Shown: one piece after another, positions 1 to 64,000 of the stretch
Position numbering within the stretch: position 1 is the first letter of the stretch
Layout: the number at the start of each line of letters is the position of its first letter
IMG/VR virus record: IMGVR_UViG_3300020049_012431
Span: 14,735 to 78,734 of that record
Source: a virus
Lineage: Duplodnaviria; Caudoviricetes
Strand: one strand, 5' to 3'
Length of the DNA: 64,000 nt
Program-made: the position numbers and the translations under genes
Notes under the pieces: generated by a model
What the model was told of the DNA's origin: nothing
The model's input: the letters and a program-made list of their open reading frames with translations, nothing else
Databases searched by the model: none

Positions 1-97
1 GTAAAAGGTACATCAGCACATAAGACAAAAATAGCACTTAAAGCAGCACTAAAGGCTTTAGATGTACCTTTCTTGAATGAGCGAAGGGAGAAGCCCG

Positions 98-244
98 ATG
101 GACAGGAGTGAGCTGAGAGAAGCATATGATGTTGCTCTGAGTAAAATAAAAACATCGGTTCCCGGTTTCTATGAAACAAGCCAGGAACATGTTGCTCGAT
201 GTTGGTATGAAGCTATTATGGAAGTGATAGGGAGACGAAAATGA
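98..244 (+). CDS. small hypothetical protein (48 aa)
   Basis: Translated by hand (MDRSELREAY...GRRK*); purine-rich RBS upstream; below the ORF-track cutoff. Confidence 0.5.
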   Translation: MDRSELREAYDVALSKIKTSVPGFYETSQEHVARCWYEAIMEVIGRRK

Positions 245-388
245 ACAAAATATTAGGATTTGTGTGTCTGGTGCTATAGACTTTTTTATAAAAAATCAAT
301 GGATTCGACTCTCAGGGATCATAAAAACAAACGCGGTCAACCGTGCTACGGCAGATATGGAAGTTACGTAAGAACGAAGTGGAGATAA

Positions 389-970
389 ATGATGAATAAA
401 AAAAAGATCACTGAGTTTATAAAATATATTTTCTTTTTTCAGCCTTACAGCGAGAGGGCGAATATGTTCTCTAATTTTTTTAGATGGCTAATCTTCACAA
501 CATCAACCGCAATTGTCGGACTGGTGGTTGTCGCAGTCTTTTTCAATTTTATTTCTGGATGCTTTCCAAAAATATACCGACCCCTTACTAAATGGGCGAA
601 CCGGCCACCAATACCTCTGACAAAATCATGTAGGTTTGTACCCCTTAGTGATGTCGACAACTCTCAATCAAGTGCTTCAAAATTCTTGAAGTGGTACGAT
701 GTTCACTTCACATTGGATACGTCTACAGGAAGCACTTCACTAGCAGTGGCGTATGTGGAAGATATGCATTTTGTGCCTTATTTTCATGGACATCGAGCGA
801 AGCCAAAGGCATCTGACCCGTCGCAGTTGCTCATCCCAAAAACGAATTTCAAAAACTCCGAGTTCAAGTTGACGGTTGTCCATGACTCTGAAGATGGAGA
901 GTTAAGTCAGCTCGATTTTAGTTATAATGAGTGCCCGATCAAATTGGAATTTTTTGGAGGTGATAGATGA
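389..970 (+). CDS. hypothetical membrane protein
   Basis: 193-aa ORF with an N-terminal hydrophobic helix; GGAGA RBS. Confidence 0.55.
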   Translation: MMNKKKITEFIKYIFFFQPYSERANMFSNFFRWLIFTTSTAIVGLVVVAVFFNFISGCFPKIYRPLTKWANRPPIPLTKSCRFVPLSDVDNSQSSASKFLKWYDVHFTLDTSTGSTSLAVAYVEDMHFVPYFHGHRAKPKASDPSQLLIPKTNFKNSEFKLTVVHDSEDGELSQLDFSYNECPIKLEFFGGDR

Positions 971-1302
971 AACTCTTAATACTTATAGTTCTTCCATTTG
1001 TGGGTTCTATCGCTACGGCACAGACGGCCGCAACGAAGACTTCAATTGAAAATAAAATGCAAAACCAAAAAACAAGCACGGTTTTCATATACGCTAGGTT
1101 TGGGGAGAAATTGTTTTGTGTCCCAAGAGAAAGTTTGAAACTGGACAACTTGGTCGGCATGAGAGAAGTGGCGATTTCAAACGTCAATGCCTTATTGTTA
1201 GCAAAATTTCCTGACATGTCTGGGTTAATTTATCTTTGGTGCTTTATTAGTGGGGGGATCTATGGTTTCGTCTCGGCAAGCGGCAAATCAAGAGTTAGTT
1301 GA
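967..1302 (+). CDS. hypothetical exported protein
   Basis: Signal-peptide-like N-terminus; ATGA overlap with the previous ORF. Confidence 0.5.
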   Translation: MKLLILIVLPFVGSIATAQTAATKTSIENKMQNQKTSTVFIYARFGEKLFCVPRESLKLDNLVGMREVAISNVNALLLAKFPDMSGLIYLWCFISGGIYGFVSASGKSRVS

Positions 1303-1489
1303 TGTATTACAATATTTAGTGAGTACATATCCTGATTTAAGATTTAGTCAGATAATGAATGTCTGGGGATTTGTCAAAGAAGAGCGTCCAGCAAAATCGG
1401 AACTTAGTATTAGCTGGCAGAATGAATTTTATACTGAACCTAATGTTATATTAAAACGTGTTAAACAAAGATTGGAGAATGACGTATGA
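1262..1489 (+). CDS. hypothetical phage protein
   Basis: YPDLRFSQ motif typical of small phage proteins; start moved to ATG 1262. Confidence 0.55.
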   Translation: MVSSRQAANQELVDVLQYLVSTYPDLRFSQIMNVWGFVKEERPAKSELSISWQNEFYTEPNVILKRVKQRLENDV

Positions 1490-2151
1490 AAAAAATTATA
1501 TTATCATCACTATTGGTTTTAGGGGCTTGCGCTCCAGTCGCTGGACCAAGAGGCGAAATGGGACCTGCTGCCCCTGCCGTGGTGGTTGCACCAGTGTCTT
1601 CTGTTGATGCGGACATTAAAGCACTCATTTCAGATGAAAACGCATATAGGGTTAGTCTTGGTCAGCCAGTTCTTTCAGCGGGACTTTCTTGTACTTTGTC
1701 AACCATTACTGGTGGGGATAGAATTCAAGCTAGTATTGCTGGACACAACACATTAACTGGTATTTCCCAAGTATATGCGTTTACATTTATGGGAGAATTT
1801 AATCAAGCTAATAGTAATGTTAATGATGGACTAAATGTCTTACCTCAATCATTAAGACCGTTATATACAAATATGTATCTTCTTCGATGTCAAGGTCAGA
1901 TTGTTATTAGAGAAACCGATTATGTTCCATTTGAGTTAACTAGTGATGATGGATCTGTATTGTATATAGACGGCGTTAAAGTTATTGATAATGACAATGC
2001 CCATGGTGCGGTAAAGGTAACTGGTGTAAAACAACTTCGACGCGGAGTACATTCATTCAGACTTGATTTTGCTCAGTCTGGTGGTGGAAACCAAGCACTC
2101 ATCCTAACATCAGGTAATGAACCAATTGCTAATAAATTTTTCGCACACTAG
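1486..2151 (+). CDS. PA14/GLEYA-domain lipoprotein
   Basis: Lipobox LGAC, short collagen-like GPRGEMGPA, PA14 signature FELTSDDGSVLYIDG..VIDND..HG...GVHSFRLDFAQ. Confidence 0.75.
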   Translation: MKKIILSSLLVLGACAPVAGPRGEMGPAAPAVVVAPVSSVDADIKALISDENAYRVSLGQPVLSAGLSCTLSTITGGDRIQASIAGHNTLTGISQVYAFTFMGEFNQANSNVNDGLNVLPQSLRPLYTNMYLLRCQGQIVIRETDYVPFELTSDDGSVLYIDGVKVIDNDNAHGAVKVTGVKQLRRGVHSFRLDFAQSGGGNQALILTSGNEPIANKFFAH

Positions 2152-2160
2152 GAAGTTAAT

Positions 2161-2349
2161 ATGACACGATACCTATATGCATTAAGTGCCGCTCATACTA
2201 ATGTCGATGATCCGGTTATCATATCATTATGGGAAGACAGAAACGACGCTATAGATGCCGAAAAACGAGCAAGAGCTAATGGTTACCAATATACTAACAT
2301 TGAAGAAGTTGCGGTTAATAAGGATGAACTATGGGACTTGGAGGAATAG
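2161..2349 (+). CDS. hypothetical protein
   Basis: ORF with RBS in a tightly packed run. Confidence 0.55.
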   Translation: MTRYLYALSAAHTNVDDPVIISLWEDRNDAIDAEKRARANGYQYTNIEEVAVNKDELWDLEE

Positions 2350-2350
2350 T

Positions 2351-2647
2351 ATGGATAATAAAATCTACATCTACATTCACGGATACGCAGAAGATAAACT
2401 TAAAGAAGTAATACTAAATGCTATTGCCGAATACCAGAAAAATGCTTTTATACTTCCTGTTAAACACAATAGCTACCCATCCATAAGTGTAGAGCAAGTA
2501 CCGTTAAATCTATCCGAAACAAATTTAATACCTACTCTTGTATTTGATTATAACGTTGCAGCAGCTCAAAAAGAAGACATAGTGAAATTAAAAAAGGTCG
2601 CAGATTCTTTAGAAACACTTAAGAATTTTTTAAAAAAGCAGGAGTAA
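2351..2647 (+). CDS. hypothetical protein
   Basis: ATG 2351 after GAGGA; the track ORF is over-extended upstream. Confidence 0.55.
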   Translation: MDNKIYIYIHGYAEDKLKEVILNAIAEYQKNAFILPVKHNSYPSISVEQVPLNLSETNLIPTLVFDYNVAAAQKEDIVKLKKVADSLETLKNFLKKQE

Positions 2648-2651
2648 TAGT

Positions 2652-2984
2652 ATGGAATATATTTTAAATTCAGTTGGTCCCGCAGAAAGTAAAAGAGTAA
2701 CAATACAAATACCTTTGAATAGTGAGGCATTTGATTTTGTTTGTGGGTATTATAATACTCCATTATTATTGACATTAAGTGCATCTGGATTAGCGAAGTT
2801 TATTATTATTAAAAATGGTCAAACTGTGGCAACATTATTTAATAACAATAATAATTTGAATATATTATTTTATAATACAGTAAACTATACCGGGTATGAT
2901 TTAATAGAAGTTATTGGTATAAATAGAGAATATAATGTCTATCAAGATTTGTATATAGGGTGGGACTTGGGTGATGTGTTATGA
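2652..2984 (+). CDS. hypothetical protein
   Basis: GGAG RBS; very AT-rich ORF. Confidence 0.5.
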   Translation: MEYILNSVGPAESKRVTIQIPLNSEAFDFVCGYYNTPLLLTLSASGLAKFIIIKNGQTVATLFNNNNNLNILFYNTVNYTGYDLIEVIGINREYNVYQDLYIGWDLGDVL

Positions 2985-3238
2985 AACGAAGTGAAGCTTT
3001 AGCGCTGATAGCAAATCAGTTAGATTTTTTAAATAACAAATTTGAAGGGGTGCGTTTTGATTTTACAAAAGAAGAACTGGCTCATGCCGATGTTATTTTG
3101 ACGACACTAGAGGCTGCCGGTATGCAGCCACCAAACATCACATTGAGAGAATTAATTCCAAGAAGTTTGTGTCAAGTAATTCTTGACGTAGACAAACATC
3201 GGTACGCATGTTGGGAGCCAGAAAATGGGAACAAATAA
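2981..3238 (+). CDS. hypothetical protein
   Basis: ATGA-coupled ORF. Confidence 0.55.
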   Translation: MKRSEALALIANQLDFLNNKFEGVRFDFTKEELAHADVILTTLEAAGMQPPNITLRELIPRSLCQVILDVDKHRYACWEPENGNK

Positions 3239-3491
3239 AAATGACTGCTGTTATCCTGTTATTATAGATGATGTCTCGCAGAAACAATTTTGTGAACCAG
3301 GTTTAACTAAACGTGAATATTTTTCAGCATTGGCAATGCAACAACTTATTGGTAAAATTTTTGGCCATGTATATGGTCATGATGTAAAAGGTAATTGTGC
3401 CGATGCGATTCAATGTGCTGAGTTGGCTGTAAAATATGCCGATGCATTAATTAATGAATTAAATAAGACAGAGGAGACAAATAATGTCTGA
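3225..3491 (+). CDS. conserved small phage protein
   Basis: GLTKREYFSALAMQ...AVKYADALINEL resembles the GMTLRDYFAAKAMQ phage family. Confidence 0.65.
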   Translation: MGTNKNDCCYPVIIDDVSQKQFCEPGLTKREYFSALAMQQLIGKIFGHVYGHDVKGNCADAIQCAELAVKYADALINELNKTEETNNV

Positions 3492-3684
3492 TAGTACAGA
3501 TGATGTTGATTGGTACGATGAGGATTATGATGATGATAGGATTGATTTAACTAAATTAATACGTAAATTAGAAAAAATTGCATATGCGGATTTGGATAAT
3601 TTTAAAAACGAACAACACATGATTAATTATATGAAAAAAATGACAAAAATAATTATGTCAGATTTAACAGGATGGGATTATTAA
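3484..3684 (+). CDS. hypothetical acidic protein
   Basis: GGAG RBS; coupled ORF. Confidence 0.55.
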   Translation: MSDSTDDVDWYDEDYDDDRIDLTKLIRKLEKIAYADLDNFKNEQHMINYMKKMTKIIMSDLTGWDY

Positions 3685-3834
3685 ATGAAAATATTTTTTA
3701 CGATTTTAGCAATTGGTTTAGTCAGTAGTTTATTACCGTTAGGATATTATAGTGTGGTGTTTGGTGCCCCTGCTGTTATTTTAAATACTATCATACTAAG
3801 TTTGGTATTTAAGAAAGAATTGTATGGAATTTAA
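3685..3834 (+). CDS. small membrane protein (49 aa)
   Basis: Translated by hand (MKIFFTILAIGLV...); two hydrophobic segments; fills the gap between neighbours. Confidence 0.5.
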   Translation: MKIFFTILAIGLVSSLLPLGYYSVVFGAPAVILNTIILSLVFKKELYGI

Positions 3835-4057
3835 AGTCGGGGATATAGTCGAGTGGTGTGGGGCAATTGGCAAAGTAATGATTGATGATAACACTCAATC
3901 CTTAAGTAGACCAATTTGCTGTCAATTTGGAGAGCCCTCTCGGTGTTTTTATTTTACAGCTGATGGTAAAGCGTTTCCTTGGCATAAAGAACCAAGCTTG
4001 AAGTTAATACATGGAGGTGCGATTGAGCAACTTAGCAGAGAACCTATTGGTTCATGA
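3824..4057 (+). CDS. hypothetical phage protein
   Basis: MEFKVGDIV...FTADGK...PSLKLI pattern seen in small phage proteins. Confidence 0.55.
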   Translation: MEFKVGDIVEWCGAIGKVMIDDNTQSLSRPICCQFGEPSRCFYFTADGKAFPWHKEPSLKLIHGGAIEQLSREPIGS

Positions 4058-5081
4058 AGAACCATTATTGAATTTTCCTGATACCCGATACATGGGAAGC
4101 AAAAGAAAACTGCTGCCATCACTACAAGGAATTTTTAAGCAATTAGATTTCCGCACAAGTCTTGATGCTTTTTCTGGAACTTCATCAGTAGCATATCTAT
4201 TGAAATCGCTCGGTAAATCCGTAGATACAAATGATTATTTGATGTTCAACTATTTCATCGCCAAAGCACTCATTGAAAACAATGGAACGATTTTGACTGA
4301 TGAGGAAGTAGAAGAAATTTGCACATTCAATGATGACAAAAATAACTTCATTGAAAAGAATTTTTCAAATATTTATTATTCAAAAAAAGACTGCAAATGG
4401 CTTGATTCTGCATGGGCAAACATTGAGTTCATAACCGACCCATACAAGAAAGCTATTGCGCTAACTGCATTGTGCAGAGCTTGTATTAAGAAAAGACCCA
4501 GAGGGATTTTTACTTATACTGGCATGAGATACGATGATGGCAGAAAAGATTTAAAAACGGAACTTGCCGACCATTTTGCAGAAGCCGTAAAAATGGTGAA
4601 TCGCTCTGTCATCACCAGTAAAAAGAAATGCATTGCCTACAACCAAGATATAATGAAGTTTAAGAAATCAAACTATGACTTGGTATATCTTGATCCACCT
4701 TACTTTTCGCTAAAATCTGATAATGAGTACTCTCGTAGGTATCACTTTCTTGAAGGCCTTGTTTCTTATTGGTCTCATGTGGAAATCAATCAAGAGACGA
4801 AGACAAAGAAATTTGACCGAATTGAATCTGATTTCACTCATCGGAGCAAAATTGTTCCTGCGTTTGAATCGCTGTTTGATAAATTTTCTGACAGCCAAAT
4901 TGTGATGTCTTACTCTTCAAACTGTTTTCCAGATGCAACTATTTTGAAAAGTCTTTTAAAGAATGCTGGCAAGGCTGTTGAGCTTATTGAGATTGATTAT
5001 GTTTATTCAGTAGGAACGCACTCACACAAGAAAGATAATGAATCTAATCGTGTTAAGGAATACGTCTTTTTAGGACTGTAG
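4011..5081 (+). CDS. DNA adenine methyltransferase (D12/Dam-like class), orphan
   Basis: RYMGSKRKLL, DAFSGTSSV (SAM binding), DLVYLDPPY (catalytic); no cognate endonuclease next to it. Confidence 0.9.
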   Translation: MEVRLSNLAENLLVHEEPLLNFPDTRYMGSKRKLLPSLQGIFKQLDFRTSLDAFSGTSSVAYLLKSLGKSVDTNDYLMFNYFIAKALIENNGTILTDEEVEEICTFNDDKNNFIEKNFSNIYYSKKDCKWLDSAWANIEFITDPYKKAIALTALCRACIKKRPRGIFTYTGMRYDDGRKDLKTELADHFAEAVKMVNRSVITSKKKCIAYNQDIMKFKKSNYDLVYLDPPYFSLKSDNEYSRRYHFLEGLVSYWSHVEINQETKTKKFDRIESDFTHRSKIVPAFESLFDKFSDSQIVMSYSSNCFPDATILKSLLKNAGKAVELIEIDYVYSVGTHSHKKDNESNRVKEYVFLGL

Positions 5082-5179
5082 CCTTTCCTTGCCACGATTC
5101 CAAATTGTGAATTTCAAATTTACTTAGGCGAGCTATTTCAAATAGCCGTCTTTTGCGAAAGTAAGAATGAGGTCGAAGA

Positions 5180-5524
5180 GTGAAAAGCGAGCAATTTGCA
5201 GAAGAAATGCTAGAAGAGATTGAAAACTTTAAAGATTTAACCAAAGAAGAACTTCCAGTAATCGCAAAAGAATATTTACAGTATAAAATAGTGAATTCTA
5301 TTCTTGGTATTATATCAGGAAGCGTCTTGTTAATCCTATCAGCTATTGCGATTATAATTTGTGTAAATAATGGTAGGCCCGTGGGTATAACAATAGGATT
5401 GGGGGTTGGGTTTACGGGATTTTCTATAACAGTTTTAAGTATAGACACACTTCTCCGCGTTATTTTACAACCTCACCGCATGGCTATTGACTCAATAATA
5501 TCATTAATAGGTAAAACAAAATGA
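5180..5524 (+). CDS. hypothetical membrane protein
   Basis: Two transmembrane segments. Confidence 0.6.
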   Translation: MKSEQFAEEMLEEIENFKDLTKEELPVIAKEYLQYKIVNSILGIISGSVLLILSAIAIIICVNNGRPVGITIGLGVGFTGFSITVLSIDTLLRVILQPHRMAIDSIISLIGKTK

Positions 5525-5528
5525 AATA

Positions 5529-5557
5529 TTGACAAAGACTAAAAATTATATTATTCT
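5529..5557 (+). promoter_or_regulatory. sigma70-type promoter
   Basis: TTGACA-17 nt-TATTCT. Confidence 0.75.
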
Positions 5558-5562
5558 GTATT

Positions 5563-5763
5563 TGTAAAAGCGATGTGGAAGCTGAACTTTCTACAGCGGG
5601 ATGTAGACGAAAGACAAATCCAGTTAGTTCTGGAGACACATTGACGGGAGGCCAAAACCCCACCTCATCGGTCAGCGCCTTAAATGTGCGCAGGAGCAAT
5701 CCAAGACAACGAAAAGGGTCGGTCGGCAACGGGGTACGCCAGAGTCGCGTCTGGCCTTTTACA
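5563..5763 (+). ncRNA. candidate structured non-coding RNA (about 200 nt)
   Basis: GC-rich island after the promoter; ends pair (TGTAAAAG/CTTTTACA); several internal hairpins. Confidence 0.65.
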
Positions 5764-5809
5764 CAACCTGAGTATGTTGTAAAACTACTCACCTTATAAT
5801 TGGAGCAAT

Positions 5810-6019
5810 GTGAAAACATCATTCTATATAAATACCGACATTGAGCAAGCTCTAGACTTAACTGGCCTAGCTTTAGACGAATTAGAATCTGTTGTTGGTA
5901 GATTTGCCGCTCACTCAAGACGGTCCGGGCTTTTGCGCGGTAAAATAGTGGAATATTCTTGCGGTAAAATTGAAATTAGAACTTGTTTTGGTAATAAATT
6001 ATTGTGGAGTAATAAATAA
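5810..6019 (+). CDS. hypothetical protein
   Basis: GGAG RBS, GTG start. Confidence 0.45.
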   Translation: MKTSFYINTDIEQALDLTGLALDELESVVGRFAAHSRRSGLLRGKIVEYSCGKIEIRTCFGNKLLWSNK

Positions 6020-6071
6020 ACTGTATTGTTTGAAAGAAATTTTGAACATTAAAAATTAATAGGAGAAGAAA

Positions 6072-6374
6072 ATGAGACAACAAAAATTTAAAATTGGCGA
6101 TAAGGTAGAAGTAAAACAAGCTGCACTCACTTGGTGCCTAAATAACCCAGACGCATATGAGGTGAGCACAACAGGACAACTAAGTGATGAACTCGCCTAT
6201 GACATACAATGTAACATTGGTCTTGCGTCTTTATTGGGAGAAAAATTTGTTGGCACCATCACTCGAATTGGAGCAGAAGATGATAAGAATGATTATTTCT
6301 ATAGAGTTAAACTTGATACGGTTTTTGGAATAGAAGAGTCATATCATGATATTAAAGATCTTTTACGGAGATAA
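6072..6374 (+). CDS. hypothetical protein
   Basis: AGGAG RBS; KFKIGDKV N-terminus. Confidence 0.6.
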   Translation: MRQQKFKIGDKVEVKQAALTWCLNNPDAYEVSTTGQLSDELAYDIQCNIGLASLLGEKFVGTITRIGAEDDKNDYFYRVKLDTVFGIEESYHDIKDLLRR

Positions 6375-6376
6375 CT

Positions 6377-6652
6377 ATGTTGCACGAATTATTACTAATG
6401 CACGCTTGTATTACTGGGATTGGTTGCAATCAAACATTTGAAGCATATAAATTCTATAATAAAGATCTGGCTGCTAGCATAAATCGTGTTGAATTTCTTG
6501 CGGACCATTATACACCAGGATTTGCTAAAACATTCATTATGCCAGGAGTGGCTCTTGCTATGGGCGGAAGTGCTATTGTTAATGTAATCGGTCCTGTTAG
6601 TTACCGTTATAGTAAAGACACACAAGAAATTCTCTTGACAAAAAGCTTTTAA
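6377..6652 (+). CDS. hypothetical protein
   Basis: GGAG RBS. Confidence 0.55.
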   Translation: MLHELLLMHACITGIGCNQTFEAYKFYNKDLAASINRVEFLADHYTPGFAKTFIMPGVALAMGGSAIVNVIGPVSYRYSKDTQEILLTKSF

Positions 6653-6663
6653 TCTGATAGGAT
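6635..6663 (+). promoter_or_regulatory. sigma70-type promoter, probably leaderless
   Basis: TTGACA-17-TAGGAT, then 6 nt to ATG 6670. Confidence 0.7.
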
Positions 6664-6669
6664 AGGCAC

Positions 6670-7782
6670 ATGAATACAAAATTAAGTCATAGCCAGGTTA
6701 ATAGATTTAGTATGTGCCCTAAATCTTATTATTTTCATTATATTGAAAAGCTACGACCTATAACAACAACAGGAGCATTATTATTTGGAAGCGCACTAGA
6801 TGCAGCTTTAAATAGTGTTTTACTCGGTAAAACCGATGCGGAGGCAGTGTTTGAACAATCCTTCACCCACCAAAAAATTAACGATGTGGAAACGTATTTG
6901 CCAACAAGTGAATTTATTATATACGCGAACAATGATATGGATATTGATTTACTCACTGAAGAAGATTTTATCTCTATTGAGAAAAAAGTTGAAGAAAATG
7001 CGATACAAAGATGTGACAATTACATATCAACTTATCAAACATTAAAAAAGAAAAAATCAGAAAAAGGATTTGACTGTCTTTCTTTAAATGAAAAACGAAC
7101 GATGAATTTATTAAACTGGCTTAGCATGAGACGTAAAGGTTTTCTAATGTTAAAGGCTTATGCAAAAAAAGTAATGCCTAGATTTAACACGGTCCATGAA
7201 GTACAACTTTCGATTAATTTAGAAAATGGATCTGGTGACAGCGTAATTGGTTTTGTGGATCTTGTTGCTGATGTTAAAGGTCATGGTACTGTTATTCTTG
7301 ATAATAAAACTGCCAGCAGAGCATATGAGTCTGATAGCGTTCGCACCAGCGCTCAGCTTAGTTTATATCTTCATGCGCTTCAAGATAAATACCCAACAAG
7401 AAAAGCGGGCTATATTGTTTTAAATAAACAACTAATAAAAAATCGAGTAAAGATTTGCAGTAAATGCGGAAATGATGGAAGTGGGGCTAGACACAAGACA
7501 TGCGATGCCATGGTAGGCGGAGAACGATGTCATGGGTCATGGAAAGAAACTATTGCGCCAGAAGTTGACGTTCAGTTCATTATCGACACAATTCCAGAAA
7601 GAGTTGAGAATTTGGTCATTGAGAATATTGACGCAACAAACCAAGCTATAAAGAGCGGAATATTTGTTAGAAATCTAAATAATTGTCAAAACTGGTTTGG
7701 TGGGAAATGCCCCCATTTTGATGTTTGTTATAAAGGTAAAGAAACAAATTTATGTAGAGTGAAGGGTTCTGGGAAAACATGA
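6670..7782 (+). CDS. PD-(D/E)XK exonuclease (RecB/Cas4-like)
   Basis: LSHSQVNRFSMCPKSY, GFVDLV..VILDNKT, QLSLY, C-terminal Cys cluster. Confidence 0.85.
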   Translation: MNTKLSHSQVNRFSMCPKSYYFHYIEKLRPITTTGALLFGSALDAALNSVLLGKTDAEAVFEQSFTHQKINDVETYLPTSEFIIYANNDMDIDLLTEEDFISIEKKVEENAIQRCDNYISTYQTLKKKKSEKGFDCLSLNEKRTMNLLNWLSMRRKGFLMLKAYAKKVMPRFNTVHEVQLSINLENGSGDSVIGFVDLVADVKGHGTVILDNKTASRAYESDSVRTSAQLSLYLHALQDKYPTRKAGYIVLNKQLIKNRVKICSKCGNDGSGARHKTCDAMVGGERCHGSWKETIAPEVDVQFIIDTIPERVENLVIENIDATNQAIKSGIFVRNLNNCQNWFGGKCPHFDVCYKGKETNLCRVKGSGKT

Positions 7783-7973
7783 AAAAAGAATTACGTGTAA
7801 GCTTTTATTGGGACTTTGTTGATGTAGACGAATCTGCTGAATTTATCGAAGTGCAGTTTCCAAATTGGTTCTATGATATGAGAAACAGACGCATAGATCC
7901 TGATGTAAAAGAAAAATTGAAAACAGGAAAATATAAAGTACTATTGGTATCGGAGGATGAAAGTGGGAAGTAA
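7779..7973 (+). CDS. hypothetical protein
   Basis: ATGA-coupled ORF. Confidence 0.5.
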   Translation: MKKELRVSFYWDFVDVDESAEFIEVQFPNWFYDMRNRRIDPDVKEKLKTGKYKVLLVSEDESGK

Positions 7974-8370
7974 GTTTTTTGGATTGAAGAATAAGGGTAA
8001 AAAACGCAGCGCAACAATAGAAGCACCAAATACTGATGCGTTCTCTGAGCAAGAGCTGACATCTATGTTAGATGAGTTGAATGCTCCATTAGTGGAAGAA
8101 ACAGTCGTAGATAAACCGGCACCTCCAGTATTAGAGAAGCAAGAAGTAGTCCATGTCACTAAGCACAATGAAGAAAACTTTATAGCTTATGGTATTTGTT
8201 ACAACGAAGAAAAAAAGAAATACATGCTTTTTTCTATTGACTATAATCCAAAAACGGGATATAGTGAAGTTATTGGTACAGAGGAATACGCTGATAGCGC
8301 ACCAACTGCACTAAATAAATTAAATCGTATTATGAGTTTAAAACTACTTAAAAAAGAGGAGAGATATTAA
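7957..8370 (+). CDS. hypothetical protein
   Basis: 137-aa ORF in the recombination operon. Confidence 0.55.
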   Translation: MKVGSKFFGLKNKGKKRSATIEAPNTDAFSEQELTSMLDELNAPLVEETVVDKPAPPVLEKQEVVHVTKHNEENFIAYGICYNEEKKKYMLFSIDYNPKTGYSEVIGTEEYADSAPTALNKLNRIMSLKLLKKEERY

Positions 8371-8371
8371 A

Positions 8372-8902
8372 ATGATTAAATCAGAGAGTATTGCTAAAAT
8401 CGCTTTAGCACTTTTAGAAGCACAAAAGAATATGGGTAATGCAACTAAAGAATCTAAGAACCCATTCTTTAAATCAACTTACGCAGATTTAAACTCAGTT
8501 CGTGAAGCGGTAACTCCGGCACTAAATGCAGCTGGTATTACTGTAATGCAACCAACAATGCTTGCTGCTGATGGTACTGCTGTTGTTGAAACTACTTTGT
8601 TACATTCTTCGGGTGAATTTCTTGTATCACAATTCCCTATTGTATCATCAAAACAGAATGATCCTCAAGCATTTGGTAGTGCTGTGAGCTATGCTCGTCG
8701 TTATGGATTACAGAGCTTTCTTTCGGTTGGTGCCGTCGATGACGATGGCGAAGCTGATATGGGCAGAAAAACATTTACCACTAAGCCGGTAGCATTAGCT
8801 GAGTCTTTGTCTCAACCATTAACAGTAGGACCGGCATTAACTGCGGCAAAAAAGATTAGTTTTTCTAAAAACGCATTAAAACAAACAGAGGATGATATTT
8901 AA
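8372..8902 (+). CDS. erf: ERF-family single-strand annealing protein
   Basis: KNPFFKSTYADL, DPQAFGSAVSYARRYGL, DDDG motifs. Confidence 0.9.
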   Translation: MIKSESIAKIALALLEAQKNMGNATKESKNPFFKSTYADLNSVREAVTPALNAAGITVMQPTMLAADGTAVVETTLLHSSGEFLVSQFPIVSSKQNDPQAFGSAVSYARRYGLQSFLSVGAVDDDGEADMGRKTFTTKPVALAESLSQPLTVGPALTAAKKISFSKNALKQTEDDI

Positions 8903-9291
8903 TGAGCACAGAAGATACAACAACACTTGGTCAAGGACTTGAAGAAGCGGTACAAGCATCAGAAGAACCGGTTGCTGATGAGGTGGCTATTGCCGCAGGA
9001 TATTATGCTCAATTAGCTAAGACAATTCGTGCCTATAGTCGAAATATGGGGGGCAAAGGTCTTGCTCGTGTTATTAGTGCTTATGCTGAATTTCCTTTTG
9101 CTGAAAAGTATCCAACATTCCGAAGTCAAACAGAACAACAATTATTTACTTTTTTGTTGACAATTCAAAGCACAAAGGCTACTATAAGTAACGCTATTCA
9201 ATCGGAACACGCAAATATTGAAGAAGCCGCAGTAAATAATATGGTTAGTGAAATTCAAGAAAAACAAAAAGGAGAAACACATGGCAGCTAA
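8902..9291 (+). CDS. hypothetical protein
   Basis: TAATG-coupled ORF. Confidence 0.6.
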   Translation: MSTEDTTTLGQGLEEAVQASEEPVADEVAIAAGYYAQLAKTIRAYSRNMGGKGLARVISAYAEFPFAEKYPTFRSQTEQQLFTFLLTIQSTKATISNAIQSEHANIEEAAVNNMVSEIQEKQKGETHGS

Positions 9292-9517
9292 ATGGACAAA
9301 AGTAGGAAGCTTACGTAAAAGTAAAACAGGTAACCTTTACATCAAGGTTGATACTGATTTTTCTTTAAAAAAAGATGACGCATTAAATCTACAAGATCCC
9401 CGCAAAAAGATTGCTTCAGCGGTTGAAGCCGGAAGAATGGAAGAATCGAAAGCAGAAGATTTGCTTTCAAAAATTCCTGACTATATCAAGTATGATATTT
9501 ATTCTGTAGAAGAGTAG
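9281..9517 (+). CDS. hypothetical protein, possibly ssDNA-binding
   Basis: ATG 9281 after GGAGA; function guessed from position only. Confidence 0.5.
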   Translation: MAAKWTKVGSLRKSKTGNLYIKVDTDFSLKKDDALNLQDPRKKIASAVEAGRMEESKAEDLLSKIPDYIKYDIYSVEE

Positions 9518-9628
9518 ATCAGGTCTGGGAAATTATATTCGCGAATGAGCGCCCTTCGCCAATGGACTGGCACGAATTTCCCCCTTTCTTTCGTTATACA
9601 TGCACCGACATGAAAAACAGGTAATGTG

Positions 9629-9659
9629 ACCCCTCCATTTAAGCAGGGGTATTTTTTTT
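9629..9659 (+). terminator. intrinsic terminator-like hairpin
   Basis: ACCCCT-10 nt-AGGGGT followed by A and T8. Confidence 0.7.
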
Positions 9660-9674
9660 GTCATAGGAGCGCAA

Positions 9675-11621
9675 ATGATGGAATACATTCGTTTAAATCG
9701 TGGTCTTACTAACTATAATCTAGTTCCAGCTAATGCTGATGTTTGGGATTATATTCAAGATAATCAAAGCGACTATTACACAAGCATCTTTCAATATAAC
9801 CAAGAACAATACGATCAATGGAAACGAACAGGAAGTGTTGCTGGCATTAAGCATGTTACAACAAATAAACTTGTGTTTGATTTTGATGATAAAAACAATT
9901 TAGAGGCGGCTAAGTCTGATGCCTTAACTCTTATTAGTCGTTTATTGTTAAATGGTATAAAAGAAGATAATATTCAAGTTAGTTTTTCTGGAAGCAAGGG
10001 ATTTTGTGTTGAACTACACACTAAAGAAAGCTTTAGCCAGGAAGAATTTAAAAATACAACATTTGCTCTAGCTTCCGATCTTTCTAGCTTTGACCGCGTA
10101 GTCAATGATGCTCAGCGCATTATTCGTGTTGTAGGAACAAAACACCCCGTTAGTGGTTTGTATAAAATCCCGCTATCTGTTAAACAGTTATCAGATCAAT
10201 CTGTTACACAAATTAAAATGATTGCAGCTAATCTAGAAAGTGTTGATCAAAGTGTTATGCTCGGATGGTTGCCTGTAGATCTACCAGAATCACTTAAAAA
10301 AATTAAAGTCACTAAAAAAGAAGAGAAATTGGTTGTTGAAAAAATGGAACATACATTAGATACAACGCTTAAACCTAAATGGTTGAGCGAAGCAAAATTC
10401 GCTTTACAACAAGGATTCTTTGAAGATGGGGAACGTAATCTAGCATGTATGATATTAGCTAGTACATATAAAAATCAAGGCTTCCCTAAGGAAATTACGT
10501 ACAGAATCCTAAAAGGCACATTAGAGCTAAGAGCCGAACGCTTAGGTAATGATGGTTACGATAAAAAAGAATTATGGAAAACAATTATTGAACCTGTATA
10601 TAGTCCACATTGGCAGGGAGGGACATACTCCTATGAAAACACCCCATTGTTACAAATTGTAACAAAGAGACTAAGCCTCAGTGTTCCTAATGTTGAAACT
10701 AAGAAAACAGTAATTATTTCTGATGTTGGTATTAAATTTTCATCATTTGCTAAGAATTTTGAAAAGAATAGAATTCTTACTGGAATAAAAGAATTAGATG
10801 AGGATGTTATTCTTACAACAGGTATGGCAGTAGGATTACTTGGCGCACCTAGTAGCGGTAAAACGGCTCATGCACTAAATATATTAGAATACGCATCTAA
10901 GAATGGTATTGCTTGCGGTATGGGTTCTCATGATATGTATGACGCGTTATTATTTTGTAGATTAATACAAAAATATTGTCCTTATGATTTTAAACGTATA
11001 ACAACTATGGTAAAAGATGGTAATTTTGATAGTAAATTACAATCAGCTTGGGATAAAGTAATGGAGACTTTTAACAATGTAGGTTTTAATTTTCAATCAA
11101 GTCCTTCAATTGAAGATCTTTACATGTTTGTTGATGAATATGAACAAAATTATGGTAATAAAATGAAACTTCTCATTGTTGATTATCTTGAGAAACTTTC
11201 TGGACCATACTCAGACCCAACAGCAAATAGTGGATATTTAGCCGCAAAGCTTGCCGATTTAGCAAAAGAACGGGATCTTTGTGTTGTTGTCTTATTGCAA
11301 CCACAAAAACAAGCGGGCGATCCAAGCGAACCACTTCTAAGTATGCGTAATGTCAAGGGTGCATCAAGAATCGAGCAAGACTTACGAGTAATTATGACAA
11401 CATGGAGACCGGGCTTCAATCCAGAAAACAATAATGCTGATGATAAATATTCATCAATAGCTGTTGTTAAGAATAATATGGGACCAGTCGGGAAGTTTGA
11501 TTTTAAATGGGATGGCGTGTCTGGTAGAATAAGATCTTTGATGGATGAAGAGAGAGATGACTTGAAAAATGTTATTGATGCGAACCAAAGAAGGAAAGCA
11601 GCAAAGGCAAATGACATATGA
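9675..11621 (+). CDS. primase-helicase (AEP primase plus DnaB-like SF4 helicase)
   Basis: VFDFDD and FSGSKGF..H (AEP); Walker A GAPSSGKT; LLIVDYLE; VVKNNMGP. Confidence 0.85.
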   Translation: MMEYIRLNRGLTNYNLVPANADVWDYIQDNQSDYYTSIFQYNQEQYDQWKRTGSVAGIKHVTTNKLVFDFDDKNNLEAAKSDALTLISRLLLNGIKEDNIQVSFSGSKGFCVELHTKESFSQEEFKNTTFALASDLSSFDRVVNDAQRIIRVVGTKHPVSGLYKIPLSVKQLSDQSVTQIKMIAANLESVDQSVMLGWLPVDLPESLKKIKVTKKEEKLVVEKMEHTLDTTLKPKWLSEAKFALQQGFFEDGERNLACMILASTYKNQGFPKEITYRILKGTLELRAERLGNDGYDKKELWKTIIEPVYSPHWQGGTYSYENTPLLQIVTKRLSLSVPNVETKKTVIISDVGIKFSSFAKNFEKNRILTGIKELDEDVILTTGMAVGLLGAPSSGKTAHALNILEYASKNGIACGMGSHDMYDALLFCRLIQKYCPYDFKRITTMVKDGNFDSKLQSAWDKVMETFNNVGFNFQSSPSIEDLYMFVDEYEQNYGNKMKLLIVDYLEKLSGPYSDPTANSGYLAAKLADLAKERDLCVVVLLQPQKQAGDPSEPLLSMRNVKGASRIEQDLRVIMTTWRPGFNPENNNADDKYSSIAVVKNNMGPVGKFDFKWDGVSGRIRSLMDEERDDLKNVIDANQRRKAAKANDI

Positions 11622-11875
11622 AAAAATTATTAAAGATATTTAAAAATAGATTTGTTACTATAACAATTAAAAGTGTCCGTACTAGAAACGCAAATATGCA
11701 ATTTGTTGGTTTTTTCCTTGACGAAGATAAGGATTTCATATATCTTGGAGAGACACCGGATGGAGAAATTCATGCGGCAATACCAAAAAGTGAAAATGCC
11801 GGTATTGTACTTACTGACGAATTAAATTTTTTAATGGATCAGATTGATATACCTGGAGACCAAGGGGTTCAATAA
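11618..11875 (+). CDS. hypothetical protein
   Basis: Coupled on both sides within the replication operon. Confidence 0.6.
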   Translation: MKKLLKIFKNRFVTITIKSVRTRNANMQFVGFFLDEDKDFIYLGETPDGEIHAAIPKSENAGIVLTDELNFLMDQIDIPGDQGVQ

Positions 11876-14343
11876 TGGAACAGTTTGTTGTAGACACAAA
11901 AGAAGCGTTTCAGGATGTACTGTCTTGCCTACAAGACGGTACAGAACTAAAACATGTATCAGAAAATGTATACAAAATGAGTGGCGCAACATTAGAATTT
12001 AATAAGGAATACGAAGACCAGCTTCAGCTTCATGATATCATTTATGGTATAAATAAAGAATCTAATATTGTTAATATCTCAATTAAAAATGATCTTGTTT
12101 ATATTTTTAAAGAAACCGTCGCTGGTGTCCACTATAAGGTGTTACCATACAAACACTGGGTATTAGCTAAATCAAAATTAAATGAATCGTTTAAACCTCT
12201 ATTCGGCAAACAATCGTATTCCTGGTATAAAGAATATAGCTATGAGCAATTTGAAATAAATATACAACCTAAAATGTATAAGATGGGATTGTATACAATA
12301 CACAATCCTGCTGAAAATTTTATGACACGTCAGGGATTTACATACTTCAAAGATACAAAAAGTATCGATGTGTCGGTTGTTTCTTTTGATATAGAGACAA
12401 CAGGGTTAGATCCTAAAGCCAAGGATGCTCAGGTATTATTAATAACGAATACATATAGAAAAGGCACAACGCAATTAAGCAAGACCTTTTCTGTTGCTGA
12501 TTATAAAAATGATGGCGATATGATACTAGACTGGTGCTCTTGGGTTGTTGAGATGGACCCGAGTGTCATGCTTGGTCATAATATTGTTATGTTTGATATT
12601 CCTTATATCAAAGGACGAATTAATTCTTATAAAAAAGAACTACCAATTGGTCGTATGCAGGAAGAATTAGTCATTGAAGATAAACCAAGAGAATTACGAA
12701 AAGATGGTAGCCAGTCGTATACATACCATAGAGTAAACTGTTTCGGCAGAGAAGTAGTTGATACTTTCTTTTTGGCAATTAAAGCCGATACAGCACGCAA
12801 ATATGAATCATATGGTTTGAAAAGTATCATTAAACAAGAAGGTTTAGAGGAAGCAGATAGACAACAATACGATGCTGCGTCTATTGGTAAAAACTGGCAT
12901 ATTCCAGAAGAGCGAGCAAAAATTATTGCCTATGCGGAGGCAGACAGCCGCGACCCAATTAAATTGTATGATCTAATGATAGCACCATTCTTCTACCTAA
13001 CACCATATATACCAAAACCATTTCAGATAATGATGGAAAGCGCAACAGGAAGTCAGATTAATTCCCTCATGGTGAGAAGCTACTTACAAAAGAATATGTC
13101 TGTAGCTGAGGGCAGCCCTTCGGTAGAATTCGAGGGTGCGATTAGCTTCGGCAATACTGGTATTTATAAAAATGTGTATAAAGTTGACGTGGCATCACTG
13201 TATCCAAGTATTATGCGTCATTACAAAATATATCCAGAAAAAAAGGATTTTAATTTAAATTTCGCGAAAATGTTAGAATATTTTACAGTAGAGAGATTAA
13301 AGAATAAAGTATTAGCTAAAGACACCGGTGATAGGTATTATGATGATTTACAAAACTCACAAAAAAATCTGGTGAATTCCTGCTACGGTTTTTTAGGGGC
13401 CAAGGGTCTCAATTATAATTTTCCTAGTGGTGCTGCCGCTGTTACTAAGTACGGTAGAGAAGTAGTCACAAAAGCTGTTGAATGGGCAACTGGTCACACA
13501 TTAGAGCACAAGGTAAAACATATTCGAAATGAAGGCAAAGAAAATGAAGAGATAGAAAGAGAATGGGTTATGGGTAAAAAAATTGGAGAAGGAAAAGGAT
13601 ACACTATATCAAATTGTGATACAGATAGTATTTCTTTTACTTGCGGTAAAGACCTAACCCTAGAAGATAGAAAAAATATTATAGTGGATATAAACTCGCA
13701 CTTTCCGGAAATGATTAGATTCGAGGATGACGGGTACTATTCTGTTGTTTGTATTTTAAAAGCTAAGAATTATATTTTATTTGATGGAAAGAAAATTAAA
13801 CTTAAAGGCAGTTCAATTAGAGACCAGAAAAAAGAGCCGGGATTGAAAGAGATGATGGACAAAATGATCAATTGTATCATATTTGATAATCCTCAAAACC
13901 TGATTAATATATACCACGATTATATTAGAGAGACAATGAATGTTCAAGATATTAGACGCTGGTGCGCAAAAAAGACAATTACCAAAGCGATTCTTAATTG
14001 TGCACATGACCCTGAAGCGCGAATGAATGAAGTAAAGGTATATGATGCTGTAAAGGATATTCCTGGGCTGCAAGAGGGCGATAAGGTATACCTGTACCCA
14101 ACAATACTTGGTACTGAGATAATTCCTGGTGGTGTATCGTTAAAAACCGGAAAACCATTAAAAGATAAGAGTAAACTAGTCACAGGACTTAAATTAGTTG
14201 AAAAATGGGTTGGTGATGAGGATAAAGATAAGTTAATTCAACGAGTTGTAGATACTGTAGATATTTTTGCTAATGTTATTGACATAAATCAATTTGTAGA
14301 CTACACTCTAAATAAGAATAAAAATCTCTTGACTTCTTTATAA
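11875..14343 (+). CDS. DNA polymerase, family B
   Basis: Exonuclease motifs SFDIETTG and GHNIVMFD; polymerase motifs DVASLYPSI, KNLVNSCYG, NCDTDS. Confidence 0.95.
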   Translation: MEQFVVDTKEAFQDVLSCLQDGTELKHVSENVYKMSGATLEFNKEYEDQLQLHDIIYGINKESNIVNISIKNDLVYIFKETVAGVHYKVLPYKHWVLAKSKLNESFKPLFGKQSYSWYKEYSYEQFEINIQPKMYKMGLYTIHNPAENFMTRQGFTYFKDTKSIDVSVVSFDIETTGLDPKAKDAQVLLITNTYRKGTTQLSKTFSVADYKNDGDMILDWCSWVVEMDPSVMLGHNIVMFDIPYIKGRINSYKKELPIGRMQEELVIEDKPRELRKDGSQSYTYHRVNCFGREVVDTFFLAIKADTARKYESYGLKSIIKQEGLEEADRQQYDAASIGKNWHIPEERAKIIAYAEADSRDPIKLYDLMIAPFFYLTPYIPKPFQIMMESATGSQINSLMVRSYLQKNMSVAEGSPSVEFEGAISFGNTGIYKNVYKVDVASLYPSIMRHYKIYPEKKDFNLNFAKMLEYFTVERLKNKVLAKDTGDRYYDDLQNSQKNLVNSCYGFLGAKGLNYNFPSGAAAVTKYGREVVTKAVEWATGHTLEHKVKHIRNEGKENEEIEREWVMGKKIGEGKGYTISNCDTDSISFTCGKDLTLEDRKNIIVDINSHFPEMIRFEDDGYYSVVCILKAKNYILFDGKKIKLKGSSIRDQKKEPGLKEMMDKMINCIIFDNPQNLINIYHDYIRETMNVQDIRRWCAKKTITKAILNCAHDPEARMNEVKVYDAVKDIPGLQEGDKVYLYPTILGTEIIPGGVSLKTGKPLKDKSKLVTGLKLVEKWVGDEDKDKLIQRVVDTVDIFANVIDINQFVDYTLNKNKNLLTSL

Positions 14344-14357
14344 GATTGGGGTATCAT
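14329..14357 (+). promoter_or_regulatory. sigma70-type promoter embedded in the polymerase 3' end
   Basis: TTGACT-17-TATCAT. Confidence 0.55.
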
Positions 14358-14522
14358 ATGACTTACTATGACGTTGTGAAGCTTTTAAAAGCGAATGGTT
14401 GGGAAAGCATTAAACTATATCAAGATAGAGAAACTTGGTCAAAAGGTAATAAGACTGTTGTATTGATGGTGCACGATAGATTACCTAAGAAGTTAGTTAA
14501 TAGCATTATTTCAATGGGGTAA
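14358..14522 (+). CDS. HicA-like small protein (54 aa), catalytic His absent
   Basis: Translated by hand: MTYYDVVKLLKANGWESIKLYQDRETWSKGNKTVVLMVHDRLPKKLVNSIISMG*. Confidence 0.5.
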   Translation: MTYYDVVKLLKANGWESIKLYQDRETWSKGNKTVVLMVHDRLPKKLVNSIISMG

Positions 14523-14525
14523 TAT

Positions 14526-16058
14526 ATGCGAGATATTTTAAGCGTATCAAAAGCTTTTGTTAAAAAACATAAGACATACCCATCGATGCCTGATATGGCT
14601 AAGCTTGGTTTCAGTAGAGACCAGGTTCGTAGTGTGTATGGTAATCTTGAGGGACTTCATGATGAATTATTCATTCATTGCCAAGATGAATTTATTGATC
14701 TTTCTCGAGAATCGGTAAACAATCTTAATACAAAAAAGTATAAAACATTTATTATTACTACGGCACTCACTGGGTCTACTGTACAAAAAAATGTTGTGTC
14801 AAGTATACATACCTTCTGTAAAAAAAATAAAGCGGCACCAATTGTTTTGGTCGCTAAGGGTTCAAGTAAATTAGCACAAACACTGGATGCGTCTCTTCGT
14901 GGAATGCACATTCTTACACAAGACACAGAACTTAATAGTAATTTAAAAATCGTCGGGGTTTTCCAATCAGGATCAAAGACTGACCCTACTAGTGGCGGAA
15001 TTAGTCGTACAGGAAATAGGGATAGCAGCATAATACTTGCTTCACCTAAACAGCGTTTATTCTATACAGCAACAGGTATTGATAAATTACCCCATGCAAC
15101 GATGGGTACTGGAGCTATCACTGAGCCGCAATATGATAAACGTAATATGTCTGGTTATGTTGCAAACCATGACCATGTGATGGGTGCTATTGTTGTTGAA
15201 ATCGTTGATGAAAATCTATTTCATTTTAGACAAGTACAGTTTGATAGACATGGCGGGTTTGTAGATCTTGGTGTATACTACTGTGGATCTAAATCTAAAT
15301 CTATGGCACCAATTGCTATGGTGTTGGGTGATTGGCATGCTGGCGAGAGTGACCCTGTTGTTGTACAGAGCACTATAGCATTAACCAAAGCATTAAAGAT
15401 ACCTACGTGGGTATTACACGATACATTTGATGGAACAAGCATATCACATCACGACATGGGAAAACAAATCTCATTAACAAAAAAAGCAGAAGAAAATCAA
15501 TTAAATTTAGAAAAAGAATTACGCACTTATTCTGCTGACATTGAAATGATAAGTAAATTAGTTAAGAATGTTGTTGTAGTTAAAAGTAATCACGACGAAC
15601 ACTTGGAGCGATATTTAGATGAGGGCAGATTCATAAAAGATCCGCAGAATATGAAGCTCGCAATTGAACTTGCCGGTCAGATGATAAATAGCACGAACAT
15701 CCTAAAATATGCTGTGGGTAAGTTCGCTAAAGCTAAAAACAACATAGTATGGTTATCTAGAGGGCAATCATTACGAATTGCTGGTATTGAATGTGGTTTA
15801 CATGGTGATGTTGGACCGAACGGAAGCAGAGGAAGTCTTGCCGCTTTTGAAAAATCGTATGGAAACAGTATTGTCGGTCACAGTCATACACCAGGCATTC
15901 TACGTGGGGCATGGTGTGTTGGGACAACAACAGCAACAAGTCCTGACTATGGTCGTGGTGGTGCGAGTAGCTGGTTAAATACGCATTGCTTGGTGTATTC
16001 AAATGGACATCGCCAATTAGTTAATTGCATTAATGGGAAGTTCTCTAAATTAATATGA
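14526..16058 (+). CDS. large calcineurin-like metallophosphoesterase
   Basis: GDWH, HDTFDG, SNHDE, LHGD, GHSH motifs. Confidence 0.75.
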   Translation: MRDILSVSKAFVKKHKTYPSMPDMAKLGFSRDQVRSVYGNLEGLHDELFIHCQDEFIDLSRESVNNLNTKKYKTFIITTALTGSTVQKNVVSSIHTFCKKNKAAPIVLVAKGSSKLAQTLDASLRGMHILTQDTELNSNLKIVGVFQSGSKTDPTSGGISRTGNRDSSIILASPKQRLFYTATGIDKLPHATMGTGAITEPQYDKRNMSGYVANHDHVMGAIVVEIVDENLFHFRQVQFDRHGGFVDLGVYYCGSKSKSMAPIAMVLGDWHAGESDPVVVQSTIALTKALKIPTWVLHDTFDGTSISHHDMGKQISLTKKAEENQLNLEKELRTYSADIEMISKLVKNVVVVKSNHDEHLERYLDEGRFIKDPQNMKLAIELAGQMINSTNILKYAVGKFAKAKNNIVWLSRGQSLRIAGIECGLHGDVGPNGSRGSLAAFEKSYGNSIVGHSHTPGILRGAWCVGTTTATSPDYGRGGASSWLNTHCLVYSNGHRQLVNCINGKFSKLI

Positions 16059-16579
16059 ATTATATAAAACAGGATCTTAATAGACTAATTAAATACGGAC
16101 AGGGGCTTGGTCTTAAGATAAGCATCAAACCCTATGTTCGCGGTAGCGGCGATGCTGGCTATTGGTATACTGATGGTAGTGAAGTGACACTATTTCAGTG
16201 GCCAAGACAAAGTACAACAAGTCTCGTTCTTATATGTCTACATGAACTAGCTCATCACTTATCATATAGATATGCTGGTGATCAGCTCAATAAAAAATAT
16301 CTAGAGGCACTTGATGCTGACTACAAAAGAAAATCTGATGATAAACCAATTAAAAAATCTTTACCTAAAGCTATATATTTAAAAGAACTCAATGACACAA
16401 AATTCCAGGACGCTATAGCATTTGAAACAGGACTGCGCATTCCTAAATGGAAAATCGATGCAGAAAAAGAGTTAGATATTTGGATATATCATGTGTATTA
16501 CATAACAGGCCAGTATCCTAATAAAACCGAAAAAATGTTAAAAAGAAAAGAGTTAATAAAAAAATATGAAAAATCTTAA
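16055..16579 (+). CDS. HEXXH zinc metallopeptidase-like protein
   Basis: LHELAHH motif. Confidence 0.65.
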   Translation: MNYIKQDLNRLIKYGQGLGLKISIKPYVRGSGDAGYWYTDGSEVTLFQWPRQSTTSLVLICLHELAHHLSYRYAGDQLNKKYLEALDADYKRKSDDKPIKKSLPKAIYLKELNDTKFQDAIAFETGLRIPKWKIDAEKELDIWIYHVYYITGQYPNKTEKMLKRKELIKKYEKS

Positions 16580-16745
16580 GTTTGTTATTACATTTATGGA
16601 TGGCAGTGAGGCGGAATTGTCGAGCCCATTAAGCGATAGAAAAAGTGCTATTAGCTGGTTTAGATCACAACCTGACATAGAGATTGAAGGGACTTATTAT
16701 ACAAGACACAGTATATTTAGCTGGTTTATTACAGAGGTAGTGTAG
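16566..16745 (+). CDS. small hypothetical protein (59 aa)
   Basis: Translated by hand (MKNLKFVITFMDGS...); fills the gap. Confidence 0.5.
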   Translation: MKNLKFVITFMDGSEAELSSPLSDRKSAISWFRSQPDIEIEGTYYTRHSIFSWFITEVV

Positions 16746-16747
16746 TC

Positions 16748-17032
16748 GTGCCTAAAAAAAAGGAACGTAGTGAGGGTGAATACTACCGAGGCAAAATCAG
16801 AGAACTCGAAAAAGAAAATAGACACCTACATAGACAATTGAAATATATGGAAAAAAATCAACACATATATGAGGATATTATTCTCGGGGATAAAGAAGCA
16901 GCATTTGAGGAGAAAACAGAAAAGCAACAATGTTGTACTGAGTGTGGAAAAGGTAAAATTAAAACGATAAATATTATTGGTAGGATTTTCATAGAATGTG
17001 ATACCTGCCACTATAGGAAGAAAATATCATGA
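16748..17032 (+). CDS. coiled-coil plus zinc-ribbon protein
   Basis: CTECG...CDTCH. Confidence 0.6.
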   Translation: MPKKKERSEGEYYRGKIRELEKENRHLHRQLKYMEKNQHIYEDIILGDKEAAFEEKTEKQQCCTECGKGKIKTINIIGRIFIECDTCHYRKKIS

Positions 17033-17391
17033 AAAAAGAAGTGAAGGATCACGCAATAAGTACCTTACGCAGAGGCAGTTACCGTTGGAAAGGTCGATGG
17101 GAAGCAGAACGTAGAAGCCGTGTTGGCAGAGGAGAATACTACTGCGAAGAATGCGGTACAATTGGTAAAAAAAACCATTCACAGATGGATCACACCATAC
17201 CAGTGGTGGACCCTATTGAGGGATGGAAAGACTTCGATACATTCATCGAGCGACTATACATACCGGCTGATGGTTGGAAGCGATTATGTAAACCGTGCCA
17301 CCTAGATAAAACTCGTATCGAAAACTCTATTCGTAAAGAACAAAAAGCACGCACTTTTAGTAAAAAGAAAAAATCTAAAAAGAAAGCTTGA
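17029..17391 (+). CDS. HNH endonuclease
   Basis: CEECG, MDHTIP, LCKPCH. Confidence 0.8.
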   Translation: MKKEVKDHAISTLRRGSYRWKGRWEAERRSRVGRGEYYCEECGTIGKKNHSQMDHTIPVVDPIEGWKDFDTFIERLYIPADGWKRLCKPCHLDKTRIENSIRKEQKARTFSKKKKSKKKA

Positions 17392-17416
17392 CTTTTGGTA
17401 CATTCTTTGCTACACT
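17388..17416 (+). promoter_or_regulatory. sigma70-type promoter, probably leaderless
   Basis: TTGACT-17-TACACT, then 6 nt to ATG 17423. Confidence 0.7.
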
Positions 17417-17422
17417 AAGCAA

Positions 17423-17683
17423 ATGAAAACACTTAAACTACCACTTATGTTTGATCCGGTAAGCAATAAACCATCGGTAACACTTATGTTTCCGTATTTG
17501 TCATTTATTGTTTTATTGACAGGAACTTGTTTGCTCTTGAAGCAGAATGTAATGCAGGGAACAATTGCTGCAGGGATTATATGGTTCTTATCAACATGTT
17601 TTTACTTATTAAGAAAACTCAATAAAATCAATATTGATGTTGATGACAAAAAACTAGAATTAGATGGTGGAGACGAAAAATGA
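17423..17683 (+). CDS. holin-like membrane protein
   Basis: Two transmembrane helices, KPSVTL motif, charged C-terminus. Confidence 0.55.
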   Translation: MKTLKLPLMFDPVSNKPSVTLMFPYLSFIVLLTGTCLLLKQNVMQGTIAAGIIWFLSTCFYLLRKLNKINIDVDDKKLELDGGDEK

Positions 17684-18120
17684 ATAAAGGTATTATAGTT
17701 ATTGTTGCAATTATTTTAGTATCTATGGGTTATGGTGCTGGTAAGTACGCAAATCCAGCTAAAGTTGAAACTAAGATTGTTGAAGTAGAAAAAGAAAAGA
17801 TTGTTGTTAAAACTAATGTTGTTGTTAAGACTAAAGAAATCAAACGACCAGATGGTACTGTTATCACAGAAACGGATACCACCGATAAAAGCACTACATC
17901 GACCGATATAGATAAAGAAATGTCGAATACTAATTTAGTAATTAACGCTAAACCCAATTATATGGTTAGTGGCGTTATGGGTTCTAATACTAGTAATGTC
18001 GATTTTTCTTACGGTGTAAAACTTGATAAACGTGCTGTGGGCAATTTATTTGCTGGTGGCATGGTTATGAAAAATAGTAAAGATACCTTTGTTGGTATTA
18101 GTGTAGGATATGAGTTCTAA
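17680..18120 (+). CDS. membrane-anchored protein, possible spanin
   Basis: N-terminal TM helix, VEKEKIVV repeats, C-terminal amphipathic beta strands ending VGYEF. Confidence 0.45.
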   Translation: MNKGIIVIVAIILVSMGYGAGKYANPAKVETKIVEVEKEKIVVKTNVVVKTKEIKRPDGTVITETDTTDKSTTSTDIDKEMSNTNLVINAKPNYMVSGVMGSNTSNVDFSYGVKLDKRAVGNLFAGGMVMKNSKDTFVGISVGYEF

Positions 18121-18505
18121 GAGTCTTTCTGAACTATTACAAATACTATCTACATCGGAAGATAATGTAGAAAGGTTACCAGAGGATATAACACAGTTTA
18201 TATCCGATATGGAAATAGAATCTAGTGATACAGAAAAGATACCGGCATTTGTGTTATATTGGGAATATGCTTGTTGGAAGAAATCTGGGTACGGAAGAGA
18301 ACCCCTACTAACTAAAATTACGTTTTTTAAACAATTAAGTAAGAAATTTAAAAGTGGTCGCCATGACTACAGATATTATAGAGTTCGAGCTAATGGTTTC
18401 TATTATGATGTTAATAAAAGATGGAAACTAAAGAAAACGCTTAAGGAAGAGCATGACAAAAAAAAGAAAAAAAAGAGACGTAGTAAAATATCCCGGACTA
18501 AATAA
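18110..18505 (+). CDS. hypothetical protein
   Basis: 131-aa ORF, basic C-terminus. Confidence 0.6.
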   Translation: MSSKSLSELLQILSTSEDNVERLPEDITQFISDMEIESSDTEKIPAFVLYWEYACWKKSGYGREPLLTKITFFKQLSKKFKSGRHDYRYYRVRANGFYYDVNKRWKLKKTLKEEHDKKKKKKRRSKISRTK

Positions 18506-18869
18506 GACATTATTCTCTAAGGTCAAACAAGAATACCACGATATTGATTATATTGATCAACTGTCAGACAAAGAGAAGTCATATCTTAGTCAATTTATGG
18601 AAGAATATCTTGGTGCGCAACTGAATGAGGATACTTTAAAAAATAAGTATAACCGTAAAGCTAAGCATAAATCAAAAAAACATAGAAAAGATTGTTTTGA
18701 CAGAAATAACGCTAGACAGCGAGATATTTATGGTTTGGGTAGGGCGATGGGTTGCCTAGATGACTACGACTCAAGCCACGTGGCGGATTATCTGGAGTAT
18801 TTGTCAGAGGAAGAGACCTCTGGGTATGAAGATGAGATGATAAAAAAAATTGACGAGGACTTAGAATAA
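18453..18869 (+). CDS. hypothetical protein
   Basis: 138-aa ORF; last + strand gene before the convergent block. Confidence 0.6.
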   Translation: MTKKRKKRDVVKYPGLNKTLFSKVKQEYHDIDYIDQLSDKEKSYLSQFMEEYLGAQLNEDTLKNKYNRKAKHKSKKHRKDCFDRNNARQRDIYGLGRAMGCLDDYDSSHVADYLEYLSEEETSGYEDEMIKKIDEDLE

Positions 18870-19190
18870 TTTAGTGAGTATACCCATTTGATATAATCCT
18901 AATATCAATCCACAAACAGCAGTTAGTGTATACACAACCACTTTCGTAACGATAACAACCATTTTAATATGCGATTGAACCTTAGCTTCAGATATAGCCA
19001 CTTCTTTTCTAACTAAGCCCATCATATCTTCAAGTCTATTGGATCTAGCTACGTGCTCAACAACACTGTCCTTAAGTTCGCCTAATATCTCTGTGTTGTA
19101 TTTAAGAGTCATTTCTGTTTCTTTTGAAGAAATCTTCAATTCAACAACATCTTCTGCTAATTTTTCTAAATGTCCCCTAAATTCATTCAT
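18861..19190 (-). CDS. coiled-coil protein with C-terminal TM helix
   Basis: Heptad pattern plus a hydrophobic C-terminal segment. Confidence 0.55.
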   Translation of the reverse strand: MNEFRGHLEKLAEDVVELKISSKETEMTLKYNTEILGELKDSVVEHVARSNRLEDMMGLVRKEVAISEAKVQSHIKMVVIVTKVVVYTLTAVCGLILGLYQMGILTKLF

Positions 19191-19191
19191 A

Positions 19192-21276
19192 TTACTCTTC
19201 CGTATCTGGCTTGTATTTAAATAATTCTCTAAATCCTGGTTGTTGCATCAATGAGAACATCAGAGCTTTTCTTTTTGGTTCAGTTTGATTTGAAATATTT
19301 CTCAATAAGGGAGCAAATCTTTTCTCACCAGTTGATTCTAGGTGTGTTGCCAATTTATTAATAGCATCTGGCGCAAAATCGATTGTTTTTGATAACATTT
19401 TTCCCGGAACACTATTTTTTACAGCACCAACACCTAAACCGATAGCATTAGATGCTTGACCGGATACACGTCGGGCCATTTCACCTAAGTTACGATTTAA
19501 AGATATTGGGACATTGTTTGCACCAACTAAGTCGCTTCTTTCTGCAAGATCCATTCCTAGTTTTTCTATTTCATCGGCCATACCTGGGTGTACTTCTTTG
19601 AGTGCATCTAGTCCTTTTCGCAATGTGTATCTAGCATTATTTCCAGAACTAGAATTTTTTTCCCATGCTTCAAAAAGTGGAGCCAATTTCATGACGTTAC
19701 CATACTCATCAAGACCATCGCCAGCATTGAATACTCTCTGTGCTTCTATTAGGTTTTGTAAATTTTTATTAGTTTTCTCAACCCCCGGAATAGATTTATT
19801 TGCGAATGTAGCAATTTCACCGCCACCCTTTAATAATTGGTTTTTTAGTGCGGCTTCACCAATATTCTGATCATTCGCTAACTGATTTATTGTTTTATTT
19901 AAATGGTCTAAATCGGAAGCATTCGACTGATACGGTCCTGATGTTGTTTTAGTAATTTCAGGTGGTTGTATTTTAATCTTAGAATAACCGGGAGAGCCTG
20001 GGATATTTTCGACTGTATGTGTTTTAGTATTAATAATAGGACCAGAGTCGCCAGATTCTAACTTGTAATCAACAATTTTTCCATTTTCTTTTATCGGCAT
20101 TAATTGTTCTACTTTAGTCGGTGCTGTTTCTGATTTTGTTAATTTTGTTATATATTTTCCGTCTTTGCTTGGAATAAATTCGTGTGAAATATTTTCGCCC
20201 ATAGCATTAGCGCTAGCTACTTCTTTTTCTGCTTCAAGTTGTAGTTTTTGTAATGCGCTGAGTTCTTCATCAACAGAACCAAGTCTTTCTACAGGTTTAA
20301 ATGTTTTAGTTTCTTTAACAACACCTTGATTCGCTTTAAAATTCTCTAAAGACTCAAGCGCTCTCGCTCTATCTGCGGTTTGGTATTTATTGATAGATTT
20401 AGGCATTTCATTTATGCTTTTTATAATTTCATCAACTACATTTGTCGAATTATACTTTTCACCACTTGCATCAGCCGCTTTAATCACTTCTTGTTTTAGT
20501 TTTGATTCATCAATAATTGCCTGTTTAACTTTTTCACCAACTTGACCAGAAAAATCCCTAACTTCATCACCAACTTTACGAAAGGCCTCTTTACCAAACG
20601 TAATTGTGCCATCAACTCCTCTAGCGAATTGTTTGCCTGTGTCAGTTTTCGCTAATGCGCCAAGACCTTTTCCTGTACCATGAAATGCTGCACCAACACT
20701 TGAACCAATAAGGCCACCTAAAGCCGTATCTTTAGCCATACCATAAGCACTATCTGCCTCACTGGCACCAAGTCCACCAACCGCACCAAGCCCACCAGCA
20801 TTTAGCATCGCTTTAGCTAAAGTGGTTTTGGCTAAAGCTTCCCCACCTGCTGTTGCTGCGGCTTTAGCTAAATTAGCTGAACCGCCTATTGGTATAGCTA
20901 AACCGGACACAAGTCCTCCAGCTAAATTTCCAGCAAAATAAGTCTTAGGATTAGCTTCTTCTGCTGCATCATATGCTCTGCGCGACTCATCCCTATGTTG
21001 TTGATACGCATCAGCAAACGAAGAATCCGACCCTAAGATCTGATCTATTAACCCCTGACCAACACCTGTCGCTTCATCAGCAAAACCCATTAAACCACCT
21101 TGTACGGCACCGCGTAAAGCGCTTTCCGTTTTAGATACTGGTTCTTCTATTTTTGGTGTAGATTTTGTTATTTTACCCAATTCAGATAGTTCATCATCTG
21201 ATAGTTTAGTGTAATCAAGTTTTTGTCCTGATGACAACGCTTCCAGTGTTGCGGTGGATAATTTACTATAATCCAT
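19192..21276 (-). CDS. putative internal virion/ejection protein
   Basis: G/A-rich N-half (SALRGAVQG..MGFADE); position at the distal end of the structural block. Confidence 0.6.
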   Translation of the reverse strand: MDYSKLSTATLEALSSGQKLDYTKLSDDELSELGKITKSTPKIEEPVSKTESALRGAVQGGLMGFADEATGVGQGLIDQILGSDSSFADAYQQHRDESRRAYDAAEEANPKTYFAGNLAGGLVSGLAIPIGGSANLAKAAATAGGEALAKTTLAKAMLNAGGLGAVGGLGASEADSAYGMAKDTALGGLIGSSVGAAFHGTGKGLGALAKTDTGKQFARGVDGTITFGKEAFRKVGDEVRDFSGQVGEKVKQAIIDESKLKQEVIKAADASGEKYNSTNVVDEIIKSINEMPKSINKYQTADRARALESLENFKANQGVVKETKTFKPVERLGSVDEELSALQKLQLEAEKEVASANAMGENISHEFIPSKDGKYITKLTKSETAPTKVEQLMPIKENGKIVDYKLESGDSGPIINTKTHTVENIPGSPGYSKIKIQPPEITKTTSGPYQSNASDLDHLNKTINQLANDQNIGEAALKNQLLKGGGEIATFANKSIPGVEKTNKNLQNLIEAQRVFNAGDGLDEYGNVMKLAPLFEAWEKNSSSGNNARYTLRKGLDALKEVHPGMADEIEKLGMDLAERSDLVGANNVPISLNRNLGEMARRVSGQASNAIGLGVGAVKNSVPGKMLSKTIDFAPDAINKLATHLESTGEKRFAPLLRNISNQTEPKRKALMFSLMQQPGFRELFKYKPDTEE

Positions 21277-22757
21277 TACGTACCTTTCTTTCGGCGCTTT
21301 AACTCAGCAGCAATTCCATTCCTTAGATCATCATTGATATTAAATTGTGGATGATCGTTTTGATCCTCGGCATCCGTTTTTTTAAAACTATTATAAAGCG
21401 GGTCTATTAGTGAGTAGTCCTGTTCTTCAATTCCTCGTTTTTTTGCCTGATCTAAAACCGGTTGAGAGAACATTTTATATTGCTGTTGTGATTGCTTAAA
21501 TATATTGTTAGTAACATCTTGTAATTGTTTTAATGTTTCTTTATCCAGTACTCTAGGCTTAGATCCCAATTTACTAAAAGTTGAATTTAGTTTACCCCAT
21601 GTACTACGAGCTTCACCCATTAGTTTTATTTCCCCCTCTTTCACGGCAGAATCAGGATCGAACGCTTTAATTGCAGCATATAAAGCACTAATGTCCTTCA
21701 CTCCACTTGGGTCGCGAATCGCATCATCTATTAAATTCTTAGCTTGAGACATTTTTGACATAAATTGGTATGGTTTACTTTTAGTTAAATTATCATATCT
21801 TTGTGAAATAAAGTCTTGCTTTTTTGAATCTAATTTTTCTAGTCTGGATGCCGTTTTATTAGATTGATCTAACGCTTGCATCGCCAAACGATTTTGTTGC
21901 GTATCATAATTAGTTATCATATTAGATAGATTAACTTTACCTAAACTGTCCTCAATTAAAGTTGATGACATATTCGGACTAATTTTAGAAGCTAGATCGA
22001 AACGTTTTATTCTATTTAAACCGTCTATAGCACTGTATCTAGCCAGTTTGCTTATTTCACTATTAGGGTCATCTCTCATTTTTTGATTCGCGGCCTGAGC
22101 TTTCGCTTTTTCTAAATCTAATTTTCCTAACTCAGCTTTCTGTTTCTGCATATAATCTTCAACAGGAGCATTATATTGTGAAAGAATATGACTTACATCA
22201 AGTTTCTTTTCAGGTAAATAACCTTGGCCAGCAATAGCTCTGCCTATTTGATCCGCAGCACTTAACAAACCAACATTAGCGAGCCCTTGTCTTCTTTGGT
22301 CTTGCAGTTGTCCCAATATATCTTGTTCCGGAACATTTTGTTCAGCAGGAACGGGTGATGAAGGGATAACCGTGGCACTTTGTTGTGGTGCTTGCTGTGC
22401 GACAACAGGTTTAACCGTATTTTGTGTCGGTTTTGGTAATGCGTTTGGTATTTCTGGTTGCAATTCTTCTGGTTTCATATTATTTTGTAAGATCTGTGGG
22501 CCAAGCAAAGGAGAAGAACCCATCATATCAGAAAGATTAAACGGTTTAGGTGTAGGATCCATCGGGCTATTTGGGTATTGTTCCGGTGCTGCATGCGATG
22601 TAAAAAGATCAGACATACCTTGCGATACATTATTGGGTTTATCGGCGTTTAACGGACTAGCAAACTGTTCTGGCGAATTAGATATGTCACCAAGAAAAGA
22701 TTTATTCGACTCTTCGCTATCCGGTTGCCCTAATAATTTTTGAAGAAAATCTAACAT
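21276..22757 (-). CDS. putative ejection protein
   Basis: P/Q-rich N-half; D...LY...K..DP.SAVKEGE motif common in phage ejection proteins. Confidence 0.6.
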   Translation of the reverse strand: MLDFLQKLLGQPDSEESNKSFLGDISNSPEQFASPLNADKPNNVSQGMSDLFTSHAAPEQYPNSPMDPTPKPFNLSDMMGSSPLLGPQILQNNMKPEELQPEIPNALPKPTQNTVKPVVAQQAPQQSATVIPSSPVPAEQNVPEQDILGQLQDQRRQGLANVGLLSAADQIGRAIAGQGYLPEKKLDVSHILSQYNAPVEDYMQKQKAELGKLDLEKAKAQAANQKMRDDPNSEISKLARYSAIDGLNRIKRFDLASKISPNMSSTLIEDSLGKVNLSNMITNYDTQQNRLAMQALDQSNKTASRLEKLDSKKQDFISQRYDNLTKSKPYQFMSKMSQAKNLIDDAIRDPSGVKDISALYAAIKAFDPDSAVKEGEIKLMGEARSTWGKLNSTFSKLGSKPRVLDKETLKQLQDVTNNIFKQSQQQYKMFSQPVLDQAKKRGIEEQDYSLIDPLYNSFKKTDAEDQNDHPQFNINDDLRNGIAAELKRRKKGT

Positions 22758-22766
22758 CTTGTATCC

Positions 22767-23801
22767 TTATTTTGCAGTAAAACCATTTTTATTAAGAGTA
22801 TCAGGATAAGATGGTGTTCCCTGAGGTTGCTCACCTTGAGCAGCTTTTGCGTTTGCTGCAACAATAGATGCCGCACCAGTACCAATTCCACTACCAATAC
22901 CACTCCACATACCAGCTTGTGCATTTGCTGCGCCTTGGTTCAATTGTGCCATGTTGTTAAAACCTTGGGATACGTTGCCAGCTTTAGCCATTTGGTTATT
23001 GAAATCTTGTTGGTACAGATTTCTATTATATTGTTGTTGTTGATTATGTGTTCCAACATTTGCATTTGAAATTGCTTGGGCGTTAGCTAAATTAGATTGC
23101 TGCGCTGCATTCTGTGCTGAAACGTTTCTTTGACCAACATTCTGCGCATTAGATGTATTAAATTGACTGATAACATCCTGAGCATTAGCTGCGTTTAATT
23201 GTCTACCGTATTCTGTATTGCCTGCTGTGTTAGCTAAATTAGCCAATCCACTAGTAGCATCCAATTTTCTTTGTGCAGCGAGTGCAGCTAATTGCATCGC
23301 TTGTTGGCTAGCTTGATTAGAACCGCCTTGACTTGCGGCAAGTTGGGCGGCAAGTTCATCACCACTTCCACCCATACCACGAGCGGCTCTATTCTCAAGT
23401 ATGCCTTTTTGTTGTGAAGCGTTTTGTTGAGATGCTTGTCCCAATAATGCTTGAAGTTGCGCTCTGTCTGCTTCAGGTAAACCGTTTTGTTGAACATCGG
23501 CCATTTTTTGAAGTGCCGACATAGTATATTCATTGTACTTAGGGTTTACGGCAATATTTTGTTGTGCACTAGGTCCCAAAAGTTGTTGTTGCTCAAGAGT
23601 TGGAGCTAAGTTACCGACAACCTGCTGATCCTCGAGAGCTAAACGCATTTTTTCAATGTCAGGAAGACTCACGCCTTGCAATGCCGCAAGCGCTGCCTTA
23701 GCGTCATTCTCAGCATTTGCTCTGGCACCAGCGCTAGCTTGTTGACCAATTGCGCCGCCAATTAAAGGTGCTGCTATTGAAGCTATTGTAAATGGATCCA
23801 T
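22767..23801 (-). CDS. putative DNA pilot/ejection protein
   Basis: MDPFTIASIAAPLIGGAIG N-terminus; Q/N/A-rich; start moved to ATG 23801. Confidence 0.65.
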   Translation of the reverse strand: MDPFTIASIAAPLIGGAIGQQASAGARANAENDAKAALAALQGVSLPDIEKMRLALEDQQVVGNLAPTLEQQQLLGPSAQQNIAVNPKYNEYTMSALQKMADVQQNGLPEADRAQLQALLGQASQQNASQQKGILENRAARGMGGSGDELAAQLAASQGGSNQASQQAMQLAALAAQRKLDATSGLANLANTAGNTEYGRQLNAANAQDVISQFNTSNAQNVGQRNVSAQNAAQQSNLANAQAISNANVGTHNQQQQYNRNLYQQDFNNQMAKAGNVSQGFNNMAQLNQGAANAQAGMWSGIGSGIGTGAASIVAANAKAAQGEQPQGTPSYPDTLNKNGFTAK

Positions 23802-23802
23802 A

Positions 23803-26061
23803 TTATTTATTCCCCACAAGTCGTAAAATTTGGTTTATAGCATCAGAAGATACACCACTACCAAGTCTATTTTGAATTTGATTTGCCATGTCGCTTCTTA
23901 CCTTAGAATAACCAGCATTACCAGAATCTCTTCTTTGTAACATTCCAGCAACAGCATCATTAGCGCCTTTTTGTGCTAGTTTATTTTCTTCAGATAATAA
24001 ATAATCATATCCACCTTTATCCAAAACTGAATTAGCATAACCACTAATACCTATATTTTTATCTAGTGCATAGCGTCCCGTGTTTGGATCATAATGTACC
24101 ATATCTTTATTTTTAATTAATCTATTGTATTGATCGACGTTACCATATTGCTCTTTTATTTGAGCATCAGACATTCCATATACCGGATTGCCCCATTGGT
24201 CATTTAATTGTTCTTGACTTAAATCGGCTCCGTGTTGTATTATATCACCCAATTGTTTATTGCCTGTTTGTGTAATAAAATTACCCGCACCTTTACTATT
24301 AAGCTGAGATGCGATTTGGTCAAGTAGGGTATTTTGTGCGCGAAATTGTGCGGCACTGCCACTACCAGCACTGCCACCAAAACCATTAGTTAATGCTGCA
24401 TTAAGCCCAGCAATAGGGCCACTACTTAATCCCTGACCTAATAAACTAGCAAATCCACCAAGAGGACCGGCATTATTTAAAGGATTTTTTGCAACAGCAT
24501 TTGCTAAACTACCGGAAATTCCGGCACTTGCTCCAGAATTTCGTGAATTAATATTAGATTGTCCGCCGTTAAGAAAATCAGCGAGTTTAACTTGCGCCGT
24601 AGCGGTTGCATTTCCGCCACTACCATATATACTAGATGATCCTGTATCTGATCCTTGTGCGCTAATTGTTGTATTGTTCAAATAATCTTGAAATGCTTGA
24701 TCTGCAGAATTTAATTTATTACGTAAGCTATTTTCGCCAGTGAGTGCACTTGCTGCTGTTCCCATTTGACTTGCGCCTTGCAATTGTAATTGGCTAGCGT
24801 CAGGACCAGTAAATGCGCCAGAAGTATCAAGTCCGCCTTTAGATAGTTTAGCTAAAGCATTATAATAGTCAACATCTTTTTGGCTAGCAACATCCTGCGC
24901 TGTAGCCGCATTGTAATCGCTTATGTTAGCTATTTGTCTAAGATTTAAATTTGGATCAGTGAGAACATTGTATGTGCGTTCACCAGATTTAAGACCCAAT
25001 TGATCAAAAATATCCTGATCGATTGTTCCTTGTTTAGCACCAGTAAGTACATCATAATTTTGTTGCCAGCGAGCTTTTTCAGCATCACGTTGTTTATTTA
25101 CTTCAGGAATAAGATTTTGTAAATTCTGCATATACCCGGACTCAAGAGCATTTGCACTGTCTTGTAAACTCTTTTGAATATTTTGTTCTTGTGTTGCAAC
25201 ATCACCAGCTTGCTTTGTACCAGCTTGTGCTTGAGAATATATATTACCTGCTTGAGATACATTTTGTTTAGCCGCATTACGAATAGCATTAACGCCTTGC
25301 TGACCAGCACCAGATAAAAATAGATTATCCATTCGTTGTTGACCTTGCGTATATCCGGGTCTACTAAATGCTTGATTAACTAAACCACTTCGTCCTTGTG
25401 CTGTAGCTGTTTGTTGCGCAAGATCGCCTGCCTTTTGTTGTAAACCAGCAGCTGTGTCTTGTGCTTGTTGTGCTTGTGATTTAAGTGTATTTTCATCAAC
25501 ACCTTGACCAAGACGAATTTTTGTAAAATCGGTTAATTTATTTTGATCATTAACAATAGAATTTGGGTCAAAAGTATTTACTGGTTGAATCGGTTGTTGT
25601 CCAGTGGCCTGAGCTTTTGTCATTGCTGCGCTAGCGGTTTCACTACCTAAACCGTGGTTCATTGTACTCTGCATTCCTGGAGCAACAGACATAATTCCGG
25701 TAGTAGATGCTACTGGAGCTTGAAGTTGTTGATTATACTGTTGCCCTCTACCTAACACATCATTAGCGTTTTGTACGCTTTGTTTAAATTGATTAGCCTG
25801 AGATTCTTGTTGTGTTTTTAGTGGTTGAATACCTTTATTTAATTGTTGCTGTACACCACCAGAAATCTGTTGGCCAGCACCTTTATTAGCATTAAGGTAT
25901 TTTTGTATATTAGTAAATTGACCACTAGAAGCAGGGCCTTGCTGTGGAGCACTTTGTTGCCCACTAACCGGCGCTATGTTTGCTGGCTGTGCGGACGCAG
26001 GTTGACCAGCATTATTTTGCTTATTTTTGTCATCTTCATTGAAGTTAATAATGTTAGCCAT
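23803..26061 (-). CDS. putative internal virion protein (Q/G/N-rich)
   Basis: 752-aa low-complexity ORF directly after a late-type motif. Confidence 0.6.
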   Translation of the reverse strand: MANIINFNEDDKNKQNNAGQPASAQPANIAPVSGQQSAPQQGPASSGQFTNIQKYLNANKGAGQQISGGVQQQLNKGIQPLKTQQESQANQFKQSVQNANDVLGRGQQYNQQLQAPVASTTGIMSVAPGMQSTMNHGLGSETASAAMTKAQATGQQPIQPVNTFDPNSIVNDQNKLTDFTKIRLGQGVDENTLKSQAQQAQDTAAGLQQKAGDLAQQTATAQGRSGLVNQAFSRPGYTQGQQRMDNLFLSGAGQQGVNAIRNAAKQNVSQAGNIYSQAQAGTKQAGDVATQEQNIQKSLQDSANALESGYMQNLQNLIPEVNKQRDAEKARWQQNYDVLTGAKQGTIDQDIFDQLGLKSGERTYNVLTDPNLNLRQIANISDYNAATAQDVASQKDVDYYNALAKLSKGGLDTSGAFTGPDASQLQLQGASQMGTAASALTGENSLRNKLNSADQAFQDYLNNTTISAQGSDTGSSSIYGSGGNATATAQVKLADFLNGGQSNINSRNSGASAGISGSLANAVAKNPLNNAGPLGGFASLLGQGLSSGPIAGLNAALTNGFGGSAGSGSAAQFRAQNTLLDQIASQLNSKGAGNFITQTGNKQLGDIIQHGADLSQEQLNDQWGNPVYGMSDAQIKEQYGNVDQYNRLIKNKDMVHYDPNTGRYALDKNIGISGYANSVLDKGGYDYLLSEENKLAQKGANDAVAGMLQRRDSGNAGYSKVRSDMANQIQNRLGSGVSSDAINQILRLVGNK

Positions 26062-26066
26062 ACAGT

Positions 26067-26078
26067 AATATATGTTAT
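26067..26078 (-). promoter_or_regulatory. putative late promoter motif
   Basis: ATAACATATATT, 5 nt before ATG 26061. Confidence 0.6.
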
Positions 26079-26482
26079 CCTATTAGTATTACAGACAATT
26101 CGTATTTCTTGTCGGCTGGGAGTCCAGCCACATGATTTATACGCAATAAATTGCCTGTTGGTGTAAAGCTAATAAACGGGTTCCCAGAGGGAAAAGTCCC
26201 ATCATTAGTCAAATTCCTAGAATTAATACAGTGACAACCCTTTATACGAGTTTTGAGCGTTGTTTTTATATCAATCTGTGTTTTGGGTATACCTGCAGCA
26301 TTAAGCTCTACAGTGACGGTGATGAATTCTTGGTTTAAGTTATCGAAATCTATGTTCTTATTGAAAAGAGTGCTTATTTGTTCTAAAAACGGGTTTAAAG
26401 AAAAACTAAGCTTTCGGATAAGTAAACGATCATCCTGAGGAAAATCTTCTTCTATAATACGTTTAATATTGTTTAATTTCAT
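26075..26482 (-). CDS. hypothetical structural protein
   Basis: TAATG-coupled to the tail gene. Confidence 0.6.
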   Translation of the reverse strand: MKLNNIKRIIEEDFPQDDRLLIRKLSFSLNPFLEQISTLFNKNIDFDNLNQEFITVTVELNAAGIPKTQIDIKTTLKTRIKGCHCINSRNLTNDGTFPSGNPFISFTPTGNLLRINHVAGLPADKKYELSVILIG

Positions 26483-29400
26483 TATCTATATGCCCTTTCG
26501 CTATTACCCTCAAATGAATAGGAAATGCCCAAAATACGAAATTCATCAAATGCCGCCTTATGTAAAAATCTAGTTCTTATATAAGTACATCGTTGTTTGT
26601 TTTTAGGTATAAGAGTTCGGAATGGTCTGCCTGTACCTTCACCACCCCAAGCAATACTATCAAAAACCCAAGTACCCCAATTACCAGTACCTTCCATAGT
26701 GAACTCAATATCATCAAAGTTGGCACTAAGGTCAGTATTATAACCGACGGTTCCTCTAGTGAGACTTGCTGTAGCAAATCTAACTGTAGCATCTCTAACG
26801 TGTTTTAATATAGCAGGATCACCGAAGAAATACGGAGCAAGTGTTGCATTACAAGAGATGGACTTATAGTGAGTTAAACTACCGACAACAAGAGGCATCA
26901 TCAAATCAACCGTCACCGATATATTTTTCTTATCAATAGATGTTATAAACACTTCATATATAACGGGATTGACCGATAATGAATAATTTGTGTGTAACAA
27001 TGTTGTATCCGCATTCAATAAATTAATTAGATTATTATACTCAGTTTGAAATGTAATTGCGTCTAAAGAATACAACGTTTGGTACGCAGTGCCTATATCA
27101 GAATTCAACTGTGTGATAACAGACCCCAGCACATCCTGTAAATTATCGCCGGGGTTGATTGTTAAATTTCTATAATAATTTTTATTATCATTACCAACAG
27201 TGTTAGGAACACCGGCATCAAGAACGAATTTATTCGCTAATCTATCAACCAGCGACGCGGTTACGTATTGTGTTTGAGAAAGAACGTCACCAGGTTCAAC
27301 GTTTAGTAAGGACGGTACAGAAATCGTCGTTCCTGAAATGGAGTTAGAAAGTAAATCTAAAGAATATTCTCTATCCGCAAAGTCGGTTCTCTTTAAATCT
27401 TTTCTCTCTATTTCAACAATATTTATATCATCGGGTCCGACGAATAACTTATTCGTTGACGTATTCACTATAGCACATTTGGCATTTCCTACTTTTTTCC
27501 AAGTAGTCCATGTTTCGGTTTTTGTGCTAAATCTATAAGCAATAGTTCCTGTTGTATCTGTTGCGTTTTTTGGTAACCAACAAATATAAGCATAATCTTC
27601 AACATAAGCAGCACCAAATGATGCGGTCTTATAATAAGTATATCTAGGTGAAGTGTATAGATTAAATGCGTCTTGTACTGGTTGAGAAATAATGTCAATA
27701 CCGGTTTCGCTTATGCGAACAACACCTTGACTTGACAAACCGAATATATTATTATCAATAACAACGCAGGTGTCTGGCGCTGAAACGTTACAAGAGCCAT
27801 CAAATAAGGTAACAAAAAAGTTAGTAGGATTCTCACCAGTAAGGCGGTAAATACCGTCCTCTTTGATGATAAACAAACTATCTCGTAATCCAAGGATACG
27901 CAATATAGCGCTATCTTGAGGACCAACGTCAAAATAGTTCACTATCGGAACAGCTTCCGGTTGGCTTGTTTTAGAAAAATATACACGATTAGCTTTTTCT
28001 TCGTTTGTTGCAGTAAGCGGTGAAGTAATGCTTGGACTAAAATCTTGGCCTACGTTACTTTGTAGCGTAAATGGTGTAGTGTCTAGTATTCTAGATTCAA
28101 AATTCATCTTACCTGGAGCATCTTGTGGTCCAGATAAATAATAAGCGTTCACTTCACCAGACGTATCAGCAGAAACTATCTTACAAAGACTTCGCGCGGT
28201 ATCGTCAATTCGTTGTGAAGGAGAAGCCAGAGAAGAAAGGCGAACATAATTAGTTGCGCCGTTCTCACCGTCACCATCCTGAATTGCTGTAGTGGTTAAA
28301 CCGGTTACCGGAGATAATGTGGTAATAACTGGATTTGTTGCTGACCCACTATTTGCTGTTGATATTGTTCTAGTTGCGGTTGTTCCATCAATAACAAAAT
28401 CATAACTGGCATCATTTATTGCAACCATAACTTTGTCGGCAATAAGCGTTCCTGTTGTATCGGCGCTACTAACATCAACTTTAATTAGAAGTGTTCCGGC
28501 TGTTTCTACTGTGTTTGGTTCTACAATAGGTCCCGCTGTGTCATGAAAATAAATAGTATATTTAACCGCATCACTAGCAGCATTTATTAAAAAATAAGTT
28601 TGATCTATCCCAGCATAGTATGCAGGAAAAGTAAATGAATGTATTTCTGGTCTACCAACAAAATAATATTGTCTTGTTGTGTTCTTTGTAATAATTAAAC
28701 TAGATGGATACACAGAAGCATTTGTTGCGCTAGCACCAGTGCCATCAGCGGTTATTGTGATTGTGTTACCAACAGATGTAGCTACAGTGCGTATTCCATC
28801 AAGAGTAGCTGAACCACTATTTGTTATTACTATCTTTTGTCCAGCAACAATAGTCGTTGCCGCAGAAAATACAATCGTTGTTGTTGGTGCTAAGTAGGTT
28901 ATACTTGTTATATCGATCGTGTCACCAGATGCGCCATAACGTTCGAAATCACCCAAACCAACCATATCAATTAATTGTCTATAGGTTGTTCGTGTATTAG
29001 CAAAAAACGCACTGTTTTTATATGCTGCAATATCTTTAGCGAAAGGCGGTGCTTCATTAGACTGAAGTATTCCTTCGCCACTAGATTCGTTTGTATAGAG
29101 CGGTGCTCCGCCCTGTCTAAAATCTTCTGGAACTATGTCATTAATTGTTATCTCAGTACCAGAAATATACCCGTCTTCATATACTAATCTATACTCATCA
29201 TCAACGGTTAAATACTGAACATCAGCAAATGTTGTTGCTGTGAATAATCCTGTTCTATATATACGATAAAAATAATCTGTTGTTATATTTTGTGGTACAG
29301 CGAATGTAACTGTTGCTGTTCCGCTAACTGAGTTTTGATTTACGACCTCTATCGGTGTACTAGGACTACCAAGAATCAAATTATTATTGATGTCTTTTGT

Positions 29401-29919
29401 TCCCCAAACAATACGATAAGCAATTTTACTATAGCCTTCAAAAAAACCTTCATTGACGTAATCAACCACGGCTGTTCCACCAAGGGCCTTAATCCCACCC
29501 GCAGTACTTATTTTTGCTGAAGATAAAAGACTCGCACTTTTTGCGGCAATTTTACGTATCCCGGTGCTTGTAGTTAAGAACAGATTTCCGTTTTGTTCGA
29601 TACTCTTCAATCGAAGCCCAGACTCAGTTTCGATAAAAGAACCGGTGAATGCTGTATATGTTCCACTACCATTGTCATATGCCAACGCATTTGAATAATG
29701 TGCTATTGTTCTATTTTTATATAAAAGAAGTTGTTTTGCTACATCTGATGTAGTAGAACCGATTGTTCCATACTGTTTAAGTCCACGACGAGACTCTAAT
29801 GTACTTAATCTATCTATGTTTACATTTTCGGCGATAGATAAGGCACCTTCAGGAATTTCACTTAGAAACGAATTATAAGTGTGTAGTCCTTTGAATCGTA
29901 ACATGCTTGTAGTAGCCAT
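26482..29919 (-). CDS. tail tubular protein B / head-stabilisation-like protein
   Basis: 1145 aa; GALSIAENVNID, R.YFSK...PEAVP repeats; follows the adaptor gene. Confidence 0.65.
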   Translation of the reverse strand: MATTSMLRFKGLHTYNSFLSEIPEGALSIAENVNIDRLSTLESRRGLKQYGTIGSTTSDVAKQLLLYKNRTIAHYSNALAYDNGSGTYTAFTGSFIETESGLRLKSIEQNGNLFLTTSTGIRKIAAKSASLLSSAKISTAGGIKALGGTAVVDYVNEGFFEGYSKIAYRIVWGTKDINNNLILGSPSTPIEVVNQNSVSGTATVTFAVPQNITTDYFYRIYRTGLFTATTFADVQYLTVDDEYRLVYEDGYISGTEITINDIVPEDFRQGGAPLYTNESSGEGILQSNEAPPFAKDIAAYKNSAFFANTRTTYRQLIDMVGLGDFERYGASGDTIDITSITYLAPTTTIVFSAATTIVAGQKIVITNSGSATLDGIRTVATSVGNTITITADGTGASATNASVYPSSLIITKNTTRQYYFVGRPEIHSFTFPAYYAGIDQTYFLINAASDAVKYTIYFHDTAGPIVEPNTVETAGTLLIKVDVSSADTTGTLIADKVMVAINDASYDFVIDGTTATRTISTANSGSATNPVITTLSPVTGLTTTAIQDGDGENGATNYVRLSSLASPSQRIDDTARSLCKIVSADTSGEVNAYYLSGPQDAPGKMNFESRILDTTPFTLQSNVGQDFSPSITSPLTATNEEKANRVYFSKTSQPEAVPIVNYFDVGPQDSAILRILGLRDSLFIIKEDGIYRLTGENPTNFFVTLFDGSCNVSAPDTCVVIDNNIFGLSSQGVVRISETGIDIISQPVQDAFNLYTSPRYTYYKTASFGAAYVEDYAYICWLPKNATDTTGTIAYRFSTKTETWTTWKKVGNAKCAIVNTSTNKLFVGPDDINIVEIERKDLKRTDFADREYSLDLLSNSISGTTISVPSLLNVEPGDVLSQTQYVTASLVDRLANKFVLDAGVPNTVGNDNKNYYRNLTINPGDNLQDVLGSVITQLNSDIGTAYQTLYSLDAITFQTEYNNLINLLNADTTLLHTNYSLSVNPVIYEVFITSIDKKNISVTVDLMMPLVVGSLTHYKSISCNATLAPYFFGDPAILKHVRDATVRFATASLTRGTVGYNTDLSANFDDIEFTMEGTGNWGTWVFDSIAWGGEGTGRPFRTLIPKNKQRCTYIRTRFLHKAAFDEFRILGISYSFEGNSERAYR

Positions 29920-30524
29920 TATATACCGACCTTAGTTAAAATATAACCTTTACATGGTCTATTTTTTTTTATTGCAATACTTATTGTCGAAATATTACAT
30001 TTAATTTGCTTTGCCGCATCCGTCATTGATTCATATACATTACCATGTTGATCGATTAATTTAATTTTTTCTTTTCCATGGCCAGTTAAATTATTTTCTT
30101 TTATTCTATTCTTGATATTTATATCTAGAGTATCCCACCATTTTTTTGTACCAATAGATATTTTTTTTCTAAAATTATCATCAATAATTCGGTTTTTAAC
30201 GCCATCACCGCCATTAGTACAATTTAATAATGGCGAATTGATGCTTTTAAAATAAGAAATCCAATAAATCTCGGCATCCTGTAAAAATTTTTTATCTTCA
30301 AATTCTTGTAAAACAATAATTTTTGGTACTTGATTCTTGCGGGCTAATTTTTTTATCCATCTATAAATAGGGTAGTGGGCTATTTTTTTTGTAGTATACC
30401 GTTTGAAATGCTCTAATGGTCTAAGTAATCCCTTGCTAGATAGTCCTATATATCTAATTTCATAAGTATTAGGATCTTGGAGTGCATAAATAATATTAAA
30501 TTTTAACATTGAGGTTGTTGCCAC
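29919..30524 (-). mobile_element. free-standing GIY-YIG homing endonuclease with NUMOD-type C-terminus
   Basis: IIYALQDP..RYIG, R..EH, AEIYWI, LLNCTNGGDG; C-terminal YESMTDAAKQ helix-turn-helix. Confidence 0.85.
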
Positions 30525-30527
30525 ACA

Positions 30528-31478
30528 CTACCTCCTATAGTAATTACGTGCGTTTCTCAGAGCCGTGTGTCTATTAACAACTTTAATCGCACTACCTTCG
30601 ACGCGATCATCAACAACAGTACCTAGCTTAAGTTCCATTTCGGTAAGCTTAGCATTTGCCGCAGCCAATCCTTGTTGATCACCAAGAGCTTCAAGACATC
30701 GACAAGCCATGCGCTGAGATAGGAGAGAATGAAGATCTGTTGGTATTTGAGGAATAATACATTCTTCTGCTATACAAATATGATCACCGACAACTAATTT
30801 TGAAGGAAGATCTGTTGTCGAGAAGCTTATGATATTATTTACTGTATCAACATTTGTGATAGCTTTATCAATAGACATACATTTGTGTGGGCTTTTCACT
30901 TTAATGAAATCCACCAATGTATTTATACCAAAAATTGTTGGTATTTTATCTACTGTAACTTGTCCGGTAACTGTATCAATCGCTTGTACTATCATCGCTC
31001 TATCTTCCGAAACGAGCGCGCTTGGGCGAATGTAATAGTACATACGTATGTGACCTTGAATATCAAGGCCAATCTCAGGCATTAAACACACATCATTATT
31101 TTTAATGTAGAATGCTCTGAGTGGAGAATTAGATCCGGTATTTCCATTGTGTTGATAAAAAGATATATCTTCTACTAAAATACGAGTCATTTCAAAAATA
31201 TTGTTACCAGTATCTTGAAATGCGACATCTCTTAGTTTATTTCCTGCGGCTCTATATGGAATGGCATATTGACTCACACCTTTTTGCAAAGGTACATTCT
31301 CATCAAATAAAAAATAGTCTTCATGAAACGACATCACATACGGAATAACCGCAGTGTCCATTTCCTCATTGGCAAACGCAAGAAAATCTTCTTCGGTAAA
31401 TGTTACCTGTGATTTAGGTATCATTGCCCTACGCGTCGCGCTATCTATTAAAGTTTTTGACGTAAGGTATCTAGCCAT
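30528..31478 (-). CDS. tail tubular protein A / head-tail adaptor-like protein
   Basis: LIDSATRRAMIP...FANEEM, Y.IPYRA pattern; synteny. Confidence 0.6.
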   Translation of the reverse strand: MARYLTSKTLIDSATRRAMIPKSQVTFTEEDFLAFANEEMDTAVIPYVMSFHEDYFLFDENVPLQKGVSQYAIPYRAAGNKLRDVAFQDTGNNIFEMTRILVEDISFYQHNGNTGSNSPLRAFYIKNNDVCLMPEIGLDIQGHIRMYYYIRPSALVSEDRAMIVQAIDTVTGQVTVDKIPTIFGINTLVDFIKVKSPHKCMSIDKAITNVDTVNNIISFSTTDLPSKLVVGDHICIAEECIIPQIPTDLHSLLSQRMACRCLEALGDQQGLAAANAKLTEMELKLGTVVDDRVEGSAIKVVNRHTALRNARNYYRR

Positions 31479-31840
31479 TATTTTTTCATCGCATCAAGTT
31501 TTGCTTGCATTTCTTTAATTTTCATCTGAAGTTCTTCTGGTGAGCATTCTTCTTCGCCCATCTCTTCATCTTCATTTCCTAAATGATCGGTTTCCATATC
31601 TTCAGAACCAGCATCAGATGCTTCTTCATGGGCCATTTTATCCATTTCTGGCATCCCATGCATCATTTCTTTTGCTTTATCAAGACCTTTTTCAAGACCG
31701 TCTTTATCGTTAGCCATAACACTAACTTTTTTCATTCCGTCCATTTTACCTTTAAGGTCTTCGCCCATCATGCCTGTTGCCATTTTTTTCAAATCTTGCA
31801 ACATTTTCATTTTGGCTTGTTGTTTCATATCTGGTTTCAT
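31478..31840 (-). CDS. hypothetical M/K/E-rich protein
   Basis: ATG 31840 after AAGGAG. Confidence 0.6.
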   Translation of the reverse strand: MKPDMKQQAKMKMLQDLKKMATGMMGEDLKGKMDGMKKVSVMANDKDGLEKGLDKAKEMMHGMPEMDKMAHEEASDAGSEDMETDHLGNEDEEMGEEECSPEELQMKIKEMQAKLDAMKK

Positions 31841-31850
31841 GTTTTCTCCT

Positions 31851-32177
31851 TTAGAATCCACGTAATTTTTTTAAAGCTTCAATTTTTGGATCAACCGGTG
31901 CTGGTTGAAATTCGTTATATAGACTGTCAAGTTCTTTATCTGTAAACTTCGGTTTTTGTTCTACATGTTGAGGTTGTTCACGCATTTTTTGCATTGCCCT
32001 GTTGTAATTATCAACATCGCCTTGAACATCTGGTATATCGTTATTCATTTTTTCGGCAGGTTGCATTCCCATAAGTTGTTTTATATTACTAAAACTGTCT
32101 TTTGGGTTATTGAACGCAGCGCTGAACTCAGCGCCACGTTTTAATCTAGCCGGTAATTTTTTATCACCTTGACCCAT
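31851..32177 (-). CDS. hypothetical protein
   Basis: AAGGA RBS. Confidence 0.55.
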   Translation of the reverse strand: MGQGDKKLPARLKRGAEFSAAFNNPKDSFSNIKQLMGMQPAEKMNNDIPDVQGDVDNYNRAMQKMREQPQHVEQKPKFTDKELDSLYNEFQPAPVDPKIEALKKLRGF

Positions 32178-32187
32178 TAATTATTCC

Positions 32188-33600
32188 TTAGATAGAGGTA
32201 GTGTTAGCTCTAAACTTAATTGCACCAGAAACAAATCCAGCAAGATTCGCACTAGTGTATTGGATTTGGCCAGCGGAAGTAATAGAGAATACAATCTGAC
32301 TGTCATCACCAGTAGCAGATTGTGTCATATCCCAACTAGCACCTTTTTGTACACCAAGTAATTCATACACTTCAAACAAATCAGCTGTTGCATCAATAGC
32401 AATAGAAACAAGCGCTTTGAAGCTTCTTACTGAAGCATTAGCAAAAGCCAATCCAGTAACGTCAGCGGCAGCCGCTTGATTGTTTGCCATAGAGAAGGTA
32501 GACTCATTAATATCACCAGCACTATTTAAAGCAATACCTGACAAGAAGTTAGCGCGAGTAATTTTTCTGTTTGCACTAGCAACAGAACCGAATACAACTA
32601 ATTCATCAGCGTTGTTTGGTGTAGTGATAGCTGTAAGACCGGCAATATCCAAAGCGATCGATGGATTGCCAGAAACACCATCACCATTAGAAACAGCAAT
32701 AGCACTACCAGCAGAAATACTACGTCCAGTAAAAGTATCAGCTGCAGTTTGTACCAAAATTCCATTAGTGTTATGCGCAGCTAATGCTGTAAGTGTAGCA
32801 TCAAGTGGTTGTTTATTACCTAATTGAGACTGGATACCAGAAGTAACACCATCCAAATATTGGAATTCAGCGTTGCTTACAGAACCATCAGCGATTTTGC
32901 TTGCATCAATAGCAGCAGAAGCGTTAATGTCGGCGTCTACTAAGCTACCAGCAACGATTGTTGCGGTGATAGTGTTCGCACCATCATTGTAAGTAAAATC
33001 GATTTTTGAGCTATCAGTAAGAATGCTACCAACAGCATCTTGTGCTCGTTCGTCAGTGAAATAAAGGTTTGAACCTTCAGAAATATCACTAGAAGAAAGA
33101 ACAACAACACCAGAAGCGCCGTTTACGCTTACAACATTGTCTGCACCACTATGTGCTTTTTCCCAAATGCTACCGTTATAAATAGCATAGTCACCAACGA
33201 TGAAATTTAAGCTATTAACACCAGCACCAGCTGTAGTAACACGGTAAACATCACCAGTATTACCAGTTCCATCAACAAGGGTTGGTGAATTGGTTGATGC
33301 ATTATATGTACCTTGGTATTCCATGATACTATTAGGTAACTGAGCAACAGGAACCTTACCGCCAGAGTCTAGGGACGCGTAACCATTTGCTGCGCCTTTT
33401 TCTGAGGTATCTTGTTTATTACCTAATTGGGTTTGAACAGAAGACGTAGCTCCTGACAAATAACCCAATTCAGTGTTAGTAACCGATGAGCTACTTACAT
33501 TTCCTGACCCGTCTAATTGCAATACTCTACTTGCCGTTTCTGCGGTAAGTTGTATGCCACCCTGGGCTTTTATTCTATTTTTCTGTTTAATATCTGACAT
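32188..33600 (-). CDS. tail fibre-like structural protein
   Basis: KGAANGYASLDSGGKVP, YQGTYNASTN.P.L, VVSVNGASGVV fibre motifs. Confidence 0.7.
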   Translation of the reverse strand: MSDIKQKNRIKAQGGIQLTAETASRVLQLDGSGNVSSSSVTNTELGYLSGATSSVQTQLGNKQDTSEKGAANGYASLDSGGKVPVAQLPNSIMEYQGTYNASTNSPTLVDGTGNTGDVYRVTTAGAGVNSLNFIVGDYAIYNGSIWEKAHSGADNVVSVNGASGVVVLSSSDISEGSNLYFTDERAQDAVGSILTDSSKIDFTYNDGANTITATIVAGSLVDADINASAAIDASKIADGSVSNAEFQYLDGVTSGIQSQLGNKQPLDATLTALAAHNTNGILVQTAADTFTGRSISAGSAIAVSNGDGVSGNPSIALDIAGLTAITTPNNADELVVFGSVASANRKITRANFLSGIALNSAGDINESTFSMANNQAAAADVTGLAFANASVRSFKALVSIAIDATADLFEVYELLGVQKGASWDMTQSATGDDSQIVFSITSAGQIQYTSANLAGFVSGAIKFRANTTSI

Positions 33601-33611
33601 TTTCTCTCCTG

Positions 33612-33929
33612 TTATTCTATTATTATTAAGCCCGTAAATCTATTATCGGGTACATCACTCACTTTTAAAGTTACGTCACCACTAGCATTAACTTCAACAG
33701 CAGTAACTACTTGTTCAAATGTTGTCACACCTTCATATACAACAACCATTGGGGTGGCACCCATTCCGTGTGTTGCTGCGGTCACTGTGAACGTATAATC
33801 TGGAGAAGCAAGAACCCAGCTAGCATTATTAAATGTTGTGCTGTATTTCGTTGCTGGAGCAGGACCTCCGCCGCTACCACCACCAGTTATATCAAGCTGC
33901 CCGGTAAACGGGTTCAGTTTAATCCCCAC
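33612..33929 (-). CDS. hypothetical structural protein
   Basis: MGIKLNPFTGQLD N-terminus; beta-rich. Confidence 0.55.
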   Translation of the reverse strand: MGIKLNPFTGQLDITGGGSGGGPAPATKYSTTFNNASWVLASPDYTFTVTAATHGMGATPMVVVYEGVTTFEQVVTAVEVNASGDVTLKVSDVPDNRFTGLIIIE

Positions 33930-33931
33930 AA

Positions 33932-34192
33932 TTACACCGTTCTTTCAACCAAGTCAATCTCATCATGTGAGCTATTATTATATGTTATCTGGAGCGTGTA
34001 AAGTAGCGTAGATCCATCGTAAAATGAATATGTGTCAACCGTTGGCGATACCGCTGAACGAACGATTTTATGTCCCTGTTTTGCGCTAATAAACCCACTA
34101 ACAGCTAAAGTGCTATCTTGGTCATTATATGCTCCCCTAAGAGCATTATTACCCGATTGATCGGACATTTTTTTTGTTGTACTATTTGACAT
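33932..34192 (-). CDS. hypothetical structural protein
   Basis: ORF in the structural run. Confidence 0.55.
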   Translation of the reverse strand: MSNSTTKKMSDQSGNNALRGAYNDQDSTLAVSGFISAKQGHKIVRSAVSPTVDTYSFYDGSTLLYTLQITYNNSSHDEIDLVERTV

Positions 34193-34626
34193 TATTTCCC
34201 CGCCAGTATTATAGCTATTAGTAACAAATTCATAGCTACTGATAGTATTAATAATTTTTTATTTCGACTACCATGTCTAAGTTGTTTTTTAACTTCTAGA
34301 TTCTCACTTATGTCAATAACCTTTGAAGGGACTTCCTGAATCTTAATCACTTCAATGGGGATTTCTACGATTTTTTCATACATAACAGGCACTTCTACCG
34401 TTTTGTACTCAACCATAACCCGATCAATGGGTTTTTCTACAATACGCTCTTGTATTTGTATAACAGGCTTTTCTATCTCTTTTATCACTTCTACAATACG
34501 TTCTTGTATTACTGGTCTATCAACATAAACTATCTTCTCTTCAATTACCGGTCTGTCCACATAAACGATCGTAGGTTCTGAAGATACCGAAGATTTATTA
34601 TTGCTACCAAAAGTGACGCTACCCAT
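34192..34626 (-). CDS. membrane protein with V/E/P-rich (alveolin-like) repeats
   Basis: IVYVDRPV x2, EKP/VEVPV repeats, C-terminal TM helix. Confidence 0.55.
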   Translation of the reverse strand: MGSVTFGSNNKSSVSSEPTIVYVDRPVIEEKIVYVDRPVIQERIVEVIKEIEKPVIQIQERIVEKPIDRVMVEYKTVEVPVMYEKIVEIPIEVIKIQEVPSKVIDISENLEVKKQLRHGSRNKKLLILSVAMNLLLIAIILAGK

Positions 34627-34627
34627 T

Positions 34628-34993
34628 TTATGCCTTTAATAAAAGAACGCTGTTAGGATCATTTTTGATCATTTTAATGCGCACCGCTAATAATGGTCTT
34701 GGTCGTAAAGCGTGTATTGGAAGTTCAAACCACACATCAGCATCCATTACTGGGCTAACCATAACCTTAGCGTCACCAAAAAGACAAACTTGTGACATAT
34801 CCGAACATTCAAGAATAGCTTCGTTTTTTAAACTAATCATAGATCTAAAAACGCTTATGCTGTCTTCTTTATGGTTTAATGAAAAATTCATTTCACCAGC
34901 AGAAAGAACAACATCAAGAGCCTCAGCTTCAGGATTAAAAGATGCCTTAATTACTTGATCACTAGAAAGGTAGTGTTTTATTGTATTATCCAT
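34628..34993 (-). CDS. hypothetical protein
   Basis: Start moved to ATG 34993. Confidence 0.55.
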   Translation of the reverse strand: MDNTIKHYLSSDQVIKASFNPEAEALDVVLSAGEMNFSLNHKEDSISVFRSMISLKNEAILECSDMSQVCLFGDAKVMVSPVMDADVWFELPIHALRPRPLLAVRIKMIKNDPNSVLLLKA

Positions 34994-34994
34994 A

Positions 34995-35471
34995 TTATTG
35001 ACCACCCATAAGTTTTTTAAGATTAGCAAACTTAGCACCAATGTCTGGACCTGCGTCGCTAGCTAAACTGGCAGCTTTTTTAGCAGCTTCTTCTACCACT
35101 TCTTGTGCTGTTTTTACAACAGGCACAGACCCGGTTGCTTTACCGAGAAGATATTCCATACTTGCCGGAAGTTTTTGTCCAGCACTTTTAGCAGCTTGTA
35201 ATTTAGCCATTGCTTGAGCCGCTGCACCAGTGAATGCCTTACCGACAGTACCCATTGTTCCCATACCCATGGCTATAGGCATATCCGCATAGGCACGTTT
35301 TTCATCAGCAGCACTTTGCATCATTGAATCGGGTAAACCCATTTTCTGTACAAGCATATTACGTACACTGTTGTCTGCCGGTTTGTCTTCATCGCCAGGT
35401 TCAATCGGTCGATCTATCTTTAGGCCGTTTTGAATACTTTGTAGCAAGCGAGCTTTTAATTCTGGATCCAT
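34995..35471 (-). CDS. hypothetical protein
   Basis: TAATG-coupled ORF. Confidence 0.55.
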   Translation of the reverse strand: MDPELKARLLQSIQNGLKIDRPIEPGDEDKPADNSVRNMLVQKMGLPDSMMQSAADEKRAYADMPIAMGMGTMGTVGKAFTGAAAQAMAKLQAAKSAGQKLPASMEYLLGKATGSVPVVKTAQEVVEEAAKKAASLASDAGPDIGAKFANLKKLMGGQ

Positions 35472-35881
35472 TATTTACACCTATTCTTAAGTTTATATTG
35501 TCTTTGTTCAGACTTATCGGCTATGTCACCAAGAAGTTGTTTTGTTCCTTCTGTTCGGCCTTGTGTTGGTTGTTGTATCATTGAACACAAAGTCTTCTCC
35601 ATATCAAGAAGAACAAGTAAATATCCTTTGTTTTCTTTCTGACTCATCGCAATACTTTTCAATCGCATAACAGCAGATTCTTGGATCATTATAATTTCTT
35701 CCATTGACAAAGATGAAAGACCTATGATGCGTTCCACAACACCATCATACTCAGATTCGTATGCTGGATACAGATCACCAAGCATGTTGTGATCTTGCAT
35801 AAATACAGCACCAGAAACAACATTATGCGCTGCGTGCGCAAAAAGATGCATTGATCTAAGAAGTGCGGCTATATCTTTCAT
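35471..35881 (-). CDS. ferritin/Dps-like four-helix protein
   Basis: H..AH.V.G..F.QDH..LG.LY......D...ERI. Confidence 0.7.
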   Translation of the reverse strand: MKDIAALLRSMHLFAHAAHNVVSGAVFMQDHNMLGDLYPAYESEYDGVVERIIGLSSLSMEEIIMIQESAVMRLKSIAMSQKENKGYLLVLLDMEKTLCSMIQQPTQGRTEGTKQLLGDIADKSEQRQYKLKNRCK

Positions 35882-38800
35882 TTATATTCCCTGTCTAAAT
35901 AAGTTAAAATATGTTCGTGTCAATGTTGTATCACCAGTTAAAGAACCGCCACTATTTTGGTAAGTAAATACTTCATAATAATCACCAGCAATAGCTCTAT
36001 CAAAATAGCTAATATCAATAGTTTGATTATTTACTTGAGCCGGAACATATTTAGCCGCAACCTCAGAACCATTTTTGTAAATATAAATAATTCTAGTGCC
36101 AGTAGTGTTACTGTTACTCCATGTTAACTGTGCTTGCATAAAATAGTCACCAGTGGCAGGAATTACTGCACGATAATTTGTTGTATTATCAAAAATACTA
36201 TGACTATCAAATGATTTAGATGGAAATTGCACTTTGACTGTACTATTATTTGCAAATGATTGTCCGTTAATAGAATAGGCTTTCATTTTAATAGTTTCTG
36301 TTGCTGAAATTTGACTTGGGCCACTTACTCTGACGATAGATAGTGTAGGAATAAAATTTCCGGCACTGTACACAAGATTTCTGTTTACATCAGGGACAAG
36401 TTTTATCGTATCACCAGCTTTTAAATTAGGTATTAACATACTACCAGATTTAGCTCGTGTTGTGTCTGTTGTAGTTAAATTATTATTGAAACTTCCATTT
36501 ACTTGAATATTACAAGCTATATCACCTACGGTACTATATAATCCGGTACCATGAATTTGGTAGTCACCAGCAACCGGCACAGTATAAATGCCAGTAGAAC
36601 TATTATAAGCACCGTGACTATCTTTTGTTACAACCGGGAAAACAAACGCACTTCCCGCTGTTCCGGTTATATTTGCTGTGGTTGTTACAACGCAATCAAC
36701 GACTCTTGTATCAGCACTATCGCTCATCTGAACGCTTGAAGACCAACCAGTAATTGGAACCATAGCTTCAACAGTCACCCAGTCATTATTAACAAACAAA
36801 CCATTCCAGGCATTTTGTCCTAAATTTTGCGACACGCTTGTACTTGCTAAAAATAGTTGATTTGTAAAAGATGTGTTGTATGCAACAACATGTTTTACTA
36901 ATGTGGTCTCAGTGCCTGTTTGTACAATTCGAGAAGCCTCACCAAATACAAATTTTCGCGTTGACCCTACTTTTGCGGTATCAATTGTTAATCCGCTAGG
37001 CATAGTTAGTGCCGTTGTGGATGCATTAGTTGCTGTTAACTGAAATGAACCATTAATCTGTACGCTATCACCTATGCGTCTATACCAAAATGTAACACTG
37101 GCTACCGTTGGGCTTCCGTTAAATGTTGGTGTATAAGATTGCCAATCAGTAATTGGTGAGCCGTAAACATAAGAAGTTGGTGCAACAGAAACATTATCAA
37201 CTTTTACAGTATAAGCTGATGCGCTTGTTGTTCCACAATGTAAAATCAATCTATAACTTGTGCTATTACTTGATGTTTGAAAATTTGCCATAAATCTATC
37301 AGCAATAGTAGTGTTATTGCTATACAATCGATATGTGCTCGGTTGAATAAGTACACCATTTGTAACATCATAAACCCAAACAGTAATGTCACTATCACCG
37401 GCAGTTGTTCTGTCAGAAGGATTACCCGCAACAAAAGTTCCACTAGCTACGATATAATCAAAACCAATCTGCATTACTTTAGCTTTACTAGATGTATCAA
37501 TGGTAAAATCAAAGCTAACACCATTACCTTGGCGATTTGCTGCATCTTTAGTAATAAGGAAAGAAGCAGAACCAGAAAGTGGGCTACTTGTTGTTCTTGT
37601 GAAAGTTAATGTTGGTGAACCAGAAGTACCATCAACAGGACTTGTTCCCCCAGCATCCGCATACGTTGCCCAACCGGTAGTGTCAGCTTCAGCGTCAGGA
37701 TTTGAACCAATAGCATTGTTATCTATTTTACCCCAAGCAGGAATTCCACCAAGAGATTTCAACACTTGATTTGTTGAACCTAGAGCTAAACGAGTTCCAG
37801 CACCAGCTATTGCTCCATAAATAATGTCACCAGCTGTAGTCATTGGTGATAAATTATTAAACGCAGTAGATGCGCTTGTTGCGTTTGTTCCACCATTAGC
37901 GATAGGTAGAGTTCCAGTTACGCCAGTAGTGAGAGATACATTTGTTATTGTATTATTTGATCCATTAATTGTTTTATTTGTTAATGTATCAGTTGTTGCT
38001 TTACCAACAAGAGTGTCAGTAGCATCAGGAAGAGTTAATGAACGATTTGCTGTTTGTGAACCAACAAGAGTTGTTGCTGTACTAGTAGTACCTGCTGCAT
38101 CAAATTTAATTTGTTTTGTAGCATCGATTGCATCATTAATAGCAAAAGATGTATCTGTAAAAGTAGAACCACTTCCACCACCAGCACCACCAGTAAGCTG
38201 CCAACGAGAAGATGTTGCATCATATGTAAATGCCATTGTTGCATTATTGGCCATAGGAGCATTTGCTGCTGTTCCAGTTTGGATTCTGTCTGCTGCTGTT
38301 GCGCCAGCATCCTCATTATTAATATTAATGCTTGCACCAGTTTTATTTTCAACAATTAAAAACTGACCAGCACTACCCGCAGGAATACCAGCAAGAGATG
38401 TAAGTGATGCGTTTGTAAGACGAATAACACCAGAAGTAAAAGCACTAGCTGTAGCTGACGCCCCAGTAACCGTCGCATCTGTTGATACAGAAAATTGTAC
38501 TTGTTTATTAGAAAGGGTTGCTGTAGCTGAGTTCTTAGTCGCATCTGAAGTGTTATCAACGTTACCCAGACCTACGTCACCCTTAACGATACCTGTTGGT
38601 GTATTAATTACTGGACTAGTGAGTGTCTTGTTTGCTAATGTTTGCGAATCTGTTGTCCCAACAACATCTCCAACAACACCATGAACACCACTAGATGCTC
38701 CAGTGTGTGATGTGAAAGAAGAATCACTAGCTTTATCATTAAGTTGTGTTTGAATTGCGCTAGTAACACCATCAAGGTAAGAAAATTCAGTATTACTAAC

Positions 38801-39229
38801 TAATCCTCCACCAATTTTAGTAGCATCAATAGCCGCCGCTACAGCAATGTTAGTATCAGCTAAATTTGATATTGTGTTTGAAGCTGCGTCAATTGTTTTA
38901 TTAGTAAGAGTAACTGATGCTGAGTTTTTTGTTGCATCTGAAGTATTGTCTACATTACCTAATCCGACATCGGATTTAGTAATACCAGTTGGTGTATTAA
39001 TGACCGGGCTAGTAAGAGTCTTATTTGTAAGAGTATCGGTTGTTGCTTTACCGACTAAAGTATCAGTAGCATCTGGTAGTGTGATAGTGCGAGAAGCAGT
39101 TTGTGATGTTGTTACTGTTGTCTTAGTGCCTACACTTCCGCCCGGAACGATATCAATCTCTTTTGGAGAATTGGTATTTTCCTGACGAATGTTTAAGCCT
39201 TTAATAAATTTTGTGAATGAAAAAGCCAT
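35882..39229 (-). CDS. long tail fibre / receptor-binding protein
   Basis: 1115 aa, T/S/G-rich, internal repeats (TLTNKT..., DVGLGNVDNTSD), C-terminal beta domains. Confidence 0.8.
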   Translation of the reverse strand: MAFSFTKFIKGLNIRQENTNSPKEIDIVPGGSVGTKTTVTTSQTASRTITLPDATDTLVGKATTDTLTNKTLTSPVINTPTGITKSDVGLGNVDNTSDATKNSASVTLTNKTIDAASNTISNLADTNIAVAAAIDATKIGGGLVSNTEFSYLDGVTSAIQTQLNDKASDSSFTSHTGASSGVHGVVGDVVGTTDSQTLANKTLTSPVINTPTGIVKGDVGLGNVDNTSDATKNSATATLSNKQVQFSVSTDATVTGASATASAFTSGVIRLTNASLTSLAGIPAGSAGQFLIVENKTGASININNEDAGATAADRIQTGTAANAPMANNATMAFTYDATSSRWQLTGGAGGGSGSTFTDTSFAINDAIDATKQIKFDAAGTTSTATTLVGSQTANRSLTLPDATDTLVGKATTDTLTNKTINGSNNTITNVSLTTGVTGTLPIANGGTNATSASTAFNNLSPMTTAGDIIYGAIAGAGTRLALGSTNQVLKSLGGIPAWGKIDNNAIGSNPDAEADTTGWATYADAGGTSPVDGTSGSPTLTFTRTTSSPLSGSASFLITKDAANRQGNGVSFDFTIDTSSKAKVMQIGFDYIVASGTFVAGNPSDRTTAGDSDITVWVYDVTNGVLIQPSTYRLYSNNTTIADRFMANFQTSSNSTSYRLILHCGTTSASAYTVKVDNVSVAPTSYVYGSPITDWQSYTPTFNGSPTVASVTFWYRRIGDSVQINGSFQLTATNASTTALTMPSGLTIDTAKVGSTRKFVFGEASRIVQTGTETTLVKHVVAYNTSFTNQLFLASTSVSQNLGQNAWNGLFVNNDWVTVEAMVPITGWSSSVQMSDSADTRVVDCVVTTTANITGTAGSAFVFPVVTKDSHGAYNSSTGIYTVPVAGDYQIHGTGLYSTVGDIACNIQVNGSFNNNLTTTDTTRAKSGSMLIPNLKAGDTIKLVPDVNRNLVYSAGNFIPTLSIVRVSGPSQISATETIKMKAYSINGQSFANNSTVKVQFPSKSFDSHSIFDNTTNYRAVIPATGDYFMQAQLTWSNSNTTGTRIIYIYKNGSEVAAKYVPAQVNNQTIDISYFDRAIAGDYYEVFTYQNSGGSLTGDTTLTRTYFNLFRQGI

Positions 39230-39241
39230 GTCTGCTTATCC

Positions 39242-39724
39242 TTATATCGGTAAAGTTTTAGCTGTAAATTTAATAACACCACTGTAACCTGTGCTATCAA
39301 TATCGGTGCTTATATATTGAATTTGTCCTGCGTCAGTGATGGAAAACACCACACCGCTATCTCCGTTTTTTTGTTGAGTAAAACTCCATTTGCTACCTAA
39401 AGATGCAGCATTATCATAATTTAGATATATAATACCACTTTCAACATGTCCTGATGGATTTGCTGTAGATATACGATATACGCTATATTGAATATTAGCC
39501 GCTCTCACCGTGCTAGGATTAAAAAATAATCTGTTAACATCAGTAGGTGTAGATACGTTGTTATTAATACTATAACTAGTTTGAAGAATATCATCAGAAG
39601 ACACTAAGGAAGCAAGTACTGCGGTCACTTCTGAAGCCCAGTCACTAGCGTCTTGACCCCAACCCGGCTCAGAGCCCGGATCAGGATATTGAAACGTGGT
39701 ATTATTTACTGTTAATAAGGGCAT
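39242..39724 (-). CDS. hypothetical structural protein
   Basis: C-terminal part resembles the C-terminus of 32188..33600. Confidence 0.6.
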   Translation of the reverse strand: MPLLTVNNTTFQYPDPGSEPGWGQDASDWASEVTAVLASLVSSDDILQTSYSINNNVSTPTDVNRLFFNPSTVRAANIQYSVYRISTANPSGHVESGIIYLNYDNAASLGSKWSFTQQKNGDSGVVFSITDAGQIQYISTDIDSTGYSGVIKFTAKTLPI

Positions 39725-39744
39725 ACTTCTCCTAATTTATCATA

Positions 39745-39756
39745 GATATATGTTAA
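39745..39756 (-). promoter_or_regulatory. putative late promoter motif
   Basis: TTAACATATATC upstream of the AGGAG RBS of 39724. Confidence 0.6.
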
Positions 39757-40167
39757 TTAGGGAATGAATACGTTCTTCCGTCTGGCACCACGATTTTTCA
39801 TGTCTAAATGGCACCAAGAAGATGTATGTGCTGGACTTTCTTGCCACAGACCATACTTTTTTAATAATGCATCAGATTCATCAACTAACTCATCTATTTC
39901 CCCATGAACGTCAGCTAAATCTATAGCCTGACAGCTCATATGAAGGCTCGCCTTTGCGCTACCAGCGGTAGCAGCATTAACCTCTGGTGGCCTAAATCCG
40001 CTACTCACAGTGACACTTTTTATACCCAAATCAGTTAAGAATGCGTTAACTTTAACTAATAAGGCGTTGGCATTAGCTACGCATTCTGGTGTGAGGGCTT
40101 TATTCTTTAGTCTTTCCGGATACTTACCACTAGCTGTTATGTATTGTTCAAATGAAATAAGTGACAT
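39757..40167 (-). CDS. endolysin, peptidase M15 family
   Basis: SSGFRP, SLHM..QAID, WCHLD zinc ligands; start ATG 40167 after AGGAG. Confidence 0.85.
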   Translation of the reverse strand: MSLISFEQYITASGKYPERLKNKALTPECVANANALLVKVNAFLTDLGIKSVTVSSGFRPPEVNAATAGSAKASLHMSCQAIDLADVHGEIDELVDESDALLKKYGLWQESPAHTSSWCHLDMKNRGARRKNVFIP

Positions 40168-40177
40168 GTTTTTCTCC

Positions 40178-40206
40178 TTGACAGGCATATAGTAATATGT
40201 TATGTT
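40178..40206 (+). promoter_or_regulatory. sigma70-type promoter overlapping an opposite-strand late motif
   Basis: TTGACA-17-TATGTT on +; ATAACATATT at 40194-40203 on -. Confidence 0.6.
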
Positions 40207-40212
40207 AGTTAT

Positions 40213-40284
40213 ATGAAATACACACCAGGACAGATTGATATGCTATATAGTAGAGCTAATCAAATACGAGAGTTTAATGAATAA
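40213..40284 (+). CDS. putative leaderless 23-aa peptide
   Basis: MKYTPGQIDMLYSRANQIREFNE*; ATG 6 nt after the -10 box; overlaps the next start. Confidence 0.35.
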   Translation: MKYTPGQIDMLYSRANQIREFNE

Positions 40285-40474
40285 ATTTTTATTAATAACA
40301 AATCTATTGTTTTTTCTTCTTGTTTGTTTCTCAGTAAAAGAGGCTATTACACATAGTGAAGAAATGTATCGAATAAATATTCAGACAATGAAACACGCAT
40401 ATAACCTTGGGTGCACTGAATCCGGTGGAGACATGTGTGATGAATTAGCTAACGATCTTATCGAAGGGTTATGA
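40277..40474 (+). CDS. small exported/membrane protein
   Basis: Start ATG 40277 (MNKFLLIT...), hydrophobic N-terminus. Confidence 0.5.
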   Translation: MNKFLLITNLLFFLLVCFSVKEAITHSEEMYRINIQTMKHAYNLGCTESGGDMCDELANDLIEGL

Positions 40475-40475
40475 A

Positions 40476-40748
40476 ATGATAGAAATGAAATTTAAAAAAG
40501 ACGCAGAATATGTGTTAGAAAAAGTGGCAGCACACAGATCTAGTCCGTATGGTTACGCCGATAAAGCCATCATAGGCAGAGGAACACCATTATATATGCC
40601 TGATATTGGGTGTTTATATATAGCATTACATGGTAACCCACGTATGCCTTGGTTTCGCACTAGTCAAGTTCAGCGTGTGCTAAAATTAAAAAACGGATAT
40701 AAATTATTTACATTAAATAGTGTATATACAATTAAAGAGAAAAAATAA
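40476..40748 (+). CDS. hypothetical phage protein
   Basis: FRTS.V...F.TLNS.Y motif. Confidence 0.6.
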   Translation: MIEMKFKKDAEYVLEKVAAHRSSPYGYADKAIIGRGTPLYMPDIGCLYIALHGNPRMPWFRTSQVQRVLKLKNGYKLFTLNSVYTIKEKK

Positions 40749-41332
40749 TGCGTTGGTTTATTTCAGATTTACATTTTGGGCATAAGAATATTTTGCGTTA
40801 TCAAGCTGATACAAGAACATTCTCTTCCGTTGAAGCGATGGATGAGCATATGATAAATATGTGGAATAAACATATTAAACCTAAAGACATGGTGTATGTT
40901 GTTGGTGATTTTTCATTCTATCGAGACATGAATAAGAACGCTGAATTACTATCCCTGTTAAATGGCAACAAGATACTCATTCGCGGAAATCACGACATTG
41001 GTGGCACTAAAGAATATATGGATGCGGGATTTTCTGATGTGAGAGATGAATTAATTATTAAGCTTAGTAATGCTGAGAGCATTTTTCTTAAGCACTACCC
41101 ATATGATAGTCCTTGGTGGGTAAGGCTTTGGTATCGGCTCACGGGAAAACTTGGTGTGTGGAAAAAGTATTATGCTTTGTATCCAATAGATAAAGGCCTG
41201 TGGCATGTGCATGGACATCATCATGGTGCATCTAGGGTGAGTGGTAGACAGATAAACGTTAATGTTGACAGCTGGGATTTTAAACCGGTAAGCGAAACAA
41301 CAATCTGTCAAATAATGAGAGGAAAAAAATAA
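40748..41332 (+). CDS. calcineurin-like metallophosphoesterase
   Basis: SDLHFGH, VGDF, RGNHD, KHYP, HGHHH. Confidence 0.9.
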   Translation: MRWFISDLHFGHKNILRYQADTRTFSSVEAMDEHMINMWNKHIKPKDMVYVVGDFSFYRDMNKNAELLSLLNGNKILIRGNHDIGGTKEYMDAGFSDVRDELIIKLSNAESIFLKHYPYDSPWWVRLWYRLTGKLGVWKKYYALYPIDKGLWHVHGHHHGASRVSGRQINVNVDSWDFKPVSETTICQIMRGKK

Positions 41333-41333
41333 T

Positions 41334-41636
41334 ATGCTACGTGTAACAGTTGAACTTGTTCCCTTTGGTGATGAAAGTAAAAAACGAAAAATTGGTGAAA
41401 TGGTCATTGCTAATGATGGGTCTGGAGATATCTCTACCGCATCATATCAGGCATGGATTGGTGCTGATGATCATTCTGGGGACCCAGCTATGTTCAGTAG
41501 ATTAGAGCGTCATGACCGCAGTAAGAGTGTTTGGGAACTAATTAAATTATTAATAGACGCAGCTAGATCTGGACGGCATTCTCCTGATGAAGAAACAGAT
41601 AGTGTTAGTCAAAGATTAAAGAATCGATTATCATAG
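41334..41636 (+). CDS. hypothetical protein
   Basis: MLRVTVELVPFG...IGEMVIANDG phage-type motif. Confidence 0.6.
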   Translation: MLRVTVELVPFGDESKKRKIGEMVIANDGSGDISTASYQAWIGADDHSGDPAMFSRLERHDRSKSVWELIKLLIDAARSGRHSPDEETDSVSQRLKNRLS

Positions 41637-41645
41637 GGTGAAAAA

Positions 41646-41915
41646 ATGAACGACATCGAAATAGAAGCTAAAGTTGTTGCAGAACTGGAAATAGCATTTC
41701 AATATCTTGGTGCACACATCGAGGCATTTAAACTCGATGATGAATGTATCACCGTCACTGTAGTATCTGATGTGTTTTCTATGATAAGACAACCAATTCG
41801 GCGCGGAATGCTCCGAGACATATTATATCACCATCATTTGCCAACAGTGATACAATATAGGATTTATTATAATCCGATAACAACAAGCGAGTGGGATAAT
41901 CTACATGGCCAGTAA
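41646..41915 (+). CDS. BolA-like protein
   Basis: VTVVSDVFS....IRR.ML.DIL...T.SEW matches the BolA pattern. Confidence 0.5.
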   Translation: MNDIEIEAKVVAELEIAFQYLGAHIEAFKLDDECITVTVVSDVFSMIRQPIRRGMLRDILYHHHLPTVIQYRIYYNPITTSEWDNLHGQ

Positions 41916-41919
41916 TATT

Positions 41920-43155
41920 TTAATCCTTAGGAAACGATAATACGTCATATTTTAAACATTCTTTATAATGTTTATTCTGTCTTTTATCACCATTAAAATA
42001 TATATATCTATGTTTTTGTTTTCTATCAATGTATTTAAAATTTTCCGAGGATTTGTCTATATCGCTAGAAGCCAATGTCATAGCATGTCTACTATCACCA
42101 AGACTCATATCTTTTCGTTTTTCCGTAATACCTAAGTATTTAAAGTTACATGCCTGATAAATTATACCAGAATGCCCTGCTTCTATCTCGGCAAATGTCA
42201 CTATAATATTTTTTTCTATTAATTTTGAATTTAAACATCTAGCAATAAACCAACTTTCAGTGTTAGTCGGCAAAAAATCAAGAACCGCCAAACGATTTAA
42301 TTCAATTACTTGATTAGAAAACTCATTACCACAAATACTCCGCAATCCGGGACTAAATGGTGTGTGAAAAGTACAGACACCACACAAAACACCATTAGGT
42401 AAAAATAATCCAAAAGTATATTCACTAGGTGCTTTTCTTCTTAGATAGTGGTTTTCTAGTAGAAAGTCTTGTCCTAAATTATAATCTATAAGCTTTACAG
42501 TTAATTCGGAATTAAAATTAAATCGATCTCTTTTTAAATTCCTATTCTCAATTTTCTCTCTAGGAAATAGATTTCTATAATTTTGTAGTTTATACAAAGC
42601 ATCCTGTGTTTTTGCTAAAGAAAGGGGTACTATATGGTCAATATCCCAATAATCACCATAGTTATCCCAGGACATTTCTGGTGTAAAGTTTTTTTCTAAA
42701 AATACCTTAAGTTGGTCATAATCATCTAAACCAATATAATCATGGAATTTTGAACTTTTTTTCCAACTTTTATTGTCTAAAGCATACCACAATCTATTTC
42801 TAATATTTCTCGTTATTTTAAATACAGGGTCAGACTCTAATCGTCTCTTTTGATAGGATCTTCTTGCTGTATTTACTTTTTCTTTATTTTTATAATAATA
42901 ATCTAAGCTTTTTTGTTTAATTTCTGTAGCTTTTTTCTCATATCGAGTTTTTTCTTTATTTAAAATAACATCTCTGTTGTTACTATAATACTCTTTACGC
43001 CTAGCGCTTATCTGGTCTTTTTTTTGTATCCTATGTTCCTGTCCTTGTTTTTTACGACAAGGCTTACACTCACTTCTATAACCAGTGGGTGACTCTTTTC
43101 TAGGGTGGAATTCGGCTTCTGATTTTTCTTCTAAACATTTTTTACATTTAATCAT
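41920..43155 (-). CDS. HNH endonuclease fused to a Mom-like (GNAT) DNA-modification domain
   Basis: N-terminal CxxC...CxxC; SWDNYG.YWDIDHIVPLS..NL.P..K.EN (HNH); C-half ENHYL, IELNRL, TESWFIARCL, IVTFAE...GH.GIIYQACNF.YLG (Mom); start moved to ATG 43155. Confidence 0.8.
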   Translation of the reverse strand: MIKCKKCLEEKSEAEFHPRKESPTGYRSECKPCRKKQGQEHRIQKKDQISARRKEYYSNNRDVILNKEKTRYEKKATEIKQKSLDYYYKNKEKVNTARRSYQKRRLESDPVFKITRNIRNRLWYALDNKSWKKSSKFHDYIGLDDYDQLKVFLEKNFTPEMSWDNYGDYWDIDHIVPLSLAKTQDALYKLQNYRNLFPREKIENRNLKRDRFNFNSELTVKLIDYNLGQDFLLENHYLRRKAPSEYTFGLFLPNGVLCGVCTFHTPFSPGLRSICGNEFSNQVIELNRLAVLDFLPTNTESWFIARCLNSKLIEKNIIVTFAEIEAGHSGIIYQACNFKYLGITEKRKDMSLGDSRHAMTLASSDIDKSSENFKYIDRKQKHRYIYFNGDKRQNKHYKECLKYDVLSFPKD

Positions 43156-43161
43156 GCTTAT

Positions 43162-43190
43162 ATCATGACATAGATGTTTGGTCTTGTCAA
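43162..43190 (-). promoter_or_regulatory. sigma70-type promoter, probably leaderless
   Basis: TTGACA-17 (with TG)-CATGAT, then 6 nt to ATG 43155. Confidence 0.6.
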
Positions 43191-43208
43191 GAAAAATACA
43201 CAATAAAT

Positions 43209-43243
43209 AAAAAAAGGCAGGGGACTATTCATCCTCTGCCTTT
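43209..43243 (-). terminator. intrinsic terminator after the major capsid gene
   Basis: GGCAGAGG...CCCTGCC followed by a T run. Confidence 0.8.
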
Positions 43244-43268
43244 AGTAAGTTTCCTAATTAACTAGTAA

Positions 43269-44336
43269 TTACGAAGCTTTAAGATTACTGATAAGCACTG
43301 AGCGACCTGGACGTGCGCAAAAAATTGCCTGGTCTGTGTAACATCTCAACTCATATCCAGCGTGATCTTCTAGTTCACGGAAGAAGTTACCTTCTTGACC
43401 TGGACGTTTGAAAGTAACGTCAGTAGAACCAACGCGTACCCAGTCTTCCAAGCAAAGAACATAAGCAAAACCTTCTTTTACATAGATAGAAGGAACGATT
43501 TCAACCATACCATTTTGTGAATGGAATTTGATTGATTTAGATCCGTTCTCAGCTTGTGCAGAAGAGAATGAGCTGTCATACATACGTAAAGCAGCTTGCT
43601 CAGTTAACAAATCATCCCAGTGTGAAGGATTGACAAGAACCATTACGTCAGTGTCAAGACCTTTTTCAACACCTTTGCTGATTGCTTGTTGCAAGATTGC
43701 AAAAGACAATACAGAAGTGGATGCTGGAGCAAAAGAGCTTCCTTTCCACAAATCATAGCTAGATGCACTGATACCGAAAAGAGTACCTGTGTTAGACAAG
43801 ATTTTATGGATACCAGCAAATTCTTTACCAGCAGCACCTTTGTGCAAGATACGGTCATTAGCAACAACTGCTGCTGCTACGGCTGCATCTGCTGCAGAAA
43901 GAGTGATAGTTTTGCTGTTCAAATCTACAGAAGCAACAGTAGCAGAAGCGCCACCACGTAATGTAGTAAGAGTTGGATCATAGATCTCAATTGGCATACC
44001 AACTGCACCTGACCAGATACCTGGAGCAAATTCAGAAGATTTGATTGTGATTACAAGACCAACCGCAATAGCATTAGCCAATCCATACTCAAGTTGTCCA
44101 TAGATAGCTTCGATTTCAAGCTTCTTTTGGATACTGTCAAGCATAGAACCAACCAAGTACTTAGTAGCTTCTTCAAACGCGCGCTCTCCTGGACCCATAG
44201 ATCTAGAAGCTTGAGCGTAAGGCATAGCCGAACGTAATACTAGCTGGTAGCCTTTAACTACAGCATCTTTAATTTGTCCCGCAACTGGCGGATTCAATGC
44301 AAATGCACCTTCAGTGTCATCTGCGAACGTAACACC
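43269..44336 (-). CDS. major capsid protein, exon 2
   Basis: GVTFADD...; position between scaffold and terminator; in frame with exon 1 after intron removal. Confidence 0.85.
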   Translation of the reverse strand, partial: GVTFADDTEGAFALNPPVAGQIKDAVVKGYQLVLRSAMPYAQASRSMGPGERAFEEATKYLVGSMLDSIQKKLEIEAIYGQLEYGLANAIAVGLVITIKSSEFAPGIWSGAVGMPIEIYDPTLTTLRGGASATVASVDLNSKTITLSAADAAVAAAVVANDRILHKGAAGKEFAGIHKILSNTGTLFGISASSYDLWKGSSFAPASTSVLSFAILQQAISKGVEKGLDTDVMVLVNPSHWDDLLTEQAALRMYDSSFSSAQAENGSKSIKFHSQNGMVEIVPSIYVKEGFAYVLCLEDWVRVGSTDVTFKRPGQEGNFFRELEDHAGYELRCYTDQAIFCARPGRSVLISNLKAS

Positions 44337-44538
44337 CATTTTGTTACTCACTTTTCAGTGGGAGAAACCTCTTCGGATTTCTCTCAACCCCTTCTTTTGT
44401 TATAGGGTTGTTCAGACTATCGCATCCCTTTCGGGTCCTCTCACTTAGTCGTTCACGCTGCTTTCGCTTGCGCCCTGTTGTCCGCTTCCGGAGTTCCAAG
44501 TCAATCAGAGAAGATTTATACAGCCCCTAGTTAAATTG
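44337..44538 (-). ncRNA. group I self-splicing intron, 202 nt, no ORF
   Basis: P1 CAGCCU/GGGCUG with U.G at the splice site; P3 UCUUCUC/GAGAGGA; P7 GACUA/UAGUC; P8, P9, P9.1, P9.2 hairpins; terminal AACAAAAUG. Confidence 0.92.
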
Positions 44539-44703
44539 AGGCTGGTGGTACGCGTTGCCCGGTTGTTTGTCTTTGCTAACGAATTTAATACGTTGCAAAA
44601 CTTTTTTTCCGTCTGGGATCAATCTCTTAAGATTGTCCTCATAAGTTTCTTTGAAAAGTCCATTCAGCGACGCTGCTGAATTACTTCCTGAAAAATCTGC
44701 CAT
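44539..44703 (-). CDS. major capsid protein, exon 1 (55 codons)
   Basis: AAGGAG RBS; MADFSGSNSAASLNGLFKETYEDNLKRLIPDG...GNAYHQP; missed by the ORF track. Confidence 0.9.
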
Positions 44704-44840
44704 TTTAATTCTCCTTTATTTTTTGAATTTTGGCGGTTGTTAAAATGACGCGACATCCGATCTTTCTTACGTGTTGGTTGTCTTCGGGCAGAAGCTTGCG
44801 AAGAGCCGCGCGGCAATACTCCAATAGATTTCGTGTCAAT

Positions 44841-44852
44841 AATATATGTTAT
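44841..44852 (-). promoter_or_regulatory. putative late promoter motif for the capsid gene
   Basis: ATAACATATATT. Confidence 0.65.
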
Positions 44853-44870
44853 TTTAGCTACTTAAACACA

Positions 44871-44908
44871 CCCCAGGCCCCCTTACCGAAGTAAGAGAGG
44901 CACCAGGG
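44871..44908 (-). terminator. long hairpin after the scaffold gene (terminator or processing stem)
   Basis: CCCTGGTGCCTCTCTTAC-TTCG-GTAAGGGGGCCTGGGG with a cUUCGg tetraloop; weak U tract. Confidence 0.6.
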
Positions 44909-44918
44909 ATAAAATACA

Positions 44919-45857
44919 TTAAAATGTTTTAAACAGATCTTTGAACCTTTTTACTGGCTCGTCCGATGTCTTTTCTTTAGGTTTAACGCTAGCACCGGTG
45001 TCTTTTACTTGTGCTGCAGTGACCGTATTTGCTGGTTTTTTGCTTTTAGACACTTTAGATTTTCTATACTTATCTAGGTGTTTTTTACCAACAACGTTTT
45101 CCATCACCTTGTCAAACATATCATCCGGAGAAGATTCAAATAATCGGTTTATTTCACCAAGAATCTGTTCTTCAACAAACGGTAATACTTGTTCAGGGGT
45201 AACATCAGCATAACCCATTTCCATAGCAGCAATCATGCTATCTGCCATACGACGGATAACATAAGGGCTCTTAGGTAGATTACTTTTTCCTAAAGCTTCG
45301 GTAATACTATTATCAAGCGTTTCCATTGCTTCTTGTTCAAACTTAGCGCGTTGAGCTGCTTCTTTTTCAGTTTCAAGAGCTTTTTCTTTCTCTTCTTTTT
45401 CTTTAAGTTTAGACTCAAGTTCTTTAATCTGTTTTTGCTCTGGGCTAAGCTGCATTTCTTCAAGTTCTTCATTAAGTACTTGTTGAGCAAGAGCTTTAAT
45501 GTCAATACCCAATTGTGGGTGCTTTAAAATAGCGAGAGGATTACTTTTTAATTCATTAACAAGCTGTTCTACTTGTTTGCGTAAACTTGCTGCTTCTTGA
45601 AATTTTTCATCTGCACCAACAGCTTTAGCTAGATATTGTTCGATTTGTTTATCATCTGACCAATCAATCTCAATATCTCTTGTTTTATTATTCGCCTTAA
45701 TTTGATATTTTTTTATCTTACTTTTGGCTTCAAGCTTTGCTGACTCTTCCGCTTCTGCGGCTGCTTCTTCTGGGCTCAGATCCGCATCAGTTTGTGCTCC
45801 CTCATTTGGTGCTGCCTCTACTGGTGCTGCTGATGATTCTATATTTGCTTCTGACAT
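44919..45857 (-). CDS. capsid scaffolding protein
   Basis: Acidic N-terminus, long coiled coil, directly upstream of the capsid gene. Confidence 0.75.
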   Translation of the reverse strand: MSEANIESSAAPVEAAPNEGAQTDADLSPEEAAAEAEESAKLEAKSKIKKYQIKANNKTRDIEIDWSDDKQIEQYLAKAVGADEKFQEAASLRKQVEQLVNELKSNPLAILKHPQLGIDIKALAQQVLNEELEEMQLSPEQKQIKELESKLKEKEEKEKALETEKEAAQRAKFEQEAMETLDNSITEALGKSNLPKSPYVIRRMADSMIAAMEMGYADVTPEQVLPFVEEQILGEINRLFESSPDDMFDKVMENVVGKKHLDKYRKSKVSKSKKPANTVTAAQVKDTGASVKPKEKTSDEPVKRFKDLFKTF

Positions 45858-45922
45858 ATTGTCTCCTTTTTGACAGGTCCGATTGGATTACTGTCGGATT
45901 ATCCATCCATTATTGGGTAGGA

Positions 45923-46045
45923 TTATTTTTGTAAAAGCGATAGTATTTTTTTAAACGATTTCTTTTTAGGCTTGTCCTTTGGATACACTTCTTTGGTGTT
46001 TCCTTGCATTGTATTTGAATTATTTGAACCCGGATATTCAGCCAT
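45923..46045 (-). CDS. small basic protein (40 aa)
   Basis: Translated by hand: MAEYPGSNNSNTMQGNTKEVYPKDKPKKKSFKKILSLLQK*; starts 4 nt after a late-type motif. Confidence 0.45.
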   Translation of the reverse strand: MAEYPGSNNSNTMQGNTKEVYPKDKPKKKSFKKILSLLQK

Positions 46046-46049
46046 ACTT

Positions 46050-46060
46050 ATATATGTTTA
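46050..46060 (-). promoter_or_regulatory. putative late promoter motif (variant)
   Basis: TAAACATATAT. Confidence 0.45.
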
Positions 46061-46177
46061 CCTATGTATATTAGCGTTAAAATAGTTTGTATTACCCACA
46101 AACCAAGGAGAATCTTGTTCTTATACCACTGAATTCTATGGCTTTTTTTGTGCGGAAGGTCAAATGGGTCATGAAAA

Positions 46178-46660
46178 TTAATTCTGGCCATCATGCATCT
46201 CCAGATAATGATGTATGTCTATTGGTCTAACTTCATCAGGGTCAATGCCTGTTGGTAGATCAATCATACATTGAATGAGTTCACTGCATACATAACTTTG
46301 ACTACCATCTTTAAATGGGTTTTTACCAAAAATAAGACCCAAGGCAATGCCGACAACCTGTTTTACACCATAAGGTGCGCCAACATGTTGTATTGCGAAT
46401 TTAAGGGCATTATGCCAATCGGTTTCTTCTAATTTAAAAGGAAATTCATCAATAACATCGTTTGATTCAACAAAATATTTTTCATTAAAAAAATTAACGC
46501 TTGTGTGACTTGCTTGATATATAATCCACTCGTCAGCAGTTGATGAATAAAATTTAATATATACGTGTGAATATGGTGTTTTGTCTACCCACTTGATGAG
46601 CCAACTATAAGGAACAAACCATTTCTTCGGCTTTGAAAAGCCTATGTATATTTGTACCAT
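46178..46660 (-). CDS. permuted papain-like (YiiX/NlpC-P60) amidase
   Basis: PYSHVYI (His) before PYG and YVCSEL (Cys). Confidence 0.75.
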   Translation of the reverse strand: MVQIYIGFSKPKKWFVPYSWLIKWVDKTPYSHVYIKFYSSTADEWIIYQASHTSVNFFNEKYFVESNDVIDEFPFKLEETDWHNALKFAIQHVGAPYGVKQVVGIALGLIFGKNPFKDGSQSYVCSELIQCMIDLPTGIDPDEVRPIDIHHYLEMHDGQN

Positions 46661-46661
46661 G

Positions 46662-47267
46662 TTAAGATTTAACCTCGTTTAAATTAAAATTAATTCCCAC
46701 GGTTTTATTGCTTACAGAATTATATACTATTTTAACTTGCATACCATAATACAAATCAGCATCATAGTTGCAAACATTCACGTATTCATCAGGAGCAACG
46801 TTTACGTTAAATCCGAATTGATTTAATGTGTAATTAGGTACGCCGCTATAAGTTCCAGATGTAGAATCTAGCACAAAAAAATCAACAGTATCTAGTAATT
46901 CTCCGCCCACAAGTTCTAATCCAATAATTTTAACCCACGCATATGGTATTGTGTATAATATAGTATTAGCTCCGGATGTGAGATTTGATTGTATACCATG
47001 TTCTCTTTTATACAATTTTTTACCATTAGGTAGTGTTTTTGAAGAAAACGCTTGTATTTGTTGTGGTTGTGTTTTATTTCCGTTTGTTTTAAAATTTGTT
47101 TCAAAATCTGTCGTATCAGAATCGCCGGTACCGACAGATAAAATACATTCTAAGTTAAAAAAACCATCGAATGCTTTCATAAAATAATTTCCGCGCATCT
47201 CAACAAACTGTATAGATAGGTTTCTCTGTGTTACAAAATTTTTAAATTCAGCCCAAGTTACTTCCAC
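46662..47267 (-). CDS. hypothetical structural protein
   Basis: ORF in the structural run. Confidence 0.6.
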   Translation of the reverse strand: MEVTWAEFKNFVTQRNLSIQFVEMRGNYFMKAFDGFFNLECILSVGTGDSDTTDFETNFKTNGNKTQPQQIQAFSSKTLPNGKKLYKREHGIQSNLTSGANTILYTIPYAWVKIIGLELVGGELLDTVDFFVLDSTSGTYSGVPNYTLNQFGFNVNVAPDEYVNVCNYDADLYYGMQVKIVYNSVSNKTVGINFNLNEVKS

Positions 47268-47275
47268 TTCAACTC

Positions 47276-48676
47276 CTATGGTTCAAAAAAATCAAAAGCC
47301 GCGCGGTATATAGTGTTGGATGCGGTTTCTGGTGTTACGTATGTTTGTATTCTTGCTGGCCCAGTTATTTTAATTGGTGATGTGTATGTTCTTGCGAATG
47401 TTGATGTTTGTCCATACAAACGAACAAAGTCACTAACTTGAGTTTCAACTGAATTTGATACATTTAATTGTTTTGAGTTTAATGTGAATAAAGCCCCGGA
47501 ACCAACTGTTGTACCATTATGACCACAAGAAATACCTGTTATATTACATATTTTTCCTGTTGGTATATAATGATGTGCCCAAAATGTTTGGTTGTTACCA
47601 ACAGCAATACTACCAAATGTAACGCTAGCTAATGTTTGTAAAGAGATAATACCGGCATTCGTGCCTCCGCTACCAGCGGTGATTACTTCCAGTTGTTCTA
47701 TAAAGCAAATATTTGTAGCAACAGTATTTACTGCGGTGGTGCCATTTAATGTTAATGTTTCTGTGAAAGGTCCTGCTCCAGTTTGATCCAAATATGTAAT
47801 CTTAACAGAACGAGCCCCGGTTCCTGCCGATGTGTCATTCGCTGAGGATGAAACTATTTTTCTTTGAGCATTAGTTGTTTGTTCTGTATATGTTGTTCTT
47901 CTTACTAAAACGCGAGTTAGTGCTGATGTTGTTATATCACCAAAAGCAAAATCGGCGCCAAATCCGGTTAAAGATGATGTAACCAATCTTCCTGAAGAAT
48001 CTACCGCTAATGGTATCATATTTATACCATCTGACCCTGAAACCAGTTGTGATTGTGCTGCTAGTGCTTGATTATTATTACCATAAGTGGGATCTTCATT
48101 ATTTATTTGTGTTGATGCATCATATGAAACTGTGATGGTCCCTGATGTAAACGCGGTGGCTATTAGTCTGACGAATTGAAATCCAGCACATTCGACTAAA
48201 AATGTATTATTTACTGTTGTGGTTTGGATTCTTGAGTTTGTTGGTCTACCCACACCGTCAAGTGTGACCCAATTAGTATTATCCGATGTTCCTTGTATCG
48301 TTAATGTAGCAACCCAAGTGCCAGTAACGGTAAAAGTTATAACACCTCGACCTTGTGTATTAACCGATACGACACCATTTAATGCCGTAATATTTCCTGT
48401 ACCAATTAAATCTGTTGTCGCAGAAGGGGATACAACCCACGGCGATGTACTCTGTGTAACAGCAACGGTACCGGAAACCGGTTGTGTTGTTGTTCCTGTT
48501 GGATTAATTCTTAAGGGATTTGCGGCGGTACCTGTTTCAGTACCAACCGCATCTCTTAAATTTGTATGTAAAGATCCAGCAGATGTTGACTGTATTGGTG
48601 TTTGTTCTGTGCCAGACGAATCTGACCCAACTATTAAAACCGCTTCAGCTGATTGTATCTGCGTAAGATCTGCCAT
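47276..48676 (-). CDS. hypothetical structural (beta-rich) protein
   Basis: TQPVSGTV, SSANDTSAGTGARSV motifs seen in virion proteins. Confidence 0.6.
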   Translation of the reverse strand: MADLTQIQSAEAVLIVGSDSSGTEQTPIQSTSAGSLHTNLRDAVGTETGTAANPLRINPTGTTTQPVSGTVAVTQSTSPWVVSPSATTDLIGTGNITALNGVVSVNTQGRGVITFTVTGTWVATLTIQGTSDNTNWVTLDGVGRPTNSRIQTTTVNNTFLVECAGFQFVRLIATAFTSGTITVSYDASTQINNEDPTYGNNNQALAAQSQLVSGSDGINMIPLAVDSSGRLVTSSLTGFGADFAFGDITTSALTRVLVRRTTYTEQTTNAQRKIVSSSANDTSAGTGARSVKITYLDQTGAGPFTETLTLNGTTAVNTVATNICFIEQLEVITAGSGGTNAGIISLQTLASVTFGSIAVGNNQTFWAHHYIPTGKICNITGISCGHNGTTVGSGALFTLNSKQLNVSNSVETQVSDFVRLYGQTSTFARTYTSPIKITGPARIQTYVTPETASNTIYRAAFDFFEP

Positions 48677-48679
48677 AAA

Positions 48680-49756
48680 TTATACTTCATATCCTTCTAT
48701 TGTGCTATATAAATTCTGTGATTGATTGTCCAAATTAGTTAACACAACAGATACAACAACTGCCGCTGCTAAATTTTGTGGACTAACAAAGGAATACTCA
48801 ATGTTTGGATTTGCCGTAGAATTGAATAATATAGCCTTTGTTACACCAGCAATTTTAATATCAACTTTCATTTTTCCACTAGCAGATGCTATTATTTTTT
48901 GTAAATGCAAAGTTTTTGCCGCAGTTACTGTATAGCTGTGTGTATCACTTGCCGCACCAGCAATTGCTGTCGCTTGTTTAAAATCCAACACCTCTGTTGC
49001 CCCAGATATTGTATCAACAATACTAACTGGAACAGGATTAGATGCCGAATAGTACGTACCAGATCCATCAGCAATTTGCGATTTAACGCTGTCTTGTGCA
49101 GCAGAAAGATCACGAATATCTAAATCTGTAGCGTCAACTGTTAAACTTCCGCCATTGTCCGTAATATTCAATGATCCATCAGCATTGATAGCGATAAAAT
49201 CAGTTCCATCACCAATTTTAATGCTGTCTTGTGTATGCGATAAATTTCTGATGTCCAAATCTGTAGCGCTTACTGTAACACTTGATCCACTAACGTCTAC
49301 TTTGTCTGTAGCAAATACAAGGTCTCTAATATCTAAATTAGATGCGTCAACAGTGATGCTGTTTCCACCATCTTGTATATTTACAGCAGCAGCACCAGAA
49401 CCGTTTTGTACAGTGATTGACTCCAAAGCGGCTAATGTTGGCGCATCTAGTGCAACAACCGAACCGCCCACATCAACTTTATCTGTAGCAAATACTAAAT
49501 CTCTAATATCTAGATCAGTAGATGATACCGTAACACTAGAACCGCTCACATCTACCTTATCGGTAGCAAAAGCTAAGTCTCTAATATCTAAGTTTGTTGC
49601 GTCTACGGTAAGACTTCCACTGTTGTCTGTAATATTTAATGACCCGTCAGCATTAACTGTCAGTAGTTGCGACGTTAGCGTTCCGTCCGAAATTCTACTT
49701 ACTACATCCCCATTATTTTCCGTCCTGACCGGCAGGCTCGAATTGTAATCACTCAT
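48680..49756 (-). CDS. repeat-containing structural protein
   Basis: LDIRDL(A/V)FATDKVDV repeated; MSDYNSSLPVRTE start. Confidence 0.65.
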   Translation of the reverse strand: MSDYNSSLPVRTENNGDVVSRISDGTLTSQLLTVNADGSLNITDNSGSLTVDATNLDIRDLAFATDKVDVSGSSVTVSSTDLDIRDLVFATDKVDVGGSVVALDAPTLAALESITVQNGSGAAAVNIQDGGNSITVDASNLDIRDLVFATDKVDVSGSSVTVSATDLDIRNLSHTQDSIKIGDGTDFIAINADGSLNITDNGGSLTVDATDLDIRDLSAAQDSVKSQIADGSGTYYSASNPVPVSIVDTISGATEVLDFKQATAIAGAASDTHSYTVTAAKTLHLQKIIASASGKMKVDIKIAGVTKAILFNSTANPNIEYSFVSPQNLAAAVVVSVVLTNLDNQSQNLYSTIEGYEV

Positions 49757-49768
49757 CTTTTTTCCCCT

Positions 49769-49945
49769 TTAGTTGAGTTTTTCTATTTCTTTTTTAAGTT
49801 CTTCTTCTTTTTTTAACTGGATTTCAACGTGCTCTTGAAGGCGCGTTACCTCATCCATTCTTTCTTCAATTCTAATTTCAAGCTCATGTCGGGCTGTAAC
49901 TACCTTCATAAGCTCAAGCTTCTTCTTTTTTTGTTCTAAGCTCAT
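49769..49945 (-). CDS. small coiled-coil protein (58 aa)
   Basis: Translated by hand (MSLEQKKKKLELMKV...); fills the gap; below the track cutoff. Confidence 0.6.
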   Translation of the reverse strand: MSLEQKKKKLELMKVVTARHELEIRIEERMDEVTRLQEHVEIQLKKEEELKKEIEKLN

Positions 49946-49948
49946 CGC

Positions 49949-50560
49949 TTACCCCTTTTCAATGACATCAATACGAACATTAAAGTCGCCGACTGATGGT
50001 CTGTTATGTATTACTTGAACCTGTATTGTTTGTCCTGCGGTTACTTTTGCTGGCAAACCAAAACTAGATCCAAAATTAAAAAAATCATTAAGCGGAGCAC
50101 CAAAAAAGGTTCTACGCTTATCCACAACTATACCGTTAAGTTTAATTGTATACTCAGCAATGTTTGTGCCAGAAAAATAAGCCTTATCCATATATGTTTC
50201 TTTACCAGAAGGAACCGTGTAATTTAGTATTGTTGTCAATACACCATTAGGCACACTTGTTACTTCATTATAATAGTATTTAGGTGAAACTGTCGGATCA
50301 CCCTGCACCGGGCTAGTGGTGACAAGAATGCTTGTATTAATAAGATTAACATCAAGACCTTGTTTACCACCAACCGGAGTACTAGTGATGAGACTAACAC
50401 CATCACCAAGTCGAATACTATCATCGGTATGTGTGATAATGACCTCTACTCCACCTGGTGGTGGAACAGAAAAGGCACTGACACGCAAACTTTGGTTTGA
50501 CGTATCATGCACATCCCTAAGGATGTTTTCTTGGCTAAGGTCACTAGCGTTAAAAACCAT
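49949..50560 (-). CDS. hypothetical structural protein
   Basis: C-terminal beta domain resembles that of 48680..49756. Confidence 0.6.
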   Translation of the reverse strand: MVFNASDLSQENILRDVHDTSNQSLRVSAFSVPPPGGVEVIITHTDDSIRLGDGVSLITSTPVGGKQGLDVNLINTSILVTTSPVQGDPTVSPKYYYNEVTSVPNGVLTTILNYTVPSGKETYMDKAYFSGTNIAEYTIKLNGIVVDKRRTFFGAPLNDFFNFGSSFGLPAKVTAGQTIQVQVIHNRPSVGDFNVRIDVIEKG

Positions 50561-50562
50561 GT

Positions 50563-52566
50563 TTATTTAACATTTCCCAATGCTGCTTGTTGTGCTTCTG
50601 GATTACTAAGAACATTAGAAGGAACAGAAGGCATATTTGGCATATTAGGTAAATCTCCATTATTTGACGGTTGACCCGGAGGTTGTGGTGGCTGACCCGC
50701 ATTCATATCCGACTGTTCAGGACCTGGAGGAGTTCCGCCAGCAGGACCTAACGGTTGTTCTCCGATAATCTGCAATAATGCTGGATCTGTTTGTCTCAAT
50801 AGAGTAATGTGTTCATTTATATGCTCTAATACAGTAGCCGTGAGATGTTGATCTTTTCGCATATCAGCAGTAGATAATATTCCTCGGTGCCCCTTGATGT
50901 GTTTAATATGCTCATCAATAGCTAGAGCCATGACTTGTTCGCCGCTTGATAGACGTTCATTCTCATCTTCAATTAATAGTAGTTCTTTTTGTACATCATC
51001 AGTAATTGTGTCGAGTTGTCCGGTAACTAACACATTCATATATTGTTCTGGTGTTTTAACTATACCATACTGAATAAGCTGACTAGCCATTTCCATTTTA
51101 CCGGCAGTTGTACGACTAATTGGATTACCCATGTCAACAATAACTCGGTTTACTTGACTAAGATCGTCTCCGGTAAATTCGGTTGCAATGTATGACCGAT
51201 TTGCTTTTCCTGCAATCATAGCAATACGAGGAACTGCAGCAAAGTCTTTTAACATGTTAACTAAACCAGTGCCCACATCTTCAACAAGCTCAATATATTG
51301 CTGTTGCAGACCTGAAATAAACTGAAGCGCCATTGATTGAACTAGAGCAAGAGCTGCGCCAGTTTTAAGACTAGCCTCTGGACTTCCGCGTGCAACACTG
51401 TTAACGCCAGAGATTGTTTCCATTTTACTTTCAAGCATTTGAAGAAAGTCAAACACTTCTCTTGGTGTATTTGTTAGATTCATCGATTCAGGTTTACCCG
51501 CACCGGCATTTCCTTCGATAATATTTAAACCACCAGAAAGACTACGCATGCTAACATCAGCACCACGAGGAACATAGATATTCTGTACACCCAATGCGTG
51601 TTGATTTGTAAATACTGTGCTATATAAAGAATTCACAGCATCTTGGATTGGTAGTAAGTCAAACATTGGTGTGTAACCATAAGGAGTACCAAGAATATCA
51701 GATGGGCTAATTCTATGAACAGGGAGTGTTCTGTATGGAAGAGCTGTGTCCAATAATACGATATCTTTATCTAAAAATAGCATATAACGACCATCTGGCA
51801 TACTCTCTGTTTTTTTATGATAAAATTCATAAACAGCAACATCAGCGGTTTCATCATAGGCATACATTTCCATACGAAATTTAAATAAATCGGATTTCGT
51901 TTGTAGACCTTTTATTTTATCTTCAAATTCAGGATATTTAGCAGCAAAGTCGAATTTATTTTTAAAACTACGACAAACAACCCAGTCATGGTTGCTGCTT
52001 TCTTTTGTTGTATCAAAAACTACATCATAAGGTGAAAGAACACAAAACTCAGCGTCACCTTCATAAATCGGTGTACCTGTTTCATCGTTTGTATCATAAA
52101 TTTCGCCACTAGTAGCATTCCAGTCTATTTTTAAATAACCGCTACCAAGAACAATAGCATATTCTACAGCTTGATGTAAGTGCCGCTCAACGCGTTTTTC
52201 ACGCATATAATAATCTAACAGTTGATTAGCTAATTTCGTTTGGACTAATGATTTATAGTCGCTATTTGTTGCTCTAGCTTGAAAACTAGGTCTATTCGCG
52301 GTAATCATCTGTAAAATATGTTGTGCGATATTCCGTAAATGATTTACAGCTAAATGGGTAAGCTCACCCTGTTCGCCACCAAACACAATACGGTGTGCAC
52401 CATTGACAGATGTGTAGTATGCACCATGATATGCCATCCACATCTCTCTTACTTTGCTTAAATATCCATTATTATACAGTTCATTATACCAAACATTTGC
52501 TTTATGTAAGATATTTTCTGCGGTCTGCCTTGACTCTTGCGATGCAAAATACTTTGTTTCTGACAT
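50563..52566 (-). CDS. portal protein
   Basis: 667 aa directly after terminase; helical core and P/Q-rich tail. Confidence 0.85.
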   Translation of the reverse strand: MSETKYFASQESRQTAENILHKANVWYNELYNNGYLSKVREMWMAYHGAYYTSVNGAHRIVFGGEQGELTHLAVNHLRNIAQHILQMITANRPSFQARATNSDYKSLVQTKLANQLLDYYMREKRVERHLHQAVEYAIVLGSGYLKIDWNATSGEIYDTNDETGTPIYEGDAEFCVLSPYDVVFDTTKESSNHDWVVCRSFKNKFDFAAKYPEFEDKIKGLQTKSDLFKFRMEMYAYDETADVAVYEFYHKKTESMPDGRYMLFLDKDIVLLDTALPYRTLPVHRISPSDILGTPYGYTPMFDLLPIQDAVNSLYSTVFTNQHALGVQNIYVPRGADVSMRSLSGGLNIIEGNAGAGKPESMNLTNTPREVFDFLQMLESKMETISGVNSVARGSPEASLKTGAALALVQSMALQFISGLQQQYIELVEDVGTGLVNMLKDFAAVPRIAMIAGKANRSYIATEFTGDDLSQVNRVIVDMGNPISRTTAGKMEMASQLIQYGIVKTPEQYMNVLVTGQLDTITDDVQKELLLIEDENERLSSGEQVMALAIDEHIKHIKGHRGILSTADMRKDQHLTATVLEHINEHITLLRQTDPALLQIIGEQPLGPAGGTPPGPEQSDMNAGQPPQPPGQPSNNGDLPNMPNMPSVPSNVLSNPEAQQAALGNVK

Positions 52567-52578
52567 GTTTACCTCAAG

Positions 52579-52590
52579 GATATATGTTAT
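52579..52590 (-). promoter_or_regulatory. putative late promoter motif
   Basis: ATAACATATATC overlapping the terminase stop, upstream of the portal RBS. Confidence 0.6.
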
Positions 52591-54059
52591 TTGATCCCGA
52601 ATCTCTTGGGTTTCTTAATTTTCATCATTTCGGTAAAATCTTGCTCAAATTTAGTGGTAGGAGCATTCGTAACAACGGGATTAAACACAGCACCCATGCT
52701 TCCAGTAAACTGGTAGTTTGATGGGTATGGGTTTTTATTGAAATTGATGTTTCGGCACAGATATTTTAAAGCATCTACAGCATCGTAGTGACCTTGATCG
52801 GCACTACGGGCATAACTAGTTCGGGCTCTGTTCCAAATTGATGATTTTAAGTGATAAATGAGAGTCTTACAGCGCGGATTTATTATAATACGCTCGGAAC
52901 GTAGAAGCATACGCATGTTATTAAGTGCGGCATCAGCGTTATCCTTTAATGTAGGTATAAAGCTAATATTATGCTTAACAGCTAAGTCATTTAATAGGAT
53001 AAGATTGTTATTATCCGCTACTCGAAGGCTGGGTTCCTTGATTTGACCCGTCATCGGATGCGTCCAAAGGCTTGATTCTTTTAGTTTTATTAGCTCTGCC
53101 AAGCTATCAGTAAGCATTTTTTTGCCACTAAGTACGACTTCGTCCTCTATTATAATCTTTCCTGCTAAAAAGTCATAATAACCAAATAAAGCGACGGTTA
53201 AATCCTTACTGCCGATGTCCATGGCAACATAACTGTCAAAATACACCGGTCTAGGCCATTCTTTTGCTATTGTTTGCTCCAATGCTGGGGTAAATTCGGG
53301 TATTACAGCATCATCTTCTGAAGTTACCATTTCCACAAGATATTCTCGCTTAAAATCCGTTGTATCCTTGCCACCAAGAGCATCAGCTATCTGATTTATA
53401 TCATCTTCAGTCAATCGAGGATTGTCATAGATTGTTTTTTTAATAAATCTCTCATCTAGCTCCGCTTTTTTTAAAAAGTTCATAAAAGGGTGATCTGGAG
53501 CCTTGGATGGCGTGCTTGCCATCACAATTTTACCCTGTGTTGTTGTAGTTGTGGGAATAAGAATACTATTTACTATATAATCTAAATCATCACAGAACCC
53601 AGCTTCATCTATAATACAAAGATGTGCCTTATTTCCTCGAATTGACTCAGCGTGACCATTGTCAGTACCGGCAAGCTGTATCTCACTTCCATTTTGAAAC
53701 TTAAATATATGATCCTGACTATTATATGCGGGCTTTAATTCCGGTGGACTATCAGCGGTAATCTCCCGAACAAGAGGACTAATAATACGTTTGATGTCTT
53801 TTACTTTTGGTGCGATAAATTTAACGATTACATAAGGGTTTTTTAGACATGTTTCGATAGCTAACACAGTAAGGAAGTAACTTTTCCCTAATTGACGACT
53901 AGATCCTATTACAATAATTTTATCGGGCTTATTTCTACAAAAATCATACATTTCCAGTTGGTTTTTATCCAACTTCCAATGTAATATGGCTTTGCGCCAT
54001 AATGCTTCTATAGCGTCTTTTTTAGTTATCTTCTTCGAGTTCTCTGGCGATTGCGACAA
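52587..54059 (-). CDS. terL: terminase large subunit (start codon uncertain)
   Basis: Walker A SSRQLGKS, Walker B IIDEAG, MASTP, nuclease VAMDIG, GHYDAVDA. Confidence 0.92.
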   Translation of the reverse strand: MSQSPENSKKITKKDAIEALWRKAILHWKLDKNQLEMYDFCRNKPDKIIVIGSSRQLGKSYFLTVLAIETCLKNPYVIVKFIAPKVKDIKRIISPLVREITADSPPELKPAYNSQDHIFKFQNGSEIQLAGTDNGHAESIRGNKAHLCIIDEAGFCDDLDYIVNSILIPTTTTTQGKIVMASTPSKAPDHPFMNFLKKAELDERFIKKTIYDNPRLTEDDINQIADALGGKDTTDFKREYLVEMVTSEDDAVIPEFTPALEQTIAKEWPRPVYFDSYVAMDIGSKDLTVALFGYYDFLAGKIIIEDEVVLSGKKMLTDSLAELIKLKESSLWTHPMTGQIKEPSLRVADNNNLILLNDLAVKHNISFIPTLKDNADAALNNMRMLLRSERIIINPRCKTLIYHLKSSIWNRARTSYARSADQGHYDAVDALKYLCRNINFNKNPYPSNYQFTGSMGAVFNPVVTNAPTTKFEQDFTEMMKIKKPKRFGIK

Positions 54060-54393
54060 GATCCACTTCCTTCACATTTCTATAGTCTTTATGTTCTATA
54101 GTCTGTGTTGACTGTTCTTTTACCAATCTCAAATTTTTGATAAGAAGGTCTAAGCGTTTTATCTCATCTAAAGATAGTTCTCTACCCGCTGACTTCTGTT
54201 TGATAATATCAATTTGTTCAACACAAATAAGTTCTTCTGGTGTTACTGCTAACGGTTTCGATAACATAGACTCTAATGATAATATTTTCTCTCTAAGAAG
54301 AGAGTTTTCTTGTTTTAATTTAAAAAGTTCGACATCATTAATAGATTCGAGTTCTTTTTTTGTTTTTTTAGATAGAGACTTTATGTCGTCCAT
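54022..54393 (-). CDS. hypothetical protein, possible terminase small subunit
   Basis: Helical ORF immediately upstream of terL. Confidence 0.45.
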   Translation of the reverse strand: MDDIKSLSKKTKKELESINDVELFKLKQENSLLREKILSLESMLSKPLAVTPEELICVEQIDIIKQKSAGRELSLDEIKRLDLLIKNLRLVKEQSTQTIEHKDYRNVKEVDLVAIARELEEDN

Positions 54394-54665
54394 TAAAACA
54401 TCCGTTTAAATGCTTGCTCTTCGGGCTTAACTGAGTTTTTTACCATGATGCCACCCATTTGATTCTTGATGCCTTGTATTTCTGCACGCAATTCTGGTGA
54501 TGGATCAATGACTTTTTTAGTTTCCATCCATAAATCAAAACCCTTCATAGCAGAAAGCACAATAAGGGCAACAGGTAACGCTATATTAGGCGAAACAACC
54601 GGTGTAACACAGGCTAAAAGCAAAAAAATAACAGACCGAAAATCAATAGATTTTAGTTTTTCCAT
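54393..54665 (-). CDS. hypothetical membrane protein
   Basis: Hydrophobic N-half; AAGGA RBS. Confidence 0.55.
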   Translation of the reverse strand: MEKLKSIDFRSVIFLLLACVTPVVSPNIALPVALIVLSAMKGFDLWMETKKVIDPSPELRAEIQGIKNQMGGIMVKNSVKPEEQAFKRMF

Positions 54666-54763
54666 ATATCTTCCTTAATTTGTTGGAGAAGCACTATTTG
54701 CGTGAGCCTAATCATTATATTACCCAACAGGGCATGAGGCATTGCTTTTAATTCTTCCTTACC

Positions 54764-54775
54764 ATTATATGTTAT
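54764..54775 (-). promoter_or_regulatory. putative late promoter motif at the head of the packaging operon
   Basis: ATAACATATAAT. Confidence 0.6.
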
Positions 54776-54786
54776 TTAAAAAAAGC

Positions 54787-54815
54787 TTGACTTTCAGTAT
54801 ATTTTTTGATACAGT
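54787..54815 (+). promoter_or_regulatory. sigma70-type promoter, divergent from the late motif
   Basis: TTGACT-17-TACAGT. Confidence 0.7.
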
Positions 54816-54861
54816 GTAGGAATATGTGGGCATGGTGCCCCTATTAAACTATGGAGAATAT

Positions 54862-55728
54862 GTGAAGAAATATATTTTAGGGTTAGTGTTATTACTATCC
54901 CAGGCTACGTTTGCAGCCCTAAAGCACGTCCCTGTTACTTTATCTAAAGATAACATGTTAGTATTAAATGATCCATTTGAAGCTGATACAGCTTCAAAAG
55001 TAGCACAAGCTGCGCGAGAACTTGATGCAAAAAGCCCATCAAATGAACCTATTTACTTAGTATTAGATACACCGGGTGGAAGTATTAGTGCTGGTATGGA
55101 ACTTATTACTAATTTAAATAATTTAAATCGTCCAGTACACACAATTACAATTTTTTCTGCTAGTATGGGGTTTCAAACTGTACAAGGAGTTAAAGGTGAT
55201 CGGCTTATGGTAGAACATGGAACACTTATGTCACATAAAGCTCGTGGTGGAGTGAATGGTGAATTTCCCGGACAACTAGATAGTCGATATAGTTGGATTT
55301 TATCTGTTGTAACCGATCTTGATAAAAAGGTTGCATCTCGTACCGGAGGAAAGCACACACTACAATCATATCAAGCACTAATCGAAAATGAATATTGGTG
55401 TACACCGGAACATTGTGCTAGTAATGGTTTAATTGATGGTATTGCTGATGTAAAATGTGATGCATCATTAAACGGAACGCATGATAAGGTTGTTGACCAA
55501 GCTGCATTTTTGGATATGACATTGCAACTTGTCGCTAAACTAAGTGATTGCCCCGTTATCACCGGCCCTTTAGAAATGAATGTGTTAGTTAATGGTAAGA
55601 ATGTTTTTAAAAATTCTGTAGATAAACCAGATTTTACTGCAGAACAAGCAAAAGCAATTAATGATTTTAATATAAAAGCACAAAAGTTAATTCTTGATGG
55701 TAGAAAAATTGACTATTATAGGAAGTAA
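54862..55728 (+). CDS. ClpP-like serine protease with N-terminal signal peptide
   Basis: LDTPGGS, SASMG (Ser), LMSHKA (His); GTG 54862 after GGAGA gives MKKYILGLVLLLSQATFA. Confidence 0.75.
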   Translation: MKKYILGLVLLLSQATFAALKHVPVTLSKDNMLVLNDPFEADTASKVAQAARELDAKSPSNEPIYLVLDTPGGSISAGMELITNLNNLNRPVHTITIFSASMGFQTVQGVKGDRLMVEHGTLMSHKARGGVNGEFPGQLDSRYSWILSVVTDLDKKVASRTGGKHTLQSYQALIENEYWCTPEHCASNGLIDGIADVKCDASLNGTHDKVVDQAAFLDMTLQLVAKLSDCPVITGPLEMNVLVNGKNVFKNSVDKPDFTAEQAKAINDFNIKAQKLILDGRKIDYYRK

Positions 55729-55731
55729 TAT

Positions 55732-56025
55732 ATGGATTGGTTAGAACAAGCAAGAAATCTACTGGAGAGTCTGAAAAGACGATCCAGAGAACTAGAAGAA
55801 ATTAAGTTTGAACTAAATAATGCTGGTGTTGATGAACTTCAGCATTTATATGAAGAAGAGTTTAAAGTTGCGATGGAGATGAGTGATATTTTTGAAACGC
55901 TAAATCTAACATTAGATCGCATGGAACAAAATGAAGACAGTGAATTTATAGCATCAAGACTTAGAACACAAGCAGAATGTATTATTGGTGGTTTTGAAGA
56001 ATACGGATTTAAGGAGCAAATATGA
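55732..56025 (+). CDS. hypothetical coiled-coil protein
   Basis: RBS and ORF. Confidence 0.55.
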   Translation: MDWLEQARNLLESLKRRSRELEEIKFELNNAGVDELQHLYEEEFKVAMEMSDIFETLNLTLDRMEQNEDSEFIASRLRTQAECIIGGFEEYGFKEQI

Positions 56026-56534
56026 CATTAGATGAATTGATTGTTAGTTTAGATAAAAGTTTTACTACTAGATATAGCAAAAAATTTGCTGATCTAAATA
56101 AAAACGTATACCCTACAGCAAAAAATGACACAGGAGCTTTCGAAGTTCCTGTTCCAGTTCTTGGTAGTGGCGGCGGAACGCTTATTACAGGAAAAGACGC
56201 TGATTTTAAATTGGAACCGCCAGCTATGGTAAGTGTTCAATTTAAAAATATGCAACCTCAACAAATTGTGTATAGAATTGCTATTCCTTACAGTGAGTGC
56301 GAAATTGCCGCAAATAAACCTGAATATTTTAATTATCTATTTGATGCTATTGTAAATAAGGCCCTTGGTAATTATGCCGCAACTGTTGGGCAATCTGATG
56401 TAGTTAGATTTGGCACAAATTATATTTCTTTTAATAGACCAGATTCTTTGGGTGTGTTTAAGCAATTAGAAAATATGGATCTTGAATTGCGTTTTTGTGG
56501 TGAGTGGGCGAGTAATAAGGAGGATTTGACATGA
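56022..56534 (+). CDS. hypothetical protein
   Basis: ATGA-coupled, AAGGAG RBS. Confidence 0.6.
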   Translation: MTLDELIVSLDKSFTTRYSKKFADLNKNVYPTAKNDTGAFEVPVPVLGSGGGTLITGKDADFKLEPPAMVSVQFKNMQPQQIVYRIAIPYSECEIAANKPEYFNYLFDAIVNKALGNYAATVGQSDVVRFGTNYISFNRPDSLGVFKQLENMDLELRFCGEWASNKEDLT

Positions 56535-56887
56535 GTGGTGGTGGCACAAAATCAGATAACGGAAAATCTCCCTGTACACTAATACCAAAAGATGCTGTAT
56601 GGGGAATGGCTGATGCCTTTGCGTTTGGTGCCAAAAAGTATGGAAGACATAATTTTAGAAACGGCATTGCCTATTCTCGTCTAGCTGACGCTTGTATTCG
56701 ACACCTAACTGCATATATGGAAAGCGAAAACAACGATCCTGAAAGTGGGTTATCCCACATAGATCATGCGTTAGCTAGTTTGGCTATGCTTAAATTTATG
56801 AGCACACATAAACCGGAAATGGATGACCGCTGGGCACCAGAAAAAGAAGATGTATGTTGTGGTGGCGGATGTCATGAAGATAAATAA
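56531..56887 (+). CDS. dATP/dGTP diphosphohydrolase-domain protein
   Basis: K.D.GK....L.P, FGAKKYG..N, RHL, DPESGLSH..HA. Confidence 0.8.
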   Translation: MSGGGTKSDNGKSPCTLIPKDAVWGMADAFAFGAKKYGRHNFRNGIAYSRLADACIRHLTAYMESENNDPESGLSHIDHALASLAMLKFMSTHKPEMDDRWAPEKEDVCCGGGCHEDK

Positions 56888-57251
56888 ATCAGAATTTAGA
56901 GTTGCGGTAGACATTGATGATACACTCATCATGTATCCAAGTAAAAATGCTGACACGGCAACGTTAAAGCATCGTGGCTACCAAACTTTCACAAATATAC
57001 ACACGGGGGAGCTTTTTTGGGCTCGTCCGTCTAAGACACATATTGATCTTATTAAAGCAAGTAAGAATCGCGGTTACGAGGTTACTGTATGGAGCGCTGC
57101 TGGTTGGGCTCATGCTGAACAGATAGTAAAAGAGCTTGGTATTGAGTCATATGTTGACAATATTGAGACAAAGTATACTAAATTAATTGACGACCTGAGT
57201 CCTAACGAGATTTTTCCCATCAGAATATACCTGGAGAGTAAAGATGAGTAA
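56874..57251 (+). CDS. HAD-superfamily phosphatase
   Basis: VDIDDTL (motif I), VWSAAG, IDD; start moved to ATG 56874. Confidence 0.75.
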   Translation: MKINKSEFRVAVDIDDTLIMYPSKNADTATLKHRGYQTFTNIHTGELFWARPSKTHIDLIKASKNRGYEVTVWSAAGWAHAEQIVKELGIESYVDNIETKYTKLIDDLSPNEIFPIRIYLESKDE

Positions 57252-57453
57252 GTATTGCGTTGAAGATTTACAAAAAGCGTTAGTATTAGCCAAAAATTCC
57301 ACTGAAGTTAGTATTACAATTGATCCTAAAGATCGACTAATCGTATCATTTACTGATATTATCGATGAAATGCCGAATGAAATCACCATATATCCATCCT
57401 ATGATGGTAATGCAACAAAATTTGCTGAAATAAAAATAACAAAAAGGCTTTGA
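57244..57453 (+). CDS. hypothetical protein
   Basis: Coupled ORF. Confidence 0.55.
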   Translation: MSKYCVEDLQKALVLAKNSTEVSITIDPKDRLIVSFTDIIDEMPNEITIYPSYDGNATKFAEIKITKRL

Positions 57454-57478
57454 CAAATAAGTTTTCTTCTGTTATAGT
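57450..57478 (+). promoter_or_regulatory. sigma70-type promoter
   Basis: TTGACA-17-TATAGT. Confidence 0.75.
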
Positions 57479-57500
57479 GTTATTATATATAGGAGGACTT

Positions 57501-57716
57501 ATGATTCGTTTATTTATTAAGGCCAGCGCAATACTGGCTATAGTTTTTGCATCACATCTAGCTGATGCCGCTGATGTATCTTTTATTACAATTAATCACG
57601 TCGATACTATCGAAATAGTTAAGAAAAAACATGTTTGTCATTATTCTGTCACAAAAGAACAACTCGCTGGAGATGTTGACGCACTTGTGCGAGCAGCATT
57701 GATTGCATGCAAGTAA
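57501..57716 (+). CDS. small exported protein
   Basis: AGGAGG RBS, ATG 57501, signal peptide. Confidence 0.6.
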   Translation: MIRLFIKASAILAIVFASHLADAADVSFITINHVDTIEIVKKKHVCHYSVTKEQLAGDVDALVRAALIACK

Positions 57717-57925
57717 ATTCCTTCTATAAAAACAAATTCGATGTGGATAATCTTTTTATGTGTGTGCTACGCGTCACTAGACGTAGTGGAAAAGAATATC
57801 AGCTTCATGTTGAGTGGTATAAAAAAGACGATAGAACACAAAAATTAACTAGTATGGGTATATTTCAAGATGTTATTACCGATACGGATAGGTTTGGAAA
57901 TGAATGGATAAAGACAATGTATTAG
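57707..57925 (+). CDS. hypothetical protein
   Basis: Overlapping ORF in the operon. Confidence 0.5.
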   Translation: MQVNSFYKNKFDVDNLFMCVLRVTRRSGKEYQLHVEWYKKDDRTQKLTSMGIFQDVITDTDRFGNEWIKTMY

Positions 57926-58266
57926 AACGTGTATTCGTATATGGAACTCTGAAAAAGGGACATAGTAACGATGTATATTTAAAAGACAGTAAGTTTGTGG
58001 GTGAGGGCGCAATTAATAAAGGGTATGGTCTTTATGTGTTCGGATTACCTTTTTTAGTAAAAGACGATAAGGGTCTAGGTTGTTATGGTGAAATTTACCT
58101 TGTTTCAAAAGAAACACTTAATGACTTGGATGTACTCGAAGGTCACCCTAGTATTTATAAGCGTGAGTTACTTGATGTTATTGAGCTTGACACTGGGCAC
58201 AAACTTAAGTGCTGGTGTTACATTTACCAAGGAAGAACAGGAGAAGATTATGTCAGAAGATTTTAG
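57904..58266 (+). CDS. gamma-glutamylcyclotransferase family protein
   Basis: VFVYGTLKKG, GEIY.V, LD.LEG..Y.R. Confidence 0.85.
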   Translation: MDKDNVLERVFVYGTLKKGHSNDVYLKDSKFVGEGAINKGYGLYVFGLPFLVKDDKGLGCYGEIYLVSKETLNDLDVLEGHPSIYKRELLDVIELDTGHKLKCWCYIYQGRTGEDYVRRF

Positions 58267-59041
58267 ACCATTTATTGATAAATTCGGTCTCATTGCACAA
58301 AAAGACACGAGCGGTGCTGATGGTGGTGATAGTACACATCGGTTCGGTGTTATGATGGTGTGTCTAAAATTATTAAAAATGAAATACTGGGTTACAAATG
58401 ACCGTGTACTTGACGATTACTACTCTTTTGCTATGAATCAGTATGAAGACGGATTTGGCAGTAATACCTACCGCAGACACCCAGATCCAGACAAATGGTA
58501 TAGTAATCCATTAAATTTCAGTAGAGACCAAACAGCAATGCTACTTAATGCTATGCTTATAATGAATGACAAAAGGAGAATAGATGGACTGGCTAAGGAA
58601 ATTATTAAGCGAGGTGGCTTACATAAAAACGCATATCCTAACTACGCTTACCCAAACACACCGGAATATAAACGAAAATTTCCCGATATTGCTACTCCCA
58701 ATCAACTTGCTGCTATATTGCGTTCTTTTCGCAGCAAATTTCTCTATCCTATTATTTGTGTTCTCGATTTGTTTAAGCTTGGAGATGTGGTGCTTGCTCG
58801 CCGGGATGATGAAGAGAGCAAGAAAAAAGGTAAGCGAACGGATTACTACACCATGTTGCTCACGGACCTAATTGTTGCCAGGGCAACGCAAGACACATTT
58901 GTTGCTCGTCTTGCCGCTAAATTATTGAAAAAAGATGACTATATGGGTGCTATTAGTTGGGTATTTGGTAGTCAATTTGACGATCCACCAATTCACAAAC
59001 TATTAAAACCGTTAGCCGATAAGTATATCGAGTCTTTATGA
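58250..59041 (+). CDS. hypothetical alpha-helical protein
   Basis: Start ATG 58250 after GGAGA; DGGDS..R and FSRDQ motifs; function unknown. Confidence 0.6.
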   Translation: MSEDFRPFIDKFGLIAQKDTSGADGGDSTHRFGVMMVCLKLLKMKYWVTNDRVLDDYYSFAMNQYEDGFGSNTYRRHPDPDKWYSNPLNFSRDQTAMLLNAMLIMNDKRRIDGLAKEIIKRGGLHKNAYPNYAYPNTPEYKRKFPDIATPNQLAAILRSFRSKFLYPIICVLDLFKLGDVVLARRDDEESKKKGKRTDYYTMLLTDLIVARATQDTFVARLAAKLLKKDDYMGAISWVFGSQFDDPPIHKLLKPLADKYIESL

Positions 59042-59238
59042 CTTGGGGCTATGATAGCTGGGGATACGATAATAGAAACGAACCAGCAGAAAAAAAAGAC
59101 TTGACAAAAAAGTGTACATGTGGTATGAATATAACAGCGGGTTATGATGTACCCGCAGATAGACACAGTGATTGGTGTGAACTATACAAAAAGGAAGACC
59201 CTGATGATAACAGCAAAAGAAGCCCGAGAAGGAACTAA
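59038..59238 (+). CDS. small Cys/His protein
   Basis: CTCG...HSDWC possible zinc site. Confidence 0.5.
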   Translation: MTWGYDSWGYDNRNEPAEKKDLTKKCTCGMNITAGYDVPADRHSDWCELYKKEDPDDNSKRSPRRN

Positions 59239-59464
59239 CGTTGACGAATACATCCAAGGAAAAATCAATGATATTGAGCAAAGCATTTCTGTTTGTATGA
59301 AACTTGGTGTTAGTTACTATAGATATATTGGTGCACTACCAAGCAGCATTAAAGATATGTTGATAGAATTGGGTTACACAGTAGACGAAACGGAAGACAT
59401 GTTTGTTGGTGATCGTGTGATTATCTCATGGGGAACCCCAACAAAGGACATATCATGCTCTTGA
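59204..59464 (+). CDS. hypothetical protein
   Basis: MITAKEAR...L.ELGY.V...ISW pattern; start moved to ATG 59204. Confidence 0.55.
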   Translation: MITAKEAREGTNVDEYIQGKINDIEQSISVCMKLGVSYYRYIGALPSSIKDMLIELGYTVDETEDMFVGDRVIISWGTPTKDISCS

Positions 59465-59667
59465 AGAATAAATCAACAGGCAGACTGGTTCGTGTAGTTG
59501 AAGGTAAGCTTCTTAAACCAAAAGAAGCAAAAAAGGCTGATGTAACAGCTAGTTTTCTTACTGGAAAAGATTTAGAAACGGAAGAAGAAGTTGGTGTTGT
59601 TTGGGGATATACAAAAAACGGGCAACCAAGTGAAAAAAACGAATATATTGTCGAGGAGGACAAATGA
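59455..59667 (+). CDS. hypothetical protein
   Basis: Start likely ATG 59455. Confidence 0.5.
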   Translation: MLLKNKSTGRLVRVVEGKLLKPKEAKKADVTASFLTGKDLETEEEVGVVWGYTKNGQPSEKNEYIVEEDK

Positions 59668-59870
59668 ATGAAGCAGATCTTGAACGGGCAATTAAAACTA
59701 TGAACGATGGTGGGAGCGCACAGATTTTAGCTAAGCTAACATTAGAGAGCGGAAATCCAGAACTTATTCCTATCTTTCTTGAAAGAGTGCTACAAAAATG
59801 CACAGAGGGTCATCATCAAACACGAGAATTCGCAATTGCGGGATTGAAGGTATTAAATGAAACAGCATAG
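59664..59870 (+). CDS. hypothetical protein
   Basis: GAGGA RBS; ATGA overlap. Confidence 0.55.
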   Translation: MNEADLERAIKTMNDGGSAQILAKLTLESGNPELIPIFLERVLQKCTEGHHQTREFAIAGLKVLNETA

Positions 59871-60087
59871 AAGTATTATTATGAAAATTGTAGCGGTAGC
59901 TGCGGTATTGGGTTTAGGTGCGGGAGCTGGAGTGAATGCTCTAGTTAAAAACGCTGAGCAGCGTGGTTGCCAAAAAGGCATCGTAAATATTCTAATGGAA
60001 ATTAATCCAGCAGTTACGATCGAACTTGAAATGTCCGGAACTCTTATGCCAGAAGTAGAAAAAGAATGTCAAGCAGCATTAAAATGA
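59857..60087 (+). CDS. small membrane-anchored protein
   Basis: Hydrophobic N-terminus. Confidence 0.5.
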   Translation: MKQHRSIIMKIVAVAAVLGLGAGAGVNALVKNAEQRGCQKGIVNILMEINPAVTIELEMSGTLMPEVEKECQAALK

Positions 60088-60125
60088 TTAAATCATCAGT
60101 ATTACTGACATTTGGTTTTTTAGTC

Positions 60126-60154
60126 TTGACAATCATGTACGTTTGTGCTATATT
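60126..60154 (+). promoter_or_regulatory. sigma70-type promoter upstream of lon
   Basis: TTGACA-17-TATATT. Confidence 0.7.
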
Positions 60155-60203
60155 GTTAGCTGTACCATTTTTACTTTCAACCATCGTTTAGATAGGAGAA
60201 TGC

Positions 60204-62582
60204 GTGTCTACTTCATACCCCGTAATACCATTAAGAGACCTGGTTGTTTTTCCAACCACCATGGTGCCTCTTTATATTGGCCGAGATAAGAGCGTCGGAG
60301 CGTTAGTTAAAGCAACAATTGAAAAAACCCAGGTGTTGCTTTTAACACAGAAAAACGCAAAAGACACTAATCCGATGCCAGATGACTTATATTCAATCGG
60401 CACACTGTGTGATGTTGTTCAAACTATAAATTTTCCAGATGGTACCGTAAAAATTATGGTAGAAGGAAGAGAAGCAGTGAGAGCAACAAACATTGTTGAC
60501 GATGGTGAATGTATATCAGCAGCAGTTACACCAATCAAGATGAAACTTGGTGTTGGTGAAGAACTTCGTGCATCAGTAAAAAGCATCAAGTCAGCATTTG
60601 AAGAACTGGCTCGTTTAGATAAACGTATTTCAACGGAAGCCTTGGCTCAAGTTGATGCATGTAAAATACCAGTTCAGCTAGCTTATGTTGTTTGTGCAAA
60701 TCTAAATGTTAAAATTGAACAGAAACAAGAAGTGTTGGGTAGCGTGCAGCAACAAGCACTATTAGATTTAATTCTTGGTATGTTGATGGGTGAAATCGAA
60801 GTATTTAAAGTTGAGAAAAAGATTCAAAATCGCGTCAAGAAATCAATGGAAAAAAGTCAAAAAGAATATTATCTAAATGAACAAATGGAAGCTATCCAAA
60901 AAGAACTTGGCACAAAGGACGACGTGACGGGCGAATTAGAAGAAGCATTAGAAAAAGCTCGAACACGGGGTTTGTCAGCAGAGGCAGATAAAAAAGTAGT
61001 GAAAGAACTTAAAAAATTAAAACAAATGAATCCAATTAGTGCAGAAGCCACTGTTGTTCGTAATTTTGTTGAAACAATTTTAAGTTTACCTTGGAACGAT
61101 TGTACTGAAGAACAAAGAGATATTGCCGTAGCACAACAACGTCTTGATGAAGATCATTTCGGTTTAGAAAAAGTAAAAGATCGCATTCTTGAGCAACTTG
61201 CTGTGTTACAATTAAATCCTGAAGCTCGCGGTACTATTATTTGTTTAGCTGGCCCTCCTGGTGTTGGTAAAACAAGTTTAGCAAAATCTGTTGCTGAAGC
61301 TCAAAATCGACCATTTGTTCGTGTGAGTCTTGGTGGCGTAAGAGATGAAGCTGAAATCACAGGTCATAGACGTACCTATGTTGGCGCAATGCCGGGTAAG
61401 ATTATTAACGCATTCAAAAAAGCAGAAAAGGGCAACCCAGTAATCCTACTTGATGAAATTGATAAGATGAGTAGTGACCATAAAGGTGACCCAGCTAGTG
61501 CTATGCTTGAAGTGTTAGATCCAAGTCAGAACAAAACATTCCAAGATCACTTTCTTGAGGTTGAGTATGATTTGAGTAAGGTGTTATTTTTTGCTACAGC
61601 CAATTACATCGAGAACATCCCTCGTCCACTTCTTGACCGTATGGAAGTTATTAGACTTGAGGGCTACACAAACACAGAGAAACTAGCTATTGCTAAAAAA
61701 TACCTTGTTCCTAAGCAATTAAAAGAAGCGGGCCTTGGTGCATTTAAGGTGACAATCAAAGATGATACTCTTCAGCATATGATTGAGGGTTACACTAGAG
61801 AAGCTGGCGTTAGAAACCTAGAGCGCACAATAAGTAAGCTTGCACGTAAGATTGCTAAACAAGTAGTGAGCATGAAGAACCTACGAGTTAAGAGCTTTAC
61901 CATCACTAAGAAAAGCCTACTTGCTTACCTAGGTCCAGACCGCTACACACCTGAACTTATCAGTAAAGAGAATGAGATTGGTTGTGTTAATGGTATGGCT
62001 TGGACTGAGGCTGGCGGCGACCTACTACCTATTGAGGTGGCAGTTATGCCGGGCAAAGGCACAGTGCAAATTACCGGAAAGCTTGGTGAAGTGATGAAAG
62101 AAAGTGCTCTCACTGCAGTAAGTTATATTCGTAGCCGAGCTAGCTTGTTAGGTATTGACGACGAGACATTCCAGAAGAATGATTTGCATTTGCATTTCCC
62201 TGAGGGCGCGGTACCTAAAGACGGTCCGAGCGCGGGAATTGCGATTACAACAAGTATTGTTAGTGCTTTGACAAAAATCCCAGTAAAACGCACAGTTGCG
62301 ATGACTGGTGAAGTGACTCTACGCGGTAAGGTGTTGGCTATTGGGGGTCTTAAGGAGAAGGTGTTGGCTGCGGCTAGAGCTGGAGTGACACACATCATCT
62401 GCCCTAAAGACAACGAGAAGGATCTAGTTGATATTCCTCAAGAAGTAAGAGATACACTAGATATTTTCTGTGCTAGCCATGTTGACGAAGTATTGGTAAG
62501 AGCCCTAGACATTAAGGGACCAAAGGAATTGTTTAAGTTAACAGTAAATAAAGAACGAATGATAAGGAGTAAATATGAGTAA
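60204..62582 (+). CDS. lon: ATP-dependent Lon protease, full length
   Basis: PLRDLVVFP N-domain, GPPGVGKT, DEIDK, PKDGPSAG (Ser), IGGLKEK (Lys). Confidence 0.97.
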   Translation: MSTSYPVIPLRDLVVFPTTMVPLYIGRDKSVGALVKATIEKTQVLLLTQKNAKDTNPMPDDLYSIGTLCDVVQTINFPDGTVKIMVEGREAVRATNIVDDGECISAAVTPIKMKLGVGEELRASVKSIKSAFEELARLDKRISTEALAQVDACKIPVQLAYVVCANLNVKIEQKQEVLGSVQQQALLDLILGMLMGEIEVFKVEKKIQNRVKKSMEKSQKEYYLNEQMEAIQKELGTKDDVTGELEEALEKARTRGLSAEADKKVVKELKKLKQMNPISAEATVVRNFVETILSLPWNDCTEEQRDIAVAQQRLDEDHFGLEKVKDRILEQLAVLQLNPEARGTIICLAGPPGVGKTSLAKSVAEAQNRPFVRVSLGGVRDEAEITGHRRTYVGAMPGKIINAFKKAEKGNPVILLDEIDKMSSDHKGDPASAMLEVLDPSQNKTFQDHFLEVEYDLSKVLFFATANYIENIPRPLLDRMEVIRLEGYTNTEKLAIAKKYLVPKQLKEAGLGAFKVTIKDDTLQHMIEGYTREAGVRNLERTISKLARKIAKQVVSMKNLRVKSFTITKKSLLAYLGPDRYTPELISKENEIGCVNGMAWTEAGGDLLPIEVAVMPGKGTVQITGKLGEVMKESALTAVSYIRSRASLLGIDDETFQKNDLHLHFPEGAVPKDGPSAGIAITTSIVSALTKIPVKRTVAMTGEVTLRGKVLAIGGLKEKVLAAARAGVTHIICPKDNEKDLVDIPQEVRDTLDIFCASHVDEVLVRALDIKGPKELFKLTVNKERMIRSKYE

Positions 62583-62853
62583 GTTGTTGTTATCGTTATT
62601 ATTCTGTGGGTCCCTGGCTAACGCCGGGGGTAAAGATTTGTTCGAACTTCATTGCATTAGTTGCCATGGAGTGCGAGGCATGGGGGCATTTGGTCCTAAT
62701 ATTCAGGATAGTGGAGAAGAATTAATAGAATTAAAGACTCAACAAGGAAAGTATCCTAAAGGGTATAAACCCAAACGAGACACAGATATAATGCCTATCA
62801 TCCGGTTATCTAAGGATGAGATAAAGGCACTAGAAAAATTTTTAAAAAAGTAG
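62575..62853 (+). CDS. class I cytochrome c
   Basis: Signal peptide ending ANA, G..LF...CISCHG, GPNI, distal Met (IMP). Confidence 0.85.
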   Translation: MSKLLLSLLFCGSLANAGGKDLFELHCISCHGVRGMGAFGPNIQDSGEELIELKTQQGKYPKGYKPKRDTDIMPIIRLSKDEIKALEKFLKK

Positions 62854-62882
62854 TTGACAAAAGGACCCAGGGATGATAACCT
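62854..62882 (+). promoter_or_regulatory. sigma70-type promoter
   Basis: TTGACA-17 (with TG)-TAACCT. Confidence 0.6.
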
Positions 62883-62907
62883 GGGTTTGTTCTTTCAGGA
62901 GGTGTGT

Positions 62908-63072
62908 GTGATATTCTGTACGTCCTATACAAAGCTGCGACGCTTCGCTCGTCTCGCGGCCCCGATTTTTTTCCTATGCTTAGCTGGGTGTACCACTACA
63001 GCTGAGTTAAATCAACGGACTTGCAAGCAAATTGGTGGAGTGAAATATTATGAGGGTGGGCTATGCAATTAG
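62908..63072 (+). CDS. small lipoprotein
   Basis: AGGAGG RBS, GTG 62908, lipobox LAGC. Confidence 0.55.
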   Translation: MIFCTSYTKLRRFARLAAPIFFLCLAGCTTTAELNQRTCKQIGGVKYYEGGLCN

Positions 63073-63191
63073 AAATAAAAAAACTAAGTGAGAATAAATA
63101 CCTAGTGACCCTAGGGGACACTGTGCTCACTATGACCAGAAGTGAACTGGCTGAGTTTCGTGTACAATTAAACCGACTCAATATTTTTTAA
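63063..63191 (+). CDS. small hypothetical protein (42 aa)
   Basis: Translated by hand; GAGG RBS. Confidence 0.45.
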   Translation: MQLEIKKLSENKYLVTLGDTVLTMTRSELAEFRVQLNRLNIF

Positions 63192-63200
63192 GAGGAACCG

Positions 63201-63440
63201 ATGAAAGCAATAATGGAGTTTAACCTACCGGAAGAACAAGAAGAATATGACTTAATGAATAAAGCTATGGACATGAGCTTTCTTCTTCATGACATAGAAC
63301 AAGACATATTCCGTCCACATAGAAAACATGGCTACGCTCATCAAAGGCTAGCTGAGCTATGCCATAATGACGATGTAACAGAGGCTATTGGTTTGCTGGA
63401 AGAACTCTACTATAACGCAAAGGGAGCCCGTGGCCTATGA
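63201..63440 (+). CDS. conserved small phage protein
   Basis: MKAIMEFNLPEE motif. Confidence 0.7.
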   Translation: MKAIMEFNLPEEQEEYDLMNKAMDMSFLLHDIEQDIFRPHRKHGYAHQRLAELCHNDDVTEAIGLLEELYYNAKGARGL

Positions 63441-63595
63441 AAAGCTTTAAACGGGTCATAGCAACGCTCTTAGTGCTTGGGCAAGGGCTTTACCTAGCCA
63501 GCACACATCCTGGTCCTATGGACACATTTAACGCATTCATGGGTGCATGGGTGGTGTGGACAATATGGGACCTGAACAAATTGGAGGAAGTATGA
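63437..63595 (+). CDS. small membrane protein (52 aa)
   Basis: Translated by hand; ATGA overlaps at both ends. Confidence 0.5.
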   Translation: MKSFKRVIATLLVLGQGLYLASTHPGPMDTFNAFMGAWVVWTIWDLNKLEEV

Positions 63596-63756
63596 AAAAG
63601 AAACCAGTGAAATCAAAGCCAAAGAAAAAGAAACCAACCGACAGCTTTCATGACTTTTTATTAGCTGAGCTAGAGCGAATAGAACAAAGCCCAAATCGGC
63701 TATCATGGGCAGAAGAAGCAATTAGACGAACGTTAAACCTTTCGGAGGAAAGATGA
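63592..63756 (+). CDS. small basic protein
   Basis: GGAGG RBS, ATG 63592. Confidence 0.5.
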   Translation: MKKKPVKSKPKKKKPTDSFHDFLLAELERIEQSPNRLSWAEEAIRRTLNLSEER

Positions 63757-63989
63757 GAACAATAGGATGTGCTTTATTAATTGGGTTATTAACTTCATGT
63801 GTGACAAAAAACATTGTTCACAGCGGCGGACAAGTGGTGGATGAGTGCCAGTGGGCAACAATGAACCTACTTTACATCGAGCTTACTCATTGTGAGAGCG
63901 GAGACGAACTACGCAGCACCAGCTACATCCTAAGAGACACTCCGGGGAGCAACACCAGACATGTGTTCATACCAGGGATGAGGAAATAG
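63753..63989 (+). CDS. small lipoprotein
   Basis: Lipobox LTSC; GGAGG RBS. Confidence 0.55.
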   Translation: MRTIGCALLIGLLTSCVTKNIVHSGGQVVDECQWATMNLLYIELTHCESGDELRSTSYILRDTPGSNTRHVFIPGMRK

Positions 63990-64000
63990 TATGCGTAAAC

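Follow-up and report, generated by a model that had tools for sequence, protein, structure and literature searches.

The stretch that follows an early-type promoter in a metagenomic phage genome raises a simple question: does it specify a structured non-coding RNA and, if so, what might such an RNA do? The window that we analysed is the whole stretch of 64,000 nucleotides (bases 14735-78734 of an IMG/VR phage record; 78.7 kb, 94% complete, 37% GC), and the candidate RNA occupies 201 nt of it, from 5563 to 5763 on the plus strand, which carries all the RNA features given below. To our knowledge, few structured RNAs with complex folds are encoded by phages, and almost none of them has been assigned a function. 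A first-pass annotation, made from the letters alone, had proposed a promoter-driven, end-paired, multi-stem RNA of about 200 nt that belonged to no family it recognised, and had suggested as its role a decoy, antitoxin, protein sponge or ribozyme.

Several features of that proposal are plain in the window. The promoter that had been read, TTGACA-17-TATTCT at 5529-5557, is of the sigma-70 type and scores 10/12, and its -10 element ends 5 nt before the first base of the candidate. The interval 5563-5763 is 52% GC, compared with 37% for the phage genome, and the GC-rich island described in AT-rich surroundings is real (51-52% at 5575-5799 versus 28-40% in the flanks). The first eight bases of the interval, TGTAAAAG (5563-5570), are the exact complement of the last eight, CTTTTACA (5756-5763), and between them ATGTG/CACAT, GCGC/GCGC, GGA-GCAA-TCC and GCCAGA/TCTGGC are each found. 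The minimum free energy of the RNA is -61 kcal/mol (z = -1.3), a stability equalled by 19 of 200 shuffled sequences, and the antisense strand folds nearly as well as the sense strand. In a free search of the flanks the 8-bp end helix does not reach significance, helices of that size being common there by chance. By itself, the window sequence is weak evidence for a structured RNA; it is the comparison with homologues that decides.

The entry point for this comparison was the flanking PD-(D/E)XK exonuclease, which has hundreds of relatives on contigs of ~80 kb. Among the 51 viral loci taken, nhmmer identified the first RNA homologue in L004, with 81% identity over the core. In all, nhmmer, covariance-model and block-based DNA pattern searches yielded seven members beyond the window: two from related phages of the ~80-kb type, two from phages of 167-176 kb and three from other contigs. 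L063 (the same contig as L065 and L144) belongs to a related phage, L067 (the same as L145) to a 167-kb phage and L151 to a 176-kb phage; L147 is a contig of 1.8 kb assigned to the bin of a Candidatus Shapirobacteria MAG, and L146 and L143 are further member loci. The homologous RNAs range from 106 to 258 nt. Under a model built from all eight sequences (R2) the members score 67-88 bits and all else at most 11 bits. The RNA is present in five of the 34 phage records that were searched whole and is single-copy in the carrier genomes.

Outside this set the searches returned little. Two weak model matches, L064 (E 0.24) and L009 (11 bits), lack the first of the two conserved blocks described below (block 1) and were rejected. 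The DNA patterns CAACGAAANNGGTCGGTCG, GGTCGGTCGNNAACGGNG and TGACGGGANNCC...AACGG gave mostly chance matches in coding genes (antirepressor and others); these loci (L053-L061, L066, L068-L142 and L148-L165 except L151) were discarded by reading or by the covariance model. BLAST of GenBank phages with the window, L151 and L147 elements found only chance 24-mers and tRNA T-arms, the exact block-1 pattern matched only the MAG contig among 185,579 prokaryote genomes, and a protein scan of close relatives yielded no RNA locus. Rfam 15, searched with the whole window, produced no match at gathering thresholds and, at E <= 10, only chance-level rows far below those thresholds (MIR812, STnc280, SAM-SAH and RF_site3). 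ARAGORN, applied to the window and to seven homologue loci other than L151, made no tRNA or tmRNA call where the element lies, and a full-text literature search with the core sequences found no paper. Judged by these searches, the RNA family is new relative to Rfam 15, in keeping with the failure of the first-pass annotation to recognise it, and sporadic in unrelated phages.

Two short blocks are near-invariant in all eight members: block 1, with the consensus UGACGGGARRCCAARAYYCCACCU, and block 2, with the consensus GGUMGGYCGRYAACGGRR. In the window these are UGACGGGAGGCCAAAACCCCACCU at 5642-5665, where 18 of 24 positions are invariant across the eight homologues, and GGUCGGUCGGCAACGGGG at 5717-5734. 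The 32-62 nt between them are taken up by variable, unrelated hairpins (V2). To evaluate pairing we used an eight-sequence alignment of the core (A4) and a MAFFT alignment not fitted to any structure (A7); only eight sequences make up the whole family alignment. In A7, 98% of cells pair, versus 29-38% with slid partners, ten pairs are compensated, and none of 500 shuffles matches the observed covariation.

The helix that seals the ends, P1, joins UGUAAAAG (5563-5570) to CUUUUACA (5756-5763), the latter following directly on the 3' hairpin. The perfect end pairing claimed for the window extends to the homologues: P1 is 100% paired in A7, five of its eight pairs are compensated, and in the subgroup formed by the window, L063 and L146 it stands at homologous positions with entirely different sequences. 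Other versions of its 5' strand are GUGAGUG, GCUAGUA, UGUGACAG, CAAUAUUUC and GUGUCCCUAACGG.

The same subgroup carries a 5' arm (P2, the GAAGCU/URGAGA loop strands, P2a and V1) and a 3' hairpin. P2 pairs AUGUG (5573-5577) with CACAU (5637-5641), contains two compensated pairs and reads GCGUG/CACGC in L063. Above it the internal-loop strand GAAGCU (5578-5583), kept in the window, L063, L146 and L004, faces UGGAGA (5631-5636); a K-turn reading of this loop was rejected on geometry. P2a (GAAC/GUUC, 5584-5587/5627-5630) encloses the variable domain V1, the two together spanning 5584-5630, and has its equivalent in GUGG/CCAC of L063 and L146, with three compensated pairs as read from the sequences; the CCAG/CTGG hairpin proposed earlier competes with this covarying helix and gives way to it. 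V1 of the window holds the hairpin CUACA-GCGGGA-UGUAG (5591-5606). This CTACA/TGTAG hairpin, also on the earlier list, is specific to the window and lies in the variable region. The V2 region (5675-5702) consists of two hairpins, both compensated: GCGC/GCGC (5675-5678/5688-5691), in which the third pair is G-C, A-U or U-A, and GGA-GCAA-UCC (5693-5702), which also occurs as GGC/GCU and AGA/UCU, always with a GNRA loop. Among members, variable hairpins are capped by GNRA, UUCG or T-loops, and that of L147 is a perfect T-arm (CUGGGUUCGAUUCCCAG), the only one in the family. The 3' hairpin, GCCAGA-GUCGCG-UCUGGC (5738-5755), is identical in L063 and has a 5-bp stem in L146; in L004 it is replaced by a domain of ~115 nt closed by GGCUGG/CCAGCC, and the 5' arm is missing. 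Two members are minimal: in L151 (106 nt, fold z = -3.0) a 13-bp P1, and in L147 (126 nt) a 9-bp P1, lies directly against the core.

Within the core, pairing analysis gives three helices. P3 (CYCC/GGRG; 5658-5661 with 5731-5734) is 100% paired in A4 with two compensated pairs; six members have CUCC/GGAG, whereas the window has CCCC/GGGG and L151 has UCCC/GGGA. Next to it the ACC of block 1 (5662-5664) is complementary to the invariant GGU at the start of block 2 (5717-5719) and may form P4 with it; CYCCACC therefore faces GGU...GGRG across an 11-nt bulge. The third, helix X (GRCC, 5650-5653, with GGYC, 5721-5724), is 97% paired in A4 with a single mismatch, in L004; its G-U pair is replaced by A-U in L004 and L147 and by G-C in L143. 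Helix X probably forms a pseudoknot with P3; in the eight sequences, helix X and P4 have little or no covariation behind them. A longer helix that the annotation had drawn, TGAC..GAGG/CCTC..GTCA, is only 84% paired across homologues with no compensated pair; its bases belong to invariant strands that pair elsewhere. The earlier list of helices thus stands for ATGTG/CACAT, GCGC/GCGC, GGA-GCAA-TCC and GCCAGA/TCTGGC and falls for two others. Covariation supports P1, P2, P3 and both small hairpins, and with seven homologues and a promoter-to-P1 spacing kept in three members, the proposal of a promoter-driven, end-paired, multi-stem RNA of ~200 nt is upheld. We conclude that window 5563-5763 is very probably a member of a real family of structured RNAs.

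Conservation of this kind could also reflect a small protein, the region being protein-coding or doubly coding. The spacing between the two blocks (79, 76, 79, 58, 88, 61, 61 and 64 nt) is 1 modulo 3 in all eight members, which is expected by chance with a probability of roughly 0.001-0.004 and for which the RNA model offers no explanation; moreover, one plus frame reads LTGGQDSTLS...RSVDNGA across homologues, and one minus frame is open through the core in five of the eight. However, every frame, on either strand, meets stops within the core in several homologues, so that none stays open in all eight; with both TAA and TAG among these stops, reassignment of one stop codon would restore no frame. 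The few variable positions of the blocks are codon positions 1 and 2 in the two best frames, third positions being invariant, and the window and L063 share ~75% of their nucleotides but only ~45-55% of the amino acids. The length of V1 does not keep frame, and the minus-strand ORF overlaps two real plus-strand genes. Neither the 74-aa plus-strand ORF nor the 144-aa minus-strand ORF has a homologue among 5.8 billion proteins, and an exhaustive HMMER search of 1.84 billion representatives with the L063 minus-frame translation matched only P0121 (774 aa), a tandem-repeat artefact and not a homologue. The 74-aa ORF had been dismissed as incidental, and both the stops and the pattern of variation in the blocks bear this out. 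We regard a coding explanation as highly improbable.

The gap between the -10 element and P1 is 5-6 nt in the window, in L004 (TTGACT-17-TATTCT, 6 nt) and in L146 (TTGACT-17-GATGAT, 6 nt), which places the predicted start on the first paired base; L063 lacks a promoter of its own. Relative to its flanking genes the RNA runs in the same direction in each of the six homologue loci with listed ORFs, as it does in the window, L004 and L151. Such regularities also bear on the possibility that the element works as DNA, as an origin, as a site of single-strand initiation or as a hotspot of recombination, with hairpins in single-stranded DNA. Its location in a replication or early module, and a mosaic locus in which flanks match while the core differs, would suit such an element. 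G-U pairs on the plus strand only, hairpins capped by GNRA, UUCG and T-loops, a promoter placed exactly at P1 and an orientation that is always that of the genes all count against it, and we consider it scarcely likely.

The mosaicism itself is apparent from public runs. An activated-sludge sample contains a unitig that matches 5550-5766 almost exactly. In the freshwater run X4 two contigs match 5520-5641 and 5741-5846 and carry a different sequence at the core (5642-5740). No RNA run is listed among those with matching sequence; in the wastewater run X2 (labelled 'RNA?') a contig over 5446-5707 starts upstream of the promoter and is uninformative about a transcript. On a contig with a 99%-identical exonuclease, the block ~3238-6072, which comprises the methyltransferase, a membrane ORF, the RNA and a 69-aa ORF, is seemingly missing, as judged by gene lengths. 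The mosaic contigs together with the apparently missing block indicate that the RNA is an accessory cassette in a variable early region. In the window it adjoins the DNA methyltransferase and lies in a replication/early module; counter-defence and host-takeover functions tend to cluster in variable early-gene islands near DNA methyltransferases. A DNA polymerase search intended to relate the large phages to the window's phage returned no match, even in known relatives, and is uninformative.

The neighbours of the RNA differ from locus to locus: a membrane protein and the 69-aa ORF; a UvsX-like protein and a 311-aa ORF; a ClpP region and a helicase; an endonuclease VII-like protein; a thymidylate-kinase-like protein and tRNA-Ile. 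Among the RNA loci there is no conserved neighbouring gene family. In four members (the window, L063, L146 and L151) an ORF with a ribosome-binding site follows the RNA after 15-50 nt, with no promoter between them, and the RNA could therefore be a mere 5' leader. The main rival to an independent RNA is a leader acting in cis, its core being a riboswitch aptamer or else modifying RNA polymerase in the way of the put RNAs of HK022, that would control read-through into the early genes downstream; we hold this possible, if on the doubtful side. It is the main rival because the element is promoter-proximal, is conserved in the manner of an aptamer and is followed by terminators in two members. In L067 the core is followed at once by a 4-bp GC hairpin and U7, then by a ribosome-binding site and the ATG of a helicase gene, and in L143 two terminators lie between the RNA and the next gene. 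The window 3' hairpin is followed by UUUU, albeit within a weak U tract (only CUUUUACA). Alternative pairings can also be drawn, UGUAAAA at 5781-5787 being able to compete for the 3' strand of P1 in the window and CCCGUCA of L143 being complementary to UGACGGG of block 1, and the ~30 invariant unpaired nucleotides with the pseudoknot resemble an aptamer.

The leader reading is less easily reconciled with what lies downstream. A riboswitch would be expected to combine a conserved, aptamer-like core and covarying stems with a functionally coherent set of downstream genes; the former are present, while the genes (69-aa, 151-aa and 311-aa ORFs, a helicase, an endonuclease VII-like gene and a tRNA) are unrelated. 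The next gene in L147 is a tRNA and not an ORF, and the two terminators of L143 stand before any gene that might be controlled. Putative expression platforms are not conserved, neither the window 3' hairpin nor that of L067 is called by a terminator scan, and the exact coincidence of P1 with the predicted start is more readily explained by protection of the RNA end than by a switch.

One neighbour deserves separate attention. The 69-aa ORF of the window (5810-6019, plus strand; GGAG ribosome-binding site, GTG start) begins 46 nt after the RNA, and its family occurs in three of five RNA carriers and in none of 29 non-carriers (34 records), an association with a hypergeometric chance of ~0.002 in a calculation that ignores relatedness. 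Because the family is found only in RNA-carrying phages, the protein is a possible partner of the RNA, and the sole candidate so far. The two genes are adjacent only in the window's phage: in G031 they are 3.2 kb apart, and in G032, a 167-kb phage, the protein gene is on the strand of the RNA, with ~150 kb between them along the linear record. Through the record ends the distance would shrink to ~17 kb should the genome be circularly permuted, an arrangement for which no overlap of the ends was detected. The complete carrier G033 has no 69-aa protein, and five of the eight RNA loci have no family protein within reach. The AlphaFold2 model of the protein has a pLDDT of 92. It belongs to no Pfam or PHROG family, and its fold has no clear match in the protein atlas, by Foldseek against the PDB or by VIA-align, where the best Z is 4.2; Cro- and Ugi-like rows reach a Z of 3.5-3.9 only.

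The order seen in the window, promoter, RNA, hairpin with UUUU, ribosome-binding site and 69-aa ORF, is that of a type III toxin-antitoxin locus, and the confinement of the protein family to RNA carriers accords with an RNA that acts as antitoxin or regulator of its neighbour. Yet the RNA has no tandem repeats and its core is single-copy in the genome; the protein is unlike ToxN, AbiEii and CptN and matches no toxin family; and the separation of the two genes in G031 and G032, with the five loci that have no such protein, leaves this explanation very unlikely. Complementarity of the core blocks to E. coli 16S, 23S and 5S rRNA and to two tRNAs is no better than that of shuffled sequences. Readings of the element as tmRNA-like, as a permuted tRNA or as a mimic of the anti-Shine-Dalgarno sequence were set aside, ARAGORN being negative and the motifs internal; CUCCACCU, which in a tRNA-like molecule would be sought at the 3' end, is internal to the RNA.

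The reading that we favour, tentatively and at somewhat short of an even chance, is that of a stand-alone stable RNA whose invariant core is a putative binding surface for a specific partner. Host RNA polymerase would start at the early promoter TTGACA-17-TATTCT, and the first transcribed bases would then be the 5' strand of P1. Covariation shows that the RNA folds into a junction that is closed by P1 and carries the P2/P2a/V1 arm, the 3' hairpin and the universal core of ~95 nt. In the core the two near-invariant strands would be clamped by P3 and P4, with the V2 hairpins as a spacer between them, and the 11-nt bulge probably pairs back to GRCC of the first strand, forming pseudoknot helix X. 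The ~30 invariant unpaired core nucleotides could then form a surface for a conserved protein or small molecule, and the RNA would serve, at an early stage of infection, as an accessory factor in host takeover or counter-defence. We prefer this reading because P1 closes the ends right at the predicted start, because the RNA can precede a tRNA or sit behind terminators, because no downstream gene is common to the loci, and because the element has the character of a mobile accessory cassette, with a small protein that co-occurs with it.

Other features pull the other way. So many invariant unpaired nucleotides are more typical of riboswitch aptamers and ribozymes than of small RNAs that bind proteins, and the layout of L067 is riboswitch-like. 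We give a limited but real chance to a further possibility: that the RNA is a riboswitch or ribozyme of a new class, specific to phages, with the core as its ligand pocket or active site. The core would be horizontally shared among unrelated phages (~80-kb and 167-176-kb), grafted into different scaffolds and perhaps working with a 69-aa protein of unseen fold. In its catalytic form, a new self-cleaving or self-processing ribozyme with the invariant core as candidate active site, the idea draws on a core that is small, pseudoknotted and highly conserved, combined with peripheral stems that vary freely, and on the presence of the RNA in phages, sometimes within polycistronic units without a promoter of its own (L063). 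Occurrence in phages, at times in promoterless polycistronic units, is the pattern of the twister, pistol and hatchet ribozymes. Even at E <= 10, however, the RNA matches no ribozyme model of Rfam, and the members display neither a cleavage-site signature nor circular permutation; self-cleavage is accordingly improbable.

Whichever partner the stand-alone RNA may have, ~40 near-invariant nucleotides are kept between phages that share almost no genes. Such conservation, a probable pseudoknot and swappable stems usually mark a specific task such as the sensing of a ligand, catalysis or the tight binding of a protein. At 106 and 126 nt the minimal natural forms are within easy reach of in vitro probing, of ligand screens and of structure determination, and even if the function should prove ordinary, the element constitutes a clean new family for Rfam.

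Comparison to known systems places the RNA near several classes and within none. Some riboswitch aptamers combine a P1 helix with an H-type pseudoknot, SAM-II and preQ1-II being examples. The phage RNA resembles these in its closing P1 of free sequence, in its short near-invariant strands joined by a pseudoknot and A-rich loops, in a variable insert that tolerates any stable hairpin and in the terminators that follow two members. It differs in matching no Rfam riboswitch, in having no common downstream family and no conserved expression platform, and in one member that stands before a tRNA.

Paired ends, modular architecture and the T-arm of L147 also recall the Y RNAs (YrlA), which bind Ro60/Rsr. 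The Ro-binding helix of Y RNAs is GGUCCGA/UUGAC, and GGUCGA/UUGAC of the phage RNA resembles it with the strand order reversed. Covariation nevertheless favours GRCC with GGYC: the UGAC/GUCG look-alike is broken in L143, where GRCC with GGYC is improved. The window's phage (G000) has no match to a TROVE protein, control genomes being matched in the same search, and the Rfam Y-RNA models do not match the RNA. The pRNA of phi29 is likewise phage-encoded, ~170-200 nt, multi-stem, end-paired and driven by an early promoter. Here, too, an Rfam match is lacking; the carriers are phages of 80-176 kb and not phi29-like, and its patchy occurrence among close relatives precludes an essential role in packaging. 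Type III antitoxin RNAs (ToxI) share with the window a pseudoknotted, phage- or defence-associated RNA upstream of a protein gene and a terminator-like hairpin between the two. They consist of 34-45-nt tandem direct repeats upstream of an endoribonuclease toxin, whereas the phage RNA has no repeats, no ToxN-like partner and no fixed linkage to a protein.

A further parallel is the set of 8495 candidate csRNAs ('DNAVirus_X') that Fremin, Bhatt and Kyrpides derived from IMG/VR in 2023 (PMC10690425). These, like the present element, are covarying intergenic motifs in IMG/VR phage contigs whose function is not known, with an average length of 67 nt and none above 151 nt (PMC10690425). Their catalogue could include a piece of the motif described here (PMC10690425).

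The locus of the RNA, the structured non-coding RNA at window 5563-5763, is mosaic. Freshwater metagenome contigs from a public sequencing run (X4) match window 5520-5641 and 5741-5846, and have a different, AT-rich sequence in place of core 5642-5740; these contigs may carry another insert on the same RNA scaffold. For another contig, whose exonuclease is 99% identical, gene lengths suggest that the whole block at window ~3238-6072 is missing; this block holds small ORFs, a DNA methyltransferase, a 114-aa membrane ORF, the RNA and a 69-aa ORF. If the block is indeed absent from that contig, it would constitute a variable accessory island.

The core itself varies in length. Across the eight cores (5642-5734 in the window), the distances of block 2 from the start of block 1 (the blocks are the two near-invariant strands) are 79, 76, 79, 58, 88, 61, 61 and 64 nt, each of which (8/8) equals 1 modulo 3. 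The hairpins separating the blocks show no relation between homologues, and every reading frame of the core is interrupted by stops in some of them. The variable hairpin of one homologue, L147 (VFLE01000213.1, a 1.8-kb contig; sites of interest at 83-155 and 303-428, minus strand), contains a perfect tRNA T-arm, and a tRNA-Ile(AAU) gene lies ~150 nt downstream of the RNA. The contig is binned as Candidatus Shapirobacteria; because its genes look phage-like, this assignment may be wrong.

Sequences flanking the RNA offer alternative pairings. Just 3' of it is a hairpin, UGAGUA...UACUCA, whose loop repeats UGUAAAA (window 5781-5787); by its sequence this copy could compete with the 5' end of the RNA for the 3' strand of the end helix P1, CUUUUACA. 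No counterpart of such a downstream competitor was found in the homologues. At the homologous locus L143 (minus strand), the sequence CCCGUCA, ~15 nt past the core, is the complement of UGACGGG, which is invariant in block 1. Before the next gene of L143 there are also another ~170 nt of structured sequence and two hairpins that resemble terminators.

A family of proteins of 69-74 aa is restricted to RNA-carrying phages (3/5 carriers versus 0/29 others), with members at window 5810-6019, L004 4772-4996 and G032:C1:165642-165857; the gene adjoins the RNA in the window only. An AlphaFold2 model of the protein is confident (pLDDT 92) and shows no clear match to known folds.

The plus strand of the window contains six TTGAC(A/T)-17-TAYWYT promoter-like sites, against 2.2 expected, further examples lying at 14279, 17388 and 60126. 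Their excess suggests that they form a set of early or middle promoters of the host type.

As to known phages, Erysipelothrix phage phi1605 provides the sole GenBank phage match for window 3000-9000: its adenine methylase has 79.6% DNA identity to window 4480-4757, inside the DNA methyltransferase gene (4011-5081).

Follow-up and report, generated by a model that had tools for sequence, protein, structure and literature searches.

A phage gene joining a probable HNH-type nuclease domain to a complete Mom-type adenine-modifying domain

Described systems and how the fusion compares

To our knowledge, no enzyme other than Mom hypermodifies DNA with the help of a charged tRNA. The mom gene of phage Mu is under layered control by Dam, OxyR, C and Com. 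A nuclease and a protective modification activity are combined in one polypeptide by the Type IIC/IIG restriction-modification enzymes. Free-standing homing endonuclease genes, such as the T4 seg and mob genes and those of the I-HmuI-type HNH enzymes, are present or absent between conserved genes and have their own expression signals; their self-immunity comes from target-site differences and not from a covalent mark, and we know of none that carries a DNA-modifying domain. Mu Mom takes glycine from Gly-tRNA(Gly) and attaches it to adenine at N6 in double-stranded DNA; a rearrangement then yields 6-NcmdA. This activity requires R111, S124 and R151, with H58, Y59, D149 and Y159 also important (PMC13219725). 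Fusions of Mom domains to REase-fold endonucleases have been predicted computationally in jumbo phages by Iyer et al. 2021 (Viruses 13:63), who proposed that momylation protects phage DNA and that the nuclease attacks host or superinfecting DNA (PMC7824862).

The window analyzed here, a stretch of 64,000 nucleotides, is part of a 78.7-kb viral record with an estimated completeness of 94%. Within it, one phage gene joins a probable HNH-type domain to a complete Mom-type adenine-modifying domain. The initial annotation knew of no characterized fusion of the two, and no description of an HNH-Mom fusion was found in the literature, but fusions of Mom to REase-fold nucleases are published (PMC7824862). 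The restriction-modification-like idea is likewise not unprecedented, because Iyer et al. (2021) proposed the same logic for REase-fold partners. Both types of fusion place a Mom-family GNAT domain and an endonuclease in one polypeptide, share that proposed logic and are known as predictions. They differ in the nuclease, which is a zinc-ribbon/His-Me-finger module here and of REase fold there, and in their carriers, which are here phages of about 80 kb rather than jumbo phages, with the gene in a mobile slot and under its own leaderless promoter. New in the present case are a nuclease partner of HNH type, a location in a mobile slot, the existence of split and reversed forms, and a leaderless expression unit that is conserved.

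The remaining comparisons are each partial. With Mu Mom (PDB 8BV8; Silva et al. 2026, Nat Commun; Karambelkar et al. 2020, NAR), the fusion shares the GNAT fold, a full Pfam match and conserved equivalents of H58, Y59, R111, S124 and Y159. It differs in overall identity (about 24%), in having Glu in place of D149, in the lack of conservation of R151 and of the dimer residue W48, which is absent, in carrying a nuclease module of 215 residues, and in its simple, constitutive-type promoter. Free-standing homing endonucleases resemble it in their insertion between conserved genes, their own expression signals and their H-N-N type active site. In Type IIC/IIG enzymes the modification is SAM-dependent methylation, whereas tRNA-dependent glycyl transfer yielding N6-carbamoylmethyl-adenine is predicted for the fusion; those enzymes are cellular and the fusion is phage-encoded. 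The beta-beta-alpha-Me nucleases Hpy99I and T4 endonuclease VII also have a Cys4 zinc ribbon beside a D-H...N...N core, but in the fusion about 100 residues of helical hairpins lie between ribbon and core, and outside the ribbon the similarity is below significance.

Domains and expression of the fusion gene

The features of the locus, in window coordinates, are these:

43209-43240, minus strand: intrinsic terminator of the capsid gene, a hairpin and a run of 7 U (-18.5 kcal/mol, z -2.3)
43162-43190, minus strand: sigma-70-type promoter, with TTGACA at 43190-43185, a 17-nt spacer containing TG, and CATGAT at 43167-43162
41920-43155, minus strand: coding sequence of the fusion, 411 aa in one uninterrupted frame, with ATG at 43155 and the stop codon at 41920-41922
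43039-43155, minus strand: Cys4 zinc ribbon, residues 1-39, with conserved C4, C7, C30 and C33
42772-43065, minus strand: long basic helical hairpins, residues 31-128, from AlphaFold2 (AF2) models with pLDDT 90-94
42526-42669, minus strand: predicted beta-beta-alpha-Me core (HNH-type, D-H...N...N), residues 163-210, from AF2 strands and helix and conserved residues
41926-42507, minus strand: Mom-family GNAT domain, residues 217-410, from Pfam PF25680 and Foldseek

The minus-strand open frame spans positions 41920-43203 of the window, and an alternative upstream start, TTG at 43203, would extend the protein to 427 aa. The ATG at 43155 is preferred because the relatives begin with M-K-x-C-x-x-C in an alignment of 18 full-length relatives. 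The uninterrupted ORF of 411 aa that the initial annotation had reported is thus a single minus-strand frame whose start those 18 relatives support. The AF2 model of the fusion, built on the same relatives, has a mean pLDDT of 90.4 and is continuous and confident across the domain junction.

The initial annotation had also described a complete Mom-like C-terminal half, and several lines of evidence agree with it. Pfam PF25680 matches this half at E 8.5e-30 (104.4 bits against a cut-off of 27.1) over profile positions 1-202 of 202, and the PHROG family "Mom-like DNA modification protein" matches at E 6.5e-42. The best Foldseek matches in the PDB are chains B and A of Mu Mom 8BV8 (E 3.5e-12), followed by generic GNATs, and the target-normalized TM of the Mom half against 8BV8 is 0.71. 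The residues of the ELNRL and GH motifs, E285, L286, R288 and H328, are invariant in the 18-relative alignment. Residue equivalences taken from the 8BV8 alignment pair Mu H58/Y59 with H236/Y237, R111 with R288, S124 with S301, Y159 with Y333, D149 with E323 and R151 with E325, and align Mu R154 to H328. In a comparison of 74 domains, fused and stand-alone, no variation was seen at the positions of R111 and Y159, and hardly any at those of S124, H58 and Y59. Most relatives have Asp at the D149 position, where the fusion under study has Glu; the R151 position varies in fused and stand-alone relatives alike, so that this residue, essential in Mu, is not a family-wide feature, and H328 is invariant. 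Judged by this shared pattern of conservation, the fused Mom domain looks no more degenerate than its stand-alone relatives. Mu Mom has an HTH-like insertion at about residues 175-209 that is needed for activity; a segment of similar length at about residues 345-377 of the fusion sits at the same place, inside the Pfam match, with a pLDDT of 63-69. Beyond the limits of the window, the same phage encodes another Mom, which is distant and stand-alone (PF25680, E 1.9e-28).

The N-terminal half is probably an HNH-type nuclease. Its zinc finger and long basic helix, both noted at the outset, are recovered here: C4, C7, C30 and C33 are conserved, the ribbon superposes on that of Hpy99I (VIA-align Z 5.4, rmsd 1.7 Å, 38 residues), and the AF2 models place helices at residues 31-128. 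These hairpins, for which no informative structural match was found, presumably form a DNA-binding scaffold. Modelled alone, the N-half reaches a pLDDT of 94. The predicted core consists of strands 170-174 and 196-200 and helix 201-210 and carries D173-H174, N195 and N204; the predicted model places the His at the end of strand 1, one Asn at the hairpin and the other on the helix, which is a beta-beta-alpha-metal topology. H174 and N195 are found in all 149 members of the nuclease family, D173 in 147 of the 149, and N204 in 146, with two of the remaining three having His, the classic H-N-H form.

Database comparisons of the N-half were weaker. Matches were obtained to PHROG endonuclease VII (E 1e-8) and to a PHROG endonuclease family (E 7e-9), and weak Pfam HNH (PF01844) matches were found in 9 of 35 stand-alone relatives, the best at E 0.001. 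Residues 1-215 themselves have no Pfam match at E up to 1, an NCBIfam search gave nothing useful, and searches of PDB sequences with the N-half alone and with a 35-sequence profile returned only the Hpy99I zinc ribbon (E 0.22). Foldseek matches of the N-half have E above 2.9, with top rows that are nearly all beta-beta-alpha-Me nucleases, and VIA-align gave Z 4.7 to caspase-activated DNase over residues 97-212 and the Z 5.4 to Hpy99I over the ribbon only, neither of them significant. In an Atlas feature search, HNH-bearing clusters appeared first at ranks 14 and 17 (scores 0.83-0.84), which is a lead only. The HNH motif first proposed for this half therefore holds as a near-invariant D-H, N and N set on a strand-strand-helix, but not as a significant Pfam or fold match; the call is probable and unproven, because its support consists of the motif, the predicted fold and weak profile matches.

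The initial annotation had given the gene its own leaderless promoter downstream of the capsid terminator. The promoter scores 10 of 12 consensus matches, and the ATG lies 6 nt downstream of CATGAT with no Shine-Dalgarno sequence; since the -10 box is only 6 nt before the ATG, the mRNA would be leaderless. Counted in the window alone, promoter-like sites show no enrichment (9 found, 11 expected from shuffles). The related loci L007 and L009 have the same terminator-promoter-ATG order and spacing, with an exact TTGACA and with hairpins followed by T-runs, and their fusion proteins are only 37-40% identical to the one under study. Because this geometry is conserved in both, a leaderless promoter after the capsid terminator appears well supported for this orientation; in L003 the fusion gene is instead translationally coupled to the gene upstream. 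With its own promoter and a leaderless start past the capsid terminator, the gene could be expressed by the host RNA polymerase independently of the late capsid transcript.

Recurrence, alternative pairings and the slot beside the capsid gene

The fusion is widespread, occurring in many environmental phages. An identical fusion protein is found on 4 contigs, and 18 full-length relatives, at 35-56% identity, come from the same locus in independent JGI, Logan, ENA and NCBI assemblies. A search for the same architecture in other phages, which the initial annotation had proposed, was carried out exhaustively and with domain parsing, and it recovered the nuclease-Mom order in at least 27 database representatives. 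The fused state is kept down to about 35% identity with both predicted active sites intact; the nuclease residues (D-H, N and N) and the key Mom equivalents (Mu R111, S124, H58, Y59 and Y159) show little or no variation among 27 fused proteins and over 120 stand-alone ones. The fusion is absent from all 50,697 GenBank phage records. One huge-phage record, LR756502.1, seemed to cover residues 1-312 and proved to hold only a stand-alone nuclease of 183 aa.

Other arrangements of these modules also occur. A split form is found in L014, at the same locus and in the order of the fusion, where the genes for a 270-aa nuclease and a 264-aa Mom share 14 nt. P0057 is a protein of the reverse order, Mom then nuclease, that matches the N-half at E 3e-24. 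A genuine Mom domain is joined to an REase_MTES_1575-containing protein in P0010, Mom is followed by the zinc ribbon alone, without the nuclease core, in P0075, and P0174 combines the nuclease module of the fusion with a DNA methyltransferase. In L005 a 465-aa gene upstream of the fusion has a weak REase_MTES_1575 match; a Mom-like tail considered for this gene was rejected (hhalign probability 3.7%). The middle part of P0067 and P0142 has motifs that we take to be GIY-YIG-like by comparison with I-TevI; searches of Pfam, PDB and GenBank gave no confirmation of this identity, and it is not counted as evidence. The domain trees are too poorly resolved to separate a single fusion event from several: at least 9 label changes are needed on the Mom tree, where some "Mom-only" rows are fragments, and as few as 2 would suffice on the nuclease tree.

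The fusion gene is flanked by the major capsid gene and by a small cluster on the plus strand, beyond which lies an M15 peptidase gene. This capsid-to-M15-peptidase slot is hypervariable and prone to swaps. In L003 and L005 the fusion faces the other way and closes the plus-strand cluster, and in L007 and L009 it is co-directional with the capsid gene. In L011-L013 and L015 the slot has a stand-alone member of the nuclease family and no Mom; L014 has a Mom gene beside two nuclease genes, and L016 and L017 have neither nuclease nor Mom. In the nearest relative, L003, the capsid protein is 91% identical, and the fusion is inverted and only 54% identical (51% and 58% for its two halves). The nuclease module is single-copy in this phage. 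Because of its presence and absence, its orientation flips and a divergence discordant with its flanks, the slot behaves like the site of a free-standing homing endonuclease.

A 202-nt element at 44538-44337, which the relatives L003, L013 and L017 lack, splits the capsid gene itself. A P1 hairpin places a U.G pair at the 5' splice site of the element, its final nucleotide is G, and we take its GACUA/UAGUC core to resemble P7 of group I introns. The same element is found inside the split coat gene of an unrelated podovirus, and its core 19-mer occurs in more than 119 IMG/VR contigs. In a consensus fold of 45 sequences, 22 of 38 pairs have compensatory changes; an Rfam search did not recognize the capsid element at any threshold. 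This evidence points to a group I-like intron. The same genome also has a sub-threshold GIY-YIG gene.

Possible functions and rival explanations

We tentatively read the gene as a mobile cassette of nuclease plus protective momylation, the two halves of which may work together as a cut-and-protect unit. The N-half belongs to a very large phage family of stand-alone, probable zinc-ribbon/His-Me-finger endonucleases that behave like free-standing homing endonuclease genes, and the Mom half is expected to transfer glycine from Gly-tRNA(Gly) to adenine N6, giving N6-carbamoylmethyl-adenine. The Mom domain would mark the phage's own DNA and shield it against its nuclease partner as well as against host restriction enzymes; the nuclease would nick or cut unmarked DNA of co-infecting relatives or of the host; and repair from the cassette-bearing genome would spread the cassette into the slot downstream of the capsid gene. 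What the analysis documents is the identity of the domains, the conserved catalytic residues, the recurrent architecture, the variable slot and the conserved layout of the promoter; we infer both enzymatic activities, the nuclease target and, above all, the blocking of the nuclease by momylation. A functional link of the restriction-modification type is favored by the conservation of both catalytic sets in the fused state, by the variety of Mom pairings, which involve nucleases of more than one fold, both domain orders and an operon, and by the joining of the nuclease module to a methyltransferase, and the variability of the slot, the orientation flips and the discordant divergence argue for a mobile, selfish gene. 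A model that combines the two, a homing-type nuclease whose self-immunity would derive from the linked momylation, is the one that we prefer, with some doubt. Counting against the cassette are the HNH matches, which fall short of significance, the domain trees, which are too poorly resolved to demonstrate repeated independent fusions, the glutamates that the alignment places at the Mu R151 and D149 positions of the fused Mom, and the possibility that fusion and co-occurrence could come from selfish insertion beside a resident gene. Self-protection from host restriction can, moreover, do without the fused Mom, because the phage has a separate stand-alone one. A more specific form of the coupled model seems unlikely: a homing element with chemical rather than positional self-immunity, in which an HNH nuclease and tRNA-dependent adenine hypermodification would allow persistence without target disruption, exclusion of unmarked phages and quick swapping of specificity, the last suggested by the divergence from the nearest relative (54% against 91%). 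Such an element would amount to a non-methyl restriction-modification system carried by a phage and spread through homing.

The two leading explanations are a restriction-modification-like element and a homing endonuclease with an anti-restriction cargo, as the initial annotation had put them, and both have gained indirect support. The second, in which a selfish free-standing homing endonuclease has Mom fused to it without coupling, strikes us as somewhat unlikely. The nuclease would recognize a long site in the empty slot or in a nearby allele, self-immunity would come from disruption of that target site, and Mom would be cargo whose general anti-restriction benefit to the recipient phage aids persistence. 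Much at the locus is consistent with this, namely the presence and absence of the gene, its flips, the stand-alone nucleases in L011-L013 and L015, the two nucleases in L014, and the contrast between 54% and 91% identity; the genome, too, holds other mobile elements, with the capsid intron and the sub-threshold GIY-YIG gene, and an HNH element inserted in frame in a phage methylase gene is documented (PMC11855218). Uncoupled homing leaves unexplained, however, the partnership of Mom with nucleases that differ in fold, in either domain order (PMC7824862), and the attachment of the nuclease module to a DNA-modifying enzyme of an unrelated kind. Against it, too, the fused state endures to about 35% identity with both active sites intact. 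It is quite improbable that the N-half is instead a DNA-binding or targeting module, the protein being a Mom with extended or altered sequence specificity that complements the stand-alone one. The Mom-plus-zinc-ribbon protein P0075, which has no nuclease core, would fit such a role, as would the second, distant Mom paralogue in this phage, the five Moms of PA5oct (PMC7824862) and the failure of Pfam and Foldseek to give a significant HNH family match. Yet the D-H, N and N residues are invariant in every fused protein examined, just as in the stand-alone members. Inactivated nuclease domains normally lose their catalytic residues.

Two further accounts deserve little weight. Collaborative homing, in which the nuclease half would cut intron-less capsid alleles at the insertion site of the group I intron and so mobilize both the intron and itself, is very improbable. 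The capsid gene, 114 nt upstream, does carry the 202-nt, ORF-less, group I-like intron, and cyanophage psbA offers a known case of a free-standing nuclease adjoining an ORF-less intron; but the synteny argues against a general link between intron and nuclease slot, whose occupancy does not follow the intron. The fusion or the pair stands beside a capsid gene that is uninterrupted in L003, L007, L009 and L014, the loci with the nuclease alone (L011-L013 and L015) have no intron, and the intron of L005 carries a NUMOD3 ORF of its own. The chance that an assembly chimera, which the initial annotation had named as a way in which the fusion might fail, or a read-through artefact has joined two genes is negligible: the split two-gene form in L014 shows that the halves can be separate genes, but the protein is identical on the 4 contigs, the architecture recurs at the same locus in assemblies from all four sources among the 18 relatives (35-56% identity), and the model runs without a break through the junction.

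The preferred reading, that of a cassette in which nuclease and momylation are coupled, gives this family its wider interest. It is a compact, self-expressible single-gene system in which one can ask whether a non-methyl adenine mark can serve as a "self" signal for a linked nuclease, and the split operon, the reverse-order fusion, the stand-alone halves and the REase variant are its natural controls. Should the coupling fail, the family would be a clear case of an anti-restriction gene carried from phage to phage by a homing nuclease. If the coupling is true, it would extend restriction-modification logic to tRNA-dependent chemistry and would explain how some free-standing homing nucleases spare their own genome.

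A group I-like intron in the major capsid gene

The major capsid gene, downstream of which the HNH–Mom fusion gene lies, is divided into two exons by an insert that harbors no ORF:

44539-44703, minus strand: capsid exon 1
44337-44538, minus strand: group I-like intron, 202 nt, ORF-less
43269-44336, minus strand: capsid exon 2
44336/44539, minus strand: exon junction, compared with L003 (a related phage locus) at 8300-8560

This insert is a group I-like intron: its P1 hairpin contains a U.G pair, its core is GACUA/UAGUC, and it ends in G; 22 of the 38 consensus pairs in its fold covary. A search with Rfam 15 did not recognize the intron, even at E-values up to 1. Judging from the P1 pairing and the terminal G, splicing would join ...YHQP to GVTFADD in the mature capsid protein. 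The capsid genes of three related loci (L003, L013, and L017) do not contain the 202-nt intron, and carry at exactly the window's intron point seven codons, VVL-G/A-MEH; if YHQP is indeed joined to GVTFADD, the mature capsid of this phage would therefore lack these seven residues.

Distribution of the intron family

The 19-mer of the intron core recurs across more than 119 IMG/VR contigs. The family also extends to an unrelated podovirus (MW202674.1, positions 2440-2680), where the core is 77% identical. There, the intron divides a P22-type coat gene into two annotated CDS pieces, and a spurious "hypothetical protein" has been annotated within the intron itself. One further viral contig (L046) holds three copies of the core, at 5762, 6963, and 7404, all within 1.7 kb; this arrangement suggests several introns, either sharing one gene or spread over neighboring genes.

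In the related locus L005 (7274-9391), the capsid gene is divided at the same place as in the window by an insert of 885 nt, which encodes a 253-aa ORF containing NUMOD3. This insert is probably the endonuclease-bearing form of an intron at this capsid site.

Additional Mom and nuclease-like genes

Further genes of this phage and of L005 are as follows:

L002 (same genome, beyond the window) 1519-2106, approximately 12864-13451 in the genome: intact stand-alone Mom gene, 195 aa (PF25680, E 1.9e-28)
L005 4607-6004: 465-aa gene with DUF7487 repeats, immediately upstream of the fusion
29919-30521, minus strand: 200-aa ORF in the tail-gene block, sub-threshold GIY-YIG match

The stand-alone Mom is only about 26–30% identical to the fused Mom domain; its gene lies between a matrixin-like M10 peptidase gene and a subtilase-like ORF. 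The L005 465-aa gene has a weak REase_MTES_1575/Vsr-like match; an 80%-identical copy of its product occurs in the protein P0010, fused in frame to the Mom half and without the HNH module.

Within the window, the fusion gene converges at 41913-41922 with a plus-strand gene (41646-41915), their stop codons separated by only 4 nt; a terminator-like hairpin between the two genes was looked for and not found. The GIY-YIG match of the 200-aa ORF scores 17.6 bits (E 0.0047), short of the cut-off of 22.6 bits; the ORF may represent another homing-type nuclease of this genome.
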